From Candidatus Poribacteria bacterium (lineage in GTDB: Bacteria; Poribacteria; WGA-4E; WGA-3G): a DNA stretch of 64,000 bases. Positions within the stretch are counted from its first letter, which is position 1, and every line of letters begins with the position of its first letter. This document shows positions 1 to 64,000 of this stretch, piece by piece. The translations under genes were made by a program, and so were the position numbers. The notes under the pieces are model-generated. The model was not told the origin of the DNA. It worked only from the letters and a program-made list of their open reading frames with translations, and made no database searches. The DNA lies in assembly GCA_964291315.2 (NCBI GenBank), contig OZ219753.1, positions 128,001-192,000 on the forward strand. The letters run 5' to 3'.

Positions 1-1287
1 ACGTTTCCATTCTTCGAAGAGGGTTTGCCCTGCCTCATCGGCGAAATGCCATGCCTCTTGGCTAACGGTTGCTGCTTGAGGTTCTAACAAACCGCGCCAT
101 GCGATTTCGTTACACTTGACGCGGTCGATGCCGTAAGCGAGTGCCTTTCGGAACCGTTGATCCCGAATGAGCTGTCTTAGCACCGGATCCGGTGCGGTCC
201 AGTTAATGAGGATGGCGGGTAACGCGCCGGCCGTACTTTTCCAACGGCGGACCTGATAGCCCCCCTTTTCTTGTCCTTTTAGGTAAAGTGCAAGATCACG
301 GAGTTCCATCCCCCGGTATTGGCAGTCAATCTCGCCGGCAAGAATTTTGAGTACCCGCACCTGAGGTTCGGGTACTAAACTCGTCTTGACTCTATCAATA
401 TAAGGGAGTTGCCTGCCGAGTGTATCAACAACGTAGTAGTAAGGGTTGCGCTCCAATTCGACACGGAACCCTCCCTTTTCGTACTTTGCCACGCGCCATG
501 GCCACAATGTTGGGCGTTCGGGGTTTTGGTGTGGACTGTCTTCTTTTTCGAATTGAATGAAATCCTTATATTTCGGATTGCTATCTGGATGAAATTGCAG
601 CATGTAGTGCTTCGGAATGTTGTATAAATTGCACCACCAAAATCCTGTTGCTAACCAAAGCGGGACAAGCCAATTGGGGCCCGCGAATTTCATTACGATA
701 GTGTAGTCATCCGGTGTCTCGACTTCCATCGGGATGCCGTTGACCTTGCACCAAACCGGCGGACTGTGTTTATACCGTTCATCAAGGCAGAGTTGGTAAT
801 AAAAAGCGAACGAAGCTGAAGTGTACGGATGGCCGTCTGACCATCTGATGCCTTTACGAAGCCGCAAGGTCAAGATACTTCCATCTTCATTAAACTCCCA
901 CGATTCGGCGAGCCCGGGTTCCAGGCCGGAGGCATCAAATTTCCATCGGATGAGCGGTGCATAACCGGCCGCCATCTTCCACGTCCCTAAATCTGGATGT
1001 GTGTGGAATCGGTGCCACGTCCCGCCGTAGGGGCCGGGTTGTTCATACCCTTCGAAATCCGTTTTAGCAACAAGCGGGTTTTCCGGAAGCCGCTCTGAGA
1101 GAGGAGGGAGTTTACCCTCGGCAACCCGTTTTGCCCACATCGGTGCCTCTTTCGCTTCAATGCCAGTTGGAAAGTCGGTGGTATCTTCTAATGGGCTGCC
1201 TGAGCATCCAAGCATAAGGATTGGGAGACTGAAAAGTAATACAATAAAATTCAGGGCAATCTTGAGAGGGGCTGTCGGTTTGGGCAT
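1..1287 (-). CDS. ABC transporter substrate-binding lipoprotein, family 5 (peptide/oligosaccharide); 3' part runs off the window
   Basis: Manual translation from ATG at 1287: MPKPTAPLKIALNFIVLLFSLPILMLGC (lipobox), then EAPMWAKRVAEGKLPPLSERLPENPLV and PGLAESWEFNEDGSILTLRLRKGIRWSDGHP (SBP_bac_5 signature). Follows the oppD/oppF-type ATPases. Confidence 0.9.
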   Translation of the reverse strand, partial: MPKPTAPLKIALNFIVLLFSLPILMLGCSGSPLEDTTDFPTGIEAKEAPMWAKRVAEGKLPPLSERLPENPLVAKTDFEGYEQPGPYGGTWHRFHTHPDLGTWKMAAGYAPLIRWKFDASGLEPGLAESWEFNEDGSILTLRLRKGIRWSDGHPYTSASFAFYYQLCLDERYKHSPPVWCKVNGIPMEVETPDDYTIVMKFAGPNWLVPLWLATGFWWCNLYNIPKHYMLQFHPDSNPKYKDFIQFEKEDSPHQNPERPTLWPWRVAKYEKGGFRVELERNPYYYVVDTLGRQLPYIDRVKTSLVPEPQVRVLKILAGEIDCQYRGMELRDLALYLKGQEKGGYQVRRWKSTAGALPAILINWTAPDPVLRQLIRDQRFRKALAYGIDRVKCNEIAWRGLLEPQAATVSQEAWHFADEAGQTLFEEWKR

Positions 1288-1437
1288 TTCAAGTGTTCTC
1301 CTCACTCATCTCTTACGAGGGAATAAGTGAATCTGTTTAAGTCTTGAGAGACGTTTACAAATGATTCTGCATGCTTCGCGGTTTTCTCATCAACCAAGTC
1401 CGGGGCTGTAATTTTTTTGTACCTTTTGCTGATTTCG

Positions 1438-2436
1438 TTACACTCCTTGCAGCTCCAGCTTATCGTTGTGGTGGCATGCTACCTGAATCCCTTGTGCCAC
1501 CTGGCGGAGTTCGGGTGTTTCTTGTTTACATATATCCGTTGCGTAACGGCATCGTGGGTGGAAATAACAACCAATAGGAGGCTGAGACGGATCGGGCACA
1601 TCTCCATCAAGTCGGATATGTTCACGTTTGCGCTGTGCGTTTGGATCGGGGAGCGGGACAGCAGAAATTAGTGCCTCTGTATAGGGGTGCTTCGGCGATT
1701 GATAGAGGGTTTTAGCATCGCTAATCTCTACAATTTTTCCGAGGTACATGACAGCAACACGGTCACTGATATGTTCAACAACGCTCAGATCGTGTGCGAT
1801 AAAGATATAAGAGAGTTGAAATTTTTCTCGGAGTTCTGCCAATAGGTTCAGAATTTGTGCTTGCACCGAGACATCGAGGGCTGAGACCGGTTCGTCTGCG
1901 ACGATGAGTTCGGGGCGGAGTGCTAATGCGCGTGCGATACCGATGCGTTGGCGTTGTCCGCCGCTGAAGGCGTGTGGATAGCGTCGGGTATCTTGTGATC
2001 TGAGCCCTACAGATTCAAGAAGTTCAACGACCCTATCTTGGAGCTCGTTTCCTTTTTCAGTCCGATTGACACGCATTGGTTCCGCAACGATATCTCCTAC
2101 GGTCATCCGTGGGTTGAGTGAGGCGTGTGGGTCTTGAAAAATCATCTGGATACGTTTGCGGAAAGGTCGCATTTCGTGGTGTGTTAGCTTTGCTAGATCT
2201 ACTTGTTCCTCACCGAAAATGAAACTGCCGCTAGTAGGTGGAATCAATCGGAGCAAACATCTGCCTGCTGTGGTTTTCCCGCATCCGCTTTCACCGACGA
2301 GACCGAGCGTTTCACCGCGTTGCACGTCAAAATCTATACCGTCAACTGCTTTGACGTAGCCGATGGTGCGTTGGAAGATACCCTTCTGAATTGGAAAGTA
2401 TTTTCGGAGGTTTTTCACCTCAAGCAGTGGTGCCAT
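1438..2436 (-). CDS. oppF: Oligopeptide/dipeptide ABC transporter ATP-binding protein (OppF/AppF type)
   Basis: Walker [10 protein letters not shown], signature FSGGQRQR, Walker B IVADEP, C-terminal HPYT and GCYFHPRC. Start moved from 2598 to ATG 2436 (MAPLLEV). Confidence 0.92.
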
Positions 2437-3487
2437 TTTTCGCCTCTTGTCCTTGTAAATCTCTGTGCAGCCAGCATCGGGTGGTTTGTGTGTCACTTCC
2501 CATTTTTTCATTAATTCCGACGAGTTCCGGCATCTGATCGCATTCTGGCATTCGTTCCGGACAGCGGGGTCCAAACGAGCAACCGACTGGTAGTGCAAGC
2601 GGATGTGGCACTGTCCCGGGAATAGACGGCAATACTTGCTGTAATGTTTTCCCGAGAACGGGGATAGATTTTAGCAAGCCTTGTGTGTATGGGTGTAACG
2701 GATTATAGAAGATGTCCTCAGCGGTGCCTTTTTCGACAACACGTCCTGCATACATCACTACGACTTCGTCAGCCAGGTCGGCGATAACTCCGAGATCATG
2801 TGTGATTAGCATGATTGCCATTCCCATTTCTGCTTGCAGTTCCTGCATCAGTCCGAGGACTTGTGCTTGGATAGTGACATCAAGCGCAGTTGTTGGTTCA
2901 TCTGCAATCAGAAGTGCGGGAGAACAACAGAGCGCCATTGCAATCATGATTCTTTGGCGCATGCCGCCCGAAAGTTGATGCGGGTATTCATCAACGCGTT
3001 GTGCGGGGGCAGGTATACCGACCCGAGCAATCATCTCAATTGCGCGTTCGCGCGCGTTTTTTTTGTTGACTCGATCGTGTAACATCACTGCTTCTGCGAT
3101 CTGGTTTCCGACGGTATAGACCGGATTCAGGGAGGTCATCGGTTCTTGGAAAATGATTGCGATCTCGTTGCCGCGGATTTGACGCATCAACTCGCTTTTC
3201 GGTGATGCTTGTACAATGTCCAAGGGATCCTCGTCACCGTTGCGGTGAAACACTATCTTACCGGCTTCGATTCGTCCAGGAGGGGGCACAAGTTGGAGCA
3301 TCGAGAGGCCGGTAATACTTTTCCCACAACCGCTCTCACCGACAACGCCAACGGTTTGTCCGCGCGCAATGGAGAAACTGACATCGTTCACTGCATTTAC
3401 AATACCATCATCTGTTGGAAAGACTGTCTTTAAACCAGAAATTTCGAGAAGTGGTGTTTTAGAATATGTTTTTTGCGCTGAATCCAT
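2420..3487 (-). CDS. oppD: Oligopeptide/dipeptide ABC transporter ATP-binding protein (OppD/AppD type)
   Basis: [45 protein letters not shown]. Confidence 0.93.
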
Positions 3488-3526
3488 TCTATTGGGTTGC
3501 CTTGATACTTTTTCAAGCTTTTAGCC

Positions 3527-3555
3527 ATTGTACACAAAAAACGGATCTGTGTCAA
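3527..3555 (-). promoter_or_regulatory. Sigma70-type promoter for the opp genes
   Basis: TTGACA-N17-TACAAT on the minus strand, about 40 nt upstream of oppD. Confidence 0.65.
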
Positions 3556-3697
3556 TTTTTTTATTAATTCTATTTTAATTTAAAGGGGTTGAATTAAATA
3601 AGCAGGAGAGCGGTTGAGACATGTTGCTGATAATTGCTGAGAGGAGAGGAAGGGGAGGCGCGCTTACGAGAAAAATGGGACAAGTGCTCTTGCAAGT

Positions 3698-4417
3698 CTA
3701 CAATTCTGTTTTAATTTCATTCCAAAACACAGTGAGTTTTTCGGTTGCAGGCGCTTGGTGGTAGTTAGCAACGTGTGACTCGGCCATCTGTTGACTGATT
3801 GCTCCTGTGTTAGCGTGCCATGTTCCTGAGGTATCCCGCCTTGTTGTGAAAAAACGATTGTCTCTGTGCTGAACAGCGGTGACGACCTGCTGCGGTGTGT
3901 ACCTATTTTCAACCTTTGGTTCGATGTCTTTCAGTAATCCCCACGGGGTCGGTGAGATTCTCACTTGTTGGAGCCGCGTTTTCTCCATCGCAGTCAAGCC
4001 AAGCCCGGGGTCTTGCGAGTTTGTAAAGAACGCGAGTTTTAAGAAAAAACAAGAGGCGATGATATAGAAAAGTAGAGCAGTGACGTTAACAAACCTTGGG
4101 GAGAAATCTAACTTCAGTCGATCCAGACACCATGCTAATGGGTTTGCAAACAGGGCAATCCGCTGCCTTTTGTGGAAAGATCGTATGTACTGCTGAATGG
4201 TACCAGCTAATTCCGGTGGAGGTACCGGTTCATCTACGTTCTCTAGTAGGCTCGCCGTATTCCATAACGTTTCATACGCCATCTGGCAATTTGGACAGGT
4301 TCGTAGATGCTTCAAAAGCGCTCGTCGAGAGATGCCATCAAAAGCAGGTTTATTTGGCTTTGCGTTTTCTTGCTGAACCAGGTGCGGCAGATTATTAAGT
4401 GTCTGTTCGCAATTCAT
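3698..4417 (-). CDS. Zinc-binding (HxxxCxxC) membrane anti-sigma factor
   Basis: HLRTCPNC motif, PVPPPEL linker, one TM helix (VTALLFYIIASCFFLKLAFF). Directly downstream of an ECF sigma factor. Confidence 0.8.
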   Translation of the reverse strand: MNCEQTLNNLPHLVQQENAKPNKPAFDGISRRALLKHLRTCPNCQMAYETLWNTASLLENVDEPVPPPELAGTIQQYIRSFHKRQRIALFANPLAWCLDRLKLDFSPRFVNVTALLFYIIASCFFLKLAFFTNSQDPGLGLTAMEKTRLQQVRISPTPWGLLKDIEPKVENRYTPQQVVTAVQHRDNRFFTTRRDTSGTWHANTGAISQQMAESHVANYHQAPATEKLTVFWNEIKTEL

Positions 4418-4432
4418 GGGGACATGTCCTTT

Positions 4433-5029
4433 CTACAGATAGTGTTTACTCAGTTTCCGCTTGAGGTTTTTCAATGCTTGATTCAAGCGTGATGCCACAG
4501 TCCCCTCTGAACAATTTAGAACTTCGGCAATTTCCCGGTATTTGAGATGTTGCATATAGTAGAGTGTGACAACTTCGCGTTGTTTCGGCGGCAGCAAATT
4601 GATAGCACCTTGAACAATTTCGTTCTGTTCGTCTTTAAGTACTGAACGCTCAGGTGCATTTTGGTCTGCGGTAACACTGTTGATTTCAGACTCTCTGGCA
4701 TAAGCCGTAAGCTTGTTAGCGTGTGCTTGTGCTTTGCGAATATACTGCTGGCATGTATTGATGCCGATGCGATACAGCCATGTTCCAAACTGGGATTGGA
4801 ACCGAAAGGCTTTAATTGATTTGTATGCCTCTAAAAATGTTTCCTGTGTTGCATCGGCGGCATCCTCACGGTTACCAAGCATCCGGTAGGCAAGTCCATA
4901 GATTTTTGAATGATGGCGATTAACGAGTTCGTTGAACGCCTCAACATCACCTTCTACTGTTTTGTGTACGTAGACATCATCAGGTATCATATCAAACTCA
5001 CTTTTTGAAGTGTTATTTGTTTGTTGCAT
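4433..5029 (-). CDS. ECF RNA polymerase sigma-70 factor (SigW/RpoE-like)
   Basis: GDVEAFNELV, DATQETFL, FGTWLYRI, and region 4 LPPKQREVVTLYY..YREIAEVLNCSEGTVASRL. Confidence 0.93.
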   Translation of the reverse strand: MQQTNNTSKSEFDMIPDDVYVHKTVEGDVEAFNELVNRHHSKIYGLAYRMLGNREDAADATQETFLEAYKSIKAFRFQSQFGTWLYRIGINTCQQYIRKAQAHANKLTAYARESEINSVTADQNAPERSVLKDEQNEIVQGAINLLPPKQREVVTLYYMQHLKYREIAEVLNCSEGTVASRLNQALKNLKRKLSKHYL

Positions 5030-5056
5030 TCCAACTGATTTTTCTTCATTTTTTAT

Positions 5057-5527
5057 TTATCGGTTATCTGGTGAACGCCATGGGTTGCAGTGCCCTGCAA
5101 AACGTTTGAGAGCCCCGCTTTTAACAATAATCGCCTCCGGTCGCAGCACCGTGGCATAAGATGTGAGGAGTGCAATTGTGTCGAGCAGAGAGTTGTAGCC
5201 TGACAAACCAGAAATGTCGATATAAATTTTACTGAATGGTTCGCCAAGTTCAAGGGCCGCCCTGACATCGAAGCCGTCAAGCACTTCAAAATGGAGTTCA
5301 GGGTGCGTTTCTCTGGCCCGTGCAATACATTTAGGGCTGATGTCGGTCCCGATGACTTTCTTACAATGTGGTGCGATCAAGGTGGTTGTCGTTCCCCATT
5401 CGCAACCGATTTCCAACACAGTATCCTCAGCGTTTATCCAGATAGGAATCGTCTCTCGATATTCTTTAACTCCGCGCGTCGCGATGAAGTCGGTGTATCC
5501 CTCGAATAGTTGGTTATGGACTGCCAT
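5057..5527 (-). CDS. Small class I SAM-dependent methyltransferase
   Basis: VLEIGCEWG (motif I) and VIGTDIS (motif II). Confidence 0.8.
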   Translation of the reverse strand: MAVHNQLFEGYTDFIATRGVKEYRETIPIWINAEDTVLEIGCEWGTTTTLIAPHCKKVIGTDISPKCIARARETHPELHFEVLDGFDVRAALELGEPFSKIYIDISGLSGYNSLLDTIALLTSYATVLRPEAIIVKSGALKRFAGHCNPWRSPDNR

Positions 5528-5559
5528 AAGTGTCTTTCTATACGTTTCCTGGTTCTATG

Positions 5560-6129
5560 TTAGGGTGAGTTTTGGAGGGTTTCTGCGGTTTCGCACGCCT
5601 CACAGACTAGAGCGAAACGTTTAGTGCCGTTTATCTCAAGCTCGGTCTCGTAATCGTAGCTAACTGGTAGATTTGACGCGCCGCACCAATCGCATTTTCC
5701 ACGGAAGGTGTGTGCTTTCTGTGCTAACAGCATTTCCTTCTGCTCCTCAATCTTTCGAGTAGCAGCGATGAGGTTTAGTGCACGTTGACGTAGCTTAGGA
5801 TCGGTTTCCTCTTTGGCGATTTTTTTTAGCAGCGGTTGCAGTCTCGGGTCGTTTGGGTTGCCTCCGTCGTCGAGCGTATGCCATGCAGCTTTGCGGACAC
5901 GCAGATCAGGATCAACTAAGCCTTTGTAAAGTGCGACCCAAACCTTGTTGATACTTTTCCGGACATGACAGGGACAGAGGTTGTCCATTGCTAGAACGCG
6001 CTCATCGGCGTTAGAAGAATAAGCGAGAGATAGATAGTATTCGACATCATCTCCGCGTAAACGATCTTCGCCACACTTGTGGGCCTTCCGCTGATATTTG
6101 TTCATCCCCCATTTTTTTCGCTTTGTCAT
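5560..6129 (-). CDS. HEAT-repeat protein with a CPCH motif and a C-terminal CxxC...CxxC zinc ribbon
   Basis: LCPCHV, DPDLRVRKAAWHTL, ETDPKLRQRAL, CDWC...CEAC. Confidence 0.7.
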   Translation of the reverse strand: MTKRKKWGMNKYQRKAHKCGEDRLRGDDVEYYLSLAYSSNADERVLAMDNLCPCHVRKSINKVWVALYKGLVDPDLRVRKAAWHTLDDGGNPNDPRLQPLLKKIAKEETDPKLRQRALNLIAATRKIEEQKEMLLAQKAHTFRGKCDWCGASNLPVSYDYETELEINGTKRFALVCEACETAETLQNSP

Positions 6130-6142
6130 CTGTTTCCTCCGA

Positions 6143-7462
6143 TTATCTTGACCCGCACACCAATTCTTCCACCTCGTCTATTTCTTTCGGAACCCCATCT
6201 GTTAGTATTTCGCAACCGGTTTCGGTGACAAGAAGGTCGTCCTCTATGCGAACACCAATACCGAGGTAATCTGATGGGACATTTTTTGTATCGTCTGCAA
6301 CATAGATCCCTGGCTCGATTGTCATTACCATACCGGGTTGGAAAGTTTTAAAGTCACCGTTTGCGTCGTGGACACAATTGACATCATGCACATCTAAGCC
6401 GAGCATGTGTCCTATTCTATACATGTAGAACTGCCGGTATTTTTCTTTTTGTATTAATTTCTGTGTTTTTCCTTTGAGTAGGCCGAGGCTAAGCATAGCT
6501 TCCGTCAATAACTCAATTGATTTTTGGTGCGGTTCCTCAATAGAGACACCTGGATGGATAGAATCGATGAGGGTGTAGTGCGCGTCAAGAACAAGTTGAT
6601 AGACTTCTCGCTGTGCCTTAGTGAAAGTGCCGTTTGCGGGGAAAGTGCGGGTCACATCGCCGGAATACCGCGCGTACTCTGCCCCCGCGTCGATGAGGAC
6701 AAGTGTGTTATCTTCAATCCGGCAGTCATTTATTGTGTAATGGAGTGTCGTAGCATTTCCACCGCTCGCGACAATCGTCGGGAAGGCAGGACCGTTTGCA
6801 CCGTTCATGCGGAACGTAGATTCCACAAGGGCTTCCAGGTCGTATTCATACATCCCTGGTTGGACTGCTTTCATCGCTGCTGTATGACCGGCGACTGTTA
6901 TCTCCGTTGCCTTTCGGATACGCTCCAATTCCGTCTCATTTTTGATTAACCGCAGTTCGCTGAGAATCGGACTCGGATCGACTAAGGTGTCAAATCCTTG
7001 GCCAGAACGAATTCGTGATCTGACGGATCCTGTGAAGATTTCGAGAATTTCGCTGTCAACGGCCTCGTTGGAACCGAGGGTGTAGTAAAGCCTTTCTGCT
7101 CCTTGTAAGTATTTTCCGATTTTCTCGCTAAATTTCTCTATCGGATAGGCTTTATCCGCCCCGTAACGTTTACGAGCGTCACATACCCCGACGCGTTTAC
7201 CGTTCCAGATTTCTGCCTGCCTGTCTTTCGGGCGAACAAATAGAATATATTGGTGCTTCGGATGATCCGGCGCGATTACACACATTGACTCTGGTTCTTC
7301 AAATCCCGTCAAATAATAGAAATTCGGATCTGGCCGGTAAAGGTATTCGGTGTCGTGGTTCCATGCTGCAGGTGGTCTACTTACAAAGATAGCGACTCCC
7401 CCGCGCCCCATTTTTTCAATAAAGGCTTTGCGATTTTGTTCGTGCAAATGTTTCTCCCTCAT
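6143..7462 (-). CDS. pepP: Xaa-Pro aminopeptidase P (M24B)
   Basis: N-domain YRPDPNFYYLTGFEEP; metal ligands DAG, GDVTRT, GHMLGLDVHD, TIEPG, RIEDD. Confidence 0.93.
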   Translation of the reverse strand: MREKHLHEQNRKAFIEKMGRGGVAIFVSRPPAAWNHDTEYLYRPDPNFYYLTGFEEPESMCVIAPDHPKHQYILFVRPKDRQAEIWNGKRVGVCDARKRYGADKAYPIEKFSEKIGKYLQGAERLYYTLGSNEAVDSEILEIFTGSVRSRIRSGQGFDTLVDPSPILSELRLIKNETELERIRKATEITVAGHTAAMKAVQPGMYEYDLEALVESTFRMNGANGPAFPTIVASGGNATTLHYTINDCRIEDNTLVLIDAGAEYARYSGDVTRTFPANGTFTKAQREVYQLVLDAHYTLIDSIHPGVSIEEPHQKSIELLTEAMLSLGLLKGKTQKLIQKEKYRQFYMYRIGHMLGLDVHDVNCVHDANGDFKTFQPGMVMTIEPGIYVADDTKNVPSDYLGIGVRIEDDLLVTETGCEILTDGVPKEIDEVEELVCGSR

Positions 7463-7489
7463 AGCGATGAAGTGTTTGCGTAGCTTCTG

Positions 7490-8476
7490 CTACAGATACC
7501 CGATCGGTGTGCCGATTTTACCAATAATACCGCCGCTTGCGACCATTGGGTAGATTGGCCTGGCCCAGAAAATACCTTCTACGGGTGATCGGATGGATTC
7601 CCGAACGTTCCCGAACACATCTCGGATATCAGCAATAGGTTGGTACGCGGCTACCTGATCATACAATTCTGTCTTGTAATAGACAAATCCGCCTTCATTG
7701 CTAAGTAGTGGTGCAAGCTGTTTAACGACAAATTGCCGTTCAGGTATCTCCGGCGTTCCATCAATGAAGTGATAATGTTTCAAGACATTCAACACGCCCC
7801 GCACACCTTTTTCTATGCTTGCCGCATCCCAGCCGTGGGTTCCGCCCAATTCCGGATCAATTGTCGGAATGCCTACCTCTGGTGCAGCCTGGGCAAGTTG
7901 ACCTCTTGGTCCCCTCTGGTTCAGAATATGTCCGATACCGAAGACCCGTGCAAGTTCGAGGCAGGCACTGTGGAGCGTATGTTTTTCGTCAACGCGGACG
8001 CGGACCTCGTCGATCATCGGATGGACCCCGCCTTGGTGCAAGTCGAGGCAATAATCCGCCTGCTGGACAGCACGCCGGAATAGGTGGTAGGCTATCCGTT
8101 CACTTGAGGTACCGTCGCGTCTGCCCGGAAAACAGCGGTTCATCTTCCGGTTGTCAACCGGATTAAGTGCCTGTTTGGTGTGAAACGCGTGCACATTCAC
8201 AAGCGGCACAGCAATAATCCTGCCTCTTAGTTGATCGGGGGTTATGCTGTGAAGAATTCTGTGGATAACCGCTATTCCGTTGAGTTCATCTCCGTCGCTG
8301 ATTGCTTGGATATAGCACGTTTTGCCAGGATACCTCCCGTTGATTAGCACGACCGGCAGTCTAACTGCTGTTCCATCGGGCATACTTCCAACTTTCAGGT
8401 GCCCGTCTATTCGAGTCCCAGGTTCAGCGACTAATTGCGCGACTACCAGTTTGCTATGGCGAATATTATTCCTCAT
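7490..8476 (-). CDS. Succinylglutamate desuccinylase/aspartoacylase (M14 ASTE/ASPA) family protein
   Basis: SDGDELNG, MNRCFPG, DLHQG, PELGG and a C-terminal biotinyl-like fold. Start ATG 8476 chosen because the ORF-track start lies inside the promoter. Confidence 0.85.
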   Translation of the reverse strand: MRNNIRHSKLVVAQLVAEPGTRIDGHLKVGSMPDGTAVRLPVVLINGRYPGKTCYIQAISDGDELNGIAVIHRILHSITPDQLRGRIIAVPLVNVHAFHTKQALNPVDNRKMNRCFPGRRDGTSSERIAYHLFRRAVQQADYCLDLHQGGVHPMIDEVRVRVDEKHTLHSACLELARVFGIGHILNQRGPRGQLAQAAPEVGIPTIDPELGGTHGWDAASIEKGVRGVLNVLKHYHFIDGTPEIPERQFVVKQLAPLLSNEGGFVYYKTELYDQVAAYQPIADIRDVFGNVRESIRSPVEGIFWARPIYPMVASGGIIGKIGTPIGYL

Positions 8477-8483
8477 AACGCTT

Positions 8484-8512
8484 ATTTTAACATAATCTCT
8501 CAAATAAGTCAA
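8484..8512 (-). promoter_or_regulatory. Sigma70 promoter with extended -10, apparently giving a leaderless mRNA
   Basis: TTGACT-N17-TAAAAT with TG at -15/-14. ATG lies 7 nt beyond the -10 box and there is no SD sequence. Confidence 0.55.
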
Positions 8513-8560
8513 ATCAGAGGTGAAGATAGCTGTCCGTGGACATTTAGTCCGGAAGGACCA

Positions 8561-8584
8561 GCATAGTTAAGAACCTATGCCTAC
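8561..8584 (-). repeat. REP-like GTAG palindrome
   Basis: Minus strand reads GTAG-GCATAG-gttcttaa-CTATGC. Confidence 0.45.
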
Positions 8585-8685
8585 TGAAATCTAGCGCCAA
8601 AAATGGAAGTAAAAACTAAATGCCGCTACCTGTCAATTATGAAAACTTGATTTTGCGGCGGTTTTTTGGTAAACTTATATCTATT

Positions 8686-9375
8686 ATGAATATGGAAACC
8701 CCAAAAAAAATTGCAGCGGAAAAAGCAACAGAGAGCGTCACAGCTGGCATGGTTGTCGGATTAGGGACGGGTTCTACTGTCTATTACGCGCTCTTGAAGC
8801 TTGGTAATATGGTTCGAGAAGGCCTGAATATTGTGGGCATCCCTACATCTGCTAGCACTGAAAAAGTTGCGATCGCACAACAGATACCGCTCACAACGCT
8901 CGCTTCGCATCCTAATATCGATCTTACGATTGATGGTGCTGATGAAGTTGATGCCTCCCTGAACTTAATCAAAGGCGGCGGGGCGGCCCTCGTCCGAGAG
9001 AAGATTATCGCAAATGTGTCTAAAGAGCTGTTAATTGTTGTTGACGAAAGCAAGGTGTCTCGTGTCCTCGGAACAACCTTCGCGCTCCCGGTGGAAATTG
9101 TACGGTTCGGGTGGGAGGCGACGCAGAGAGAGGTCAACCGAATTTGTAGACATTCAACATTACGTCTTGCAACGCCTCGAGGTGGAGATCGGGAAACACT
9201 CATCACTGACAACGGCAACTACATACTTGATTGCCATTTTGAGGGGATCCCAGAACCCGAGCAGGTTGAAATGGAGCTGAATAACATCCCCGGTGTGGTG
9301 GAAAATGGGATTTTTGTCAATCGTGCCGATAAAATTATCATCGGTACGTCTTCCGGCATTCGATATATAGGGTGA
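8686..9375 (+). CDS. rpiA: Ribose-5-phosphate isomerase A
   Basis: GLGTGST, DGADEVD, IKGGGAALVREK, TDNGNYILD. Start likely 8686 or 8692. Confidence 0.96.
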   Translation: MNMETPKKIAAEKATESVTAGMVVGLGTGSTVYYALLKLGNMVREGLNIVGIPTSASTEKVAIAQQIPLTTLASHPNIDLTIDGADEVDASLNLIKGGGAALVREKIIANVSKELLIVVDESKVSRVLGTTFALPVEIVRFGWEATQREVNRICRHSTLRLATPRGGDRETLITDNGNYILDCHFEGIPEPEQVEMELNNIPGVVENGIFVNRADKIIIGTSSGIRYIG

Positions 9376-9380
9376 CCTCA

Positions 9381-10235
9381 ATGGACAGACACCTATTCCT
9401 AATTTTACTTCTTGTTTTTACACCTATAATGGTGTCCGGGCCTGTTAAGTGTGAAGTGTTCACAGCAAGTGGCTTGGTCGATATTCCGACGGGGGCAGTA
9501 CTGAAGCACGGCATATTTACGGTAGGTTCCTATTTCGCTGTCCGGCAAAATGCAAAGGAATCAGCGATACAAACCGGTTCCACACACCTCAATGGCGATG
9601 CGGGAGTCCACTTCGACTTCGGATTGTTCGATAGAACTGAGTTCGGCCTTGGATGTGTGTGGCGGGAGTATAGGACCGAGCGTTCCCCTGAGCAGGTTGC
9701 GAGTTTGAAAGTCCAGCTCTTAAAAGAGCCGGACACAGGAAAAATTCCGAATGTCGCGGTCGGTATTGAATATCCTAGGGATGGCATTTTCGCATCTAAC
9801 TCGGTGGATCGGCTTCTGCCTTCAGTATTTTTGGCTGTTAGTAAAACTTTCAATCTACCGCGGGTCCACCAATTTTCCGGTCATATTGGTGTTGGTACGC
9901 AGCGATTCGCGTTTGATGGGGGATCTATAGGTCTGTTTGCTGGTGTGAGCAAGGAATTCCAACCGGCTTTTGCCCGGGGCGACATCACAATGAGCATGGC
10001 GTTTGATGGCGCAGGTGTCAATGCGGGTATCCGTTATAGCACTTCAAGCGGTCTTCAGACGGCGTTTGGAGCTGAGACGCTCAACGACTCAGCAGCGTTG
10101 CGCTATCTTGCCTCGGTTTCATGGACAAATGCAAAGCTGCTTGAGCAGATTGATGAAACGAAGCGGCTTCTCCAACGAGCGACGCAACTTGCGGTCGAAG
10201 CGAAACGTGCCACAGAGAAAAAAGCCGACGAATAA
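9381..10235 (+). CDS. Secreted YjbH-like outer-membrane beta-barrel protein with a C-terminal coiled coil
   Basis: Signal peptide, GLVDIPTG (YjbH-like start), amphipathic beta strands, and helical tail LLEQIDETKRLLQRATQLA. Confidence 0.6.
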   Translation: MDRHLFLILLLVFTPIMVSGPVKCEVFTASGLVDIPTGAVLKHGIFTVGSYFAVRQNAKESAIQTGSTHLNGDAGVHFDFGLFDRTEFGLGCVWREYRTERSPEQVASLKVQLLKEPDTGKIPNVAVGIEYPRDGIFASNSVDRLLPSVFLAVSKTFNLPRVHQFSGHIGVGTQRFAFDGGSIGLFAGVSKEFQPAFARGDITMSMAFDGAGVNAGIRYSTSSGLQTAFGAETLNDSAALRYLASVSWTNAKLLEQIDETKRLLQRATQLAVEAKRATEKKADE

Positions 10236-10369
10236 AACAGGCTTATCTTTCCTGCCGTTGTATTAACTAGTTGAGTTTCATTCTGTCTGTGGGTGCAGAA
10301 CTTGAATTCAACACAATCCCTAAGGCAGTAACGGCAACACAGATAGCTACCCTGGCAAGGAGCGGTTCT

Positions 10370-10675
10370 TTAGCTATTGAATTCAGCTTGTAATCTGAGG
10401 AGAGCCTCAAAGCTGTCATTTTTTGAGGTCTTGTTCTTTTTTTCTATACCGCACGTTGTACAACAGTGAATAACCATATAATTGTCCTGTTTTATTATTA
10501 ATCCGACTGGTTCCATCATACCGTGACACGATGCCGCGCGGTCTCCCGGGTTGACATCGACATGTCGGCTCCAGAGGCATTTGGGGCAGTGGTTGGTATA
10601 GCCGTTTCCGGTCACGGAGGTGCCGCAGTACGTGCAGATAAAATCTTCTATGTAGCGTTGAAATCTTTTGCTCAT
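10370..10675 (-). CDS. RNHCP domain protein
   Basis: FICTYCG, YTNHCPKCLWSRHVD, PGDRAASCHGMMEP, HCCTTCG. Confidence 0.88.
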   Translation of the reverse strand: MSKRFQRYIEDFICTYCGTSVTGNGYTNHCPKCLWSRHVDVNPGDRAASCHGMMEPVGLIIKQDNYMVIHCCTTCGIEKKNKTSKNDSFEALLRLQAEFNS

Positions 10676-10727
10676 TGGGGTTCCTGCAGTCGTTTTTGGT
10701 ATGTATAACCCGCCGGTTGAGTATTAA

Positions 10728-11966
10728 TCACAATTCTGCCCGCGTCATAAAGATTGCGTAGATAGCGGAGGTTCTGGCCAAATCGTGGATATTCACCCGT
10801 TCATTTATGGCGTGTCCGCCCTTTCCACTGGGGCCATACCCGATTCCGGGTAATCCGCTGTTGACGAAATAGTGCAAATCTGTGAATCCTGTAGTGCTCT
10901 TAAAACGGGGTTGATTGAAACGGACGGTACGTACTGCGTCAGCGAATGCTTGTGCTATGGGTGAGTCGGTATCTGTCAAACAGGGTTCAATTCGGAGAGT
11001 CGTCTGTGCCTCTGCTTTCAGATCCGGGTAATATTGGCATGCGCCGGAAATTGCTTCCCGCAATTCGAGTTCTACAAGCTCGAACGTCTCATTTGGGGTA
11101 ATCCGCCGGTCGATTGAGAACGTGACGCGCGCTGGGACGGTGTTAACTTTATCCCCTTCAGTTCCACGAAATGTTCCGCCGATGTTCAGTGTTGGATAAC
11201 GTTCACTGCCATCAGGGAGTTTAAATGCGCGCTCTGGCGATTTCAAATTGCGTTTAACTCGTTGTAGTGCTGTCACGAGCTCGGCAGTTTTCTCAAAGGC
11301 GTTTATGCCCTTATCGGGTTGTGCACCGTGTGCAGCCTTACCTTCGATGTCTATGTCTAACCAGAGTACACCGTTATGTCCGTTGCCGATATTCATTCCT
11401 GAACCGCCTTCGCAGCTGACGACGTAGTCTGCTTGAACGAATCCTTCTTCGACGATGTATCCTGCCCCTAGCTGTCCCCCGGTTTCTTCGTCGCATGTGA
11501 ATGAGCATTCGATATTGAACTTCGGTTGGGTGCCTGTTTCCCGGATAGCCTCGATTGCTAAAAGGAGGGCAGCAATGGAATCCTTCATATCATCGGCCCC
11601 TCGTCCATAGAGCCATTCGCTGTCAATTTCACCGCTGAAGGGATTGTCGAAACGCCAATTTCCTGCCGCGGGAACCACGTCGTAGTGTGCGTTGAAATGC
11701 ACCGTCTTCTCTGCGCCGGTGTCCCAACGGGCGATCAAGTTTGTTCTTGGATGTGTTGTTGCGTTTGAGATGACTTGTGCTGCACGTTCCGTCGGGACCT
11801 CGGCGATCTGCGTTTGCATGTCTAATGCTTGACACTTCGCTTCGAGGAGTCCGACAATCTCGGCATAATTTTCGCCCGGTGGATTAAGGGTCGGAATTCT
11901 GACAAGTTCCTGTAGCAAGGTACAAAGCGCTGCCTGATTATCTCTAATATAGGTTTGAACGGACAT
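10728..11966 (-). CDS. M20 family metallo-deacylase (ArgE/DapE-like)
   Basis: NAHYDVVP, YGRGADDMK, DEETGG, GKAAHG, NTVP, HAINE. Confidence 0.9.
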   Translation of the reverse strand: MSVQTYIRDNQAALCTLLQELVRIPTLNPPGENYAEIVGLLEAKCQALDMQTQIAEVPTERAAQVISNATTHPRTNLIARWDTGAEKTVHFNAHYDVVPAAGNWRFDNPFSGEIDSEWLYGRGADDMKDSIAALLLAIEAIRETGTQPKFNIECSFTCDEETGGQLGAGYIVEEGFVQADYVVSCEGGSGMNIGNGHNGVLWLDIDIEGKAAHGAQPDKGINAFEKTAELVTALQRVKRNLKSPERAFKLPDGSERYPTLNIGGTFRGTEGDKVNTVPARVTFSIDRRITPNETFELVELELREAISGACQYYPDLKAEAQTTLRIEPCLTDTDSPIAQAFADAVRTVRFNQPRFKSTTGFTDLHYFVNSGLPGIGYGPSGKGGHAINERVNIHDLARTSAIYAIFMTRAEL

Positions 11967-11986
11967 TTTAGTCTCCCCAGTTGCCG

Positions 11987-12400
11987 TTAGGTGACAACTG
12001 CTTGATCGCCAGACGACAAGTGTTGTACCGTTTCACCAGTTTCGGTAAATGTACGCGTTACATTGACATCGGCGTAAGTCCACAAGATTTTCATCGGGGC
12101 GTTACTATCATTCCAGAATCGATGCGGTATACCTGCGGGAACAAATGTTGTATCGAAGGCTTTCATGGTGAAAACTTCGCTGTCGACTTCACAGATGGCT
12201 TCGCCTTCGAGGATTGTAACAGATTCATCACAGTTGTGGTAGTGGCGGGCGATCGCCGCGCCGGGATCAAACATCGTCACACCGTTAGTCAGTGAGGTAG
12301 AATCGATCCATTTGCCGGCTAACGGGACAGTTTTGACCCCGGTTCCGCGGTCAATCGGACGCTGTTTCCCAAAATCGATGATGTGTGCTTTTTTTTCCAT
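11987..12400 (-). CDS. Cupin domain protein
   Basis: HYHNCDESVTILEG and FVPAGIPHRFWN. Confidence 0.88.
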   Translation of the reverse strand: MEKKAHIIDFGKQRPIDRGTGVKTVPLAGKWIDSTSLTNGVTMFDPGAAIARHYHNCDESVTILEGEAICEVDSEVFTMKAFDTTFVPAGIPHRFWNDSNAPMKILWTYADVNVTRTFTETGETVQHLSSGDQAVVT

Positions 12401-12475
12401 TTCTGATCTGCCTCTCTTTGTAGAACAATTTGATTTAGTGTAGCAGGAACCGAGAGAAAAATCAAGCCTTAAGGT

Positions 12476-13060
12476 TTGAAGGTTTTTGATGCAGAGCGGG
12501 GGTCGTATCCAAACCGAAACAGATATTCAGGTGATACCTCGTTACCCAATGCTCACGCAGGCGAACTCCAACGGGTGCTTTCTACTAGATATGTAAATAG
12601 GTATCCGGAACTCAGGTTCTCCACGGACGGTGATACGTTGATAAGTGAGAGATCGGGTGCCATAGCGCTACTGTCGGATATGAATCGATTGCCGGAGCTC
12701 ATTTCGCAAGATCTTAACCTTGACAGTGTTGTTGATGTAGAAGACTTGGTCGTTGCCTCTGACTTTGGTGATGTCATTGCTGATGTGGATTTTCCAAGTG
12801 CTGATCTGAATGGCGATGGTGCGGTCGATTGTCAAGACGGGCTGCACCAATGACTTTCCTCGCGACAGCTGCCGGAGCACCCTCGGAGGCTTTGCAGACG
12901 CTCTCCGCTGGTCTCACCGGAGATGCACCGCAAAGCTGGATCGCCGAGGCGAAGCGGCTCAAGACACGAATGTAGCGTTCCAAAATGGGATTCGCGTGTT
13001 GGAACAGCTCTTGGCTACGTTGAAGGTAGAAACCCACGCGGTGCCAGATGTCAGAATCAT
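12476..13060 (+). pseudogene. Relic of a WD40 + dockerin-like secreted protein, truncated before its C-terminal domain
   Basis: Pieces in three frames: WD40-like LRFSTDGDTLISE; dockerin-like DLNLDSVVDVEDLVV and DLNGDGAVDCQD; AAGAPS...QSWIAEAKRL; FQNGIRVLEQLLATL. Confidence 0.7.
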
Positions 13061-13190
13061 GTTTTCAGAAAAAACGAACCTTTTTTGAGCCTATCCGACT
13101 AAAGAAGAAAGACAAAATATGAACGCCTTTGAAAATCATGGAAAGGCTTCATATATTTATGCTAGCAAACTTAATAAGGAGGATGAGTTA

Positions 13191-15266
13191 GTGAAAAAAC
13201 GAGCACTCGTCTGTTTTTTGATTTTTACTTTGTGTGTTTTTTATAGTTCAATTCCGAACGTTGTTTTCGGGCAGGGAGTCTCTCTCGCCCAGCAAGTGTT
13301 TGACAAGCACAGCGAGACGCTCCAGCGTGAAGATATTCAGGCGGTTTTGCCGGGTGTTCTCATCGGACTGAAAGCAGAAAACATTCAACCCCTGTTGACA
13401 CCCCAAATCATTAAGCTCGTTGTTGCAAATCCGGATATTCTAACACAATTGGCCCCAGATATAGATCAGAAATTTGTGATGCTTTTGAAAGCGGATGCTG
13501 AGCTCCAAGGCCTGATGAGCGATCCGCAAGTTCAAGAATTGCTCCAAGATCCAGCAGCGATTGACGAACTCGCGAGGTTGTTGGATGTCGGCTCGGGATC
13601 GGTAGCGACAGGGGGTTACCGAATCACCAACGGGAAAACGACGGAAACTGTGTGGGTCACGTATTCCATATGGAAACCGGCTGATGGTATGTATCCTGCT
13701 GGCTGGAGGGCAAGGGGTTGGTATGACATTGAACCCGGTGCTACCCAGCTCCTGCAAGCTCCCCATAGTAACAGACGGCTGTATATCCGTGTGATGTCTG
13801 ATGATGGTACAGAAATAGAACCTGTTGACTCGCGCGAAAGAGAGAGTTCCCTATTTTGGATACATCCGTCAAAGGAATTTACAGCTGTCCAAAGCAGAGG
13901 AGGTAATCTTTTAAAGAGTAGTCGCAATAGATCGGGTTTGCAGCGAGCACGGTTCTACGAGTATCGTAATGGAGATTCGCACACTATTCCGGACGAGTTG
14001 CGTCTTTCGGATCTCACAGGAACACAAATCTACAATCAGTCGATTGATTCCGTGGTATGGATAGTCACACCAGAGTTTTCGGGGGTCCGCATGGGCAGCG
14101 GTGTTTTGATTGACGAAGAACGCCGTCTCGTCGTCACGAATGAACATGTCACTAGAGGGGCTGAGTCTGTCTTTGTGCATTTTCCGTATAGATTGGATGG
14201 GGAGTTAAAAAAGAACATAGATTTCTATACCGGTAATTTCAGATGGCTTTATAACGCAGGGTATATTACTGAGGCACAGGTGATTGAAGAAAATTCTAGA
14301 AACGACTTGGCAATCATTCAATTGGATCAATTGGGGCCGACTGCCCGTGAGATAAAACATGACTTCAGCAAAAATGTTGAAGATAGCATGAGGCAAGGCG
14401 ATAAGGTCCACATCCTCGGGAATCCAGATACGCGTTTATGGAATTGGACTCAGGGGACTTTCCGACGTGAGCGGGAAGGCTGGTTAGAGCTGGAGGCCGA
14501 TGTACACGCTGGGAATAGCGGTGGCCCGGTTCTCAACGGTCAGGGCTTGCTTATCGGCATTCTTACCGCCGGAACAGATGAGACGCTGGGAGTCGCCGCT
14601 CCTGCGCGGAATGTGAAAGCCTTGCTGGATACTTTGGAACATTCGTATACGTTCAAAATTGCAAACAACACTGGGGTTAGGGTGTCTTATGAAATTCTGT
14701 GGTCAAATGATAACGATTGGCAGCGCTATTCTCTTAGGACAGGCCTTGCTATGACTCACCGGGCGGAGGCACAGAAAGTCCTTCAAGGTTACCCGAAGAT
14801 TCGATTTGATTATATTGCTGGTGATCAAAGCGTTACCTATCGCGCGTATCAACTGGATTTGAGTGCCAATAGTAACAACGTCCCTGTTTATCACTTTGAG
14901 TATAATTCCCGGGGGGATAGACTTGATCTTTACGCTGGCGCAGCAGCCCCAGTTTTGCCAACAGCATCTCCGCAAGAAACAGTGTTGCTATCGAATTATC
15001 CGAATCCGTTCAATCCAGAGACATGGATACCGTATAAACTTGCAAACGCGGCGAGGGTTACGGTGACTATTCACGCAGCAGATGGTCGAAAAATTCGCAC
15101 GTTGTCCTTAGGACATCAGCCAGCCGGCGTTTATCAGAGCAAAAGTCGTGCGGCGTACTGGGATGGTAAGAACGAAGCCGGTGAGCCGGTGGCGAGTGGT
15201 GTCTATTTCTACACGCTAACGGCAGGTGATTTCAGTGCGACACGCAAGATGCTGATTCGGAAGTAG
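13191..15266 (+). CDS. Secreted multidomain trypsin-like serine protease with a DUF1036-like domain and an FlgD-Ig/T9SS-like C-terminal domain
   Basis: GTG start with AAGGAGG SD and signal peptide; triad TNEHV / NDLAI / GNSGGP; GWRARGWYDIEPG; C-terminus LLSNYPNPFNPETWIPY...WDGKN...SGVYFY...TRKMLIRK. Confidence 0.85.
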   Translation: MKKRALVCFLIFTLCVFYSSIPNVVFGQGVSLAQQVFDKHSETLQREDIQAVLPGVLIGLKAENIQPLLTPQIIKLVVANPDILTQLAPDIDQKFVMLLKADAELQGLMSDPQVQELLQDPAAIDELARLLDVGSGSVATGGYRITNGKTTETVWVTYSIWKPADGMYPAGWRARGWYDIEPGATQLLQAPHSNRRLYIRVMSDDGTEIEPVDSRERESSLFWIHPSKEFTAVQSRGGNLLKSSRNRSGLQRARFYEYRNGDSHTIPDELRLSDLTGTQIYNQSIDSVVWIVTPEFSGVRMGSGVLIDEERRLVVTNEHVTRGAESVFVHFPYRLDGELKKNIDFYTGNFRWLYNAGYITEAQVIEENSRNDLAIIQLDQLGPTAREIKHDFSKNVEDSMRQGDKVHILGNPDTRLWNWTQGTFRREREGWLELEADVHAGNSGGPVLNGQGLLIGILTAGTDETLGVAAPARNVKALLDTLEHSYTFKIANNTGVRVSYEILWSNDNDWQRYSLRTGLAMTHRAEAQKVLQGYPKIRFDYIAGDQSVTYRAYQLDLSANSNNVPVYHFEYNSRGDRLDLYAGAAAPVLPTASPQETVLLSNYPNPFNPETWIPYKLANAARVTVTIHAADGRKIRTLSLGHQPAGVYQSKSRAAYWDGKNEAGEPVASGVYFYTLTAGDFSATRKMLIRK

Positions 15267-15425
15267 ATTGGAAGTAATTAGCGATTAAGGTTGTGGTTGA
15301 TGGTTAATCATTGGACAGATAAGCGAGGTTTCCTCATCTCGGCTGTTTTCGGTGCCTAAAGTAGCCTCTACAGAAGAACTGAGTCGCCCTAGGTGGTTCG
15401 TGTTTTTTGGGGAAACCTACTCTTT

Positions 15426-16589
15426 CTACCAATCCTTTGCTTTCGAGAAACTGTCAATTGCCTGCTGTATCTCTGCTTCTGTGTGTGTTGCCATGACGGT
15501 GGCTCTTAACCGGCTTGTCCCGGGTGGCACTGCGGGTGGCCGGATGGCTGGTGCGAAGACACCCGCGGTGAGGAGTGCCTCCGCTACGTTCGTTGCCCGT
15601 TGTGGGCTTCCCAATACTATGGGTAGGATCTGTGTTTTGCTCGGTAGTAGAGTATACCCTAAATCAGTCAATCCTGTTTTGAGATGTTTTGCGTTCAAAA
15701 ATAGGCAGTGCCGCAGTTCTGGTGACGATCGGATTATATTGAGTGCAGCATTTGCCGCTGCCAACGTTGCAGGCGGGAGTCCTGTTGTGAAGATCAAACC
15801 GCGGGCGCGGTTGATAAGCAGCTCAATCAGGGGGCTACTCCCGGCAATATAGCCTCCCAGTACGCCGGCCGCCTTGCTAAGTGTTCCCATCTGAATAATT
15901 TCTTTTCCTTCTAGCCCGAAGTGTGAAATGGTGCCGCTTCCATCCTTGCCTAATATACCGAATCCGTGTGCGTCATCTACCAATAGCATCGCGTCGTATT
16001 GTGCAGCAAGATCGTAAAGATCGGCTAGTGGTGCGATATCGCCGTCCATGCTAAAGACTGCGTCTGTCACGATGAGCTTCCTCCGGAACATAGTGGATTC
16101 TGATAATAAGAGTTTGAGGTGTTCCGCGTTGCAGTGTTGATAGACCTTTTTTGTGGCGTGGCTGAGACGACATCCGTCTATGATACTGGCGTGGTTAAGA
16201 GCGTCACTTAAAATGAGGTCGTCTTCTCCAGCAAGCAGGGGGATGATACTCGTATTTGCTGCGTAGCCGGAACTAAAAACGAGCGCCATTTCAGTACCTT
16301 TTGTCTTCGCGAGGTTCATTTCTAGTGATGTATAAAGTCGGTTATTTCCGGAAATGAGCCGAGATCCGCTCGCGCCTGTGCCAAAGGTTTGTGTTGCCTC
16401 AACGGCAGCAGCGACGACTTGTGGGTGTGTGCTTAACCCTAAATAATTATTTGAGCCGAGGCACACGACATCGCGGCCATCAAGATTAATCGTTCCGGTT
16501 GGCGCGCTCATGACGGTCGGGAGGTGTCGGCGTAAACCGTCTTGATCTATCGCTGCGCATTGCGTGGCCAGCCAGTCATAGCTGTTCAT
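15426..16589 (-). CDS. bioF: 8-amino-7-oxononanoate synthase
   Basis: SNNYLGL, GSRLISG, NHASIIDG, FSMDGD, DDAHG, PLP lysine in GTLSKA, AIRPPAVP. Confidence 0.9.
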   Translation of the reverse strand: MNSYDWLATQCAAIDQDGLRRHLPTVMSAPTGTINLDGRDVVCLGSNNYLGLSTHPQVVAAAVEATQTFGTGASGSRLISGNNRLYTSLEMNLAKTKGTEMALVFSSGYAANTSIIPLLAGEDDLILSDALNHASIIDGCRLSHATKKVYQHCNAEHLKLLLSESTMFRRKLIVTDAVFSMDGDIAPLADLYDLAAQYDAMLLVDDAHGFGILGKDGSGTISHFGLEGKEIIQMGTLSKAAGVLGGYIAGSSPLIELLINRARGLIFTTGLPPATLAAANAALNIIRSSPELRHCLFLNAKHLKTGLTDLGYTLLPSKTQILPIVLGSPQRATNVAEALLTAGVFAPAIRPPAVPPGTSRLRATVMATHTEAEIQQAIDSFSKAKDW

Positions 16590-16607
16590 CAGAGGTTCTG
16601 TTCCGTT

Positions 16608-17522
16608 TCAACCGGTAAACTGTCGTAAAAAAATATGGCTCTGCCGGAGGGCACGTTGCCGCAGTTGTAAGGTGCCCTCGTAGGCGCGGTCCTCTACCTC
16701 TACACAGACAGCGCCGTCGTAACCGGTATCGCTTAGCACAGAGAAGAAGCTACCCCAATTGACATCGCCAAGTCCGGGGAGTTTCGGGGTATGATATGAC
16801 GCCGGTGTTGCAAGGATGCCGACTTCGTCAATTTTAGCGCTGTCCAATCGCACATCTTTGGCATGCACATGGAAAATACGGTCAGCGAACGTGGTAAGCG
16901 GTTTCAGATAGTCCATTTGAAGCCAGATAAAGTGCGATGGATCAAAGTTGAGCCCAAAGTTCGGAGACGGGATTTCCTCAAACATGCGTTCCCAGATCGA
17001 TGGGCAGTAAGCGAGGTTTTGCCCAGCCGGCCATTCGTCTTCTGTGAAGAACATAGGGCAATTCTCAATGCCGATACAGATACCGTGGTCCATGGCAAAT
17101 TGGATAAGTGGTTTCCATACCTGCTTAAAACGGTCCCAATTCTCATCTATCGTACGTGTCTGGTCTCTGCCGATGAAGGTGTTTACAACGTTTACCGACA
17201 ATTTTTCTGCTGCAAGAATCAATTTTTTGAGATGTTCTCGATAGAGAGCGGCTTCGGTTTCGTTGGGGGTCAACGGATTCGGATAATATCCTAAACCGCT
17301 GATTGTTATACCCGCGTCGGAAACGCATTGCAGGATTTCATCCGCTTCCGATTGCGGAAATTCTGTTATGTCGAGGTGCGTAACACCAGCATAACGTCGT
17401 TCTGCTTTCCCTTTGGGCCAGCACATCAATTCAACGCAATCGAAACCGGTCTCTGCTGCGAATTCAACAACTTCTGTTAACGTCTGTTCCGGTAAAATCG
17501 CGCTTACAAATCCGAGTTTCAT
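16608..17522 (-). CDS. Sugar phosphate isomerase/epimerase (AP endonuclease 2 TIM barrel)
   Basis: [37 protein letters not shown]. Start MKLGF at 17522 has a GAGAGG SD. Confidence 0.88.
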
Positions 17523-17695
17523 GGTTAACCTCTCTTTCATTTTTAGACATTTTAATACAGAAAGGCGGAGCTGGCAAGCACATATTCCGGGGTGTTTCGT
17601 TTTAGTCGGCAGTGATCGGGTGTCCATAGGATCCGTTAAGATGTGTGGTATTTTGTGCATCGGAGGGAAAAAGAAGATAGGCGGCGGCTGTGGTT

Positions 17696-17736
17696 AAAAA
17701 CGTTGGGGGTGAAACATGCGTTCCACCCCCAACGTT
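17696..17736 (-). terminator. Intrinsic terminator of the lamin-tail gene
   Basis: Stem AACGTTGGGGGTGGAAC / GTTTCACCCCCAACGTT ending in a T run, about 45 nt after the stop. Confidence 0.85.
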
Positions 17737-17780
17737 CGGTTAGTTTCAGATGTGTGTTATCTGTGTTACCGCTGTGTCTG

Positions 17781-20558
17781 CTATTTGTCAGACGATTTCA
17801 GCTCACCCCAGCGCGTTGTGAGCTTACCGCTTGCAGAGACATCCCCACGCAGATGCGTTGTCCGTAGCGTCGTGCGCACCCCGTCCATAGAGACGTCTTC
17901 TATCTGATAGTAATACACCACATTCGGTTTCGCAGCGGTATCTGTGTAGGTATAGACGTGCTTCTCAGAGGTCGTGCCGTGTCCGGCAATCAGACCCTTG
18001 GTGTTGATAACCGCAAACTCGCCGGTCTTGCTCTCACTGCGTAGGATATTGAACCCTGCGTTGTTGAGTTCGGACTGCGTTACCCACGTAATCTCAACGT
18101 GTCCTGTCGAGGCGTTGCGAACAGGACGGAAACTTGAGAGCGAGACGGGCAGCGGACTACCGAGACGGTAACCGGGGGTGCCGATATCGCTCCGATGCCC
18201 GTAGAAGGCAAAAGAGGCAAGGGTAAGGTCAGACTTCCGCCAAGAGGCTTTCATCAGCCCGTCATCCGCATCGTTCGGTCCAGAACCTGCCGCCATGTCG
18301 TTGAAGACACCGCCATAGGTCCGCACAATAGAGGTACGCACCTCACCGCGTTCGGGCAGATCCCACGATTTCGTGGTCATAGCGCCGTCTATCTTAAGGT
18401 TGCCGGCTGTGTCCATAACCATCGGATCGCCTCCGTTGACCTTTGCACGCAGCTCCAGATAGAAGCTCTCCGCACTCAGCAGCCGGCGACCGCTTGTGGT
18501 CAATCCGAGATCGCTGCGGTGCTTCTCCAACAGGTTGTATACGTAGTTCGGTGGCACATCGTTTGCACCGCTGCTCGAGACCAGCAGCAACGTCTGATTG
18601 GGTGGAATATACGTCTCTGCATCAAACGTGAACTCGGTATCCACATACGTCTCTTGGTCTGTCGCCTTGTTTCGGATCTCTAACTCCCAGCCTGCGAGGT
18701 TCACCGTCTCTGTCATAGAGCTGTTGTAGAGCTCTATCCACTGCATCAAGTTCCAGCGTGGCCCCGCATCGTACATAACTTCACTGATCGTCACTTTTCC
18801 ATCGAAGGTGTAGTCTCCATTGGAGACCTCGTTGACTGCCATGTTCGGATACCCGGGCGTGCCAGGGGAGCTCGTTGTATCAATATCTTTATCTTTGCCG
18901 CGGTCGTAACCAGCGCCCATGAATCCGAACGACTTCCAATCGTCTTTGTGAACACGGTTCTCACGAGACTTTGCACCATACATGCCTTGTGAATTGATCA
19001 TGACATCCCGACCGAACGACATGCTCCGAGAGGCGAAGGTGTTCATACCACCGAAGTCGTTATCATCAACGTCTCCTGGCTTTGCCCACGCAACAAACGG
19101 CCAGACATCTGTATTGAACTTCCTATCCTCCATGCGCTTGAAGAACCCGTTGCCGGCGTAGTCTTTGATGTTTGTCGGCTTGCCGACGTCATCGGCATGA
19201 TTCCGCGTGCGCAGCAGGATCAGGAACTTGCCTTCAGCGGGAAGTTTTAGGTCTTTCGCAACCACATACTTGTGTGAGGTGCCTGTTTTGACATCCGTTT
19301 TGTCCAAGATGTCCTGAAGGTTTGTGCCCCCAGCGAGCTTAACGCTTTTCCCAGGGTCCCGGTTATAGACCACAAGATACTCGCCGGGTTTCATTCTGTA
19401 TTTCGGCAGCACGGCGAGGCTGGTGTCCGTGAAGTTGGCATCGCCCGACTCATGATAGCCGCTGCCGTCGTCCTTCATCTTGCCCATGACGAGGCTGAGC
19501 TCATAGTTCTCTATATTCACGGCGGGATCCGATGCATCATTGCTGTTATAGAAGAGCTCTATCCAATCCAAGTTTGCACTTGACGTATCGTTGCGCACCT
19601 CGTTGATGATAATGCCGGTATCGGAGATAGCCGCGGGGTTCTTATTAAACTTCACTACATCCGCACCGCCGAATGGCACGTGAACGCTTCCTGGGGAGCC
19701 GACATAATTGCCTGTCATGTTGATCCGGCCTTCAGAAGCCGCCCAGGAGCCGGGTTCGCTGCCGTCGCCGAGTCCATCTAGTTTACCATCTTTGAGTGCA
19801 TACGCTTTCCCTGTGGTGTCGAGATTGATCTTGCGATACATAGAGACCATATCCATGGGAGGAGCGCCGGTAGCTGTGTTGCCATCTGTATCACCATTGC
19901 TACCTTTCAGCTGCCAAAGCCGGTCAAACTGATCGAACGTTGTTACAACATCCAAAGCGACTGTCTTGCGATCTCCATCTGTATATATCTCACCCGGAGC
20001 AGGTAGGGCATCATGATTCGTGTTACTGCGCCAACGGATCACATCGTCTTTTTTCAGCACGCCTTGGCAGTAGAATTCAATCCACTGCGGATTCTTATCT
20101 GTACGAGCTCTTGAAGGGTTATCTCTCCCCCACATCACTTCGGTGACAACGAGATGGTGCTTGTACTTCAGCGCCTCCGCCGCTGTCAGATCAGGTTTCA
20201 ACGTATACGCCGCATCGGCTACATCAACCTCAGCCTGTGTTGGAATTCGCAATCCGAGGGCAAACCCGCCTGTCCGGAGCAGATCCCGTAGGTCAGGCCA
20301 CAACTGGCTATAATCGGTATCCTTATTATTAACTTGACCATACACTTTCCCACTTGCTGCGGGCAAGATGCCGTTAATAATTTCAGCATCTGAACCTGTT
20401 GTATCCTTAGCTTTAGCCATAATGAAGAACTTTTTGGCTTCATTGAAGTAAAGTTGGGTGCCTCCAGTCACAACGGTAAGCTGCGCGGAGGCCTGGGTTG
20501 TTGCGAAGAGACACAGAAGTCCCAATATTACCAAAAGTCTCATTTTATTCCATAACAT
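17781..20558 (-). CDS. Large secreted lamin-tail-domain (LTD) repeat protein with a PLPVSLSSF Ig-like module and a short C-terminal GKLTTRWGELK motif
   Basis: Signal peptide; three modules VVTEVM..QWIEFY..GSPG, IINEVR..DWIELFYN..PGTPGY, TISEVMYD..QWIELYN..GTPGY. Confidence 0.8.
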   Translation of the reverse strand: MLWNKMRLLVILGLLCLFATTQASAQLTVVTGGTQLYFNEAKKFFIMAKAKDTTGSDAEIINGILPAASGKVYGQVNNKDTDYSQLWPDLRDLLRTGGFALGLRIPTQAEVDVADAAYTLKPDLTAAEALKYKHHLVVTEVMWGRDNPSRARTDKNPQWIEFYCQGVLKKDDVIRWRSNTNHDALPAPGEIYTDGDRKTVALDVVTTFDQFDRLWQLKGSNGDTDGNTATGAPPMDMVSMYRKINLDTTGKAYALKDGKLDGLGDGSEPGSWAASEGRINMTGNYVGSPGSVHVPFGGADVVKFNKNPAAISDTGIIINEVRNDTSSANLDWIELFYNSNDASDPAVNIENYELSLVMGKMKDDGSGYHESGDANFTDTSLAVLPKYRMKPGEYLVVYNRDPGKSVKLAGGTNLQDILDKTDVKTGTSHKYVVAKDLKLPAEGKFLILLRTRNHADDVGKPTNIKDYAGNGFFKRMEDRKFNTDVWPFVAWAKPGDVDDNDFGGMNTFASRSMSFGRDVMINSQGMYGAKSRENRVHKDDWKSFGFMGAGYDRGKDKDIDTTSSPGTPGYPNMAVNEVSNGDYTFDGKVTISEVMYDAGPRWNLMQWIELYNSSMTETVNLAGWELEIRNKATDQETYVDTEFTFDAETYIPPNQTLLLVSSSGANDVPPNYVYNLLEKHRSDLGLTTSGRRLLSAESFYLELRAKVNGGDPMVMDTAGNLKIDGAMTTKSWDLPERGEVRTSIVRTYGGVFNDMAAGSGPNDADDGLMKASWRKSDLTLASFAFYGHRSDIGTPGYRLGSPLPVSLSSFRPVRNASTGHVEITWVTQSELNNAGFNILRSESKTGEFAVINTKGLIAGHGTTSEKHVYTYTDTAAKPNVVYYYQIEDVSMDGVRTTLRTTHLRGDVSASGKLTTRWGELKSSDK

Positions 20559-20918
20559 TATGTTACAATCTCCTTTATTATTGTTAAGTTAAACATAGAT
20601 CAGATAAGAATGGAATCTAGGGATGCCAGGTCCATTCTTTCTTTTCACGAAATCAACTTTATGCTGAGGAACCCCCAGCTCTCGTATGTTAATGTGTCTT
20701 CAGGGCAGCGCCATCTTCTACGGCAGTGCCAAAAGGTTTCTAATATGATATAATAATATATGTAACGCAAAAATCTAACAAAGAATAACAAGATCTTTTG
20801 TTATAGGCGAATGTATAACGCCTTCATCTGTCTGATTGATGTAAGTGGCGATAATAACGTTAACGAAACCCATCAAGTTTACCTCAAGGATTATCTTTTT
20901 ATCACATTTTCTATTTTA

Positions 20919-20947
20919 ATTATATCTTAAACTGTTATACATGTCAA
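20919..20947 (-). promoter_or_regulatory. Consensus sigma70 promoter for the LTD gene
   Basis: TTGACA-N17-TATAAT, about 360 nt upstream of the start codon. Confidence 0.7.
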
Positions 20948-21207
20948 CTTTTTTAGGAAAAAATCAAGCATATCCCATTAATATACATATGAGCATATAG
21001 ATAATAGACAGACTTTATGCAGATAGATTTATTTCTTAAAACCAACGTGATTTAACATGATTTTTAAACTGTGCCATACATTTCTCTGAGTGAGTGTTGG
21101 AATAGGTTAGATTAAAATCGCGACATATGATACAATCTGTTATACAGATATTCCTAAATTTCGATCTGAGCAACGTTATCTATATAATGTGAGCTTGATA
21201 AATAATA

Positions 21208-21960
21208 ATGAGACCGATGCACAGAAAACTTTGTATTTTAGCCTGTCTTATAGGTGTTACCTTTTCATTAGATTGTATCACAATTGCACGAGACGTTCAA
21301 CGGCCGGTAAGCACGCGTTATAAACAGCGCTCTGCGAGTAGAGACGGTATCGGTAAGTTCTACATGGGCCGTGAGATCTCGCGCGTGATGGGGCATCAAG
21401 GTTCAGAGTGGCTGGAACGTCCTGAGCGTGAACGTGAAGAGATGCCGAGCCTGCTTGTCAACTTGTTGAGGTTTAAAGAGGGTGATGTCGTGGCGGACAT
21501 TGGTGTCGGGACAGGTTACATCGCTCGGCGTATTGCCTCGAAAATTGGTGTCACGGGTACTGTCTACGGGGTCGACATTCAACAGGAGATGCTCGACTTA
21601 CTTTCTGAAAAGATGGCGGAGGCGGGTGTCCTGAATGTTAAAGGTGTGTTAGGAACTATCACGGACCCGAAATTGCCGCCGGAATCGGTGGATTTAGCAA
21701 TTATGGTGGATGTCTATCATGAGTTTTCGCATCCGTATGAGATGCTGCAGAATATCTGTCGTGCCCTCAAACCGGGCGGCAGGCTTGTGTTTGTTGAATA
21801 CCGGGCGGAGGACCCGAAGATCCCGATCAAACGTCTGCACAAAATGAGTGAGTTGCAAGTAATTAAAGAGGCGACACCGCATCCACTTGTTTGGGTAGAA
21901 ACCTTCACGGACTTGCCGTGGCAGCATGTTATTGTTTTTCAGAAGATTGCAGCGGAGTAG
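21208..21960 (+). CDS. Class I SAM-dependent methyltransferase with an N-terminal signal or anchor
   Basis: DGIGKFYMGREI, VADIGVGTG, VYGVDIQ, DVYHEF, LKPGGRLV. Confidence 0.88.
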   Translation: MRPMHRKLCILACLIGVTFSLDCITIARDVQRPVSTRYKQRSASRDGIGKFYMGREISRVMGHQGSEWLERPEREREEMPSLLVNLLRFKEGDVVADIGVGTGYIARRIASKIGVTGTVYGVDIQQEMLDLLSEKMAEAGVLNVKGVLGTITDPKLPPESVDLAIMVDVYHEFSHPYEMLQNICRALKPGGRLVFVEYRAEDPKIPIKRLHKMSELQVIKEATPHPLVWVETFTDLPWQHVIVFQKIAAE

Positions 21961-22000
21961 GTTTTTCTACATCGGTTGACGGCAATGGGGTTGAAAATAT

Positions 22001-22029
22001 TTGACAAAAAAGCGACTGCACCGTAAAAT
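22001..22029 (+). promoter_or_regulatory. Sigma70 promoter for the PSD1-DUF1501 genes
   Basis: TTGACA-N17-TAAAAT. Confidence 0.65.
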
Positions 22030-22157
22030 TACTGCTAAGTCTGTTGTAAGAAACATATTAAGGCGTTAAGTACTGCCAAATTGCGGTTCACGCTTTTCTG
22101 TCTGGGAAACTACTTGAAAGTTGCGTTCTATCCAAACGCTGAAAAGGGAGATAATTT

Positions 22158-25100
22158 GTGAAAACTGCTAACAATATAATTCCACTGACGGTTATGCTGG
22201 TGTGTTTTTGCAGCGCTGTCTTGGAATTTTCCGCAGTAGCTGCGGCAGAAGGCGGGGCTCCACCAGCGCCGGTTAATTACAACTTGGATGTCCGACCTAT
22301 TCTTGCGGATAACTGCTTTGCCTGCCACGGTCCAGACGCGAAGGCTCGGCAAGCTGACTTTAGACTAGATACAAAAGCAGGTGCTTTCTCTGAGCCGAGC
22401 GGGTATCCAGTAATCGTTCCGGGTAAACCGGAAGAGAGTGAGCTCTACCTCCGCATTGCATCGGATGATGTTCATCGTCGCATGCCTCCATCAGATTTCA
22501 ATAAGACGTTGACGCCGGCACAAATTGAGACTGTTACCGAATGGATTCGCGAAGGAGCGAAATGGGAAGAACATTGGTCGTTTACCCCGTTAGTCCGTCC
22601 CATTCCACCTGATGTTAATAACGAGGACTGGGTCCGGAATCCGATTGATGCGTTCATACTTTCACGTCTTGAGAAAGAAGGGTTGAGTCCGGCGAAGGGA
22701 GCCGATAAACGGACGCTCATCCGCCGCCTCAGTTTCGATCTCACTGGCTTACCCCCGACACGGTCAGAAGTCCATCGGTTCCTTGATGACGATTCGCCAG
22801 ATGCTTACGAGAAACTTATTGAGACGTTTATGGCAAAGCCTGCGTACGGTGAGCATCTCGCGCGGTTTTGGCTCGATGTTGCACGCTACGGCGATACGCA
22901 TGGACTCCATTTGGATAACTACCGTGAGATGTGGCCCTACCGCGATTGGGTGATCGAGGCGTTCAATAAAAATATGCCGTTTGACCAATTTACGATTGAG
23001 CAGCTGGCAGGTGATCTCTTGCCAGAGCCGACGCTTGAGCAGCGTATCGCCACGGGTTTCAATCGGTGCCATGTCACGACAAGCGAAGGCGGCTCTATTG
23101 ACGAAGAGTACTATGTCCGATACGCTATAGACAGAGCCGATACGACTTCCACTGTTTGGATGGGGTTAACCGCGGGATGCGCACAGTGTCATGATCACAA
23201 ATATGACCCGATTACGCAGAAGGAATTCTATCAGCTCTACGCCTACTTCAATAACATCACCGAAAAGGCCATGGATGGGAACCGCAAGGATTCTCCGCCT
23301 GTTGTGAAGCTGCCGACTCCGGAGCAGGAAGCCGAGCTCGCCGCATTTGCTGAGAAAATTGCGGCGTTAGACGCGCAGACGAAAGCCCCTATGCCCGAAA
23401 TTGACGCGGCGCAGATCGCTTGGGAAAATAGAATGCCCCGCTGGATGACGCTGGAGCCGACTTCCGTTTACGCTAAGGGCGGGGCGACCTTGGAAGTCTT
23501 GGAAAATAACGCGATCTTAGCTAGCGGCACCAACCCGGAACAGGAAATTTACGAGGTTATAGCGGAACTGCCACCTGGCAAGTGGAGTGCTGTCCGTTTG
23601 GAAGGCCTTACACACGAATCCTTGCCGAAGGGCGGGGTCGGAAGAAGCGATAACAGCAACGTGGTTTTAACCGATTTCGCGCTCTTCATCGCCCCGTCTG
23701 AAACAGGGATCCGCTCTGATAATGAGGCTAAAATTGAGACACAGGCAGAAAGTGAAACTGGGGTTGATATTGATATCGATGCTAAAGTCAAACTAGAAAG
23801 CACGCGAACAAGCGAAACCGGTACGGAAAATGAAGGGGAAGGTCGGTGGACGCGTATACCGATAGTGCAAGCCTGGGCAGACCATGAACAAGCGCTTGGT
23901 GAGGAGAGACGTGATGGTATTGTTGCAAATGCGATTGACGACAAGCCCGAAACAGGGTGGGCGCTTGACAGAAAGATCGAAAATCGACAAGCCATTTTCC
24001 TTGCGGCTGCACCGTTTGGCATAGAAGGCGGTAAGTTAAAAATTCGTCTCAAGCATGAGTACGACTTGCGGCAGAAGCAGCTGGGCCACTTCCGACTTGC
24101 ACTTACCGATGCCCCGACTATCTATCCGATCGGTTCCAAAATTACATTAGGCGATTGGCACGCCGCTGGGCCATTCCCGGCAGAACACGGGAACCTCGCT
24201 TTCTATCATGTCTATGAACCTGAAACGAAGAGCGTCAACACGAACGATAATTTTGAGGTGAACGGTAAAACCCTCAAATGGGAGAAGCAGACACATTGGG
24301 TTGACGGACAGGTGCATAACGACATCGTTGGTGAGAACAGCGCGACTTACGTTTTTCGAAACATCACCTCTGGTACGCAGCAGCGGGCGCAGTTACATAT
24401 CGGTAGTAACGATGCCCTTAAGGTTTGGATGAATCGGACTGAGATCCTTTCGAGAAACGTTCAACGGGATGTTGGATCGGATCAGGAGCAAATCCAGGTA
24501 CAACTCAAACCCGGTAACAATACGTTGCTTCTGAAAGTTGTTAACTATTCAGGGGTGTCTGGTTTCTATTTTCGTATCGAAACCGACGCGCCGATGGTAC
24601 CTGCAGACGTTGTTGAAGTAGCGGGTATGCCGCGCGGCGAACGCGAGCCTGAGGCACAGGCTCGAATTCGGGATTACTATCGGAACAACGGTGCACCCGA
24701 GGAAACTGTCAATGAAAACACGCATCGCGCATTTGCCGATTTGAAAGCACTTTTTGCTGATTTAGCAGAGGCCCGGCGGAAACGGAATACGCTGGACGCT
24801 TCGTTAACGACAACGCTTGTGATGCAGGAGCGAGAAGAACCGAGAGGTGCTTATGTCTTAGCGCGAGGTGAGTATCAGAATCGGGGAGAACAGGTTTATC
24901 CACAAACTCCTTCTATACTGCCTCCGCCCCCGGAGGATGCTCCGGTAAACCGTCTCGGTTTCGCGAAGTGGCTTCTGTTACCAGAACATCCGCTGACTGC
25001 TCGCGTCGCGATTAACCGGTTCTGGCAAGATGTCTTTGGAGTTGGTATTGTGGAGACATCAGAGGATTTTGGTACGCAAGGTACGCCCCCGGTGCATCCA

Positions 25101-25901
25101 GAACTCCTCGATTGGCTTGCAACTGAATTTGTTGTCTCCGGGTGGGATGTACAAAAGATGCTGAAATTGATGCTCACCTCAGCGACCTATCGACAGCGTA
25201 CCCGGGTTACGCCCGAAAAATTGGAACGTGATGCGGATAACGTTCTTCTCTCGCGCGGTCCAAGATACCGGCTTGATGCTGAAATGGTGCGTGATAACGC
25301 ACTCGCTGTCAGTGGTTTGTTATATACCAAGGTTGGGGGCCCCAGCGTCAAACCGCCACAACCGGAAGGAATCTGGAAAGCTGTCGGTTTCACTGGATCG
25401 AATACCGACACATTCGTTCAGGACATCGGGCCCGACAAAGTTTATCGTCGAAGTCTTTATACCTTCTGGAAACGCACTGCCCCGCCGCCACAGATGAATA
25501 TTTTGGATGCTCCGTCCCGTGAAGCTTGCACAATCCGCCGGGAACGCACGAATACGCCGATGCAGGCGTTAATGTTGATGAACGATCCACAATTCTTTGA
25601 AGCAGCGCGTGCTTTTGGAGAACGTGCGATCAAAGAAGGTGGGGAGACCCCCAAGTCCCGCATTGTCTATCTCTTTGAGACTGCAACTGCTCGATTACCG
25701 AAGCCGGTTGAAGTGGAGCTAATACTAAAGACATTCCACGCGCATTATCAGGAGTTAAAGGCTGATCCTGAAGCGGCAAATGCCCTGATTGCTATCGGTG
25801 AATCAACACCTGATGAAGCCTTAGACGCGGTCGAAGTTGCTGCATGGACAATGATCGCAAATCTTATTCTCAATCTGGATGAAGTCCTGAATAAAGGGTA
25901 G
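22158..25901 (+). CDS. Planctomycete cytochrome c / DUF1549 / DUF1553 (PSD1) domain protein
   Basis: CFACHGPD and [11 protein letters not shown] heme motifs; [40 protein letters not shown]. Confidence 0.92.
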
Positions 25902-25906
25902 GTGTT

Positions 25907-26037
25907 TGTCAGTTGTCAGCTGTCGGTTAAGAGGGTTCCCCGCAACAATTTACTACTTTCTGGTGTCTCTAATTTCGAGGTGATTGGCACAAGATCATTT
26001 CTTAACTGAAAGAGAGCGGATGACTGATAGTTGATGC
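25907..26037 (+). repeat. Heptamer-armed intergenic inverted repeat
   Basis: Left arm TGTCAGT-TGTCAGC-TGTCGGT-TAAGAG; right arm TCTTAACTGA...ACTGATAGTTGAT. Arms pair with G-U allowed. Confidence 0.55.
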
Positions 26038-26060
26038 CTATTAAGCAAGGAGTTTAAAGA

Positions 26061-27539
26061 ATGGATCCGATTAAAGAATATCTGAAACTTGAAACCCGTC
26101 GCCAGTTCTTTAGTAAGTGTGCGTCGGGACTAGGTGCAGCGGCACTCGCTTCCCTGATGCCGAATGCTGTTGTCAATGCCCTTGAAAGTCAAGCGGGCCA
26201 TGCGGTCGGAGGCTTACCGGAGTTACCGCACTTTGCCCCGAAGGCGAAACGTGCTATCTATCTCTTTATGTCTGGTGCGCCTTCTCAGCTCGACTTATAC
26301 GACTACAAACCGGGTATGGGTGCATGGTTTGATACTGACTTGCCCGAGTCTGTCCGGATGGGGCAACGCCTCACTACGATGACTTCTGGGCAAGATAAAT
26401 TTCCGATTGCGCCCTCTATCTTTAAGTTCAAGAAGTACGACAATGGCGGTGAAGGCGTTTGGATTAGCGAGCTGCTGCCGCATACGGCATCTATGGTAAA
26501 GGACCTCTCGATTATCAAGACGGTACACACGGAGGCGATTAATCACGATCCCGCGATTACTTTCTTCTGTACCGGAGATGAGAGTCCCGGAAAACCGAGT
26601 CTCGGTGCATGGCTGAGTTATGGGTTGGGCAGTGAAAATAGGAACTTGCCTTCGTTTATTGTAATGAACGCGACGTGGAGTGGGCCAAAGGGGGCGCAGG
26701 CGCTCTACAATCGACTTTGGGGATCTGGTTTTCTTCCTTCAGAACATCAAGGCGTGCTGCTCCGGAGTCAAGGAGATCCTGTCCTATTTCTCTCGAATCC
26801 GGAAGGTGTCAGTGAGCAGACAAGGAAACAGATGTTGGATACCCTTGTTGAGCTGAACACTGAGCTCTACAAAGAGGTTGGTGATCCGGAAACGCATGCG
26901 CGGATTTCTCAATATGAGATGGCGTTTCGTATGCAGACGAGTGTCCCTGAACTTACGGATCTCTCGAAAGAGCCTGACCACGTTTTGGAAATGTACGGTC
27001 CTGAGGTCAAGGTTCCTGGTACGTTTGCTAATTGCTGTATCCTGTCCCGTCGCATGATGGAGCGCGATGTGCGCTTTGTGCAAATTTTCCACCGTGGCTG
27101 GGATCAGCACGGAGATCTTCCAAAGAACATCCGCAACCAGGCGCGTGATATTGATCAACCCTCAACTGCACTTGTCCAAGATCTCAAACAACGCGGCATG
27201 CTTGACGAAACCTTAGTCGTTTGGGGTGGCGAGTTTGGACGGACTGTGTATTGCCAAGGGAAACTCAGCCCTGATAACTACGGGCGCGACCATCATCCGA
27301 AATGTTTTACACGCTGGATGGCTGGCGGCGGGATAAAAGGCGGTGTCATCCATGGGGAGACGGATGACTTTAGTTACAATATTGTCAGGGATCCTGTGCA
27401 TGTTCGGGACATAAACGCTACTATTCTTCATCAACTCGGCATTGATCATGAGCGGTTAACCTTTAAATTCCAAGGGCTTGACCATCGCTTGACAGGTGTC
27501 GAAGAAAAAGCACGGATCATTAGTGAGGTTTTGGCGTAA
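26061..27539 (+). CDS. DUF1501 (sulfatase-like) protein with a Tat signal
   Basis: [44 protein letters not shown]. Canonical partner of PSD1 proteins. Confidence 0.92.
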
Positions 27540-27630
27540 CCGGTAGGCACAAAAGATTTGGGATTTTCTCAGCACGGTGTCACTAGCGCCCGCTTGTCGT
27601 TCTTTTACAAGGATTTTGAAAGAGAAGCAG

Positions 27631-28788
27631 ATGTACGAAAAGCATGGTGAAATAATTAGTGCACAAACTTTCCTTGAAGCGTTACAGTACGAGGTCGGGC
27701 ATGTAGCCCTTACAAATTGTACCATCGAAGGTGTCGTTGACATGTTTTCTACGGAGCTAGAACGCGACGAACATGACAGGATTCTTCTTGAAAAGCCGCT
27801 CACATGCATCGGATGTACATTTAAGGATATTGTCAATTTCCGGAGAGTCGTTTTTCAACAAGATGTAGATTTTCGGCGTACGATTTTCGAGGGAATTCTT
27901 GATTTAGATGAATCTGTCTTACACGGCCCCTGTGCATTCCGTGAAGCTACCTTTCAGAGTCGGGCTGATTTTCATAGTGCTATGTTCTGTAGAAGTGCAA
28001 GTTTTTGGCGAGCAAGATTTAACAATGTTGCTGATTTCCATGCCGTTCAATTCCGGGAGAACGCAGTTTTCAACGAGGCAGACTTCCATAATGAAGTTAA
28101 TTTCCGTCGCGTGCTGTTTCAAGGCACCCTTGATTTTAGAGGCACACTGTTTCCGGAAGTCACTGCCTTTAATAACGCTACATTTCTGGGACATGCCAAC
28201 TTTACTGGTGCACGGTTCATTTCTGTTGCTACATTTCAGAAAGTTCAATATGTTCCAGACACACTTTTTCAGGCAGTGAAAGCGAAGCTCAGCAGAGAAC
28301 AACATCATCCGACACAATTCTATTTGGATAGCCAGCAGATAGACGAATCGGCGAACCCTTTTTTTAAGCGTTATGTTGCTGACCAGCAGTTCATCCGCGC
28401 TTTCAATCAGGTGAATCCTATACTGGCATGCTTATGGCGATGGAGTTCAGATTATGGGCGGAGTCTCGGGCTTTGGGCGCTTTGGTCGATGTTTTTTGCC
28501 CTGCTTTTTACCGTTGCTTATATGCCGCTTCCAGGCTGGTCACCGACTTGGCTGCAGAACTTTGCACCACAGTTCCATCAGACCACTGGTGCGTATAGTG
28601 GCGAGCCCTTGACTTTTTGGAATTGCTTCTACTTCAGTATCGTCACCTTTACGACGCTCGGCTTCGGAGATATCGTTGCAGACAACGCCACTGCCCGCTG
28701 CCTCGTTACGTTGGAAGTGGTTTTTGGGTATGTGATGTTGGGTGGGTTGATTAGTATTTTTTCAAACAAATTAGCGAGTCGAGCCTAA
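27631..28788 (+). CDS. Pentapeptide-repeat protein fused to a two-TM potassium-channel domain
   Basis: Repeating AxFxxxxF units, then a TM helix, pore YFSIVTFTTLGFGD, and a second TM helix. Confidence 0.85.
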   Translation: MYEKHGEIISAQTFLEALQYEVGHVALTNCTIEGVVDMFSTELERDEHDRILLEKPLTCIGCTFKDIVNFRRVVFQQDVDFRRTIFEGILDLDESVLHGPCAFREATFQSRADFHSAMFCRSASFWRARFNNVADFHAVQFRENAVFNEADFHNEVNFRRVLFQGTLDFRGTLFPEVTAFNNATFLGHANFTGARFISVATFQKVQYVPDTLFQAVKAKLSREQHHPTQFYLDSQQIDESANPFFKRYVADQQFIRAFNQVNPILACLWRWSSDYGRSLGLWALWSMFFALLFTVAYMPLPGWSPTWLQNFAPQFHQTTGAYSGEPLTFWNCFYFSIVTFTTLGFGDIVADNATARCLVTLEVVFGYVMLGGLISIFSNKLASRA

Positions 28789-28806
28789 TCTGGTAGGAGG
28801 CTGTTT

Positions 28807-31233
28807 GTGCAAACAAAAACCTTAAACCCCTTTTCTGCTTTTACATTCATAATCCTCATCTTCATCTTTCTAAGCAGTGCGGCAGCACCACACGCTTCTA
28901 GTGCCGCTGATTCTGACTATTTCGATCACATCACACTGTTTTCTCGCGGTAGGGTTATCCGTTTCACACAGATGCCGATCCGGGTTTATATCTCGCCTGT
29001 TTTAAAAGAGAGTTTGTACTTACCTGAAATCCGATACGCTATGCGAGTGTGGCACCAAGCAAGTAACGGCAATATCCACTTCGAAGAGACAGATGTTCCT
29101 GAAGATGCTAACATCCGCGTGCGGTGGAGCTATACCGGTTTTCTAGCAGATTTTCAGGATACCAGACTCGGTAGTGCGGAGCTAACGTGCTTCAAAGATG
29201 GCCCCCAGATTGAAATCTCGCCTGATGAACCGAGCATTGGAGGTGTGGAAATTGTCGAAAATTCGGAAACTCAAACAGGTGATTCTGTCAGTTTTAGGGT
29301 GGAGGTTATCCTTATGTTGGACGGGGATGGGACTACTGGGGGGTTGTCTGCGGAAGAGATGCGAACAGTATGTCTCCATGAGTTTGGGCACGCCCTTGGA
29401 TTGTGGGGACACAGTCCACATCCGGGGGACATCAGCTATCCGACAGCAACGGCGCAGCAGCTGAGCGCTCGCGATATAGCTACGTTGAGAAAGCTCTATG
29501 ATACGCCGCTTAATACGGCTCAGCACGACATTACTATCAGCGTGCTAAAAAACGCAATTGAACAAAAGCCTTATGTTGATCTGAAAACATATCTTCGGAC
29601 ACACTATCTATTGGGAACGATCTATTTTGATAAAGGCGATGTACCGGCTGCAATTGCTACTTTCCAGGCCTGCTACGGGCTGAATCCGAATTTTCAGCCC
29701 GCTGTGGAAAAACTGGTCCAAATCTATCATGAAATCGGGGAAACGGATCAAGCGATAGCGCTTGTTGAGAGGCGGGTTGGTCAGAAACCGTCGGCAGCAG
29801 ATTATAATACGCTCGGTATCTTCTACCATGAGAAAAAAGATGTCGAGAAAGCGATACGGGCGTTTGAGCAGGTACTGCACATGGTGCCGTATCATAAAGC
29901 TGCCCGGCGAAATCTTCATCAACTTCTGAGGGTAAAGGGGCTCAAGGCGTTGGCAGCGAAAGACTTTCATACTGCTACTCCACTTTTTGAAAGAGCACTG
30001 CAGATGGCACCTCTCGATGCGCCGACATATCAACTGATGGGCAACGGGTATGCACAAGTTGAACGATTTGAAATTGCTATCGCCTACTATCAGAAGGCGA
30101 TTGACCTTAATCCTGTTGATCTGCTGACACAGCAAAACCTTGCACAATGCTATAATAACTACGGCGTGGCCCTGCGAAATCGTGAGAAATGGGATGCGGC
30201 AATTGAGGCGTATCGGCGTGCTTTGCAGTTGATGCCGACGCTCCATATTGCTCAAACAAACTTGAGTGATGCCTTCACCCGAAAAGCGAGGAAACATAGC
30301 GAGGCAGGGGAGTTAGACGCAGCGGTGCAGACGTATCTTGAATTACAGGAACTTCATCCAGGTGAGATGCATATTCACAATTTGATCGGGGAATTGTATC
30401 TGAAAAAAGGCGATTATGCAGAAGCATTGTCTACGTTCCGGCACGTTTATAACGATAATCCGAATGCTAATTACGCTTTGCACAATCTCATTGCAGCGTA
30501 TCATAACTACGCGCGAAGCCTCATCGATGCAGGGAATTATACAACAGCGATTGATCTACTTCAGAAGGCTCTCCGACATGCCCCTACCGATCTGAACTTA
30601 CGTTTGAGCTTAGTGAATGCGTATCAGAGTGCGGAAAACTATGAACATGCCACCGTTGAACTGTCGCGCATCTTAGCACAGGCCCCGGAAAATTTACAAG
30701 CAAAAGAGGAGCAAGTTAACCTGAGAATCCGACACGGAAATGCCCTTATGGGGCGACGAGAATACGCCGCTGCGTTGGTCGCGTTCGAGGCGATCCCTGA
30801 ATCCAAACGCGACATTAGGATCCACAACACCATCGGCTATCTTTGTCTTGTGCAAGGTGAACTAGAGAAAGCGCTTTCGGTTTTTGAGACTGTTCTCCAA
30901 AGAGATCCCCTTAACATGCCGGCATTCAGGAATCTGTTATCGTTGGAATCTCAACTCATCCGGCGGCGTTTCTATAAAATAAGAGGCCCTATTCTTGCTA
31001 AAACCCGGTGCACGCTTGCTATTACCTTGATGGATCGGAAGCGTCCGGATGCTGCTGTTCAGCGGTATCAACTCGCTTTGTCTTCTGTCAAAAAAAGAGT
31101 TAAATCTAATACTTTGGATACCGTCCTCATTGAAACCGGGAGGGAGCTTGCCAAACAGTTTCAACAACATGGTGACACCGAAAATCGAGAGAGGATCCTC
31201 CGGTGGGTCGAAGAACGCGCAAAAAAACGGTAA
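28807..31233 (+). CDS. Secreted matrixin-like zinc metalloprotease with a long TPR array
   Basis: Signal peptide, ANIRVRW, HEFGHALGLWGHS, and about a dozen TPR-like repeats (e.g. AIAYYQKAIDLNP, AIEAYRRALQLMP). Confidence 0.85.
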   Translation: MQTKTLNPFSAFTFIILIFIFLSSAAAPHASSAADSDYFDHITLFSRGRVIRFTQMPIRVYISPVLKESLYLPEIRYAMRVWHQASNGNIHFEETDVPEDANIRVRWSYTGFLADFQDTRLGSAELTCFKDGPQIEISPDEPSIGGVEIVENSETQTGDSVSFRVEVILMLDGDGTTGGLSAEEMRTVCLHEFGHALGLWGHSPHPGDISYPTATAQQLSARDIATLRKLYDTPLNTAQHDITISVLKNAIEQKPYVDLKTYLRTHYLLGTIYFDKGDVPAAIATFQACYGLNPNFQPAVEKLVQIYHEIGETDQAIALVERRVGQKPSAADYNTLGIFYHEKKDVEKAIRAFEQVLHMVPYHKAARRNLHQLLRVKGLKALAAKDFHTATPLFERALQMAPLDAPTYQLMGNGYAQVERFEIAIAYYQKAIDLNPVDLLTQQNLAQCYNNYGVALRNREKWDAAIEAYRRALQLMPTLHIAQTNLSDAFTRKARKHSEAGELDAAVQTYLELQELHPGEMHIHNLIGELYLKKGDYAEALSTFRHVYNDNPNANYALHNLIAAYHNYARSLIDAGNYTTAIDLLQKALRHAPTDLNLRLSLVNAYQSAENYEHATVELSRILAQAPENLQAKEEQVNLRIRHGNALMGRREYAAALVAFEAIPESKRDIRIHNTIGYLCLVQGELEKALSVFETVLQRDPLNMPAFRNLLSLESQLIRRRFYKIRGPILAKTRCTLAITLMDRKRPDAAVQRYQLALSSVKKRVKSNTLDTVLIETGRELAKQFQQHGDTENRERILRWVEERAKKR

Positions 31234-31352
31234 TTTCTCAGGGCGTTGGTAGGTGGACTCCGAAGTCGAGTCATCTTGGAAAGACCGCTTTACGGTAGGT
31301 TTTGGAATGGCTTAGACATGGTGCCTGGCGCGATTAGGAACCGCGACTCCTA

Positions 31353-31383
31353 GAAAGGAAAGGTCGGACATTTCTGCCCGACC
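31353..31383 (-). terminator. Intrinsic terminator for 31429..31926
   Basis: GGTCGGGCA-GAAA-TGTCCGACC followed by TTTCCTTTC. Confidence 0.75.
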
Positions 31384-31428
31384 GGGAAGATCCTAGCGAA
31401 TGAGCTCCGCAGTTTCTATTGTGCAGTA

Positions 31429-31926
31429 TTATCGACGACCGCCACCGCGCCGCCCGCCGCCTTCACTACGCCTGCGGTTCATACGGTTTGATTGCTCTGT
31501 CTCCCGTTTCTTTGTTAGCTCGTTAAGTTTAGCCATCTGTTCTGGTGTTAAAACCTCTTGGAGACTCATTTGGAACTCTTTTCCAACGGTTGCGGCATAA
31601 TTTCCCATTTCTGTCATAGCCGAACGTATATCACCGGATGCTTGTAGTTCTTTCATCTTTGCTTCAAATTTATCTCGGGTTATCTGATAGATGGGGCGTG
31701 CTTTCATGAGTGTTGCATCGTCTACTTTTACGCTGAATGTCAAATCGACCCAAGAGTTATCGACCAGAGAGACGAGATTCATCATGTTTCCACCTCCACC
31801 GCGACCCTGGTTTGCCCGTGGTGCGTTTCGGTCGGGGCGTTGTGCAGATGTCATGTGTTCAAGAACAAATACCCCCATGAGTGTCATAACTATGATTGCG
31901 CCGATTGTGAAAAATTTCCGCTTCAT
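31429..31926 (-). CDS. Secreted helical protein (Spy/CpxP-like, LTxEQ motif) with Gly/Arg-rich ends
   Basis: Signal peptide, VLTPEQMAKL, GRGGGG and GGGRRGGGRR; AGGAG SD. Confidence 0.6.
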   Translation of the reverse strand: MKRKFFTIGAIIVMTLMGVFVLEHMTSAQRPDRNAPRANQGRGGGGNMMNLVSLVDNSWVDLTFSVKVDDATLMKARPIYQITRDKFEAKMKELQASGDIRSAMTEMGNYAATVGKEFQMSLQEVLTPEQMAKLNELTKKRETEQSNRMNRRRSEGGGRRGGGRR

Positions 31927-32150
31927 TGTGTTTCTCCTGTTAGAAAGTTGATTATGTGAAGTCCTTCAATGTTTTTTCAGGCGTTCACATTTTGGTTTTG
32001 CTTCTTTAGTCGGATAGGTTCAAGAAAGGTTCGTTTTTTCTAAAAACTTGATTTTGAGACCGGACATGATCCGTCATCCGTTTGCGATCATATCTGCAGA
32101 CATTGATTTTTATTCGTAAATAATGTTATATTATGAAAAAAGGGGGCAGT

Positions 32151-33059
32151 ATGGATTGGAGAGAGGCATTGCCGGAAATTATAACGCAACCCTGTTCACG
32201 TCTCCGATTTGGAGAACCGCTTGCGAAACATACCTACTTTGGCATTGGCGGTGAGGTGTCCGCTTACATTGAAGTCAGCACGATGCCTGAACTTGCAGCA
32301 CTAGCGCATTTCCATGAGCAGTGGGAGGTTCCGATTGCACCTATCGGTCGCGGGTCCAATCTACTAGTGAACGATATAGGCTTCAAAGGCATCGCCGTGA
32401 GATTAGTCGGTGAGTTGGCGAAGTTGGAGGTCGACGGGAACGTAGTTTCGATGGGTGCGGGAGTTTCACTGCCTCGCCTGTCAAAAACCATGTCGCGAAG
32501 AGGGTTGAGTGGTTTAGAATTTGCCTTAGGTATTCCGGGTTCTGTGGGCGGTGCACTCATCATGAACGCCGGTGCATGGGGCAGTAGTTTCGCGGATGTT
32601 GTTACATCTGTTACAGTCATGAATAGTACTGGTGATCTTGTCAATCTAACGCACACTGAAGCGAACTTTGAGTATCGACATAGCGGTCTGGATGCCTATT
32701 TCTGCGTTACGGGGGCGCGGCTTACGCTTGAACATGGCGATGTTGACACAATAACGGATCGGATGAGAACCTTCTACAAAAAGAAGGTCGAAACGCAGCC
32801 CTTTGTTGAAGAAAATGCTGGATGTATGTTCAAAAATCCGCCCGGCGATTCCGCGGGGCGGTTGATTGACATCACTGGATTAAAAGGCTATCGTATCGGC
32901 GGCGCAGAAATCTCCACGGTGCACGGGAATTTTATTCTCAATATTGATAATGCAACGGCAGCGGATGTTCTGAATTTGGTCGCATACATCCAACAGCAGG
33001 TCCGGGAAAAAACTGGAATTTCCCTCCAAACAGAGGTAAAGCGGTTAGGGTTTGACTAA
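32151..33059 (+). CDS. murB: UDP-N-acetylenolpyruvoylglucosamine reductase
   Basis: HTYFGIGG, GRGSNLL, GIPGSVGGALIMNAGA, FEYRHS, AGCMFKNP, HGNFI. Confidence 0.95.
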   Translation: MDWREALPEIITQPCSRLRFGEPLAKHTYFGIGGEVSAYIEVSTMPELAALAHFHEQWEVPIAPIGRGSNLLVNDIGFKGIAVRLVGELAKLEVDGNVVSMGAGVSLPRLSKTMSRRGLSGLEFALGIPGSVGGALIMNAGAWGSSFADVVTSVTVMNSTGDLVNLTHTEANFEYRHSGLDAYFCVTGARLTLEHGDVDTITDRMRTFYKKKVETQPFVEENAGCMFKNPPGDSAGRLIDITGLKGYRIGGAEISTVHGNFILNIDNATAADVLNLVAYIQQQVREKTGISLQTEVKRLGFD

Positions 33060-33306
33060 GCCCGATTGCTTTCGTTAATCTATCTGAATCTGGGTAGAAT
33101 CGGCCTGGCGTACATGTGCTTTTCGCTGGTAATGTTTCGCTAAAGTTTTTATTTGTTCTTATCCAGACACAATAAATCATTACGTGAATTCCGATAGGGC
33201 ATCATATGAGAAATAGAAACCTGGTTGGTCATCGTTATGGTAACTAAAAGAAGCTTTCTCCCGCGGATTTTCTCATCGAGAAATTTTTCACCTGTTACTT
33301 CTTGTA

Positions 33307-34500
33307 TTAAGGCCTGATAACTGTGCCGTCCATGCGCCTCACGGGTGCCCAACCGCCGTTGAGTGGGTGTTCAGGGAAGGGGAATCTTGCAGCGAGCTCC
33401 TCATTTAGATCTATGCCGAGTCCGGGTTCCTCGCTTGCCCAATAGCAGCCTTCTCTGATTTCAGGGCACCCTGGGAAAACCTCTTTGGTATTCTCGCCGA
33501 AGACATGCTGTTCCTGAATGCCGAAGTTGTAGCATGCGAGGTCTAGGGCCACGTTCGCAGCATGTCCGACTGGAGAGACGTCCCCCGGTCCATGCCATGC
33601 GGTGCGCACGCCAAAGAATTCACAAAACGCGGCAAGTTTCCGTGCTGGACTAATGCCGCCGATTTGTGAGATATGTACTCGGATGAAGTCGATAAGCCTA
33701 TTTTTGATAATATTGATGTATTCGTTCGGGTTGTTAAACAATTCTCCCATGGCAATTGGAGTGCTGGTCTGTTGGCGCATGAGTTGGAAATAGTCAACAT
33801 CTTCTGGGGCGAATGGGTCTTCGAGGAAGAAAAGATTATACGGTTCTAAGCCTTTCGAGAGATTAATTGCTTGGATAGGTGGGATGCGTTCATGTACATC
33901 GTGGAGGAGTTCTACCTCATCCCCGAGTTGTGTCCGTAGATGATCGAAGAGTTTGATGACGGTGTTGACATAAGGTGTTGGTTCGAAGGCATCGGAGCTG
34001 TCTTTTCCGCGCCTGGCGCCGTACGTTGAATAGCCGGGTATTGCTACTTGTGCGCGGACATAGCGATAGCCTTGTTCTATATAGCGCCGGATGTTCTGTT
34101 CTACTTCCTCGAAAGTGTTTCCGCCTGCATGGGCATAGAGCGTTGCAGCCTCACGGCATTTGCCGCCGAGTAGTTGATAGACTGGCATACTGGCGCGTTT
34201 CCCCATGATGTCCCATAGTGCAATGTCTACGCCGCTGAGGGCATTGTTCAAGACCGGTCCGTTCCTCCAATAGGAGCTGACGAAGCTAGTTTGGAAGATG
34301 TCCTCTATATTCCCTGGGTCCTTGCCGACGAGAAACGGCTTGAGATATTCCTCAACCGCTGTTGCGACTGCGAGCGGCCGTTGTGTAAACGTAGCACAGC
34401 CGATCCCATATAAGCCCTGCTCACTGGTTTCAACCTTAACAACGACAAGGCGAATACCGTTGGGTGCTGTCAGAATGGTTTTAACGTCTGTAATTTTCAA
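33307..34500 (-). CDS. Enolase-superfamily acid-sugar dehydratase (mannonate dehydratase/RspA subgroup)
   Basis: YWRNGP, HDVHER, LEDP, MGEL, TAWHGP. TTG start with GAGAGGAG SD; promoter TTGACA-N17-TATACT at 34532-34560. Confidence 0.9.
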   Translation of the reverse strand: MKITDVKTILTAPNGIRLVVVKVETSEQGLYGIGCATFTQRPLAVATAVEEYLKPFLVGKDPGNIEDIFQTSFVSSYWRNGPVLNNALSGVDIALWDIMGKRASMPVYQLLGGKCREAATLYAHAGGNTFEEVEQNIRRYIEQGYRYVRAQVAIPGYSTYGARRGKDSSDAFEPTPYVNTVIKLFDHLRTQLGDEVELLHDVHERIPPIQAINLSKGLEPYNLFFLEDPFAPEDVDYFQLMRQQTSTPIAMGELFNNPNEYINIIKNRLIDFIRVHISQIGGISPARKLAAFCEFFGVRTAWHGPGDVSPVGHAANVALDLACYNFGIQEQHVFGENTKEVFPGCPEIREGCYWASEEPGLGIDLNEELAARFPFPEHPLNGGWAPVRRMDGTVIRP

Positions 34501-34573
34501 GTGATATTTCTCCTCTCTTACGTTCCTATGGAGTATAGCAGAGCAGCGGTGATCTGTCAAAGGGATTTGGCAT

Positions 34574-36718
34574 CTATCGTGTTTTCCTTAGGATAAGGTT
34601 TTGGTAGGGATCAACAATAGCAGAAAAATTGGGAGGTATTATAGTCGTCGCGCTGAATTCTGTGACAATCGCGGGCCCAGTGATACAGTTGCCCGGACGC
34701 AGCAGTTCGCGGCGATAGAGATCCGTTGGGACTGTTTCGTTCTCAAAAACTACTTGTGTTTGAGTGATGCATGCTTCAGATGTATCGGTATCAGCAGGTT
34801 GTATCGGTTGGATGAGAGGTTTGTTTGTCTCTCCGAGAGCTGTGAGGCGGAGGTTCACTACTTCCGATGGAGCATCAGTTCTGGCATACCCGAATCGTTG
34901 GGCATGTGCAGCGTGGAATCTCTCGGTAAACGTCTGTATCGCCTCGGCAGAAGCGTTTATTGCATCGGTATATGGGATATTTAATTCGTAAGATTGACCG
35001 GCATACCGTATATCAAGTGAACGAGTGATTTTGAGTTGGTCTAGTGTAAACCCCTCTGTCTTCATTTCAGTTTCGGCCCGGTTGAGCAGTTTATTAAATT
35101 CGTTGTTTAATGCTTCAACAAGGTTTTCAGCATTACTTTTTTCAAGATGCCATAACACTGTCCGTGAATAATCTTTGACAACCTCTGCAAAGAGCATGCC
35201 GTAGGCAGAGAGTAGACCGCCGTTGGGTGGGATAAGAACTGTTCCGATCCCAAGGTTCTCAGCTATAAATGCTGCGTGTAGTCCCCCGGCCCCTCCGAAA
35301 GAGACGAGCGTGAAGTCGCGTGTATCGAATCCGCGTTCGACAGAAATGACTTTGACTGCGCGTTCCATAGTTGCATTGGCAACCTTGAGGATACCGTCTG
35401 CGGTTTGAAGAGGCGAGATACCGAGATCCGAGGCGAATTTTTCAATGTAGGTGCGGGCCCTATGAATGTCGAGAGACATCGTGCCGCCTAAAAATTGTGT
35501 TGCTGCGATGCGTCCTAAGAAGAGGTTCGCATCGGTTACCGTGATGTGTTCACCTTTATTTCCATAACAGATTGGACCTGGATCCGCTCCTGCGCTCTCC
35601 GGTCCGACCCGTAGTGCGCCGCCTATATCGACATTTGCAATTGAACCGCCCCCGGCACCTACAGTGTGGATGTCGATAAGCGGTACCTTGATAGGAAGCC
35701 CGCTGATCGTGCTTTCTGTTGTCAAGGCTATGCCGTTACTGCAGAGACTCACATCTGTTGAAGTTCCGCCCATATCGAATGTGATAATTTGGTTGTAGCC
35801 GGCGGTTTTCGCGATTTGGAATGCACCAAGAACGCCGCTAGCGGGACCGGATAACACAGTACGGATACCAGCCGACTCACCTTTATATGGCAAGTTTTCA
35901 GTTTGTGGGCTGCTCTGAAAAATCTTTCCAGAAACGCTGCCGCCGTTAGAGAGCATCAAACGCAATGCTTTCGGAAACTGTTTTGCCTCTATGAGTGTGG
36001 AAAGGTGTCGTTCCAAGGTAGGACGAATATAAGCGTTGGCAACAGTAGTGCTGAAACGGGCATATTCTCGGTACTCAGGTAGGACTTCGTGTGAGCAGGA
36101 AACTGGGACCTCAAGTCGTGATGAGAGGTGTTCCCTAACAACCTGTTCATTTTGTGGATTAACGTAGGCGAACAGAAAACAGATTGCGATTGCATCGAGT
36201 TCCAACGCAGCGAGTTGTGTCGCAAGCGCATCTAACTCATCTAGTTTAACCTCAGTTTGAATGTCACCGGTGTGCAGTGTTCGTTCTAAAATCCCGAAGC
36301 GTCGTTCAGCAGGTACTAGCGGGGCCGGGCGTTCCGCGGAAAAGTCATAAAGGTTTGGGCGCGCTTGTCTGCCTATTTCTAAAATGTCTTCAAAACCTTT
36401 TGTTGTGACAAGTGCGATACGTGCCCCTCTGCGTTCAAGGAGCGCGTTTGTGGCAACCGTGGATCCGTGGACGACCTCGACCTGCTGGGCATCGATGTCA
36501 TGCATGCACAGAATTTCAGCGACCCCTTGTATCACAGCATGAGCGGGATTCTGTGGTGTGGATAGAACTTTGTGTGTGAATAGCGTGTCGTTGATATGCA
36601 GCACGATATCGGTGAAGGTCCCCCCGGTGTCGACTCCTATTTTTTTTACTAACTTTCGGGGTCCGTCTGGATGTTCGCTATGTTCACTTTGGGCTATGAG
36701 TGTATGGCAGTTATGCAT
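34574..36718 (-). CDS. Hydantoinase A / 5-oxoprolinase alpha-subunit family protein
   Basis: GVDTGGTFTD, HGSTVATNA, SGPASG, DMGGTSTD, GAGGGS, SAGADPGP, FGGAGGLH. Confidence 0.92.
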   Translation of the reverse strand: MHNCHTLIAQSEHSEHPDGPRKLVKKIGVDTGGTFTDIVLHINDTLFTHKVLSTPQNPAHAVIQGVAEILCMHDIDAQQVEVVHGSTVATNALLERRGARIALVTTKGFEDILEIGRQARPNLYDFSAERPAPLVPAERRFGILERTLHTGDIQTEVKLDELDALATQLAALELDAIAICFLFAYVNPQNEQVVREHLSSRLEVPVSCSHEVLPEYREYARFSTTVANAYIRPTLERHLSTLIEAKQFPKALRLMLSNGGSVSGKIFQSSPQTENLPYKGESAGIRTVLSGPASGVLGAFQIAKTAGYNQIITFDMGGTSTDVSLCSNGIALTTESTISGLPIKVPLIDIHTVGAGGGSIANVDIGGALRVGPESAGADPGPICYGNKGEHITVTDANLFLGRIAATQFLGGTMSLDIHRARTYIEKFASDLGISPLQTADGILKVANATMERAVKVISVERGFDTRDFTLVSFGGAGGLHAAFIAENLGIGTVLIPPNGGLLSAYGMLFAEVVKDYSRTVLWHLEKSNAENLVEALNNEFNKLLNRAETEMKTEGFTLDQLKITRSLDIRYAGQSYELNIPYTDAINASAEAIQTFTERFHAAHAQRFGYARTDAPSEVVNLRLTALGETNKPLIQPIQPADTDTSEACITQTQVVFENETVPTDLYRRELLRPGNCITGPAIVTEFSATTIIPPNFSAIVDPYQNLILRKTR

Positions 36719-36745
36719 TGTTTCTCTTTTTTTCGCTGTGAATGG

Positions 36746-37708
36746 TTATGAGACAACTACGTTTTGGGGGTTGCCTTCCAGAAAAGTGATGATGTTATCT
36801 ACCGCGCCTTCGTTAAGGAGTTCGACTCCTTCCGGAGTCATATCGGCACAATGCGGTGTTAGAATCACTTGTTTGCACGCCAAGAGTGGATGGTCTGCAG
36901 GGAGCGGTTCTTGATCGTAGACATCGATAGCAGCGCCTCCGAGGTGGCCGCTGTTGAGGGCGTTAACCAAAGCATCTGTATCAATTAGATTGCCGCGCGC
37001 AACATTGATTAAAAGGGTCCCCGGCTTCATCATAGCGATTTCGTTTTCGCCAATGAGATGGTAGCTTTTCTCTGTCAATCTAACGTGTAAACTGACAACA
37101 TCGGCGGTACGGAGTAATTCTGTCAGGGAAACGAAGCGGATCCTTAATTCTTGTGCTCGTGTTGTTGAAGGATGGTATGTCCAGGCAATAACATCCATCC
37201 CGATGGCTCGTCCGAGTCGTGCCATCTCAGCCCCGATATGCCCGGTGCCGATAATTCCCAAGGTTTTCCCTTGAAGGTAGACATTGTCGATACGTGGCCA
37301 GCCCCCTGCTTTCATAGATGCCGTTAGAAATGCTGCGCGTTTGGCAAGTCCGAGCATCAGTCCGAACCCGTGTTCCGCGACAACGGGAGCAGTCCGTCCG
37401 GGTTGGTTGCAAACGGTGATTCCGCGCTTTTTTGCTTCATCGAGTCCAATCATATCAGTCCCGATGGAGCAGAGCGAGATTAATTTAAGCTTAGAAAGTT
37501 GTCGTAGAAGTTCAGCTGGCCACTTGACGAGTCCACGCGAATTGATGAGGATTTCTGCGTCCTCGGCGCGACGGAGTTGTTCTGTGTCGGTTTCGGGTCG
37601 GTTGGTGTAAATGACGACATCGCCATACGGTTTGAGGCGTTCTAGATGCGGTGAGCCTTGGATTTGCGGTGGTGAATCACCAGGGACAACAATTTTGAGC
37701 CTGTTCAC
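36746..37708 (-). CDS. D-isomer-specific 2-hydroxyacid dehydrogenase
   Basis: GIIGTGHIG, INVARG, IDVYDQEP, TPHCA. GTG start after AAGGA. Confidence 0.9.
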   Translation of the reverse strand: MNRLKIVVPGDSPPQIQGSPHLERLKPYGDVVIYTNRPETDTEQLRRAEDAEILINSRGLVKWPAELLRQLSKLKLISLCSIGTDMIGLDEAKKRGITVCNQPGRTAPVVAEHGFGLMLGLAKRAAFLTASMKAGGWPRIDNVYLQGKTLGIIGTGHIGAEMARLGRAIGMDVIAWTYHPSTTRAQELRIRFVSLTELLRTADVVSLHVRLTEKSYHLIGENEIAMMKPGTLLINVARGNLIDTDALVNALNSGHLGGAAIDVYDQEPLPADHPLLACKQVILTPHCADMTPEGVELLNEGAVDNIITFLEGNPQNVVVS

Positions 37709-37724
37709 AATTTGTTCCTTTTTA

Positions 37725-38339
37725 TTATTCTTCGCCCCACTTGTGTGTTTTTGCGCCACCGTCGTAGGCGACAGCGTGTCCTGCTTCTAACAACGACTCG
37801 GCGACGTTGATAAAGATATCATCTTTGAAACATATGACGGTGGCGACGGTTCGCCCGAAATATTTATCGGGTTGCGGATTCTGAATTATGAATCCGAGAG
37901 TCCCCTCTTCGTTTCTGTTTGCCATGATGAGTCGTTTGAGGAAATCGGTTGCAGCTTGGGCTTGTTCTTTTTCTTTTTGGAGAGAGGCTTCGGTGCGTCC
38001 GGCGCGTATCGGCCGCCTTTCAGGTGTGTCTATTCCAGCGATTCTAATATCAGTAAAGCTGTAAATACCGTCAACCCTTTGTTCGATGCCGGGCCAAAGC
38101 ATTAATCGATCTTCACTCATACCGAGTGGTGATGAATGAAACGAATGAATCTGGACAGTCACATCCAAAATTGTATCGCCATCGTAAACGTTGTCAATGC
38201 TATCAATTGTGCCGTAATAGATTGGCCCGCTATCGTTCTGAATCAAGAGATTAGAGGTCTCACATCCGGCGAGCGACATGCACAACAAGAGTGCTAAGCT
38301 TATTTTTTTTAGAATGGCGGTGTATGGTGGTAGAAGCAT
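37725..38339 (-). CDS. Thermonuclease (SNase-like) lipoprotein
   Basis: Lipobox SLAGC, YDGDTI, IRIAGIDTPE, DKYFGRTVA, LLEAGHAVAYDGG. Confidence 0.8.
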   Translation of the reverse strand: MLLPPYTAILKKISLALLLCMSLAGCETSNLLIQNDSGPIYYGTIDSIDNVYDGDTILDVTVQIHSFHSSPLGMSEDRLMLWPGIEQRVDGIYSFTDIRIAGIDTPERRPIRAGRTEASLQKEKEQAQAATDFLKRLIMANRNEEGTLGFIIQNPQPDKYFGRTVATVICFKDDIFINVAESLLEAGHAVAYDGGAKTHKWGEE

Positions 38340-38361
38340 AAATCTGATAACTTCCCCCGAT

Positions 38362-39522
38362 TTACTCAAAACATTCCTTATATAGGGTGACAATATCTTC
38401 GGCAGTAGCCTGTCGCGGATTGTTAGCGGGACTCCCGCTTGCGAGGGCATCGGCTGCCATCTGTTCAACGACAGACTCGAATTCTTCTTTGTTAATGCCG
38501 ATTTCTCCAAGGCGCGGCATCTGAATGTCGGTGACGAGGCGTTCAACGGCAGAGATTGCTGCATCAGCTTGATGCATCGGAGACAATCCGTCAATTGGTT
38601 CCCCCATGGCGCGTGCGACATCGGCAAATCGAGCAGGTGCCCCGATGATACTGAACGCCATCACGTCGCGTAATAAAACTGAATTTGATAACCCATGGTG
38701 AATATGGAAGTAGGCACCAATTGGACGTGACATGCCGTGGACCAAAGCCACAGATGAATTGCTGAACGCTATACCAGCGATAGACGCACCGATCATCATA
38801 TCATTACGCGCAGAGACATTTTCGCTGTCGCTCCACGCCTGCCGGAGCGACCCTGAAATCATGGCAACCGCTTTCAGAGCGAGTGCGTCTGTTATTGGTT
38901 GGGCGCGTTTGGAGATGTATGCCTCTATTGCGTGCGTCAAAGCGTCAACGCCTACCGCGGCAGTCAGAGGCTGCGGGGTTGTTAAAGATAACAACGGATC
39001 TACAAGGGCAACGGATGCAAGTAGGCACGGACTACTGAGCATCATCTTGACGTTTTGTTCGGTATCAGTAATGACGGTAACTTTGGAAACTTCGCTCCCT
39101 GTTCCCGCTGTTGTCGGTATTGCAATGAGCGGTGCAGCTGGATTTGGGATCTTGTCCACCCCGATATAACTGGCGAAGTCCCCTTTATTTGTGAGTTTCA
39201 TCGCGATGCCTTTTCCACAGTCAATAGCGCTTCCGCCACCGATACTCACGATTAGATCACAGGCTTCGTCAATGTATTGCTTTAAACCGTCACTTACGTT
39301 TTGTAAGGTTGGATCGGGTGTGACATCAGCGAAGCATGAGGAGGCTATTCCGGCATTGTGTAAATTTTGGGCGATGTTGGCGGTGTATCCAATTTCGGCG
39401 ATACCAGGATCGGTTACGATAAGTACATTCGTTGCCCCGAGATGTTTTGCTTGTGCACCGACGTTCTCGGCTGCCCCTGCGCCTGTGATTATCGTAGGAG
39501 GGAGTGTTAATGTTGTAGGCAA
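38362..39522 (-). CDS. Iron-containing alcohol dehydrogenase
   Basis: GGGSAID, PTTAGTGSE, DALTHAIE, VHGMS, HHGLSN. Confidence 0.93.
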   Translation of the reverse strand: MPTTLTLPPTIITGAGAAENVGAQAKHLGATNVLIVTDPGIAEIGYTANIAQNLHNAGIASSCFADVTPDPTLQNVSDGLKQYIDEACDLIVSIGGGSAIDCGKGIAMKLTNKGDFASYIGVDKIPNPAAPLIAIPTTAGTGSEVSKVTVITDTEQNVKMMLSSPCLLASVALVDPLLSLTTPQPLTAAVGVDALTHAIEAYISKRAQPITDALALKAVAMISGSLRQAWSDSENVSARNDMMIGASIAGIAFSNSSVALVHGMSRPIGAYFHIHHGLSNSVLLRDVMAFSIIGAPARFADVARAMGEPIDGLSPMHQADAAISAVERLVTDIQMPRLGEIGINKEEFESVVEQMAADALASGSPANNPRQATAEDIVTLYKECFE

Positions 39523-39605
39523 TTTTCGATTCCCTATGAAGGTTTAGTGTTCAGTTGAATGTAGATTGGATTAAAAGCAACACTATATTGACATTCAAAC
39601 GAAGA

Positions 39606-39791
39606 TCAAAGTACATCTAACCTACCAATCAATTTCCCCCAAGTCGTTACCTTCACGCGGCCTAATGAACTGACTTCTTTTCGTTCGGTTATTTCTTGGG
39701 CAAGTTTCGAATTCATGATGTAATTGTCTAATATATCCGCAACTCGATCTGTGCCTAACTGGTCGGCTTCGATCGTAATGTCGTCTGTTGT
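39606..39791 (-). pseudogene. 3'-end relic of a secreted-protein gene carrying the short C-terminal motif
   Basis: Frame between two stops: TTDDITIEADQLGTDRVADILDNYIMNSKLAQEITERKEVSSLGRVKVTTWGKLIGRLDVL. No signal peptide or full-length start. Confidence 0.5.
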
Positions 39792-39846
39792 TCACTTATT
39801 TGTATGCGGCTTGGATGCGTAGGTGGTAGAATTTATCGAATGTGTC

Positions 39847-41412
39847 TTAATGCCGGAAATGGCGGACCCCTGTCAGCACCATTGCTATACCGTAGGTGTC
39901 CGCTGCTTCAATCACAGGCCCGTCATTGACAGAACCGCCGGGTTGAATAATGGCACGGATCCCTGCCTCACCCGCGATCTCAACGCTGTCTGGGAATGGG
40001 AAGTAGGCATCCGAAGCCAGCATGGCACCTTGTGCCTTTTCACCTGCCTTTCGGACAGCGATGATAGTGGAGTCCACACGGCTCATTTGTCCTGCGCCGA
40101 TGCCGACACTTTGGGTGCCTTGGGCCAACAGAATGCAGTTAGATTTGACGTGTTTACACGCTTTCCATGCGAAAAGTAAGGATTTTATCTCTATGTCTGT
40201 TGGTGCACGCTTCGTGACGACCTTTAAGGCATCCGTTGTTAACTCGTGGACATCCGGGTACTGAACCAACACGCCTCCTGCAACATTGCGAACTTGTAAA
40301 ATAGGTTCTGAAGAGAAAAGAGTACCTGTTTCCAGAATCGGGCGGCGTTTAACGCGGGACAAAGCTCTTAGCGCTTTTTCAGTGTAATTAGGTGCGATAA
40401 TTGCGTCGATTTTCACACCAGCATTCGCAGCTTCTCGGATCGTGTTAGCAGTCTGAATTGTCACTTTGCGGTTTAGTCCTATAATTGAGCCGAAAGCAGA
40501 GGTTCGATCGCATTCTAGGGCTTGTGTGAAAGCATCTTTTAAGTTGTCGGCAATTGCGAGTCCGCACGGATTATTATGTTTGATGATGGCGCAAGCCGGT
40601 TGTGTGAAGTCCTTGACGATTTCTAGAGCGGTTTCCAGATCGAGGATATTGTTAAAAGAGAGCGGTTGTCCGTTGAGTTGTTTTGCCCAGGCCGCACATG
40701 CACCAGGATCGGTTCTAGTTTTGTAGAAAGCGGCGCGTTGATGTGGGTTTTCGCCGTAACGGAGGGCCCGCTCTTTCTTAAAATGGAAGGTCAGTTCAGA
40801 AGCGAATTCATCCGTTTGTGAGTCAACGTTACCGAGATAGGTGGAGATTGCCGAGTCATACGTAGCGGTATATGCAAAAGCTGCTTTTGCAAGCTCAAAT
40901 CGTTGCTCTTCGGAAAGGCAGCCGGCGTTGGCATCTAGGGCGGTGATGATCTGTGGATATTGACTCGCTGCAGTCAGGACAGCAATGTGTTGGTGATTTT
41001 TCGCTGCAGCACGAATCATAGTTGGCCCCCCGATATCGATGTTCTCAATCGCTTCTGCCAGTGTTACGTCCGGTTTGGCGACAGTTGCTTCAAACGGATA
41101 CAGGTTGCATATCACCATGTCGATACGGTTGATGCCGTGTGTTTCCATTTGTTTCCTGTGTTCCGTATTGTTCCATTGCGCGAGGAGACCTCCTTGAATT
41201 TTCGGATGTAACGTTTTAACTCGGCCGTCCAACATTTCAGGAAAACCGGTGTAGTCAGACACATCGTGAATGTCAATTCCGGCATCTCGGAGGTGCTGAG
41301 CCGTGCCGCCCGTAGAGAGGATTTCCACGTCACACTGGACAAGGATGTTTGCTATTTCCAGAATACCGGTTTTATCATAGACGCTGATGAGTGCGCGTTG
41401 TATTTTTTTCAT
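39847..41412 (-). CDS. purH: Bifunctional AICAR transformylase / IMP cyclohydrolase
   Basis: RALISVYDKTG, GRVKTLHP, IDIGGPTMIRAAAKN, RYGENPHQ, HVKSN, SDAYFPF, GVRHFRH. Confidence 0.97.
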   Translation of the reverse strand: MKKIQRALISVYDKTGILEIANILVQCDVEILSTGGTAQHLRDAGIDIHDVSDYTGFPEMLDGRVKTLHPKIQGGLLAQWNNTEHRKQMETHGINRIDMVICNLYPFEATVAKPDVTLAEAIENIDIGGPTMIRAAAKNHQHIAVLTAASQYPQIITALDANAGCLSEEQRFELAKAAFAYTATYDSAISTYLGNVDSQTDEFASELTFHFKKERALRYGENPHQRAAFYKTRTDPGACAAWAKQLNGQPLSFNNILDLETALEIVKDFTQPACAIIKHNNPCGLAIADNLKDAFTQALECDRTSAFGSIIGLNRKVTIQTANTIREAANAGVKIDAIIAPNYTEKALRALSRVKRRPILETGTLFSSEPILQVRNVAGGVLVQYPDVHELTTDALKVVTKRAPTDIEIKSLLFAWKACKHVKSNCILLAQGTQSVGIGAGQMSRVDSTIIAVRKAGEKAQGAMLASDAYFPFPDSVEIAGEAGIRAIIQPGGSVNDGPVIEAADTYGIAMVLTGVRHFRH

Positions 41413-41502
41413 TTTTGGCTTTCATTTATTGGTTATCAGTCGTTGGTTAAAAAGGTTTTAATGCCTTAAATATGCTTAGCTGATGGGTGTTTACTGACAG
41501 TC

Positions 41503-42777
41503 CTAAGTAACATATCTGGGGAATCCGAATCCATCGTTTGCGACGTGGCTTCGCGCGGGAATCTGCGATCGGTTTGGTATAATCAAGTCCATTTCTGACG
41601 TATTTTCAATAACGGTGCCGTCTCCGATGCGTACCTGGTCGCCGATGTAGATTTTACCGGGATGTTTCGCCGCCCCGCGAATCGTTCCGATAACGACGGA
41701 CGAACCGATGCTGCACCGTTGGGCGATTTCAACAAATCCATAAATTTCTGTATTCGTGCCAACAGTGGAATAGTCAGCGATCTGCACCGGACCGAGCAGG
41801 CTTGTGTCGGTGCCAATTTCGACAAAATCGCCGATGACAGGGTGGCGTTGTTTGACTTTAACGCTCAAACCGCCCAGGGTACAAGGATAGATAACACATC
41901 CGGAGCCTATAATTCCTGTTTGACCGGTGGTTACGCCGCGGTGCGGGTGTTCTAAGAGGTTAGCGTCTCCTATCTGTGTTTCTGGATGCAAATCGGCTTG
42001 GTAGTAGCGTCCTGCAAGTTCTGAAATCGCGCGCGGTAACAGGGGGACAGGAACTCTCTGAATTTTTGGACTCTCTTCAAGGGGTGTGCTCTGCGTCAAC
42101 GCGTGCGCGACATCGTGGTAGAAAAGTATTCGCCACCCCGGATAAGTGCTACCGACCAACTGGAGTTGATAATCTAAAACGGAAGCGAGGTTCAAAGTGT
42201 CTAGAAAATCTTGATACGGTTTAAAAGTGCGCTCCTGAATTGCCTCGTCAATTTGGGAACGAAAATCTATGGAGGCTGTTTTTTCGAGAGAGATGCCGGT
42301 GTGAAGAAGATACGCATCCCAGACTGCGGGGTCTTTGAGAGAGGCAAAGCGATTCCAGAGGGCTCTGCTTTTAAAGCGTGGCAATTCCCAGAGAAGTGAG
42401 AAGGCAGTTTCCAGGGCAGCTCCGAGGTGTGTTTCATCTGTAACGGCTAAAAAGGACTGTGCGACCATGGCATACAACTGGTCGGCTACCTCTTCAATTG
42501 CGTCTGAAAGGTTTTGGTTCTGATGGTGAAGATGTGGTGCGTTGTGTGACCCCGGGGCAACACATTCTAAGAGGTTGCCGAGCACAGTTTCGAGAGTGTC
42601 CCGATTGACGAACCCGCGTCCTGAACGTTGTGCCAAGCCTTCATGGCTTGTGCGATCGATACGAAGAACACTCAACTCCGCTTTGCTATAAATAGGGCGA
42701 AGCCGTTCCAAAGTCTGGATCAATAGCGGCTTTTTTCGGTGTTCGTACGATTCATCAAAAAGCGTGGTTTCAGTCAT
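41503..42777 (-). CDS. Divergent serine O-acetyltransferase-like left-handed beta-helix protein with a large unknown N-terminal domain
   Basis: ADLHPETQIG..EHPH..TLGG..RHPVIGD followed by hexapeptide repeats. Confidence 0.7.
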   Translation of the reverse strand: MTETTLFDESYEHRKKPLLIQTLERLRPIYSKAELSVLRIDRTSHEGLAQRSGRGFVNRDTLETVLGNLLECVAPGSHNAPHLHHQNQNLSDAIEEVADQLYAMVAQSFLAVTDETHLGAALETAFSLLWELPRFKSRALWNRFASLKDPAVWDAYLLHTGISLEKTASIDFRSQIDEAIQERTFKPYQDFLDTLNLASVLDYQLQLVGSTYPGWRILFYHDVAHALTQSTPLEESPKIQRVPVPLLPRAISELAGRYYQADLHPETQIGDANLLEHPHRGVTTGQTGIIGSGCVIYPCTLGGLSVKVKQRHPVIGDFVEIGTDTSLLGPVQIADYSTVGTNTEIYGFVEIAQRCSIGSSVVIGTIRGAAKHPGKIYIGDQVRIGDGTVIENTSEMDLIIPNRSQIPARSHVANDGFGFPRYVT

Positions 42778-42990
42778 CTTTTCAGTTGCTTGCTATTAAA
42801 TATGAGCTACTGCGCGTCTACTGTACTAATAACCATCAGCGGTCAGTATTTCGATTGTCACAACCTAGCTTCTTACAGTTTTAAGGCTTGCCGTGATTAC
42901 AAGTCTCTCGTTATACAGTATCTGATAATGTCACAGATCCCAGTTCAGATAATTTTAAATTTGTGTTGATCACGGAAAAGGTACTCAGAC

Positions 42991-44124
42991 TTAACGGTTA
43001 AAAACTTCTTGAGCTGCACTGATACCTGCGCCGAGAGGGACATCGTAGCCGATTTGCACTAAACCTCGCTCCAATGCAGAGATAGCGACAATAACATCGT
43101 TTTCGTTCATCCAACCGAGGTGTGCGATCCGGATGATTTTTCCACTTAACTGACTCTGACCTCCGGCGTAAGTTATACCGTATTTGTCTCGCATCAGGTT
43201 GATGAATGCCTTTCCATTTATTTTTTGCGGTAATCGGATTGAGGTTAAGGTGTTTGCTGGAGATACTGCAAATAAGGGTAAGCCTAATGCCTTAACAGCG
43301 CTCCGCGTTGCAAGTGCTAAGCGGCTGTGTCGGGCAATAGTTGTTCGGATTCCTTCAGTGCAGATGCGTTTCAAAGCGCATTGAAGAGCGGTAAGGAGTG
43401 TCACTGCTGGGGTATAGGGGGCAGAGCCTTTCGATCCACTCTTTTGTGCCTTGCGGTAGTCTAAGTAATACTTTGGGAGATCAGCGTGCTCGACTGCGTT
43501 CCACGCGCGGTGATTCAGAGCAGCGAACGCCAAACCGGGCGGTGTCATCAAACCTTTCTGGGAACAGGAGACGACGACATCCACGCCCCAGTTGTCCATC
43601 TGTAGATCATCTGCCCCGAGCGCGCTGACCGCATCAACAACCAAGAGTGTGGGACGAATCCGCGTTAGACGTGCTAACGCTTCAATGTCGTGCAAAGCCC
43701 CGGTTGAAGTCTCACAGAGCGTTGCGAAAACGGCTTTGACATCTGGAGATGCACTTAAGAGGGATTCTACTGTCTGTGGTTCGACGGAATTTCCCCAGGT
43801 TACGTCGATCGGGATAACTTCAACACCGTAAGCGGTGCAGATTTCACCCCATCGTTCCCCGAATTTACCGCTCCGAATTACAACTGCCTTGTCTCCGCAA
43901 GACAAAAGATTGGCGACTGCGCCTTCCATCGCCCCAGTGCCGGATGATGTCAAAAAAAGAACATCGTTTTCGGTTTGGAAGACGTGTTTGAGTTTTTCGA
44001 GTACGTCTTTGATTAAGGCGGCGGCGGCATTGCTGCGGTGGTAATCGATCGGTTGTGCCATCGCTAGCAAGGCTTCAGGCGGGATTAACGTGGGACCTGG
44101 GGTAAAAAGTATATCTTTTTTCAT
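42991..44124 (-). CDS. Class V PLP aminotransferase (alanine-glyoxylate / serine-pyruvate family)
   Basis: TPGPT, SSGTGAME, ETSTG, VDAVS, SQKGLMTPPG, RIAHLG. Confidence 0.92.
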   Translation of the reverse strand: MKKDILFTPGPTLIPPEALLAMAQPIDYHRSNAAAALIKDVLEKLKHVFQTENDVLFLTSSGTGAMEGAVANLLSCGDKAVVIRSGKFGERWGEICTAYGVEVIPIDVTWGNSVEPQTVESLLSASPDVKAVFATLCETSTGALHDIEALARLTRIRPTLLVVDAVSALGADDLQMDNWGVDVVVSCSQKGLMTPPGLAFAALNHRAWNAVEHADLPKYYLDYRKAQKSGSKGSAPYTPAVTLLTALQCALKRICTEGIRTTIARHSRLALATRSAVKALGLPLFAVSPANTLTSIRLPQKINGKAFINLMRDKYGITYAGGQSQLSGKIIRIAHLGWMNENDVIVAISALERGLVQIGYDVPLGAGISAAQEVFNR

Positions 44125-44162
44125 GTTTCTTAATAGTTATTGGTTCTCGGTCAGCTGTTAAA

Positions 44163-44378
44163 TTAGGCCGTACTCACAGCCACAACAGTTTTACCCTCCA
44201 CGTTAACCACAATCCATTCTTGGTCTAGAAGTTCACAAAGGTTTATGACGGCAGCCCGTTGCGATGTGCTGTCCATCGGTATTTCGATGGTGAGTGTGGC
44301 GAATTCCTCTTTTTGTATTTCGCCTTCTTTGTCGAATTTCATAGGTGTAATCTGAATTTTTTTCAATTTTGCATCCAT
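44163..44378 (-). CDS. Small hypothetical protein (71 aa)
   Basis: AAGGA SD, protein-like beta/alpha pattern, co-oriented with neighbours, fills an intergenic gap. Confidence 0.7.
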   Translation of the reverse strand: MDAKLKKIQITPMKFDKEGEIQKEEFATLTIEIPMDSTSQRAAVINLCELLDQEWIVVNVEGKTVVAVSTA

Positions 44379-44591
44379 ATTTTTCCTTACTAATGTGAGT
44401 TCAATTTAAAGGTTGAAGTTGATCGTATAATACGAGCTAGTGAGGATCAAAACCAAATTTAGTATGAGGATGGGCTCAAAATCCGCTCCCTCTAGGACAT
44501 CCACGCGTACACTACAAAGATGTACGGTTTTGTGTAAGGGGTCTCTTACATTTGCCTTAGTCCTTAGAAGGAATTCGGATAAATTATAAAA

Positions 44592-45602
44592 TTATGTTTT
44601 ATCCATGAACGAGGCAATGTCAATACATTCTCCATTGCGGCGGGAGGACTCCCATCCTGCTAAAACTGGGGCTAAGGAGAAGAGTCCATCGTGATAATCA
44701 CTGAGCAACATACTGGAGTCTCCAGATTGAACGGCGTGGATAAAGGTTTTATCCTGTTCCAACCACGGATCAAATTCATCTGCTTGATAGAGAAGTTCAC
44801 CATTTACCACAATCTTTTCGTATCCGTGAATTTCAAGACATCCGCCTTGGTACAATATAGTGAAACGAGGTTCGTTTTTCGGCCCCGGACCCACGGAGAC
44901 GAAGTTAAGTGTCATCGTTGCACCGTTCTCGAAACAGTAGTTGAAGCTGCTGGACAAGGCGTTGGCATAAGCGGGATGGTCATAATAGAATGCTTGAGAT
45001 TTGACGACGTTTAATCTAGTCATGAAGCGGGCGTAGTCGGTTGCATGAACCCCCCAATCCAAGGCGCGTCCGCCAGATTTGTCCATTTCTTCCCACCAAG
45101 TTTTGGGACCACCTGCCTTTAGGGGCGGTAGACTGCCGAAGCTCTGAAATCGGACATGTACAATCAGCTTGTCCTTCAAATATCGGCGGGCTTCTTGAAA
45201 GATCGGACGATATCGTTCTCGGAATCCGACGGTGCTGATGACTCCTGTTTGCTGAATTGCATCGTTAATTCGGTGGGCAGCTTTCATTGTAATTGCTTGC
45301 GGTTTTTCACTGAAGATATGGATGCCTTTTTGTGCAGCAGTCACTTCGATGTCAGTTCGCACGTACGCCGGTACGATAGAGTATAGCACATCAATTGCTT
45401 CAGTGTCAAGCATTTCGTGTGCGTCTTGGTAGATCCTGGAAATTTCGAAGCGTGTCGCTGTTTCTTGGGCCGTTTCGAGATTGCTATCACATGCAGCGAC
45501 AATATCCACAGCCCCTATTTGCAGTAGGTTCGGGATTCGAGTTCTGTTAGGGAAGTTTCCACATCCGTAGAAAGCGACCCGGACGCGTGATGCTGTTGAC
45601 AC
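44592..45602 (-). CDS. Gfo/Idh/MocA family oxidoreductase
   Basis: VAFYGCG, HIFSEKP, VGFRERY, DWGVHATD. Confidence 0.88.
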   Translation of the reverse strand: MSTASRVRVAFYGCGNFPNRTRIPNLLQIGAVDIVAACDSNLETAQETATRFEISRIYQDAHEMLDTEAIDVLYSIVPAYVRTDIEVTAAQKGIHIFSEKPQAITMKAAHRINDAIQQTGVISTVGFRERYRPIFQEARRYLKDKLIVHVRFQSFGSLPPLKAGGPKTWWEEMDKSGGRALDWGVHATDYARFMTRLNVVKSQAFYYDHPAYANALSSSFNYCFENGATMTLNFVSVGPGPKNEPRFTILYQGGCLEIHGYEKIVVNGELLYQADEFDPWLEQDKTFIHAVQSGDSSMLLSDYHDGLFSLAPVLAGWESSRRNGECIDIASFMDKT

Positions 45603-45636
45603 AATAAATATTCTCCAAGTGCTTCTTCATGATTTT

Positions 45637-46140
45637 TCAAGTTTCTCTCCACGTCGGAACAGTCCACGTATTGAACCACTTGCCTTTCCGGATGAGCTGT
45701 TTCTCTAGCATCTCTATTTCACATTCTATTTCTGCAGTGAACGGGAGAATGTTCGTTCTGTCTCCGACGATTTCGCGCATTGCTTCAATAAACGCCGTTT
45801 TATGGGTGACATTTAGGGGCCAATGTCGTATCGGAATCAGATCAGATTTCCAATAGCCGAGGTGCAAGCCCCTCGTCAAGCCAGAGTTTCGGGTGAATTA
45901 AGACATCTATCTTGCCTCGAAAATTCACCAATACTAGGTAGCGTTCATGAAAATCACCTGTGTGTGGAATAGATACCTCATTTGCGGCATCGGTACCGGG
46001 GCTCAGCCAAGCCCCGGATTCCATATCAATAGGAACTTCAGGTTGATGGACGTTTGCAGTGAGGTCGACATCTGTAAACGGAGACGCTGCTAGAGCAGTG
46101 ACCCAGCAGAACATGAAAAAATAATCAGGCAGCCTGCATA
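45637..46140 (-). pseudogene. Frameshifted gene for a small secreted protein
   Basis: Two overlapping same-strand ORFs (45842..46114 and 45637..45879). The signal-peptide-like stretch YAGCLIIF / FMFCWVTALA is itself split across frames. Confidence 0.5.
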
Positions 46141-46154
46141 AACAGTGTCTATCC

Positions 46155-46925
46155 CTAATATTGAGTTTTCACTGCTGCCCAAGCGGTTGTGGCTTTCCCG
46201 GTTGGTTCAACAGGGAAAGGGTTAAGGTTGTCGTTAAAATATTCATACTCGACCTCTAAATTCCCGGTGCCTGCCGCAACGCCGGCGTAAACACCGAGCC
46301 ATAAAGGTGGTGTGAGTTTGAATTCGGTTACACCAATCTCGATCCAATCCTCTTTTCCCTCAGTTTTATACCAAGCGCTGTATTCATCTCCGTCTTTAGC
46401 AAGTCGGAGAAAGAGTTCAGTTTCTCCGAATTCAGGGGTGAACCCAGCATTTCCTGTTAAACCGTTACCGCCTTCATTCTGTTTTGTCTGATACTGGATT
46501 TGTCCTTTTGCAGCTGCATCTCGGGACCAGAATTTGATGGTAACCCAATTGTCGTCCTTCGGGCTTTTCACAACGAGGCCATTGACACCTGAACTAGTGT
46601 CCCATCTGGCGAAGAAGTGGGTTTCGACATCGAAAATATCTGTGTCGGTTTCCTGATACAGCAGATGAGACATATCGTTTGCCCAGAGATTTCGGTTTTG
46701 TTCGCTGTCAATAAACAGATAATTCTCACGGGTGTGGCCGAGATCCCATTTGGGTGGTTCGTTTTGCCATTTCCAGTTGGGATTTTGCAAAGTCCCTTTC
46801 TCAAACGGGTCACCAAATGAGTTTTGTGCGGCTGCAACCCCTGCGAAAAGGAGTGTAAGCAGGCACACACTAGCGCTACACAGGACAATTTCTTTAAAAC
46901 CTATTGTTGGTAATAGAGTTTTCAT
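46155..46925 (-). CDS. Secreted concanavalin/DUF1349-like beta-sandwich protein with the short C-terminal motif
   Basis: Signal peptide; LQNPNWKWQNEP, LFLRLAKDGDEYSAWY, EYEYF; ends PVEPTGKATTAWAAVKTQY. Promoter TTGACA-N17-TAAAAT at 46953-46981. Confidence 0.75.
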   Translation of the reverse strand: MKTLLPTIGFKEIVLCSASVCLLTLLFAGVAAAQNSFGDPFEKGTLQNPNWKWQNEPPKWDLGHTRENYLFIDSEQNRNLWANDMSHLLYQETDTDIFDVETHFFARWDTSSGVNGLVVKSPKDDNWVTIKFWSRDAAAKGQIQYQTKQNEGGNGLTGNAGFTPEFGETELFLRLAKDGDEYSAWYKTEGKEDWIEIGVTEFKLTPPLWLGVYAGVAAGTGNLEVEYEYFNDNLNPFPVEPTGKATTAWAAVKTQY

Positions 46926-47330
46926 ACGTCTATTTTATACCTCCTATCTTCAATTTTAAAACAAATTATCCGAATTGTCAAGATGAATCAAATTCTACGC
47001 GATACTCAGTCCCGCTTTACGCCAACAACTATGTGTTCGGACGACATATCTTCGGGAATAGCAACAAAAATGTTCTACTCTATTTTACAAAGTACAAAAC
47101 TTGCTAACATGAACTGTGGATTTGTGTTTGGCGTTTTTAAAAGAGTTCTGTAAATTTTCCGTTGTTATTTTTTATGAGATTGTATATTATATCTCTTATG
47201 TGAAGTTCGTATATTCATCTTGGAAGCGAGGAGCAGAATTTTAAAAGACAGCTTGTCAGGCTCGATCAGGACTAGGGTAAGAAGCATACTGTGCTTGTAA
47301 CGCGCCTAGCGCGCAGAGGAGTAGACGATT

Positions 47331-48353
47331 ATGGTAGGGAAACTGAAAGTTGCAGCGGTTGGATGTGGCGGTATCGGGTATAGACATCAGCTTGGTTATC
47401 TTCAGCATCCCGGGGTGAACTTAGTGGCAGTGTGTGACATAGATGTTGCGAAGGCGAAAGCACGTGCCGAAGAACTTGGTATCCGCAAGTGGTATCCTTC
47501 TGTCAAAGAGATGCTAGAGCACGAGGAGTGCGATTTAGTGGATATTGTAACAGCTGACTATTTGCACTTTGAGCCGGTGATGGAATGCATTGAAGCGGGC
47601 AAACATGTTATTTCTGAGAAACCGCTGTCGCTGTATATCAACGAGGCGGAGCAGATGGTAGCGAAGGCAGAAGAGAAGGGGGTTTATCTCGCGATTGATT
47701 ACAATCGGCGTTTTGCTCCTGGTTATGTCCAAGCGCGGAAATGGTTTGATGCTGGTGAGATCGGGCAGACTTACTACTTAGACATGAAATTATCCCAGGG
47801 AGGCCCCGCTTCAACGTGGAAGGGCGAGTATTACCTTCTGTATGAGCTACAAACGCATGCAATTGATCTGTTGCGGTGGTTTGGCGGTGAAATCGTAGCT
47901 GTTTGTGCACAAATGGCAAAACCGCGCCAGCATGAAGCCCGCGAGGGTGAGAATGCCTGCTATACAAGTATGGCTATTTCGTTCCGTTATGAGACAGAGG
48001 TCGTTGCCACATTAATGGCGAGTTGGGATAGCGATTTTATTCATCCTATTGAGCATCTCGAAATCTGTGGTTCCGATGGCGAAATCGTTGTTGATAATGT
48101 TTTAACTCGCGCAACATTGATGAAACGCGGTAATCAGATCGTTGAAGAATATCGGCCGTCCATTTTTAAAGACGAGCAACTCGCCTTTAATGGAACGTTT
48201 GCCTTGCGGATTGCAGCACTCGTTGACGATTTGCTGGCCGACCGGTCGCCTGCACCTACCGGAAGGGACGGTTTACAAGCCCTCCGAGTAACCGAAGCAA
48301 TTGTGGAATCGTGGAAGAGGAAATGTGAGGTGGTGGTTAAGATTGATCCGTAA
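47331..48353 (+). CDS. Gfo/Idh/MocA family oxidoreductase
   Basis: VGCGGIG, GKHVISEKP, YNRRF, THAIDLLRWF. Confidence 0.9.
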   Translation: MVGKLKVAAVGCGGIGYRHQLGYLQHPGVNLVAVCDIDVAKAKARAEELGIRKWYPSVKEMLEHEECDLVDIVTADYLHFEPVMECIEAGKHVISEKPLSLYINEAEQMVAKAEEKGVYLAIDYNRRFAPGYVQARKWFDAGEIGQTYYLDMKLSQGGPASTWKGEYYLLYELQTHAIDLLRWFGGEIVAVCAQMAKPRQHEAREGENACYTSMAISFRYETEVVATLMASWDSDFIHPIEHLEICGSDGEIVVDNVLTRATLMKRGNQIVEEYRPSIFKDEQLAFNGTFALRIAALVDDLLADRSPAPTGRDGLQALRVTEAIVESWKRKCEVVVKIDP

Positions 48354-48411
48354 GGATGGTAAACTGTTTGGCCCGCAACCCGTTTCTATAATATCCAAGG
48401 AGGATAAAATT

Positions 48412-49101
48412 ATGAGGTGCCATTTGTCTATTTTGGGCGAAGTGTGTCTATCATTGATTACGGATTTTTCATATTCAGCTGGGTGCACTTGTGTTGGGTC
48501 ATTTATTTTTGCCTTTTTGGCAATAAGTTGCGGACCACCCCCTCAGGGGCAATACCATGTTCCGGAATCGGCGATCCAAGCCGCCGAGAGAAACGAACCG
48601 GAACGAACCAAGCAGAATCAACAGATTCGGTTACCTGAGAGTGCTATGGTCCGGTTGGAAGAGAAACCTTATCTAAGAAATGCGTTCAAAGAAACGCCGC
48701 GCGTTGGCAGCAGAGGTGGGCTCGATGATTTTTATGCAACCACCCGCGGTAGAGTCCAGAATCTTGCGGTTGTTTCCGACTGTTCGCTCGATGTACTAAA
48801 AGCCTTTATTGCGAAGGGATGGCCCCCTATCGTGATGATTCAATTCCAAGGACGAAGTCCTGAGATATTAATGTTGTCCGGTTATAATGATCAATTGAGC
48901 GAAGTATCGCTTCAAAATCCGACTAATTTTAGCAAGCGCCGGTTGAGTTACACCGATTTTGAGGCATCTTGGAGCAAGCGTTCAAGGAACAAGTGTATTT
49001 TAATCACAGCACAACAACTTTCGAAAATAGACGTTCATAACGTGTTACGGAGATACTTACCCACAGAAGCGTTCCAAGGGACTAACGTCAGGAGTCGTTA
49101 G
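48412..49101 (+). CDS. Putative lipoprotein with a degenerate C39 peptidase-like domain
   Basis: AAGGAGG SD, FLAISC lipobox-like, LKAFIAKGWPPIV..LSGYND..QNP..DFEASWS. Confidence 0.55.
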   Translation: MRCHLSILGEVCLSLITDFSYSAGCTCVGSFIFAFLAISCGPPPQGQYHVPESAIQAAERNEPERTKQNQQIRLPESAMVRLEEKPYLRNAFKETPRVGSRGGLDDFYATTRGRVQNLAVVSDCSLDVLKAFIAKGWPPIVMIQFQGRSPEILMLSGYNDQLSEVSLQNPTNFSKRRLSYTDFEASWSKRSRNKCILITAQQLSKIDVHNVLRRYLPTEAFQGTNVRSR

Positions 49102-49142
49102 TTCAATCTTGCCGATTTCGGTTAGATATTGTTAAGTGTTAG

Positions 49143-51029
49143 TTAGCGATGAAATCGGCGTTCCAATTCATCTCGCCCCATCTCAACGATGATAGGACGT
49201 GAGTGTGGACAATTGAAGGGTAGTTTTGCCTCGGATAACTCTTTGAGGAGGTTTATCATCTCTTTCGTATCCAATGTATCTCCTGCTTTAACGGCTGATT
49301 TGCATGCGACGGTTATCAAGGCGTTATCAATCGCTTCCGGGATTTGTACTTCGGTGTATGGTTGTGTCTGAAGTTTGTCGAGTAAATCTGTTACGGTTTG
49401 TGCTGCAACGCGTGTTGGTAATGGTGCCGGAATTGCGCGGATTAAAATAGTATTTCCCCCGAATTCGTCTAAGTCAAAACCGAGTGTTGTAAAAATATCT
49501 CTGTGAATTTTGAGGTTGCTGAGCTGCTCTGGTGTGCTTTCCAAAGTGACAGGTAATAGCAGTCCTTGCATAGGAATACCGCCGGTTTCCATCTGGTTAA
49601 CGAAACGTTCATAAAGCACACGTTCTGCGGCGACGTGCTGGTCGATAAAGAAAATTTTATCGTTCGACTCAACAACAATATAGGTTTGAAAAAGGTTTGT
49701 CTTCAGTTGGACGTTCTCGAAATCAAGTAGGCTGAGGTCTGCGTTTTCAGGGACCTGCTGTGGTGGTTGCACAACAATTTCAGCAGATGCAATTGGGGGT
49801 CGAGCCTCGTCGGTTTTCGGTAATGCCTGACCGGTTTTTGATTCCGAATTCCCACTTTCGGTTTCTATAGGGTTTTCTGGCTGCCCCGTAAATTGTGTCC
49901 GTTGCGTTTCGCTAGTGCCTGGGTGGGTGTTTGATGTACCGCGTGATCTGGAAATCCGTTGTGGTAAATTCATATTGCGGTTTTCAGTCTCTTCTGCAGA
50001 TTGCCTTGGTTCAACGGGGGTTTCGATTTTAGGAATGTACTTCGCTTTGTGGATAGCGTTGCGGAGCATTCGAACGATACCGCTATAAATGGTACGTTCG
50101 TTCCGAAAGCGCACTTCTATTTTGGCCGGGTGTGCGTTGACATCCACCGCTTCTGGTTCTAAGGTTAGAAATAGCAGCGCGACGGGCTGCCGGTCCTTGG
50201 CGATCATCGAATTAAGTGATTCTGTGAGGGCGGCGGCTATGATATGGCTGCGAATTGGGCGCTGATTGAGAAAAAAGAGTTGGTATTCACGGTTCGGCTT
50301 TGTGAATTCCGGTTTTCCGAGTAAGCCGTACATTTTCAAGTCGGGCAATTCTTCTGTGAATTCTATGAGGTTGTTAGCGAATTCTTTGCCGTATATGAGG
50401 CGGATCCGTTCCAAGTGTGAATCGCAGGCGCGGACATCGAGAATGGACCTCTTGTTGTGTTTCAGCGAAAAATGGAGACTCGGGTGGGCAAGAGCTGTCC
50501 ATGTTACCTGTTTGGTAATGTGATTTATTTCTGTAGTGTCGGTTTTCAGGAACTTCAGACGTGCTGGAACGTTGTAAAAGAGATTGTTAACTGACATGTG
50601 GGTGCCGGGAGAGCATCCGCTTTCCTGAACGGATCGAAAAACGCCGCCTTCAACGTTCACCTTTGTTCCGATGAGTGCGCTGGGCGTACGGGTGAGGAGT
50701 TCGAATTGTGAAACTGAGGCGATACTGGCTAAAGCTTCGCCACGGAAACCAAAGGTCTGAATCTGATCAAGATCTTCGATACGGTTGACTTTGCTCGTTG
50801 CGTGGCGTTCTAAGGCGAGGAGTGCGTCCTCGCGTTCCATCCCGAGCCCGTTGTCAGAAACGCGGATGAGGCGTTTCCCGCCGGCGCGAACTTCTACACG
50901 AATCGAGGTGCTTTCGGCATCTACCGCGTTTTCGACGAGTTCCTTGACGACTGAGGCAGGACGCTCAACGACTTCGCCTGCGGCGATCTTATTAGCGACA
51001 TCTGCAGAGAGTATTTTAATTTTGGGCAT
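49143..51029 (-). CDS. mutL: DNA mismatch repair endonuclease MutL
   Basis: IAAGEVVERP, GFRGEAL; endonuclease motifs DQHVAAERVLYE, ACK, CPHSRP. Confidence 0.97.
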   Translation of the reverse strand: MPKIKILSADVANKIAAGEVVERPASVVKELVENAVDAESTSIRVEVRAGGKRLIRVSDNGLGMEREDALLALERHATSKVNRIEDLDQIQTFGFRGEALASIASVSQFELLTRTPSALIGTKVNVEGGVFRSVQESGCSPGTHMSVNNLFYNVPARLKFLKTDTTEINHITKQVTWTALAHPSLHFSLKHNKRSILDVRACDSHLERIRLIYGKEFANNLIEFTEELPDLKMYGLLGKPEFTKPNREYQLFFLNQRPIRSHIIAAALTESLNSMIAKDRQPVALLFLTLEPEAVDVNAHPAKIEVRFRNERTIYSGIVRMLRNAIHKAKYIPKIETPVEPRQSAEETENRNMNLPQRISRSRGTSNTHPGTSETQRTQFTGQPENPIETESGNSESKTGQALPKTDEARPPIASAEIVVQPPQQVPENADLSLLDFENVQLKTNLFQTYIVVESNDKIFFIDQHVAAERVLYERFVNQMETGGIPMQGLLLPVTLESTPEQLSNLKIHRDIFTTLGFDLDEFGGNTILIRAIPAPLPTRVAAQTVTDLLDKLQTQPYTEVQIPEAIDNALITVACKSAVKAGDTLDTKEMINLLKELSEAKLPFNCPHSRPIIVEMGRDELERRFHR

Positions 51030-51171
51030 ATTATTTTAACGATTACTCCTAGGCTACCGTGTCCTTTGTCCTTGAAAGTTTCTAGTTAATGTAATGTGCT
51101 CTTGATAATTATTTGGTTCATCTTTGGATAAAGAGAAGTCTTGCACAGCCTAGCAGGAAATTGTGCCATAG

Positions 51172-51230
51172 ATGCACAGACCGCTAGTTTATGCTACAAG
51201 CCCTACGCCAACCCTAACAGGCTATGCTAC
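51172..51230 (-). repeat. Tandem REP-like GTAG elements
   Basis: Minus strand: GTAGCATAGCCTGTTAGGGTTGGC-GTAGGGCTT-GTAGCATAAAC-TAGCG-GTCTGTGCAT. Confidence 0.5.
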
Positions 51231-51300
51231 GGAAGAACCTACCCAACTTTTTTCAAACTCACGTTATTATAACAACACACTGCTTGCGAACTATTCCCAA

Positions 51301-51329
51301 ATTATAGCACCGTACTCTGCCCCTGTCAA
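51301..51329 (-). promoter_or_regulatory. Consensus sigma70 promoter with extended -10, pointing toward mutL
   Basis: TTGACA-N17-TATAAT with TG at -15/-14. Confidence 0.7.
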
Positions 51330-51401
51330 CAGTATTATTTTAATGCATCGCGTTGTTAGTTAAACAAAGTAGATAGAATGGAAAGCGTTAGAGCGGCCAC
51401 G

Positions 51402-54400
51402 TCAATCTCTCAAACCCATCCGATATTTGATGTCGTAGTTGATGATGAAGTCTAATTCTTCGTCCGTGAAGCCGTAGTGTTTTGCGAGGACGCGGTCTAT
51501 TTCGTCTATGATGTGCTTGGATTTTTGAATTTTGAATAACTGCGTTTCAGTGCGTCCAGTTGATTTTTGGCTAACTTCCATTGTACTGTTCTGTTGTAAG
51601 TCTTCCAAATATACCTCTCCAAGTCGAAGGAGGCGAGGATCATTGAGTGCAGACTCAGGGATAGGAAAATTTTGGACATCATATGGATTAAGTGTCCGAC
51701 AATCTGACGTAATAGTATACCACCACCAAAAACTGTTGCTGCTCAGGATAGCGATAGATGGTTTTATCATTTCTTTTTTTGCCAAAGAGAAAGAGGTTTC
51801 ACGTGAGGAATGTCCTATTTTGCCGTTGATTTTGAATGCTGGCGGAAAATTAGTGAACACTTTCCAATATCTTCCACCTGAATTACGATAATAAACACGA
51901 TGTTCACTTTTAGCCATGAATAATTTTAAAACGGTTGGTACTCTCAGGTATTTCTCTAGTAGACCGTTCTCAATTTCTAACCCTAACTTTGGTGCCCAAA
52001 AGGCTGTCCTATGGCGTGGTATCTCTACGTATTTGATGTTGTACATCCGCAAATCTTTGCTGTGTGAATACCACTTCTGATTGTTTGTAGAAAAGGTTCT
52101 ACCTTGTTTTGAAGGGGTTGCGGTGAAAATAGTGAGAGCTCGACTCACTGTATCAAACAATTTACCGGGAGAATCACTATAGTTAGCATACCAGACATTA
52201 CGGTCTTTTTCTAAGAGGTTCTGGATAATTTTCATTCGTTGTGTGGAAACTAATGCAGAAGGAACAATCATACTCAAACAGCCTTGCTGATTTAGCAGAC
52301 CCAAACTGCTGTCGATGCACATTGCATGAATCGCGCGGGTTTCGTAACTAACAAAATTTGTATTTGGTGTATAGTCAATTTTGTTTGATTCAAGGTAAGG
52401 CGGGTTTCCGATGATGACATCAAATCCGCCGTCTTTGAGGATGCTGTAGAAAGCAATGAACCAGTGGAACGGCTTATGCGTGGCAAGCCATTTGTGGTAA
52501 TCTGTGATTACCCCCCCCCGCTTATATTATGTGAAGTGTTCACGCCATACTCACCCGCAAGATAGATGTTCAACTCATCTTCTAAGACACCCAGTCTCTC
52601 CCGCAATGCCTGCTTATCCGCACGCGTCACGACCCCGCCTAACGCCGTCTGTTGCCTGCGGAACGCTTGGAACAACGCATCTACATCCTCCGCCTTCTCC
52701 CGAAGCCGCCGCATCGTGCCGTCAAAGTCCAGCTTGCCCGTCACCGCTCGCTCTACCGCATCATACGTTGAGAACCCGACGAGACTATTCCCCGACTGAA
52801 TGTTAAAGTCGATGTCTGGCAACGGCTCTATCTGCCGCACATCTTCAATCTGTGAGACCATCTTCAGAAAGAGCCGGAGCTTACAGATTTCAACCGCCTC
52901 CGCCATGATGTCCACACCGTAGAGGTTATTTATCACAATAGACTTGAGGATAAAATAGGCTCTGTTCGGATGCTGCTCTATACGCCCGAGCGTCTCTCGG
53001 AAGTCAGCATAGCGCCGGCCGGCACCCGAGTCGTCGTTGAGGAAGGCTTGCATTCGGTCGAGACACGCCTCATAGAGCGGCACGAGGATATTCACGGCAG
53101 CGAAGAGGAACGCTCCCGAGCCACACGTCGGATCCAGGATGCTGATGTGTCTGATCGCCTGCCAAAACGCACGCAGCAGCTCGGGGCCCTCACATCCCGC
53201 GATTACATCCTGTGCGAACTGGCGGACATCTAGATTGTAGGTAATCAGATCGTTGATGCTCCCGATGTCTCCGTTCACCAGCTTCGCACGCAGCGTCTCG
53301 TAGCGTTGCCGTCTCGCAACGACTTCCCGCCATATCTCTGTCGGCAAGGCATACTCGGAAGGTGCAACGGTGTTCCAATCCGTGCGCTTAGAGACATCCG
53401 CAACCCCCGCAGCGATGTGGGGCGGCAACTCTAATTCAGCACCTTTGCTCACAGCAGCGTAGATATAGCGCTCCGGGGCATCTCGCAGCAATTGCCACAC
53501 CGCACCACCCGCCGCAAACGCTATCTCACACGACCGACGCGCCGCATCAAAGAGAAACGGAATAATCGTGTTTTTGCTGATATACTCGGTGATGTCTTCC
53601 TTGGTATAATAAGCACCCATCTGCTTCTGATTGATGTATTTCTCAAAGATATATCCCAGCACATCCGGGTTGATCTCCGTGTCGTTTTTCAACGGGCGAT
53701 CGTCCAAATGCCACTGATACGCATCAAAGAAGCCGAAGAGCTGCTCAAACGCCGCATCCGGGATCTCAATACGCTCCCCGTGATGCGTCTCTATGGCGTG
53801 CTGCTCAAAGATGCCGCCGTTGAGATACGGCACATCCCCGAGAAGCCCGACCACAGCTCTGCCCCGCTCTGCCTCCGGCTTTGCGAACCCTTCAAAGAAC
53901 AGCGGACAGAGAAACGATCTATAGTACCGGTCGCTGCCACTCTTTTGCGTCTCCGTCAACGTGTGCCGCAGATAGTCTGGGTCGCTGTTGAGAAACCCCT
54001 TCTTCTGAATGAAATAGATGAACATCAGCCGATTCAGCAGGATAGAGACATATGCGCGCTGCACCTCGGCATCCGGGATGCCCGTGAGGAAGGATAAGAA
54101 CGCCGTCTGCTCTCGCTTGAAGCGATCGTAAAACTTCTTGGTCACCCGCTCCGCATAGAACGCGCTCCCGACGCGACCTGTCACGTCAGAGAGTGTCAGT
54201 TCGGCTTCTTCTTCAAGACTGAAGGCGATCGGCTCTAACTTTTGTATCAGCGACTCCCCCGATTGCGCCGTGTGATACCTGTGCTCTCGGCAGGCATCCG
54301 GCTTGCCCGGCTCCCTTCTGACCCACTGCCAGAGGTGGGTTGTCCTCTCGGCATCCGTGTAGATGATAATATGCTCATGCGCAGAGCGTGCGACTTGCTG

Positions 54401-54631
54401 CTGGATCTTCCGGCGCAGCGCATAATCGGGGAGTTGTCCATCTGCGTCTGTTGCGTGGCATTCAAAGACGAGCATGCCGCGTTTCTCTGCGACTGCGGAG
54501 AGGTGCCACTCGACCGCATCTACGCGGATCTTCAGCGCCTGTGTGTAGTGATCCCAACCGAGTGCTTGGGTGAAGAGGGCGCTAAAGTTAGCCGCTCTGA
54601 GATAGTCAAGTATCTGTTCTCGATGAAGCAT
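51402..54631 (-). CDS. N6-adenine DNA methyltransferase (Eco57I-like gamma order), frameshifted at a G9 tract
   Basis: 5' frame has GAYYTK, ILDPTCGSGAFL, LYGVDI, PLPDIDFNIQSGNSL. The -1 frame after the tract reads VITDYHKWLATHKPFHWF..GGFDVIIGNPPY and runs unbroken into ORF 51402..52322, ending IINYDIKYRMGLRD. Confidence 0.9.
52511..52519 (-). repeat. G9 homopolymer tract (simple sequence repeat)
   Basis: Coding strand AGC GGG GGG GGG TAA. Longest G/C run I saw in the window. Confidence 0.95.
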
Positions 54632-54681
54632 AGATGTTTCCCCGTCCGTTCGTTTCCATTTACCGAAGACTAATAGGTAGG

Positions 54682-54710
54682 ATCTTAAAGCTTTTTTGCA
54701 GAATTGTCAA
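54682..54710 (-). promoter_or_regulatory. Sigma70 promoter for the methyltransferase
   Basis: TTGACA-N17-TAAGAT, about 50 nt upstream of the ATG, with a GGGG SD-like site. Confidence 0.65.
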
Positions 54711-54874
54711 GCATTCATGCCGGAATGCCTCTCAACCAAGTTTGTAATTTCTCTATTTTCCCTAAGATAAGAGTAGGTAGGCGATGCTACCCAAATATAG
54801 CACTGCCCGCTGCTGCCAGATCAACCTTTTAGATCCTGTTTTAGACAGTCCGCAAAGGTTAACTGAAAACTGAC

Positions 54875-54903
54875 TTGACATGTCGCCAGAAATTGTGTAT
54901 AAT
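54875..54903 (+). promoter_or_regulatory. Consensus sigma70 promoter for nusB
   Basis: TTGACA-N17-TATAAT. Confidence 0.75.
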
Positions 54904-54976
54904 ACAAACGAATACCGACGCGATGACAAAACGTTTTCGTGTGATGGTGCTAAAAGTCAAAAAGTAGGAAAGGATA

Positions 54977-55396
54977 ATGTCCTCTCGTAGACAATCTCGC
55001 ATCACTGCGATGCAAATGTTATATCAGATTCACCTCATCGAAACGCCGGCGAAAGTCGTTATAGAACAGTTTTGCCAGAGCCAGAGCGTATCGGTAGAAC
55101 CTTGTTCCTTCGTAGTGCAACTCGTTGAAGGCACCACTGCATCTCTCGAAACAATTGACGCTTTACTTCAAAAGGTCTCTAAAAACTGGAAACTTCACCG
55201 GATGCCGATCGTAGACCTCTCGATCCTACGATGTGCCACTTATGAGATACTCTATCTCACTGATGTCGATCCAGCTGTCTCGATCAGTGAAGCTGTTGAG
55301 ATTGCCAAGACTTACAGCACGCTAGACTCGCCTAAATTCATCAACGGGGTCTTGGACAATGTCCGAAAAGAGCATCTTGATGCATCGAAGCCTTAA
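54977..55396 (+). CDS. nusB: Transcription antitermination factor NusB
   Basis: SRRQSRITAMQMLYQ, NWKLHRMPIVDLSILR, EAVEIAKTYS, FINGVLD. Confidence 0.95.
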   Translation: MSSRRQSRITAMQMLYQIHLIETPAKVVIEQFCQSQSVSVEPCSFVVQLVEGTTASLETIDALLQKVSKNWKLHRMPIVDLSILRCATYEILYLTDVDPAVSISEAVEIAKTYSTLDSPKFINGVLDNVRKEHLDASKP

Positions 55397-55442
55397 AATA
55401 TCTGATCATCAGAAAGGTTGACTGTTTGTCCCGAAATAGGAA

Positions 55443-57257
55443 ATGTCTAAACTAAAAAATTTAATGCTCTGTCTTCTGCTCTTGTTTCCGATCCACATAA
55501 CCGCCGCGCAAGAATTCAAATTTGTTGGTGAGTTTGGCAGAAAAGGGGAGCGAGAGGCACAATTCGCAGAAACCTTATTCATGACGTTCTGCCCTGAGGG
55601 GGCCGTCTATATTACAGACACGGATAACTTCAGAATTCAAAAATTCGATCAAACCGGGAGTTTTGAATTCGAGATCCAGATGACGGAAGACAGCAAATTT
55701 CGGTTCATCAACCCTACAGATATTGCTATAGGAAGGGACGGTTCCATTTATGTAATGGATTGGAACTTCATGGAAATTTCAGACACAGTGTTGCAAGGAC
55801 CATCGCAACCAAAAATCTTCAACTATGCCCCATGCGTCCATAAATTTGATGCGCAAGGCGCTTTCGTAGCAACATACCCAATTCAAGATTTCAGCAAACG
55901 GGTAGCTTCCCTTGAATCAGCAAGTCCCGGACTCGATGCCGACGGCAATTATATCCTCATCATTCCACGAGGGGACACGAAACGCAATTTTTTATTGGGA
56001 ATAGATGGACGCGGAAACCTCTACGTTTGTGACAGCGGTGGACAGAAGAAATGTATCTTCAAACTTGATGCGATCGGTAGACCTGTTGCTCGCTATCCGA
56101 TTAGACAATCTGGGACAGGCGACCTCATTGAACCCGTGGATATGACTGTCGATGAAGATGGAAACGTCTATGTTGTTGATGAAAGAGGGCATCGGGTACT
56201 CAAATACAGTGCTGAGGGAAAATTCTTGTACGCCTTTGGCGAGTATGGGGACGCAGAAGCACAATTTATTGCCCCCTTTCGTATAGCAGCATTAAAAGAT
56301 GGAAGTCTGCTTATTGCCGACACTGCAAAGTATCTTAAGTATTTCGTTTCCACTCTTCCAACACGACTCAACGATCCGGTGCGCCAGCTTACCGGTGTAA
56401 CCCGTCTCTTTCGCTACCGTCTACGACGGATCCAGCGGTTTACTACAGACGGGGTATATACCGAAAACATGCTTATTCCATTCCAGAGAGAAGCTGAAGC
56501 CGATCTTGCACTGCAACTCAAGGGAATTGATAAGGATGGAAACCTTTACTACCTCGATTCAGCAGAATTACGTTTTAGGAAGTATGCCCCAACACGATCC
56601 CTGATCTCTTCTATGTTTCAGACAGAGCTCAAGCTCCGTTATACACGCGACCTACAAGACGTTGAAATTGATAATCAGGATGACTTGGACGCAGATCTCT
56701 ATACCAAATCTGATTTTGACGAACAGATTATTCAGGATACCGCTGATGCAAATTTGATTTTATCTTACGATATCAACGAGGCATATCGACTTGCCCTTTC
56801 CAATCGGCTCACTTTTGTCCAATCTACCGATACAAGTTACTATCGCGCACGAGCCTTCGAGGATTTCCGTGGAAGTTTCAATCAAGATGAGAGAGCAACC
56901 GAAACTTCTTGGGACAATCGAGTTCGACTTGATTTTGCATGGATACGCGACCAGAGTCTCTACAGTTATCGAGAAGCGCGTGCATTCGTCTATTTCAGCG
57001 TTGTCCGCGTCGGTTTTATTAGCGAGGCCCTTGACCGATTCAATTTCCGAAACTTTGACTTCAACGCGAATCTCTCTGATTGGGGTGCAGGCGTGCATTA
57101 CGACTTGAGCCGACGGTTCCGTCTGAATTTTGAAATCACACACTTTTTCGGCAAGAATCGGTATACCTATATTGATGAAACGAATGTCCTTTATGCCACC
57201 GGTTTTCAGGAAGCAGATCTCATACGCGCTGTTTTGTTGATAAACGGGATATTCTGA
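55443..57257 (+). CDS. Secreted NHL-repeat beta-propeller fused to a C-terminal outer-membrane beta-barrel-like region
   Basis: Signal peptide; YITDTDNFRIQKFD, PVDMTVDEDGNVYVVD..HRVLKY; C-terminal amphipathic strands ending in INGIF. Confidence 0.7.
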   Translation: MSKLKNLMLCLLLLFPIHITAAQEFKFVGEFGRKGEREAQFAETLFMTFCPEGAVYITDTDNFRIQKFDQTGSFEFEIQMTEDSKFRFINPTDIAIGRDGSIYVMDWNFMEISDTVLQGPSQPKIFNYAPCVHKFDAQGAFVATYPIQDFSKRVASLESASPGLDADGNYILIIPRGDTKRNFLLGIDGRGNLYVCDSGGQKKCIFKLDAIGRPVARYPIRQSGTGDLIEPVDMTVDEDGNVYVVDERGHRVLKYSAEGKFLYAFGEYGDAEAQFIAPFRIAALKDGSLLIADTAKYLKYFVSTLPTRLNDPVRQLTGVTRLFRYRLRRIQRFTTDGVYTENMLIPFQREAEADLALQLKGIDKDGNLYYLDSAELRFRKYAPTRSLISSMFQTELKLRYTRDLQDVEIDNQDDLDADLYTKSDFDEQIIQDTADANLILSYDINEAYRLALSNRLTFVQSTDTSYYRARAFEDFRGSFNQDERATETSWDNRVRLDFAWIRDQSLYSYREARAFVYFSVVRVGFISEALDRFNFRNFDFNANLSDWGAGVHYDLSRRFRLNFEITHFFGKNRYTYIDETNVLYATGFQEADLIRAVLLINGIF

Positions 57258-57554
57258 CATGGAGGCTGCACAGCTGCTGTGCTTTCCAAAGATTTCTTGG
57301 GATAAGCGGAATCTATGTTATGTCGCTTTCAACTCCGTATAGGAAGTAGCTCTGTAAAGTGTAGAACGCTGTTCTGAAGCTCAACCTCTTTTCTTTTGAC
57401 TGATAAAAACTAAAGACCGCCATTCAAGAAAGTTGAAATATTCCGTATAATCGTATATCATAATCAGAATTAAATGCACTTTGAGGACGCGGCGAGCATC
57501 CTCTGAAGTTTTATTTACTCTCTATCTCGCTAACGCGCAATAGGAGGCATCAGT

Positions 57555-58403
57555 ATGGCAACTTTTGGGACAGGTGAGTATCAGTATGAAGTTGTGGAAG
57601 GCTGGGGCATGATTCCGCAACTCGGCCTCGTTTCTGGCGTGGCTTGTGACTCAAATGATCGTGTCTACGTCTACAATCGGAGCCCACAACCCGCTATGCT
57701 CGTTTTCGAGCCTGACGGCACACTTATCGACGAATGGGGCAAGGATATTTTCCGGAAACCCCATGGCATCTGGATTAGTCCCGATGACGACATCTATACT
57801 ACAGACACCCTCGATCACACCGTGCGGAAATTTTCGCTTGATGGAAAACTTTTGCGGACCTTTGGCACTCTCAATCAACCCGGGGGAGTTGGGGAGCCCT
57901 TTAACCAGCCGACGCGAGCTGTGCTCTCAGGGTCGGGTGAGATGTACGTCTCTGACGGTTACGGACAATCACGCGTCCATAGGATGACAGCAGATGGGCA
58001 AGTCATTGTTTCGTGGGGAACCTCCGGCACTGGGCCCGGAGAGTTTAACCTTCCGCACGATGTCACTGTAGACCATAACGAGCGCATCTACATTCTCGAT
58101 CGCGGAAACCTCCGCTGCCAGATTTTCAACAACAAAGGTGAATATCTCACTGAGTGGAGAGACCTTCGTGCCCCGAATGACCTCTTTATTGATCGTAATA
58201 ATATCATCCATATCGCGGAGGCGGGGCAACGCATCAGTATTATGACGTTTGACGGTGAAATTATCGGACGCTGGGGAGAGAGAGGAACTGCCCCCGGACA
58301 GTTCAGCGACTCTCCACACGGGATCTGGATCGATTCAAGCGGAGACCTCTACGTTAGCGAAGTTGTCGCTGACAGATGCCTCCAAAAATTCGTGAGGATT
58401 TAA
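57555..58403 (+). CDS. NHL-repeat protein (peptidyl-alpha-hydroxyglycine lyase-like family)
   Basis: YEVVEGWG, PHGIWI, FNQPT, YVSDGYG, EFNLPHD, DRGNLRCQIF. Confidence 0.85.
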   Translation: MATFGTGEYQYEVVEGWGMIPQLGLVSGVACDSNDRVYVYNRSPQPAMLVFEPDGTLIDEWGKDIFRKPHGIWISPDDDIYTTDTLDHTVRKFSLDGKLLRTFGTLNQPGGVGEPFNQPTRAVLSGSGEMYVSDGYGQSRVHRMTADGQVIVSWGTSGTGPGEFNLPHDVTVDHNERIYILDRGNLRCQIFNNKGEYLTEWRDLRAPNDLFIDRNNIIHIAEAGQRISIMTFDGEIIGRWGERGTAPGQFSDSPHGIWIDSSGDLYVSEVVADRCLQKFVRI

Positions 58404-58409
58404 CCTATT

Positions 58410-59321
58410 TTGAAGAAACGTTACCTTCATATTTGTTATATTTTAGGCATCGCTTTTATTGCAATCGCCGCATGCACACTCGGAATTGCCGATGAAGGAC
58501 ATGAACATTCAGGGGATCGGATAAGGGAACTGATAAACCAACCTCTTACGTTTCAATTGGCAATCGCTGCACTTGTTATTTCATTTGTGCTTGGTGGATT
58601 ACATGCATTGACCCCCGGTCACGGAAAAGCTATAGTCGGTGCTTACCTTGTTGGTTCTAAAGGTAGGATCATTGACGCAATATTTCTTGGACTTGTCGTT
58701 ACTTTTACGCACACCTTCAGTGTCATCGCGCTCGGTGTCATTATGTTAGTGGCCCAGGAGTTTGCCCCCGAGGATATTATCCCATGGTTGAGTCTATTTT
58801 CGGGTGCCCTAATTGTCGGTATTGGAGCGTGGCTGCTTGCAAAAAACATGAAACAGTATTATACCGGCAACGCACACAACTACAGGCCCGGAAATCCTCA
58901 TCACGAACATGATCATGAGCATTCGCATGAGCACACCCATCAACCTGGGGATTCGCACAGCCATGGTGGGGATACGCATAGTCATGTCCCGCCCGAAGGG
59001 ACCGGTTTTTGGAGTTTGTTATCGCTCGGCATTTCCGGCGGGATCGTACCGTGTGTTGATGCACTCATTGGACTTCTCTTCGCAATCAGTCTTAACAAAC
59101 TGGTGTGGGGTCTAGTTATTCTATGTGCATTCTCATTGGGGCTTGCTGCTGTATTGGTCGCTATCGGTATTTTGATGGTAATGGCAAAACCGTTGATTGC
59201 ACGTTTCACAGGGGAAGGTGTCTGGCTACAACGCCTGCCTATTTTCAGTGCAGTTGTTGTCATCTTGCTCGGGGCAATATTGGTATTCAAAGCAATCAGC
59301 ACTGTTGGCATTTCACTATAG
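58410..59321 (+). CDS. RcnA-like nickel/cobalt efflux transporter with a His-rich loop
   Basis: HALTPGHGK, THTFSV, HHEHDHEHSHEHTH, GGIVPC, FSLGLA. Confidence 0.88.
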   Translation: MKKRYLHICYILGIAFIAIAACTLGIADEGHEHSGDRIRELINQPLTFQLAIAALVISFVLGGLHALTPGHGKAIVGAYLVGSKGRIIDAIFLGLVVTFTHTFSVIALGVIMLVAQEFAPEDIIPWLSLFSGALIVGIGAWLLAKNMKQYYTGNAHNYRPGNPHHEHDHEHSHEHTHQPGDSHSHGGDTHSHVPPEGTGFWSLLSLGISGGIVPCVDALIGLLFAISLNKLVWGLVILCAFSLGLAAVLVAIGILMVMAKPLIARFTGEGVWLQRLPIFSAVVVILLGAILVFKAISTVGISL

Positions 59322-59517
59322 ATCTAGCACCCCAAATAAGAATTTAGAGTATGTAGCCTGAGATGTCCGTTTAGTACTACATGCAGTAAAGGGGTTTCGT
59401 CTATACAACTGAAAAAGCCTGAGAGCTGCTTGTCAGCTGAACCGCTACCCTGGGGGCACGTCAGCTTTGAATCTGTAGAAATAGGAACTAACCGAAAGAA
59501 AGGAGTCTCGGTCTATT

Positions 59518-60399
59518 ATGCCTGACACTGTCGGAATTTTAAGCCCTGGTGATATGGGGCACACCGTCGGACATGTCCTCCGTCAAAACGGTTTACGCGT
59601 CATCACTTGTTTACGCGGAAGGAGTCCGCGCACCCAACAGCTCGCGGAAAAAGCAGGTATTCAAGATGTCCGGACGTATCTACAATTCGTCACCGAAGCA
59701 GATCTTATCCTCTCAATTATGGTGCCGGCACAGGCAATGTCTGCTGCCTCCGTAGTTGCAGAAGCGCTCCGGCATGTAGACACGCCCCTAACCTATGCGG
59801 ACTGCAACGCTATCGCTCCACAAACCGTTCGCAAATTGGGAAATGTTATTACCGAGACAGGCGGGAATTTCGTCGATGCCTCCATCATTGGTCCACCACC
59901 GCGTAATCCAGGAGCGACCCGATTCTATGCATCAGGACCCGACCTTAATTTCTTCTCAGAACTCAATAATTACGGATTGGATGTGCGAATGCTCGGCGCG
60001 GAGGTAGGACTCGCCTCTGCGATTAAAATGTGTTATGCCTCTTTAACAAAGGGACTAACTGCGCTCTGCACTGAATTGCTTACAGCGGCGAAGGTTTTAG
60101 GGGTGTCAGAAGCACTCACGGCTGAGTTTCAGTTGAGTCAATCTGCGCTCTTTGAACGAATGGAAAAGGGGCTGCCGACTATGCCCACTAAGGCACGCCG
60201 TTGGATCGGCGAGATGGAAGAGATCTCAGCAACTTTCGATCATGTCGGATTGACACCAAACATCTTGACAGGTGCAGCAGATATGTATCGCTTTGTCGGG
60301 GACACACATCTTGCAAATCTGCCGCCTGAAGCTCGCGACAAGCTCCCTACTTTAACGGAACTTATCGAAACCTTGGCGAAAAATCTTAAATTGGAGTAG
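59518..60399 (+). CDS. NAD(P)-dependent oxidoreductase, 6PGD-like with DUF1932
   Basis: ILSPGDMG, DCNAIAP, DASIIGPPP, KMCYASLTKG, RWIGEMEEI. Confidence 0.88.
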   Translation: MPDTVGILSPGDMGHTVGHVLRQNGLRVITCLRGRSPRTQQLAEKAGIQDVRTYLQFVTEADLILSIMVPAQAMSAASVVAEALRHVDTPLTYADCNAIAPQTVRKLGNVITETGGNFVDASIIGPPPRNPGATRFYASGPDLNFFSELNNYGLDVRMLGAEVGLASAIKMCYASLTKGLTALCTELLTAAKVLGVSEALTAEFQLSQSALFERMEKGLPTMPTKARRWIGEMEEISATFDHVGLTPNILTGAADMYRFVGDTHLANLPPEARDKLPTLTELIETLAKNLKLE

Positions 60400-60454
60400 A
60401 CCGCAGCACAGTATCTAGTGTGTGAGGTGTGAAAGGTGCCGTTTCTTCTGAAAC

Positions 60455-61249
60455 TTACTCTTCAGTGACAGGCGGTTTAAGAATCCACGCTTGGAAAGTA
60501 GTCATATCCGTAAAGAATGAACGCATCAGTGCAAACTCGCCCGGATCACCAATTGCACACCATAAAAGTCCTTGCCAAACGCCATGTGTTTCTAGCTTTT
60601 CGCGCCAAACCTCTTTGAAAACGTTGTTATGCTCCGTCATAAATAGAGAAGACATGCCGATATGAACGATTTGACTATGCAAGCCGGATGCCTCCACATC
60701 CTCTTCCATTAGTGGGGCTATCAGGTATGTCTGATGGAGTTCATTGAGTTCTTTCATATTGTCCTGTGGGGCTTCAACGGTAGTACCCCATGCTCGAACT
60801 TTGAAGTAATAATTTGTCCATATCTCTAGTTCTGCATTTTCTTTGTCCGATCCAAGCGTGGCTGTGATGCGAGAACGAGCAATGGTTCTCATATTGGTTG
60901 TAGGCATTGCAGCGATATAGGCTGGAAAGTTTTCGTAGGTTTCGTCTTCCATTCCTTTAAGATGTGCCAGATACGGTTCACTCGACAAGACCTTTTCTAA
61001 ATCGTTTGGATTTTGAGATGCCACTATCTCTCTTGTGCCCGCAAGCAGTTGGGATAACAGCTCTTCTTGAACCACAGTTAGCGGTTGGCGTGCCGACGCT
61101 TCTAATGCACGAATATATTGACGGTGCTGCGCCATGCTTTCTTCCATCTCGTTGTACATCTTAACGAACCACGGAACGACAAAGGCCGCTCCAACAAGAA
61201 GAAGGGAAACGCCTATACCGATAAGAATCAGGAAGATGGGTTTCTTCAT
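60455..61249 (-). CDS. Membrane-anchored hypothetical helical protein
   Basis: N-terminal TM helix; SD AAAGGA; no recognisable motif. Confidence 0.65.
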   Translation of the reverse strand: MKKPIFLILIGIGVSLLLVGAAFVVPWFVKMYNEMEESMAQHRQYIRALEASARQPLTVVQEELLSQLLAGTREIVASQNPNDLEKVLSSEPYLAHLKGMEDETYENFPAYIAAMPTTNMRTIARSRITATLGSDKENAELEIWTNYYFKVRAWGTTVEAPQDNMKELNELHQTYLIAPLMEEDVEASGLHSQIVHIGMSSLFMTEHNNVFKEVWREKLETHGVWQGLLWCAIGDPGEFALMRSFFTDMTTFQAWILKPPVTEE

Positions 61250-61335
61250 TTTAATGTATCCTTTTTCGTTAAAGGTTTATCTCACCATAGCATTTTTTGA
61301 GGCAGGTGCCAACTTTTTCGGAACGAGGACTTGCG

Positions 61336-64000
61336 TCAAAACTCATATATAAATCCTACAACGGTATTAAAGGGGTATCGCACAGGACTCTCGTATTCCA
61401 ACGATTCTGGGTCCCATGGAAACTCGTCCGAGCTCTCTTCTTCTGCCTCTTTGATTTCTTCGAGGAGTCTATCCTGAAGATTGAACTTTATCTTATTTTT
61501 CCTACTGTAGACATTCCGGATTTCGGTAAATCCTGTCAAGGGAATCCCCCACAACCTCGTTGTTTTTGTACTATAACGTAAATCTAAGCGGTGATATCTC
61601 TGAATCTTAGTTTCGGCAATGCTACCTGCCACATCAGAGAAAACTGGGTGTATTCCTAAGGTCACAGGATCTTGAATCATCAAGAGCGTGTTCAGAGAGA
61701 CTGCAGAGGTACCGCTCGTATATTGCCACCGTAGCCCAATTTCGTTTTTCACGTTTGGACTGTAGTTCGCGACTATACTAGCAATGTGTGTATTGTTAAA
61801 GAGGAAGGGCTTGTAAGTAGCCTCTGGGGTTTCACGCTGCTCAGCATGAATATAGGCATACGATAGCCATCCGAAAAACTTTTCGTTAACGCGATGCCGT
61901 AGAAATATCTCTGCTCCGCTCACGAACCCTGTCCCTTGATTGAGGTATGCCGTTGTAACTGGGGTGTCTAAACCGCCAAAGAGTGAATCAGTATTAACAG
62001 ATCGGGTGACTAATTTTTTCAGATCTTTGTAATAAAGAGCAAATTTAAGTTCCGTTTGTGGTGAGAGTTCATGCTCTAATTCCATGACGTAGTGCTCAGC
62101 GACGCTTGATGTTAGGTTTCTGTTACCGTCTGCTTTTAAAACCTGATGTGCAAAGGGACTTTGCTCATATCTGCCGTAAGCCAGGCGCAGGATAGAGCTC
62201 GTTGGCAACGTGAAGCTGAGGCTGCCGCGCGGTTGAATAGAGAGCTCCTCCGTCAAATTGAGATAATCAAACCTTACACCGAGAGCGACTGACAGAAAGG
62301 ATAAGGGATCGTAGCGGCCTTGTAAATACCCCTCAGCACGTCGAAAACCGTAATTAAATTCCTCTACATTCTTTTTCCAAACCACTGTTTCATCATCAAA
62401 GTTTAGATTGGGCGTAGAGGTATGTGTGACGCTCTCGGTAGGACTGAAGGCGAGGAGAAATCCCGGCTCGACTTGAAACGTTGATGTCAGTTTGTAGGAT
62501 ACGTCTTCGCGAAGAGCATACGTTGGCGCATTAACCCTAACATCGTAAACAAATTTTTCGGATCCAGCCCTATCGTTTTGGCTTGAATCTGCACCGAAAT
62601 CGATATTAAGAAAATTATAGGAACGTGTAAGCGAAAAACGGGAAGTCAATTTGTCAGTAAAATAAGATCTGAGATGGATGCCCTGCGCTTCAAATCCGTT
62701 TTTAAAATAGGCGGAAAAATTGTCCATATCTTCCACGCTTTCTGATCCGATATTAGAGAAGTCGAAATGATCTATCGCGCCCAGACCGTTGAGCGTCAGA
62801 TGATGTTTTTCCGTGAGTTCATAAGCAAATTTGAGCTGATAATCCCACCAGTTAGGAAATGTCCAATCAAAAAAAAGCCCGAGTATATGATTGAGGGTCG
62901 TGAATTGACCTGCGATGTACGCGTAACCTTTTTCTCCTATTTTAGCTTCGAGGAGTCCAGAAGGTGCTGCAATGTTCAGATCCAGAACACCCGCCCACTT
63001 CTTTTTTAAACGTTCGCGTGAACGGATGTCAATGATCGACTGTGAATCTAACCCGTATTCAACCCCATAGCCACCTGCATAAATCTGAATGTCAACGATA
63101 CTATCTGGGTTAATCGTTGAGGAAAGTCCACCATAGTGGAACGGATATCCGATCGGGGTTCTATCGAGATAGATGCGCGTATCGCCCGGTGCGCTGCCGC
63201 GAATATAGAGTACGCCGAAGAGATCGTTAGGAATACCGATGCTTGGCAGCGTTGTGAGACCTTTGAGTGGATCGCGTCCTGTTCCCGGAATCCGTATTAA
63301 TTCACTGCCTCGAATCTCTTTACGGCTGATTTTCGGGGGAAGACGTTGCCCTTCCACGACAACTGTTTCGAGCCTTACCGCGGTTCCGAGATATATTTTC
63401 GATTGTGTTATGTCGCCTGCAGTAACCCGTATTACTATAGTTGTGGGGATCTTGTGTGTTGTATGTCTAATTAACAAAGTGTAGGTGCCGGGTGCGATCC
63501 CTCTGAACTGAAAGTTCCCGGAAGCATCCGTATGCGCTAACCTGTCGATTTCCTCAATCCGCACTTCTGCTGCGTCAATAGGTTTCCTTGTTATTTGACT
63601 ATAGACTTGTCCGACGATATCCCCGCTATTGGCTGCGTTGACAAATGGCACCGGGGCCCCGGGGTAAAATCTCCCCCGGAGCATCTCGCCTGCTTGAATC
63701 TTGATAATGATCTCTACCGGTGTACTTATAGAAGCGTGGGATATGGATAACGTGTAAGTTCCGATAGGAATCTCAGCAAACTGAAAAGCTCCCTTCTCGT
63801 CGGTGGTTGTGTGTTGTTCGGTTTCGACAATGTGCACTTCTGCCTCGACCAATGGCATGTCGGTGTCACCTTGGTAGACCGTCCCTTCTATATCACCTGT
63901 GCGAGGAAAGACATTCTGCCAAAAGCTCTTTTTAGCTTTTGAAACATCGCCTTTTTGGGAATCTTCTGTTTTGGCGAAAACAGAAGATGGTATAATCAAG
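61336..64000 (-). CDS. TonB-dependent receptor with two N-terminal carboxypeptidase-regulatory-like domains; 5' end outside the window
   Basis: Two GxIxGxV..TTDxxGxFQFxxIxxGTYTL modules; LETVVVEG; plug YIRGS..YAGGYGVEYG; YHRLDLR, NVYSRKN; terminal YEF. Confidence 0.9.
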   Translation of the reverse strand, partial: LIIPSSVFAKTEDSQKGDVSKAKKSFWQNVFPRTGDIEGTVYQGDTDMPLVEAEVHIVETEQHTTTDEKGAFQFAEIPIGTYTLSISHASISTPVEIIIKIQAGEMLRGRFYPGAPVPFVNAANSGDIVGQVYSQITRKPIDAAEVRIEEIDRLAHTDASGNFQFRGIAPGTYTLLIRHTTHKIPTTIVIRVTAGDITQSKIYLGTAVRLETVVVEGQRLPPKISRKEIRGSELIRIPGTGRDPLKGLTTLPSIGIPNDLFGVLYIRGSAPGDTRIYLDRTPIGYPFHYGGLSSTINPDSIVDIQIYAGGYGVEYGLDSQSIIDIRSRERLKKKWAGVLDLNIAAPSGLLEAKIGEKGYAYIAGQFTTLNHILGLFFDWTFPNWWDYQLKFAYELTEKHHLTLNGLGAIDHFDFSNIGSESVEDMDNFSAYFKNGFEAQGIHLRSYFTDKLTSRFSLTRSYNFLNIDFGADSSQNDRAGSEKFVYDVRVNAPTYALREDVSYKLTSTFQVEPGFLLAFSPTESVTHTSTPNLNFDDETVVWKKNVEEFNYGFRRAEGYLQGRYDPLSFLSVALGVRFDYLNLTEELSIQPRGSLSFTLPTSSILRLAYGRYEQSPFAHQVLKADGNRNLTSSVAEHYVMELEHELSPQTELKFALYYKDLKKLVTRSVNTDSLFGGLDTPVTTAYLNQGTGFVSGAEIFLRHRVNEKFFGWLSYAYIHAEQRETPEATYKPFLFNNTHIASIVANYSPNVKNEIGLRWQYTSGTSAVSLNTLLMIQDPVTLGIHPVFSDVAGSIAETKIQRYHRLDLRYSTKTTRLWGIPLTGFTEIRNVYSRKNKIKFNLQDRLLEEIKEAEEESSDEFPWDPESLEYESPVRYPFNTVVGFIYEF

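Follow-up and report, generated by a model that had tools for sequence, protein, structure and literature searches.

The window, by which we mean the whole 64,000-nt stretch of DNA analysed, carries a DNA-methyltransferase gene that is split at a homopolymer. Positions 52522-52508 of the minus strand read AGC-G9-TAA, with the G run itself at 52519-52511, and the gene frame is open on both sides. The gene is 3230 nt long and encodes 1076 aa if the run is given ten G residues, or 1075 aa if given seven. The features at the locus are these.

54682..54710, minus strand: promoter-like site TTGACA-17-TAAGAT, a consensus match only
52508..54631, minus strand: 5' ORF, the OFF product of 707 aa, with the N-terminal domain, a helical domain and SAM-binding motif I, and without NPPY and the target-recognition domain
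54140..54631, minus strand: N-terminal alpha/beta domain (aa 1-164), weakly like a IIG nuclease domain, a candidate helicase docking domain
53114..53134, minus strand: motif I, DPTCGSG, nearly invariant across 71 homologs
52520..52537, no strand assigned: 18-bp dyad box (class RCTT-N10-AAGY) abutting the G run on its 5' side, scoring 12.7 bits with a matrix trained solely on relatives' boxes
52511..52519, minus strand: G9 run; lengths of 7 or 10 keep the frame, whereas 8, 9, 11 and 12 break it
52496..52512, minus strand: in-frame TAA stop (52510-52508) within a 7-bp inverted repeat, the flank reading TAATC-NNN-GATWA
51402..52508, minus strand: 3' frame, 368 codons to the stop at 51402, with NPPY, a variable target-recognition domain and a conserved tail
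52406-52395, minus strand: NPPY motif in the 3' frame
~52394-51516, minus strand: variable target-recognition domain in the 3' frame
49143..51029, minus strand: mutL, intact, 628 aa, with its own TTGACA-17-TATAAT site at 51329-51301, a neighbour outside the switch
54977..55396, plus strand: nusB ORF, divergent, a neighbour outside the switch

An earlier sequence-only reading had placed the frame break at AGC-G9-TAA, with 1076 aa at G10 and the frame also restored at G7, and recomputation gives the same result. It had called the gene intact except at the run, which agrees with the open frames and with PADLOC model PDLC03628, matched end to end by the two halves over positions 3-719 and 725-1095 of 1100 (E = 3e-229 and 4e-61). 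The motif coordinates fall on either side of the run, so that the break does part motif I from NPPY and the target-recognition domain as that reading proposed, and the 3' frame has no ATG, GTG or TTG ahead of NPPY. The gene's own promoter, also claimed there, is found as the site at 54710-54682, at the level of a consensus match; it differs from a ~70-nt upstream block common to the six paralogs described below. The TAATC-NNN-GATWA flank is common to the window gene and three other methyltransferase families of the same genome. Five relatives were searched for the neighbouring genes, and since mutL and nusB are apart in all of them (not adjacent in three single-contig relatives, on separate contigs in the other two), an insertion boundary could not be drawn.

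Profile, motifs and fold agree on a gamma-class N6-adenine methyltransferase with a C-terminal target-recognition domain. The nearest solved relative by profile is BrxX (E = 4e-11), and the nearest by fold, at E = 1e-8 to 1e-3, come from the set BrxX/PglX, CamA, DrdV and M.TaqI, the likeness being one of the gamma-class N6-adenine methyltransferase core, with TM-scores below 0.3 over the whole model. The N-terminal domain aligns to DrdV 2-141 with Z = 4.8 (rmsd 4.2, 115 aligned) and to BpuSI with Z = 4.0 (rmsd 5.0, 123 aligned), the top row being a racemase at Z = 5.5, and Foldseek gives it no match at E 0.001. Nuclease residues of the pattern D...(D/E)xK were sought in 55 homologs, across which no acidic residue is invariant and (D/E)xK is not conserved; hence we file the protein as IIG-like and not as a IIG member. 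In the model of an in-frame ortholog, the insert position is a low-confidence loop between two helices.

The length of the run was followed in contigs of four sequencing runs from one study, which may include the source sample. These contigs have G8, G9, G11 and G12. Variants were listed only above 1% of summed depth (~1,226 in X1, 97 in X2), contigs drop rare variants, and among the listed rows there is no +1 or -2 (in-frame) variant of the window locus or its six paralogs. Because the flanks are common to the paralogs, contigs with G8, G11 or G12 may derive from any of the copies. A 177-nt contig of run X2 covers 52484-52660 with no difference and no gap against the window, and this exact haplotype is unique to the window copy among the seven paralogs in the assembly, so that, as far as contigs can show, G9 is not an assembly error. 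The depth of the haplotype in X2 is ~4.4x single-copy.

The window gene is one of seven dispersed paralogs with run lengths kept at G8/G9. Their N-terminal halves are 93-96% identical and their target-recognition domains have diverged, three being 84-88% identical, one 56-63% identical to those, and the rest 25-35%. Four further families in the genome are built alike. G/C runs with similar flanks are found in 30 of the genome's methyltransferase genes, of which 28 are out of frame and 2 in frame. Among runs in long ORFs, 28/30 motif-flagged ones are out of frame versus 15/415 other homopolymers. Genome-wide counts of G/C runs are 3108, 510 and 47 at lengths 5, 6 and 7, then 45, 18 and 2 at lengths 8, 9 and 10, and TAA follows 45/65 runs of 8 or more versus 45/3618 runs of 5-6. 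The in-frame share of 2/30 differs from one third with P = 6.5e-4, for copies that are not independent, and with so few in frame a switching model needs counter-selection of the ON state or a bias in length.

Long-read assemblies miscall long G runs, and the library type of the sequencing runs is not on record, so we weighed whether a true G10 had been miscalled; the available text of PMC9187656 voices a caution on G runs as well. All 13 unflagged runs of G7, C7 or G8 within long ORFs are in frame, contigs give exactly G9, and a 590-contig relative (G003) likewise has out-of-frame G8/G9. Recent pseudogenes are the companion explanation, and substitution patterns indicate that purifying selection acts on both halves, including downstream of the break. 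Among the paralogs of the window-gene family, pN/pS is 0.20 upstream and 0.54 downstream of the run, and it is 0.22-0.51 in the other four groups. Strain differences in the out-of-frame half are synonymous in 8/14 of those listed (expected fraction 0.21, P = 0.003), and in locus-specific contigs 7/12 are (P = 0.005, worst case 0.014). Assembly error and ordinary pseudogene had been named as the refuting alternatives of the sequence-only reading; against the G9 contigs, the selection on both halves and the contrast of 28/30 with 15/415 out of frame, both are largely refuted, and we regard them as extremely improbable.

It could also be that the DNA stays at G8/G9 and that all cells make a little full-length enzyme through RNA-polymerase slippage or ribosomal frameshifting, keeping so many enzymes tolerable. 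The absence of an ON allele among the listed contig variants of this species would be expected, as would run lengths held at 8-9 and the selection on both halves; the 7-bp inverted repeat and the stop come after the run, and frameshifted Mycoplasma bovis mod constructs leak, according to the part available of bioRxiv 10.64898/2026.04.01.715767. A -1 ribosomal shift, which the sequence-only reading had offered, fails as a general mechanism: 16 genes carry G8 and, with the context unchanged, need the opposite shift, and in 6 the sense strand has the run as C8. The cassette of box and run is moreover found in both orientations within one protein loop, the box lacks the covariation of an RNA hairpin, and length change is evident at the DNA level. 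Leakage as the main mode is thus unlikely, although some leak may accompany switching.

A relative designated G002 has 13 IS1595-methyltransferase copies identical over ~2,450 nt except for runs of G9-G16 (long runs that could carry consensus error), while their A8, T7 and A7 runs are constant. In-frame run alleles are present in other species, where 5/22 run-bearing methyltransferase genes are in frame, a share that fits one third (P = 0.21), and single-copy orthologs in other species bear the same kind of run.

The sequence-only reading did not mention the dyad beside the run, RCTT-N10-AAGY, which is conserved and nearly restricted to one genus. The box is retained under coding constraint on either strand. 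Comparison of the loops indicates that the cassette arose several times here, in either orientation; a single origin of the insert in the window-gene family is rejected by an AU test (p = 2.8e-7) on a quick tree of 32 rows picked from 62, where a long branch carries the copies from this genome and the tested group was named after a first tree had been inspected. In family D, one of the four further families, the box and the run seem to have arisen jointly at the site, the box out of a near-match.

Several readings of the box itself were tried. Away from runs it shows no enrichment (87 matches versus 94 in a shuffle) and its top matches flank runs, which argues against a general transcription-factor or LexA site. 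It is not an RNA hairpin, having no covariation (p = 1.0; the outer letters are fixed by the selection rule, leaving the inner pairs and the 0:17 pair as informative) and weak folding (mean -0.7 kcal/mol). For the window genome the search also speaks against a RAYT-mobilised repeat, PF01797 not being found there. Tyrosine-recombinase PF00589 is not found in this 95% complete genome and is present in 30/30 relatives; for an Xer/Int reading, five relatives gave no match to a dif-like pattern of our own making. Elsewhere in the genus such an origin of the box may still apply. At 29 intergenic runs, a strict SD+ATG rule finds a leader ORF in only 6, so that the idea of an attenuator is not confirmed for these. 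Pattern scans of metagenomes and viruses returned 7 and 2 loci, none matching the methyltransferase queries.

The other question is what the enzyme works with. The sequence-only reading took it to be solitary, which does not hold: beyond the six paralogs, the orthologs lie behind a PLD-nuclease/SNF2 helicase in 26/29 and 68/80 loci. That helicase (domains PLDc_2, SNF2 and Helicase_C) occurs once in this genome, adjoining a paralog other than the window copy, and this paralog is itself G9; six of the seven paralogs have no adjacent nuclease. The helicase gene is intact, with the HKD motif kept in at least 90% of 51 rows. A complex prediction of helicase 480-1131 with methyltransferase aa 1-345 scores 0.58 against 0.00 for the best control, in runs sharing at least 41% of contacts and with partner pLDDT at least 73; this is weak support, the mark being reached by 116/157 solved and 2/215 mismatched pairs, with only 18/157 solved pairs yet both mismatches at 0.60 or below. 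Families A, B and C have one nuclease/motor gene apiece, and for family D a confident restriction partner was not found.

This arrangement bears on the phasevarion that the sequence-only reading proposed, that is, on switching that mainly rewires host expression through genome-wide methylation. The switch in that proposal is supported, and a defence role suits the gene context better than the regulon that a phasevarion would need. A regulatory role would suit the six copies with no nuclease beside them, the N-terminal domain with no conserved nuclease motif and the lack of a confident partner for family D, and Cj0031 switching also alters transcripts (PMC4889913, available text). The cognate helicase-nuclease is nevertheless intact and linked in most orthologs, and the many diverged specificities fit defence, as does the same cassette ahead of DUF499/DUF1156 and DUF4007 loci. 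We consider the regulatory role quite unlikely. Less likely again is a silent archive, in which out-of-frame copies, with the run serving only to silence them, would store target-recognition domains and pass them by gene conversion to a locus that is expressed. The identities among the target-recognition domains and among the N-terminal halves do point to recombination among copies, and so does the ~4.4x depth of the window haplotype. With the helicase-linked copy also at G9, there is no expressed locus in the assembly; moreover, every copy has a promoter-like site and the single-copy orthologs of other species bear such runs.

The best explanation is, with reasonable probability, phase variation by slipped-strand mispairing, acting on a specificity subunit that is OFF by default in a two-gene restriction-modification-like system with a shared helicase-nuclease. 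The earlier proposal that a homopolymer turns an N6-adenine methyltransferase ON and OFF in a Poribacteria-type organism is thereby supported. The gene would supply the methyltransferase/specificity subunit and the PLD-nuclease/SNF2 helicase the other one; duplication would have given seven dispersed methyltransferase copies that differ in target-recognition domain, with the helicase remaining single-copy. The 18-bp dyad and the G run, as a short cassette, would occupy a loop at the protein surface, after motif I and before NPPY, and at resting lengths of 8-9 the product would be truncated and catalytically dead. When the DNA replicates, slipped-strand mispairing would bring a minority of cells to G10 or G7, reversibly at the window locus, and these would make a full, active enzyme that methylates a new site and, acting in trans, lends its specificity to the shared helicase-nuclease. 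Together with the four further families, a population could hold up to 28 switchable specificities, few of them expressed per cell, with phage defence as the presumed selective force. The 28 genes most likely make up a store of restriction-modification specificities, largely silent and switchable at random, and not a lone epigenetic regulator. Counting against this explanation are intact MutS and MutL in the genome, a second frameshift in motif I of one paralog and a downstream one in a family B copy, and the plain loop with no run in 22/28 readable genus orthologs.

A bolder conjecture, improbable in its entirety, is that the dyad binds a dedicated factor that drives the adjacent G/C run to grow and slip. 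It would then be a portable programmed mutation cassette, installed by one Poribacteria genus in promoter leaders, an IS and the loops of many restriction-modification genes, and in the window genome ~28 specificities, combinable with a small number of shared nucleases, would be under its control, while the truncated OFF proteins might serve as helicase decoys. In its favour are the retention of the box under coding constraint on either strand, its seeming formation at the site in family D, the lack of enrichment away from runs and the finding that it is no RNA hairpin. The shared dyad raises the question of whether the places where homopolymer switches appear can be programmed by the DNA that flanks them.

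Most known examples of phase-variable restriction-modification genes come from host-adapted pathogens. The uncultured Poribacteria lineage described here has ~30 such genes, almost all of them OFF, and many specificities to each nuclease. This is an extreme of bet hedging in population immunity that can be tested, since it predicts a mosaic methylome in which every motif is rare and goes with an in-frame run on its own molecule. In the full-text literature searched, with most subscription papers outside the scope, there was no account of the arrangement seen here, whether under phase variation, methylases or homopolymers in Poribacteria or sponge symbionts, under slippage in restriction-modification genes or under palindromes flanking poly-G tracts. 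No BREX gene set was seen adjoining the copies examined, and DISARM class I and BREX give only weak DrmMI, PglX and DrmD matches. GRINS are duplicated regions over 500 bp and over 80% identical with mean absolute GC and TA skew above 0.15 (PMC8256042); the paralogs are duplicates of that kind, with skews computed at third positions only, which is not the published windowed measure. For the intergenic cassettes, the comparisons are Streptococcus gallolyticus pil1, a leader-peptide repeat-length switch near the start of a surface-protein gene (PMC3894217), and the Bifidobacterium breve pilus G tracts, annotated OFF with in-frame minorities (PMC9187656); the available parts of these two papers describe no dyad box.

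Most similar is Cj0031 of Campylobacter jejuni NCTC11168, a large IIG-type N6-adenine enzyme with a variable target-recognition domain, split by a poly-G at position 2573 of 3732 that is ON at G9 and OFF at G10, is missing from its other alleles, and as a switch restricts phage 5- to 1000-fold (PMC4889913, as far as its available text goes). According to the same text, Cj0031 is a single gene whose product is also a nuclease, whereas the window family has seven copies and a separate PLD-SNF2 helicase, is ON at 7 or 10 with all copies OFF, and has the conserved dyad beside the run. The two-gene architecture is matched in Bacteroides ovatus CP083813.1, where a phase-variable Type II restriction-modification gene has a PLD and SNF helicase upstream (PMC9881135, Table 3, available part); the likeness seen is one of architecture, that system using programmed inversion at one locus and ours a homopolymer in dispersed paralogs. 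In the REBASE survey, as its available sections report (PMC5909438), 17.4% of mod genes are SSR-switched, G(n) tracts and environmental species included, and G9 tracts vary at 1.8-13.5 x 10^-3. Those sections give at most four Type III switches per genome, with regulons demonstrated and no shared flanking box described, in contrast to 28 OFF and 2 ON genes here, with a shared box.

The gene reads on the minus strand as AGC-G9-TAA at 52522-52508, and the ORF reading places its parts around that break as follows.

54631-52508, minus strand, 5' ORF of 707 aa
53134-53114, minus strand, motif I DPTCGSG, 5' of the break
52406-52395, minus strand, NPPY, 3' of the break, with the target-recognition domain (TRD) likewise 3'
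ending at 51402, minus strand, 3' frame open for 368 codons

Frame reconstruction gives 1076 aa with G10 and 1075 aa with two G fewer, and the 3' frame has no ATG, GTG, or TTG start before NPPY. The halves match consecutive stretches of PADLOC model PDLC03628, while GC goes from ~56% to 40% across the break. The sequence-only reading, in which the break at AGC-G9-TAA separates motif I from NPPY and the TRD and G10 or G7 restores the frame, is accurate. In the duplicated N-terminal half (window 52520-54631), third codon positions are rich in G and T, the reverse of what orthologs L002 and L010 show; this, together with the long branch that the seven copies of the family occupy in the tree, may be GRINS-like.

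Contigs of four sequencing runs of one study (X1-X4), one possibly the source sample, were compared with the gene, leaving out two other runs with a small share. A 177-nt X2 contig spans the G run with zero differences, in a haplotype that within the assembly is unique to the window copy. Indels listed over the entire gene are confined to the run, being -1 (X1, X3, X4), +2 (X1), and +3 (X4). Among contig variants above 1% of summed depth in X1-X4, a form of data that loses rare variants, none has an in-frame run length. In the host genome, control homopolymers with flanking frames of at least 150 codons are in frame in 400/415 cases, and those flagged by the flank motif in 2/30. The split gene is confirmed as an observation, and its earlier interpretation as a solitary, phase-variable epigenetic switch is borne out in part.

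The genome, 95% complete and assembled as 4.40 Mb in 4 contigs, contains 65 G/C runs at least 8 long, well over the extrapolated decay of shorter runs. Poribacteria are methylase-rich. In this genome 28 methyltransferase genes are split by runs.

Methyltransferase genes split by runs in the genome
Window family, 7 split genes, five G9 and two G8
Second Eco57I-type family, 8 split genes, all G8
Type III mod genes, five plus two split genes
Large mod genes, 6 split genes, C8 on the sense strand

The run is in frame in two single mod genes, both of which adjoin a res gene. Between genes there are about 30 more runs, most of them preceding, on the C-run strand, a gene that encodes a secreted or defense protein. 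At C4:330232, C4:775135, and C4:2769968 of this genome, and at loci L093 and L097, intergenic C runs fall inside short upstream ORFs that other run lengths would join in frame to long secreted-protein genes. At C1:317885-328646 (L032), the single res gene of its family comes after three consecutive Type III mod paralogs, all OFF. Window-family paralogs are 93-96% identical in their N-terminal halves. The TRD of the window copy shares 25-29% identity with the paralog TRDs and 60-74% with intact genes in other species.

Pooled and uncorrected, pN/pS among window-family paralogs is 0.20 5' of the run and 0.54 3' of it, and 0.22-0.51 in the other split-gene groups. In the out-of-frame half, 8/14 listed differences between X3 and the window are synonymous, against an expected fraction of 0.21 (P = 0.003); locus-specific contigs alone give 7/12 (P = 0.005, rising to 0.014 when two unlisted differences are counted as non-synonymous). 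Purifying selection acts on both sides of the run, and the window gene is not a dead one. A second frameshift is present in 2/28 split genes. The paralog at C1:360697 misses one base from a G3 within motif I, either a true lesion or an assembly slip.

Orthologs occur in 31/64 genus genomes, mostly single-copy and intact, and the nearest named records are Ca. Poribacteria. The description of the methyltransferase as solitary is not supported as to its kind: the orthologs mostly lie behind a PLD-nuclease/SNF2 helicase (26/29 and 68/80 loci, in overlapping sets). In the host genome a single gene encodes this helicase, with the HKD motif conserved, and the paralog at C4:3030805 follows it immediately. 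A single helicase of this type also goes with the second family there, and one mod family has one res gene; for family D a clear nuclease or motor partner was sought in this genome and none was found. The closest solved structures are BrxX/PglX, CamA, DrdV, and M.TaqI. The N-terminal domain is confidently predicted (pLDDT 91), but structure comparison of the model finds its likeness to IIG nuclease domains weak and no catalytic residues are conserved across 55 homologs, hence the label "IIG-like" for what the enzyme may be. Predicted with the helicase, the methyltransferase scores 0.58 versus 0.00 for the control, with contact agreement of at least 41% and partner pLDDT of at least 73. The calibration mark is reached by 116/157 solved and 2/215 mismatched pairs, and among pairs reaching it 18/157 solved and both mismatches score 0.60 or less. 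Support for the pairing from this prediction is weak.

The run adjoins an 18-bp dyad whose consensus is ACTTAAC-N4-GTTAAGT. In 52/65 genus genomes there are 221 AAGY-G8 sites (reversed control, 24), with RCTT exactly ten bases upstream in 153 (~2 expected), and the full RCTT-N10-AAGY plus run pattern is in 45/65 genus genomes and 2/111 others of the phylum. TAA follows 45/65 long runs versus 45/3618 short ones in the host genome. Of 80 loci, 5 could not be scored; of the other 75, 60 have the ancestral 36-nt loop, 11 have run-free in-frame inserts, and 4 have run-bearing out-of-frame inserts. In the genus, 28 loci are readable: the loop is plain in 22, holds a run-free insert in 1, and holds a run in 5, three of these in reverse orientation and two in frame. 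A quick tree requires four changes for the run-bearing rows, three forced by well-supported branches. A single clade of these rows is rejected by an AU test at p = 2.8e-7, in a quick tree of 32 rows from 62 in which the genome's own copies have a long branch, with the group named after viewing the first tree. In the model of one in-frame ortholog (pTM 0.42) the insert is a low-confidence loop joining two helices.

The junction is plain in 15 of 19 second-family relatives and has box and run in 2. It is plain in 14 of 19 family D relatives, already box-like, the other 5 having a run of C8-C11 that expanded in situ. The host genome's families B, C, and D have a box that is degenerate or on the run's other side. 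The box may have been carried along with a copied piece of leader, or it may be the binding site of a run-acting factor. The cassette of box and run also precedes three DUF1156 methyltransferase genes that are nearly identical, one DUF499/DUF1156 operon, and one DUF4007-PAPS-reductase locus (C1:9495, C4:2402822, C4:3144572, C4:939127, C4:1812833). At C4:342209, C4:3232136, and C4:2164490 the C run next to the box is shortened or broken up; these may be switches that have become fixed in a single state. A REP-like palindrome, CCCCYTGATAAGGGGG, present in 60/65 genus genomes in up to 371 copies and absent from the host genome, is inserted in frame in the same loop of family B (L225, L227); it has its 3' end in common with the cassette and is a possible source of it. 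In unrelated bacteria (L154, L191, L163) the loop carries in-frame inserts of short palindromic repeats, making it a general landing site. Tyrosine recombinase PF00589, found at least once in 30/30 genus relatives searched, was not found in the host genome, being lost or within the absent 5%.

In relative G002, 13 copies of a methyltransferase-carrying IS1595 (L051, L053, L055-L058, L062-L068) are identical over ~2,450 nt apart from the run, whose lengths are 9, 10, 10, 11 (five copies), 12, 13, 13, 14, and 16, with consensus error a possible contributor. Their A8, T7, and A7 runs are invariant, and the box is a half match only. Run length decides between three outcomes at the junction: a fusion, a longer transposase, or a stop codon that overlaps the start of the methyltransferase. 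Run-bearing methyltransferase genes met in relatives are in frame in 5/22 (P = 0.21 versus one third), in a non-exhaustive sample that includes two interrupted runs and whose pattern-derived part is blind to G7.

Slipped-strand mispairing would alter run length in the window gene and its kin, and would account for the contrasting phases found within one context, for the presence of both orientations, and for the range of lengths. Five of 6 independent designs are OFF at rest (P = 0.018), since resting lengths are 8-9 while ON is 7 or 10. Slippage into frame would give a cell one more methylation motif, presumably reversibly at the window locus and with an active enzyme, and, should the subunits pair in trans, a restriction specificity as well; phage may be the selective force. 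The chief rival explanation is recoding on the run at a constant low level, and recoding and switching can coexist (bioRxiv 10.64898/2026.04.01.715767).

Switching by mispairing would resemble the mode of action of the split methyltransferase Cj0031 (PMC4889913), and the two-gene layout is the same as that given for a Bacteroides ovatus locus switched by inversion (PMC9881135). HKD-helicase effectors (PMC12839542) and gonococcal R-M switches (PMC6789123) give context. A REBASE survey (PMC5909438) counts up to four phase-variable mod genes in one genome, a figure that this genome exceeds.
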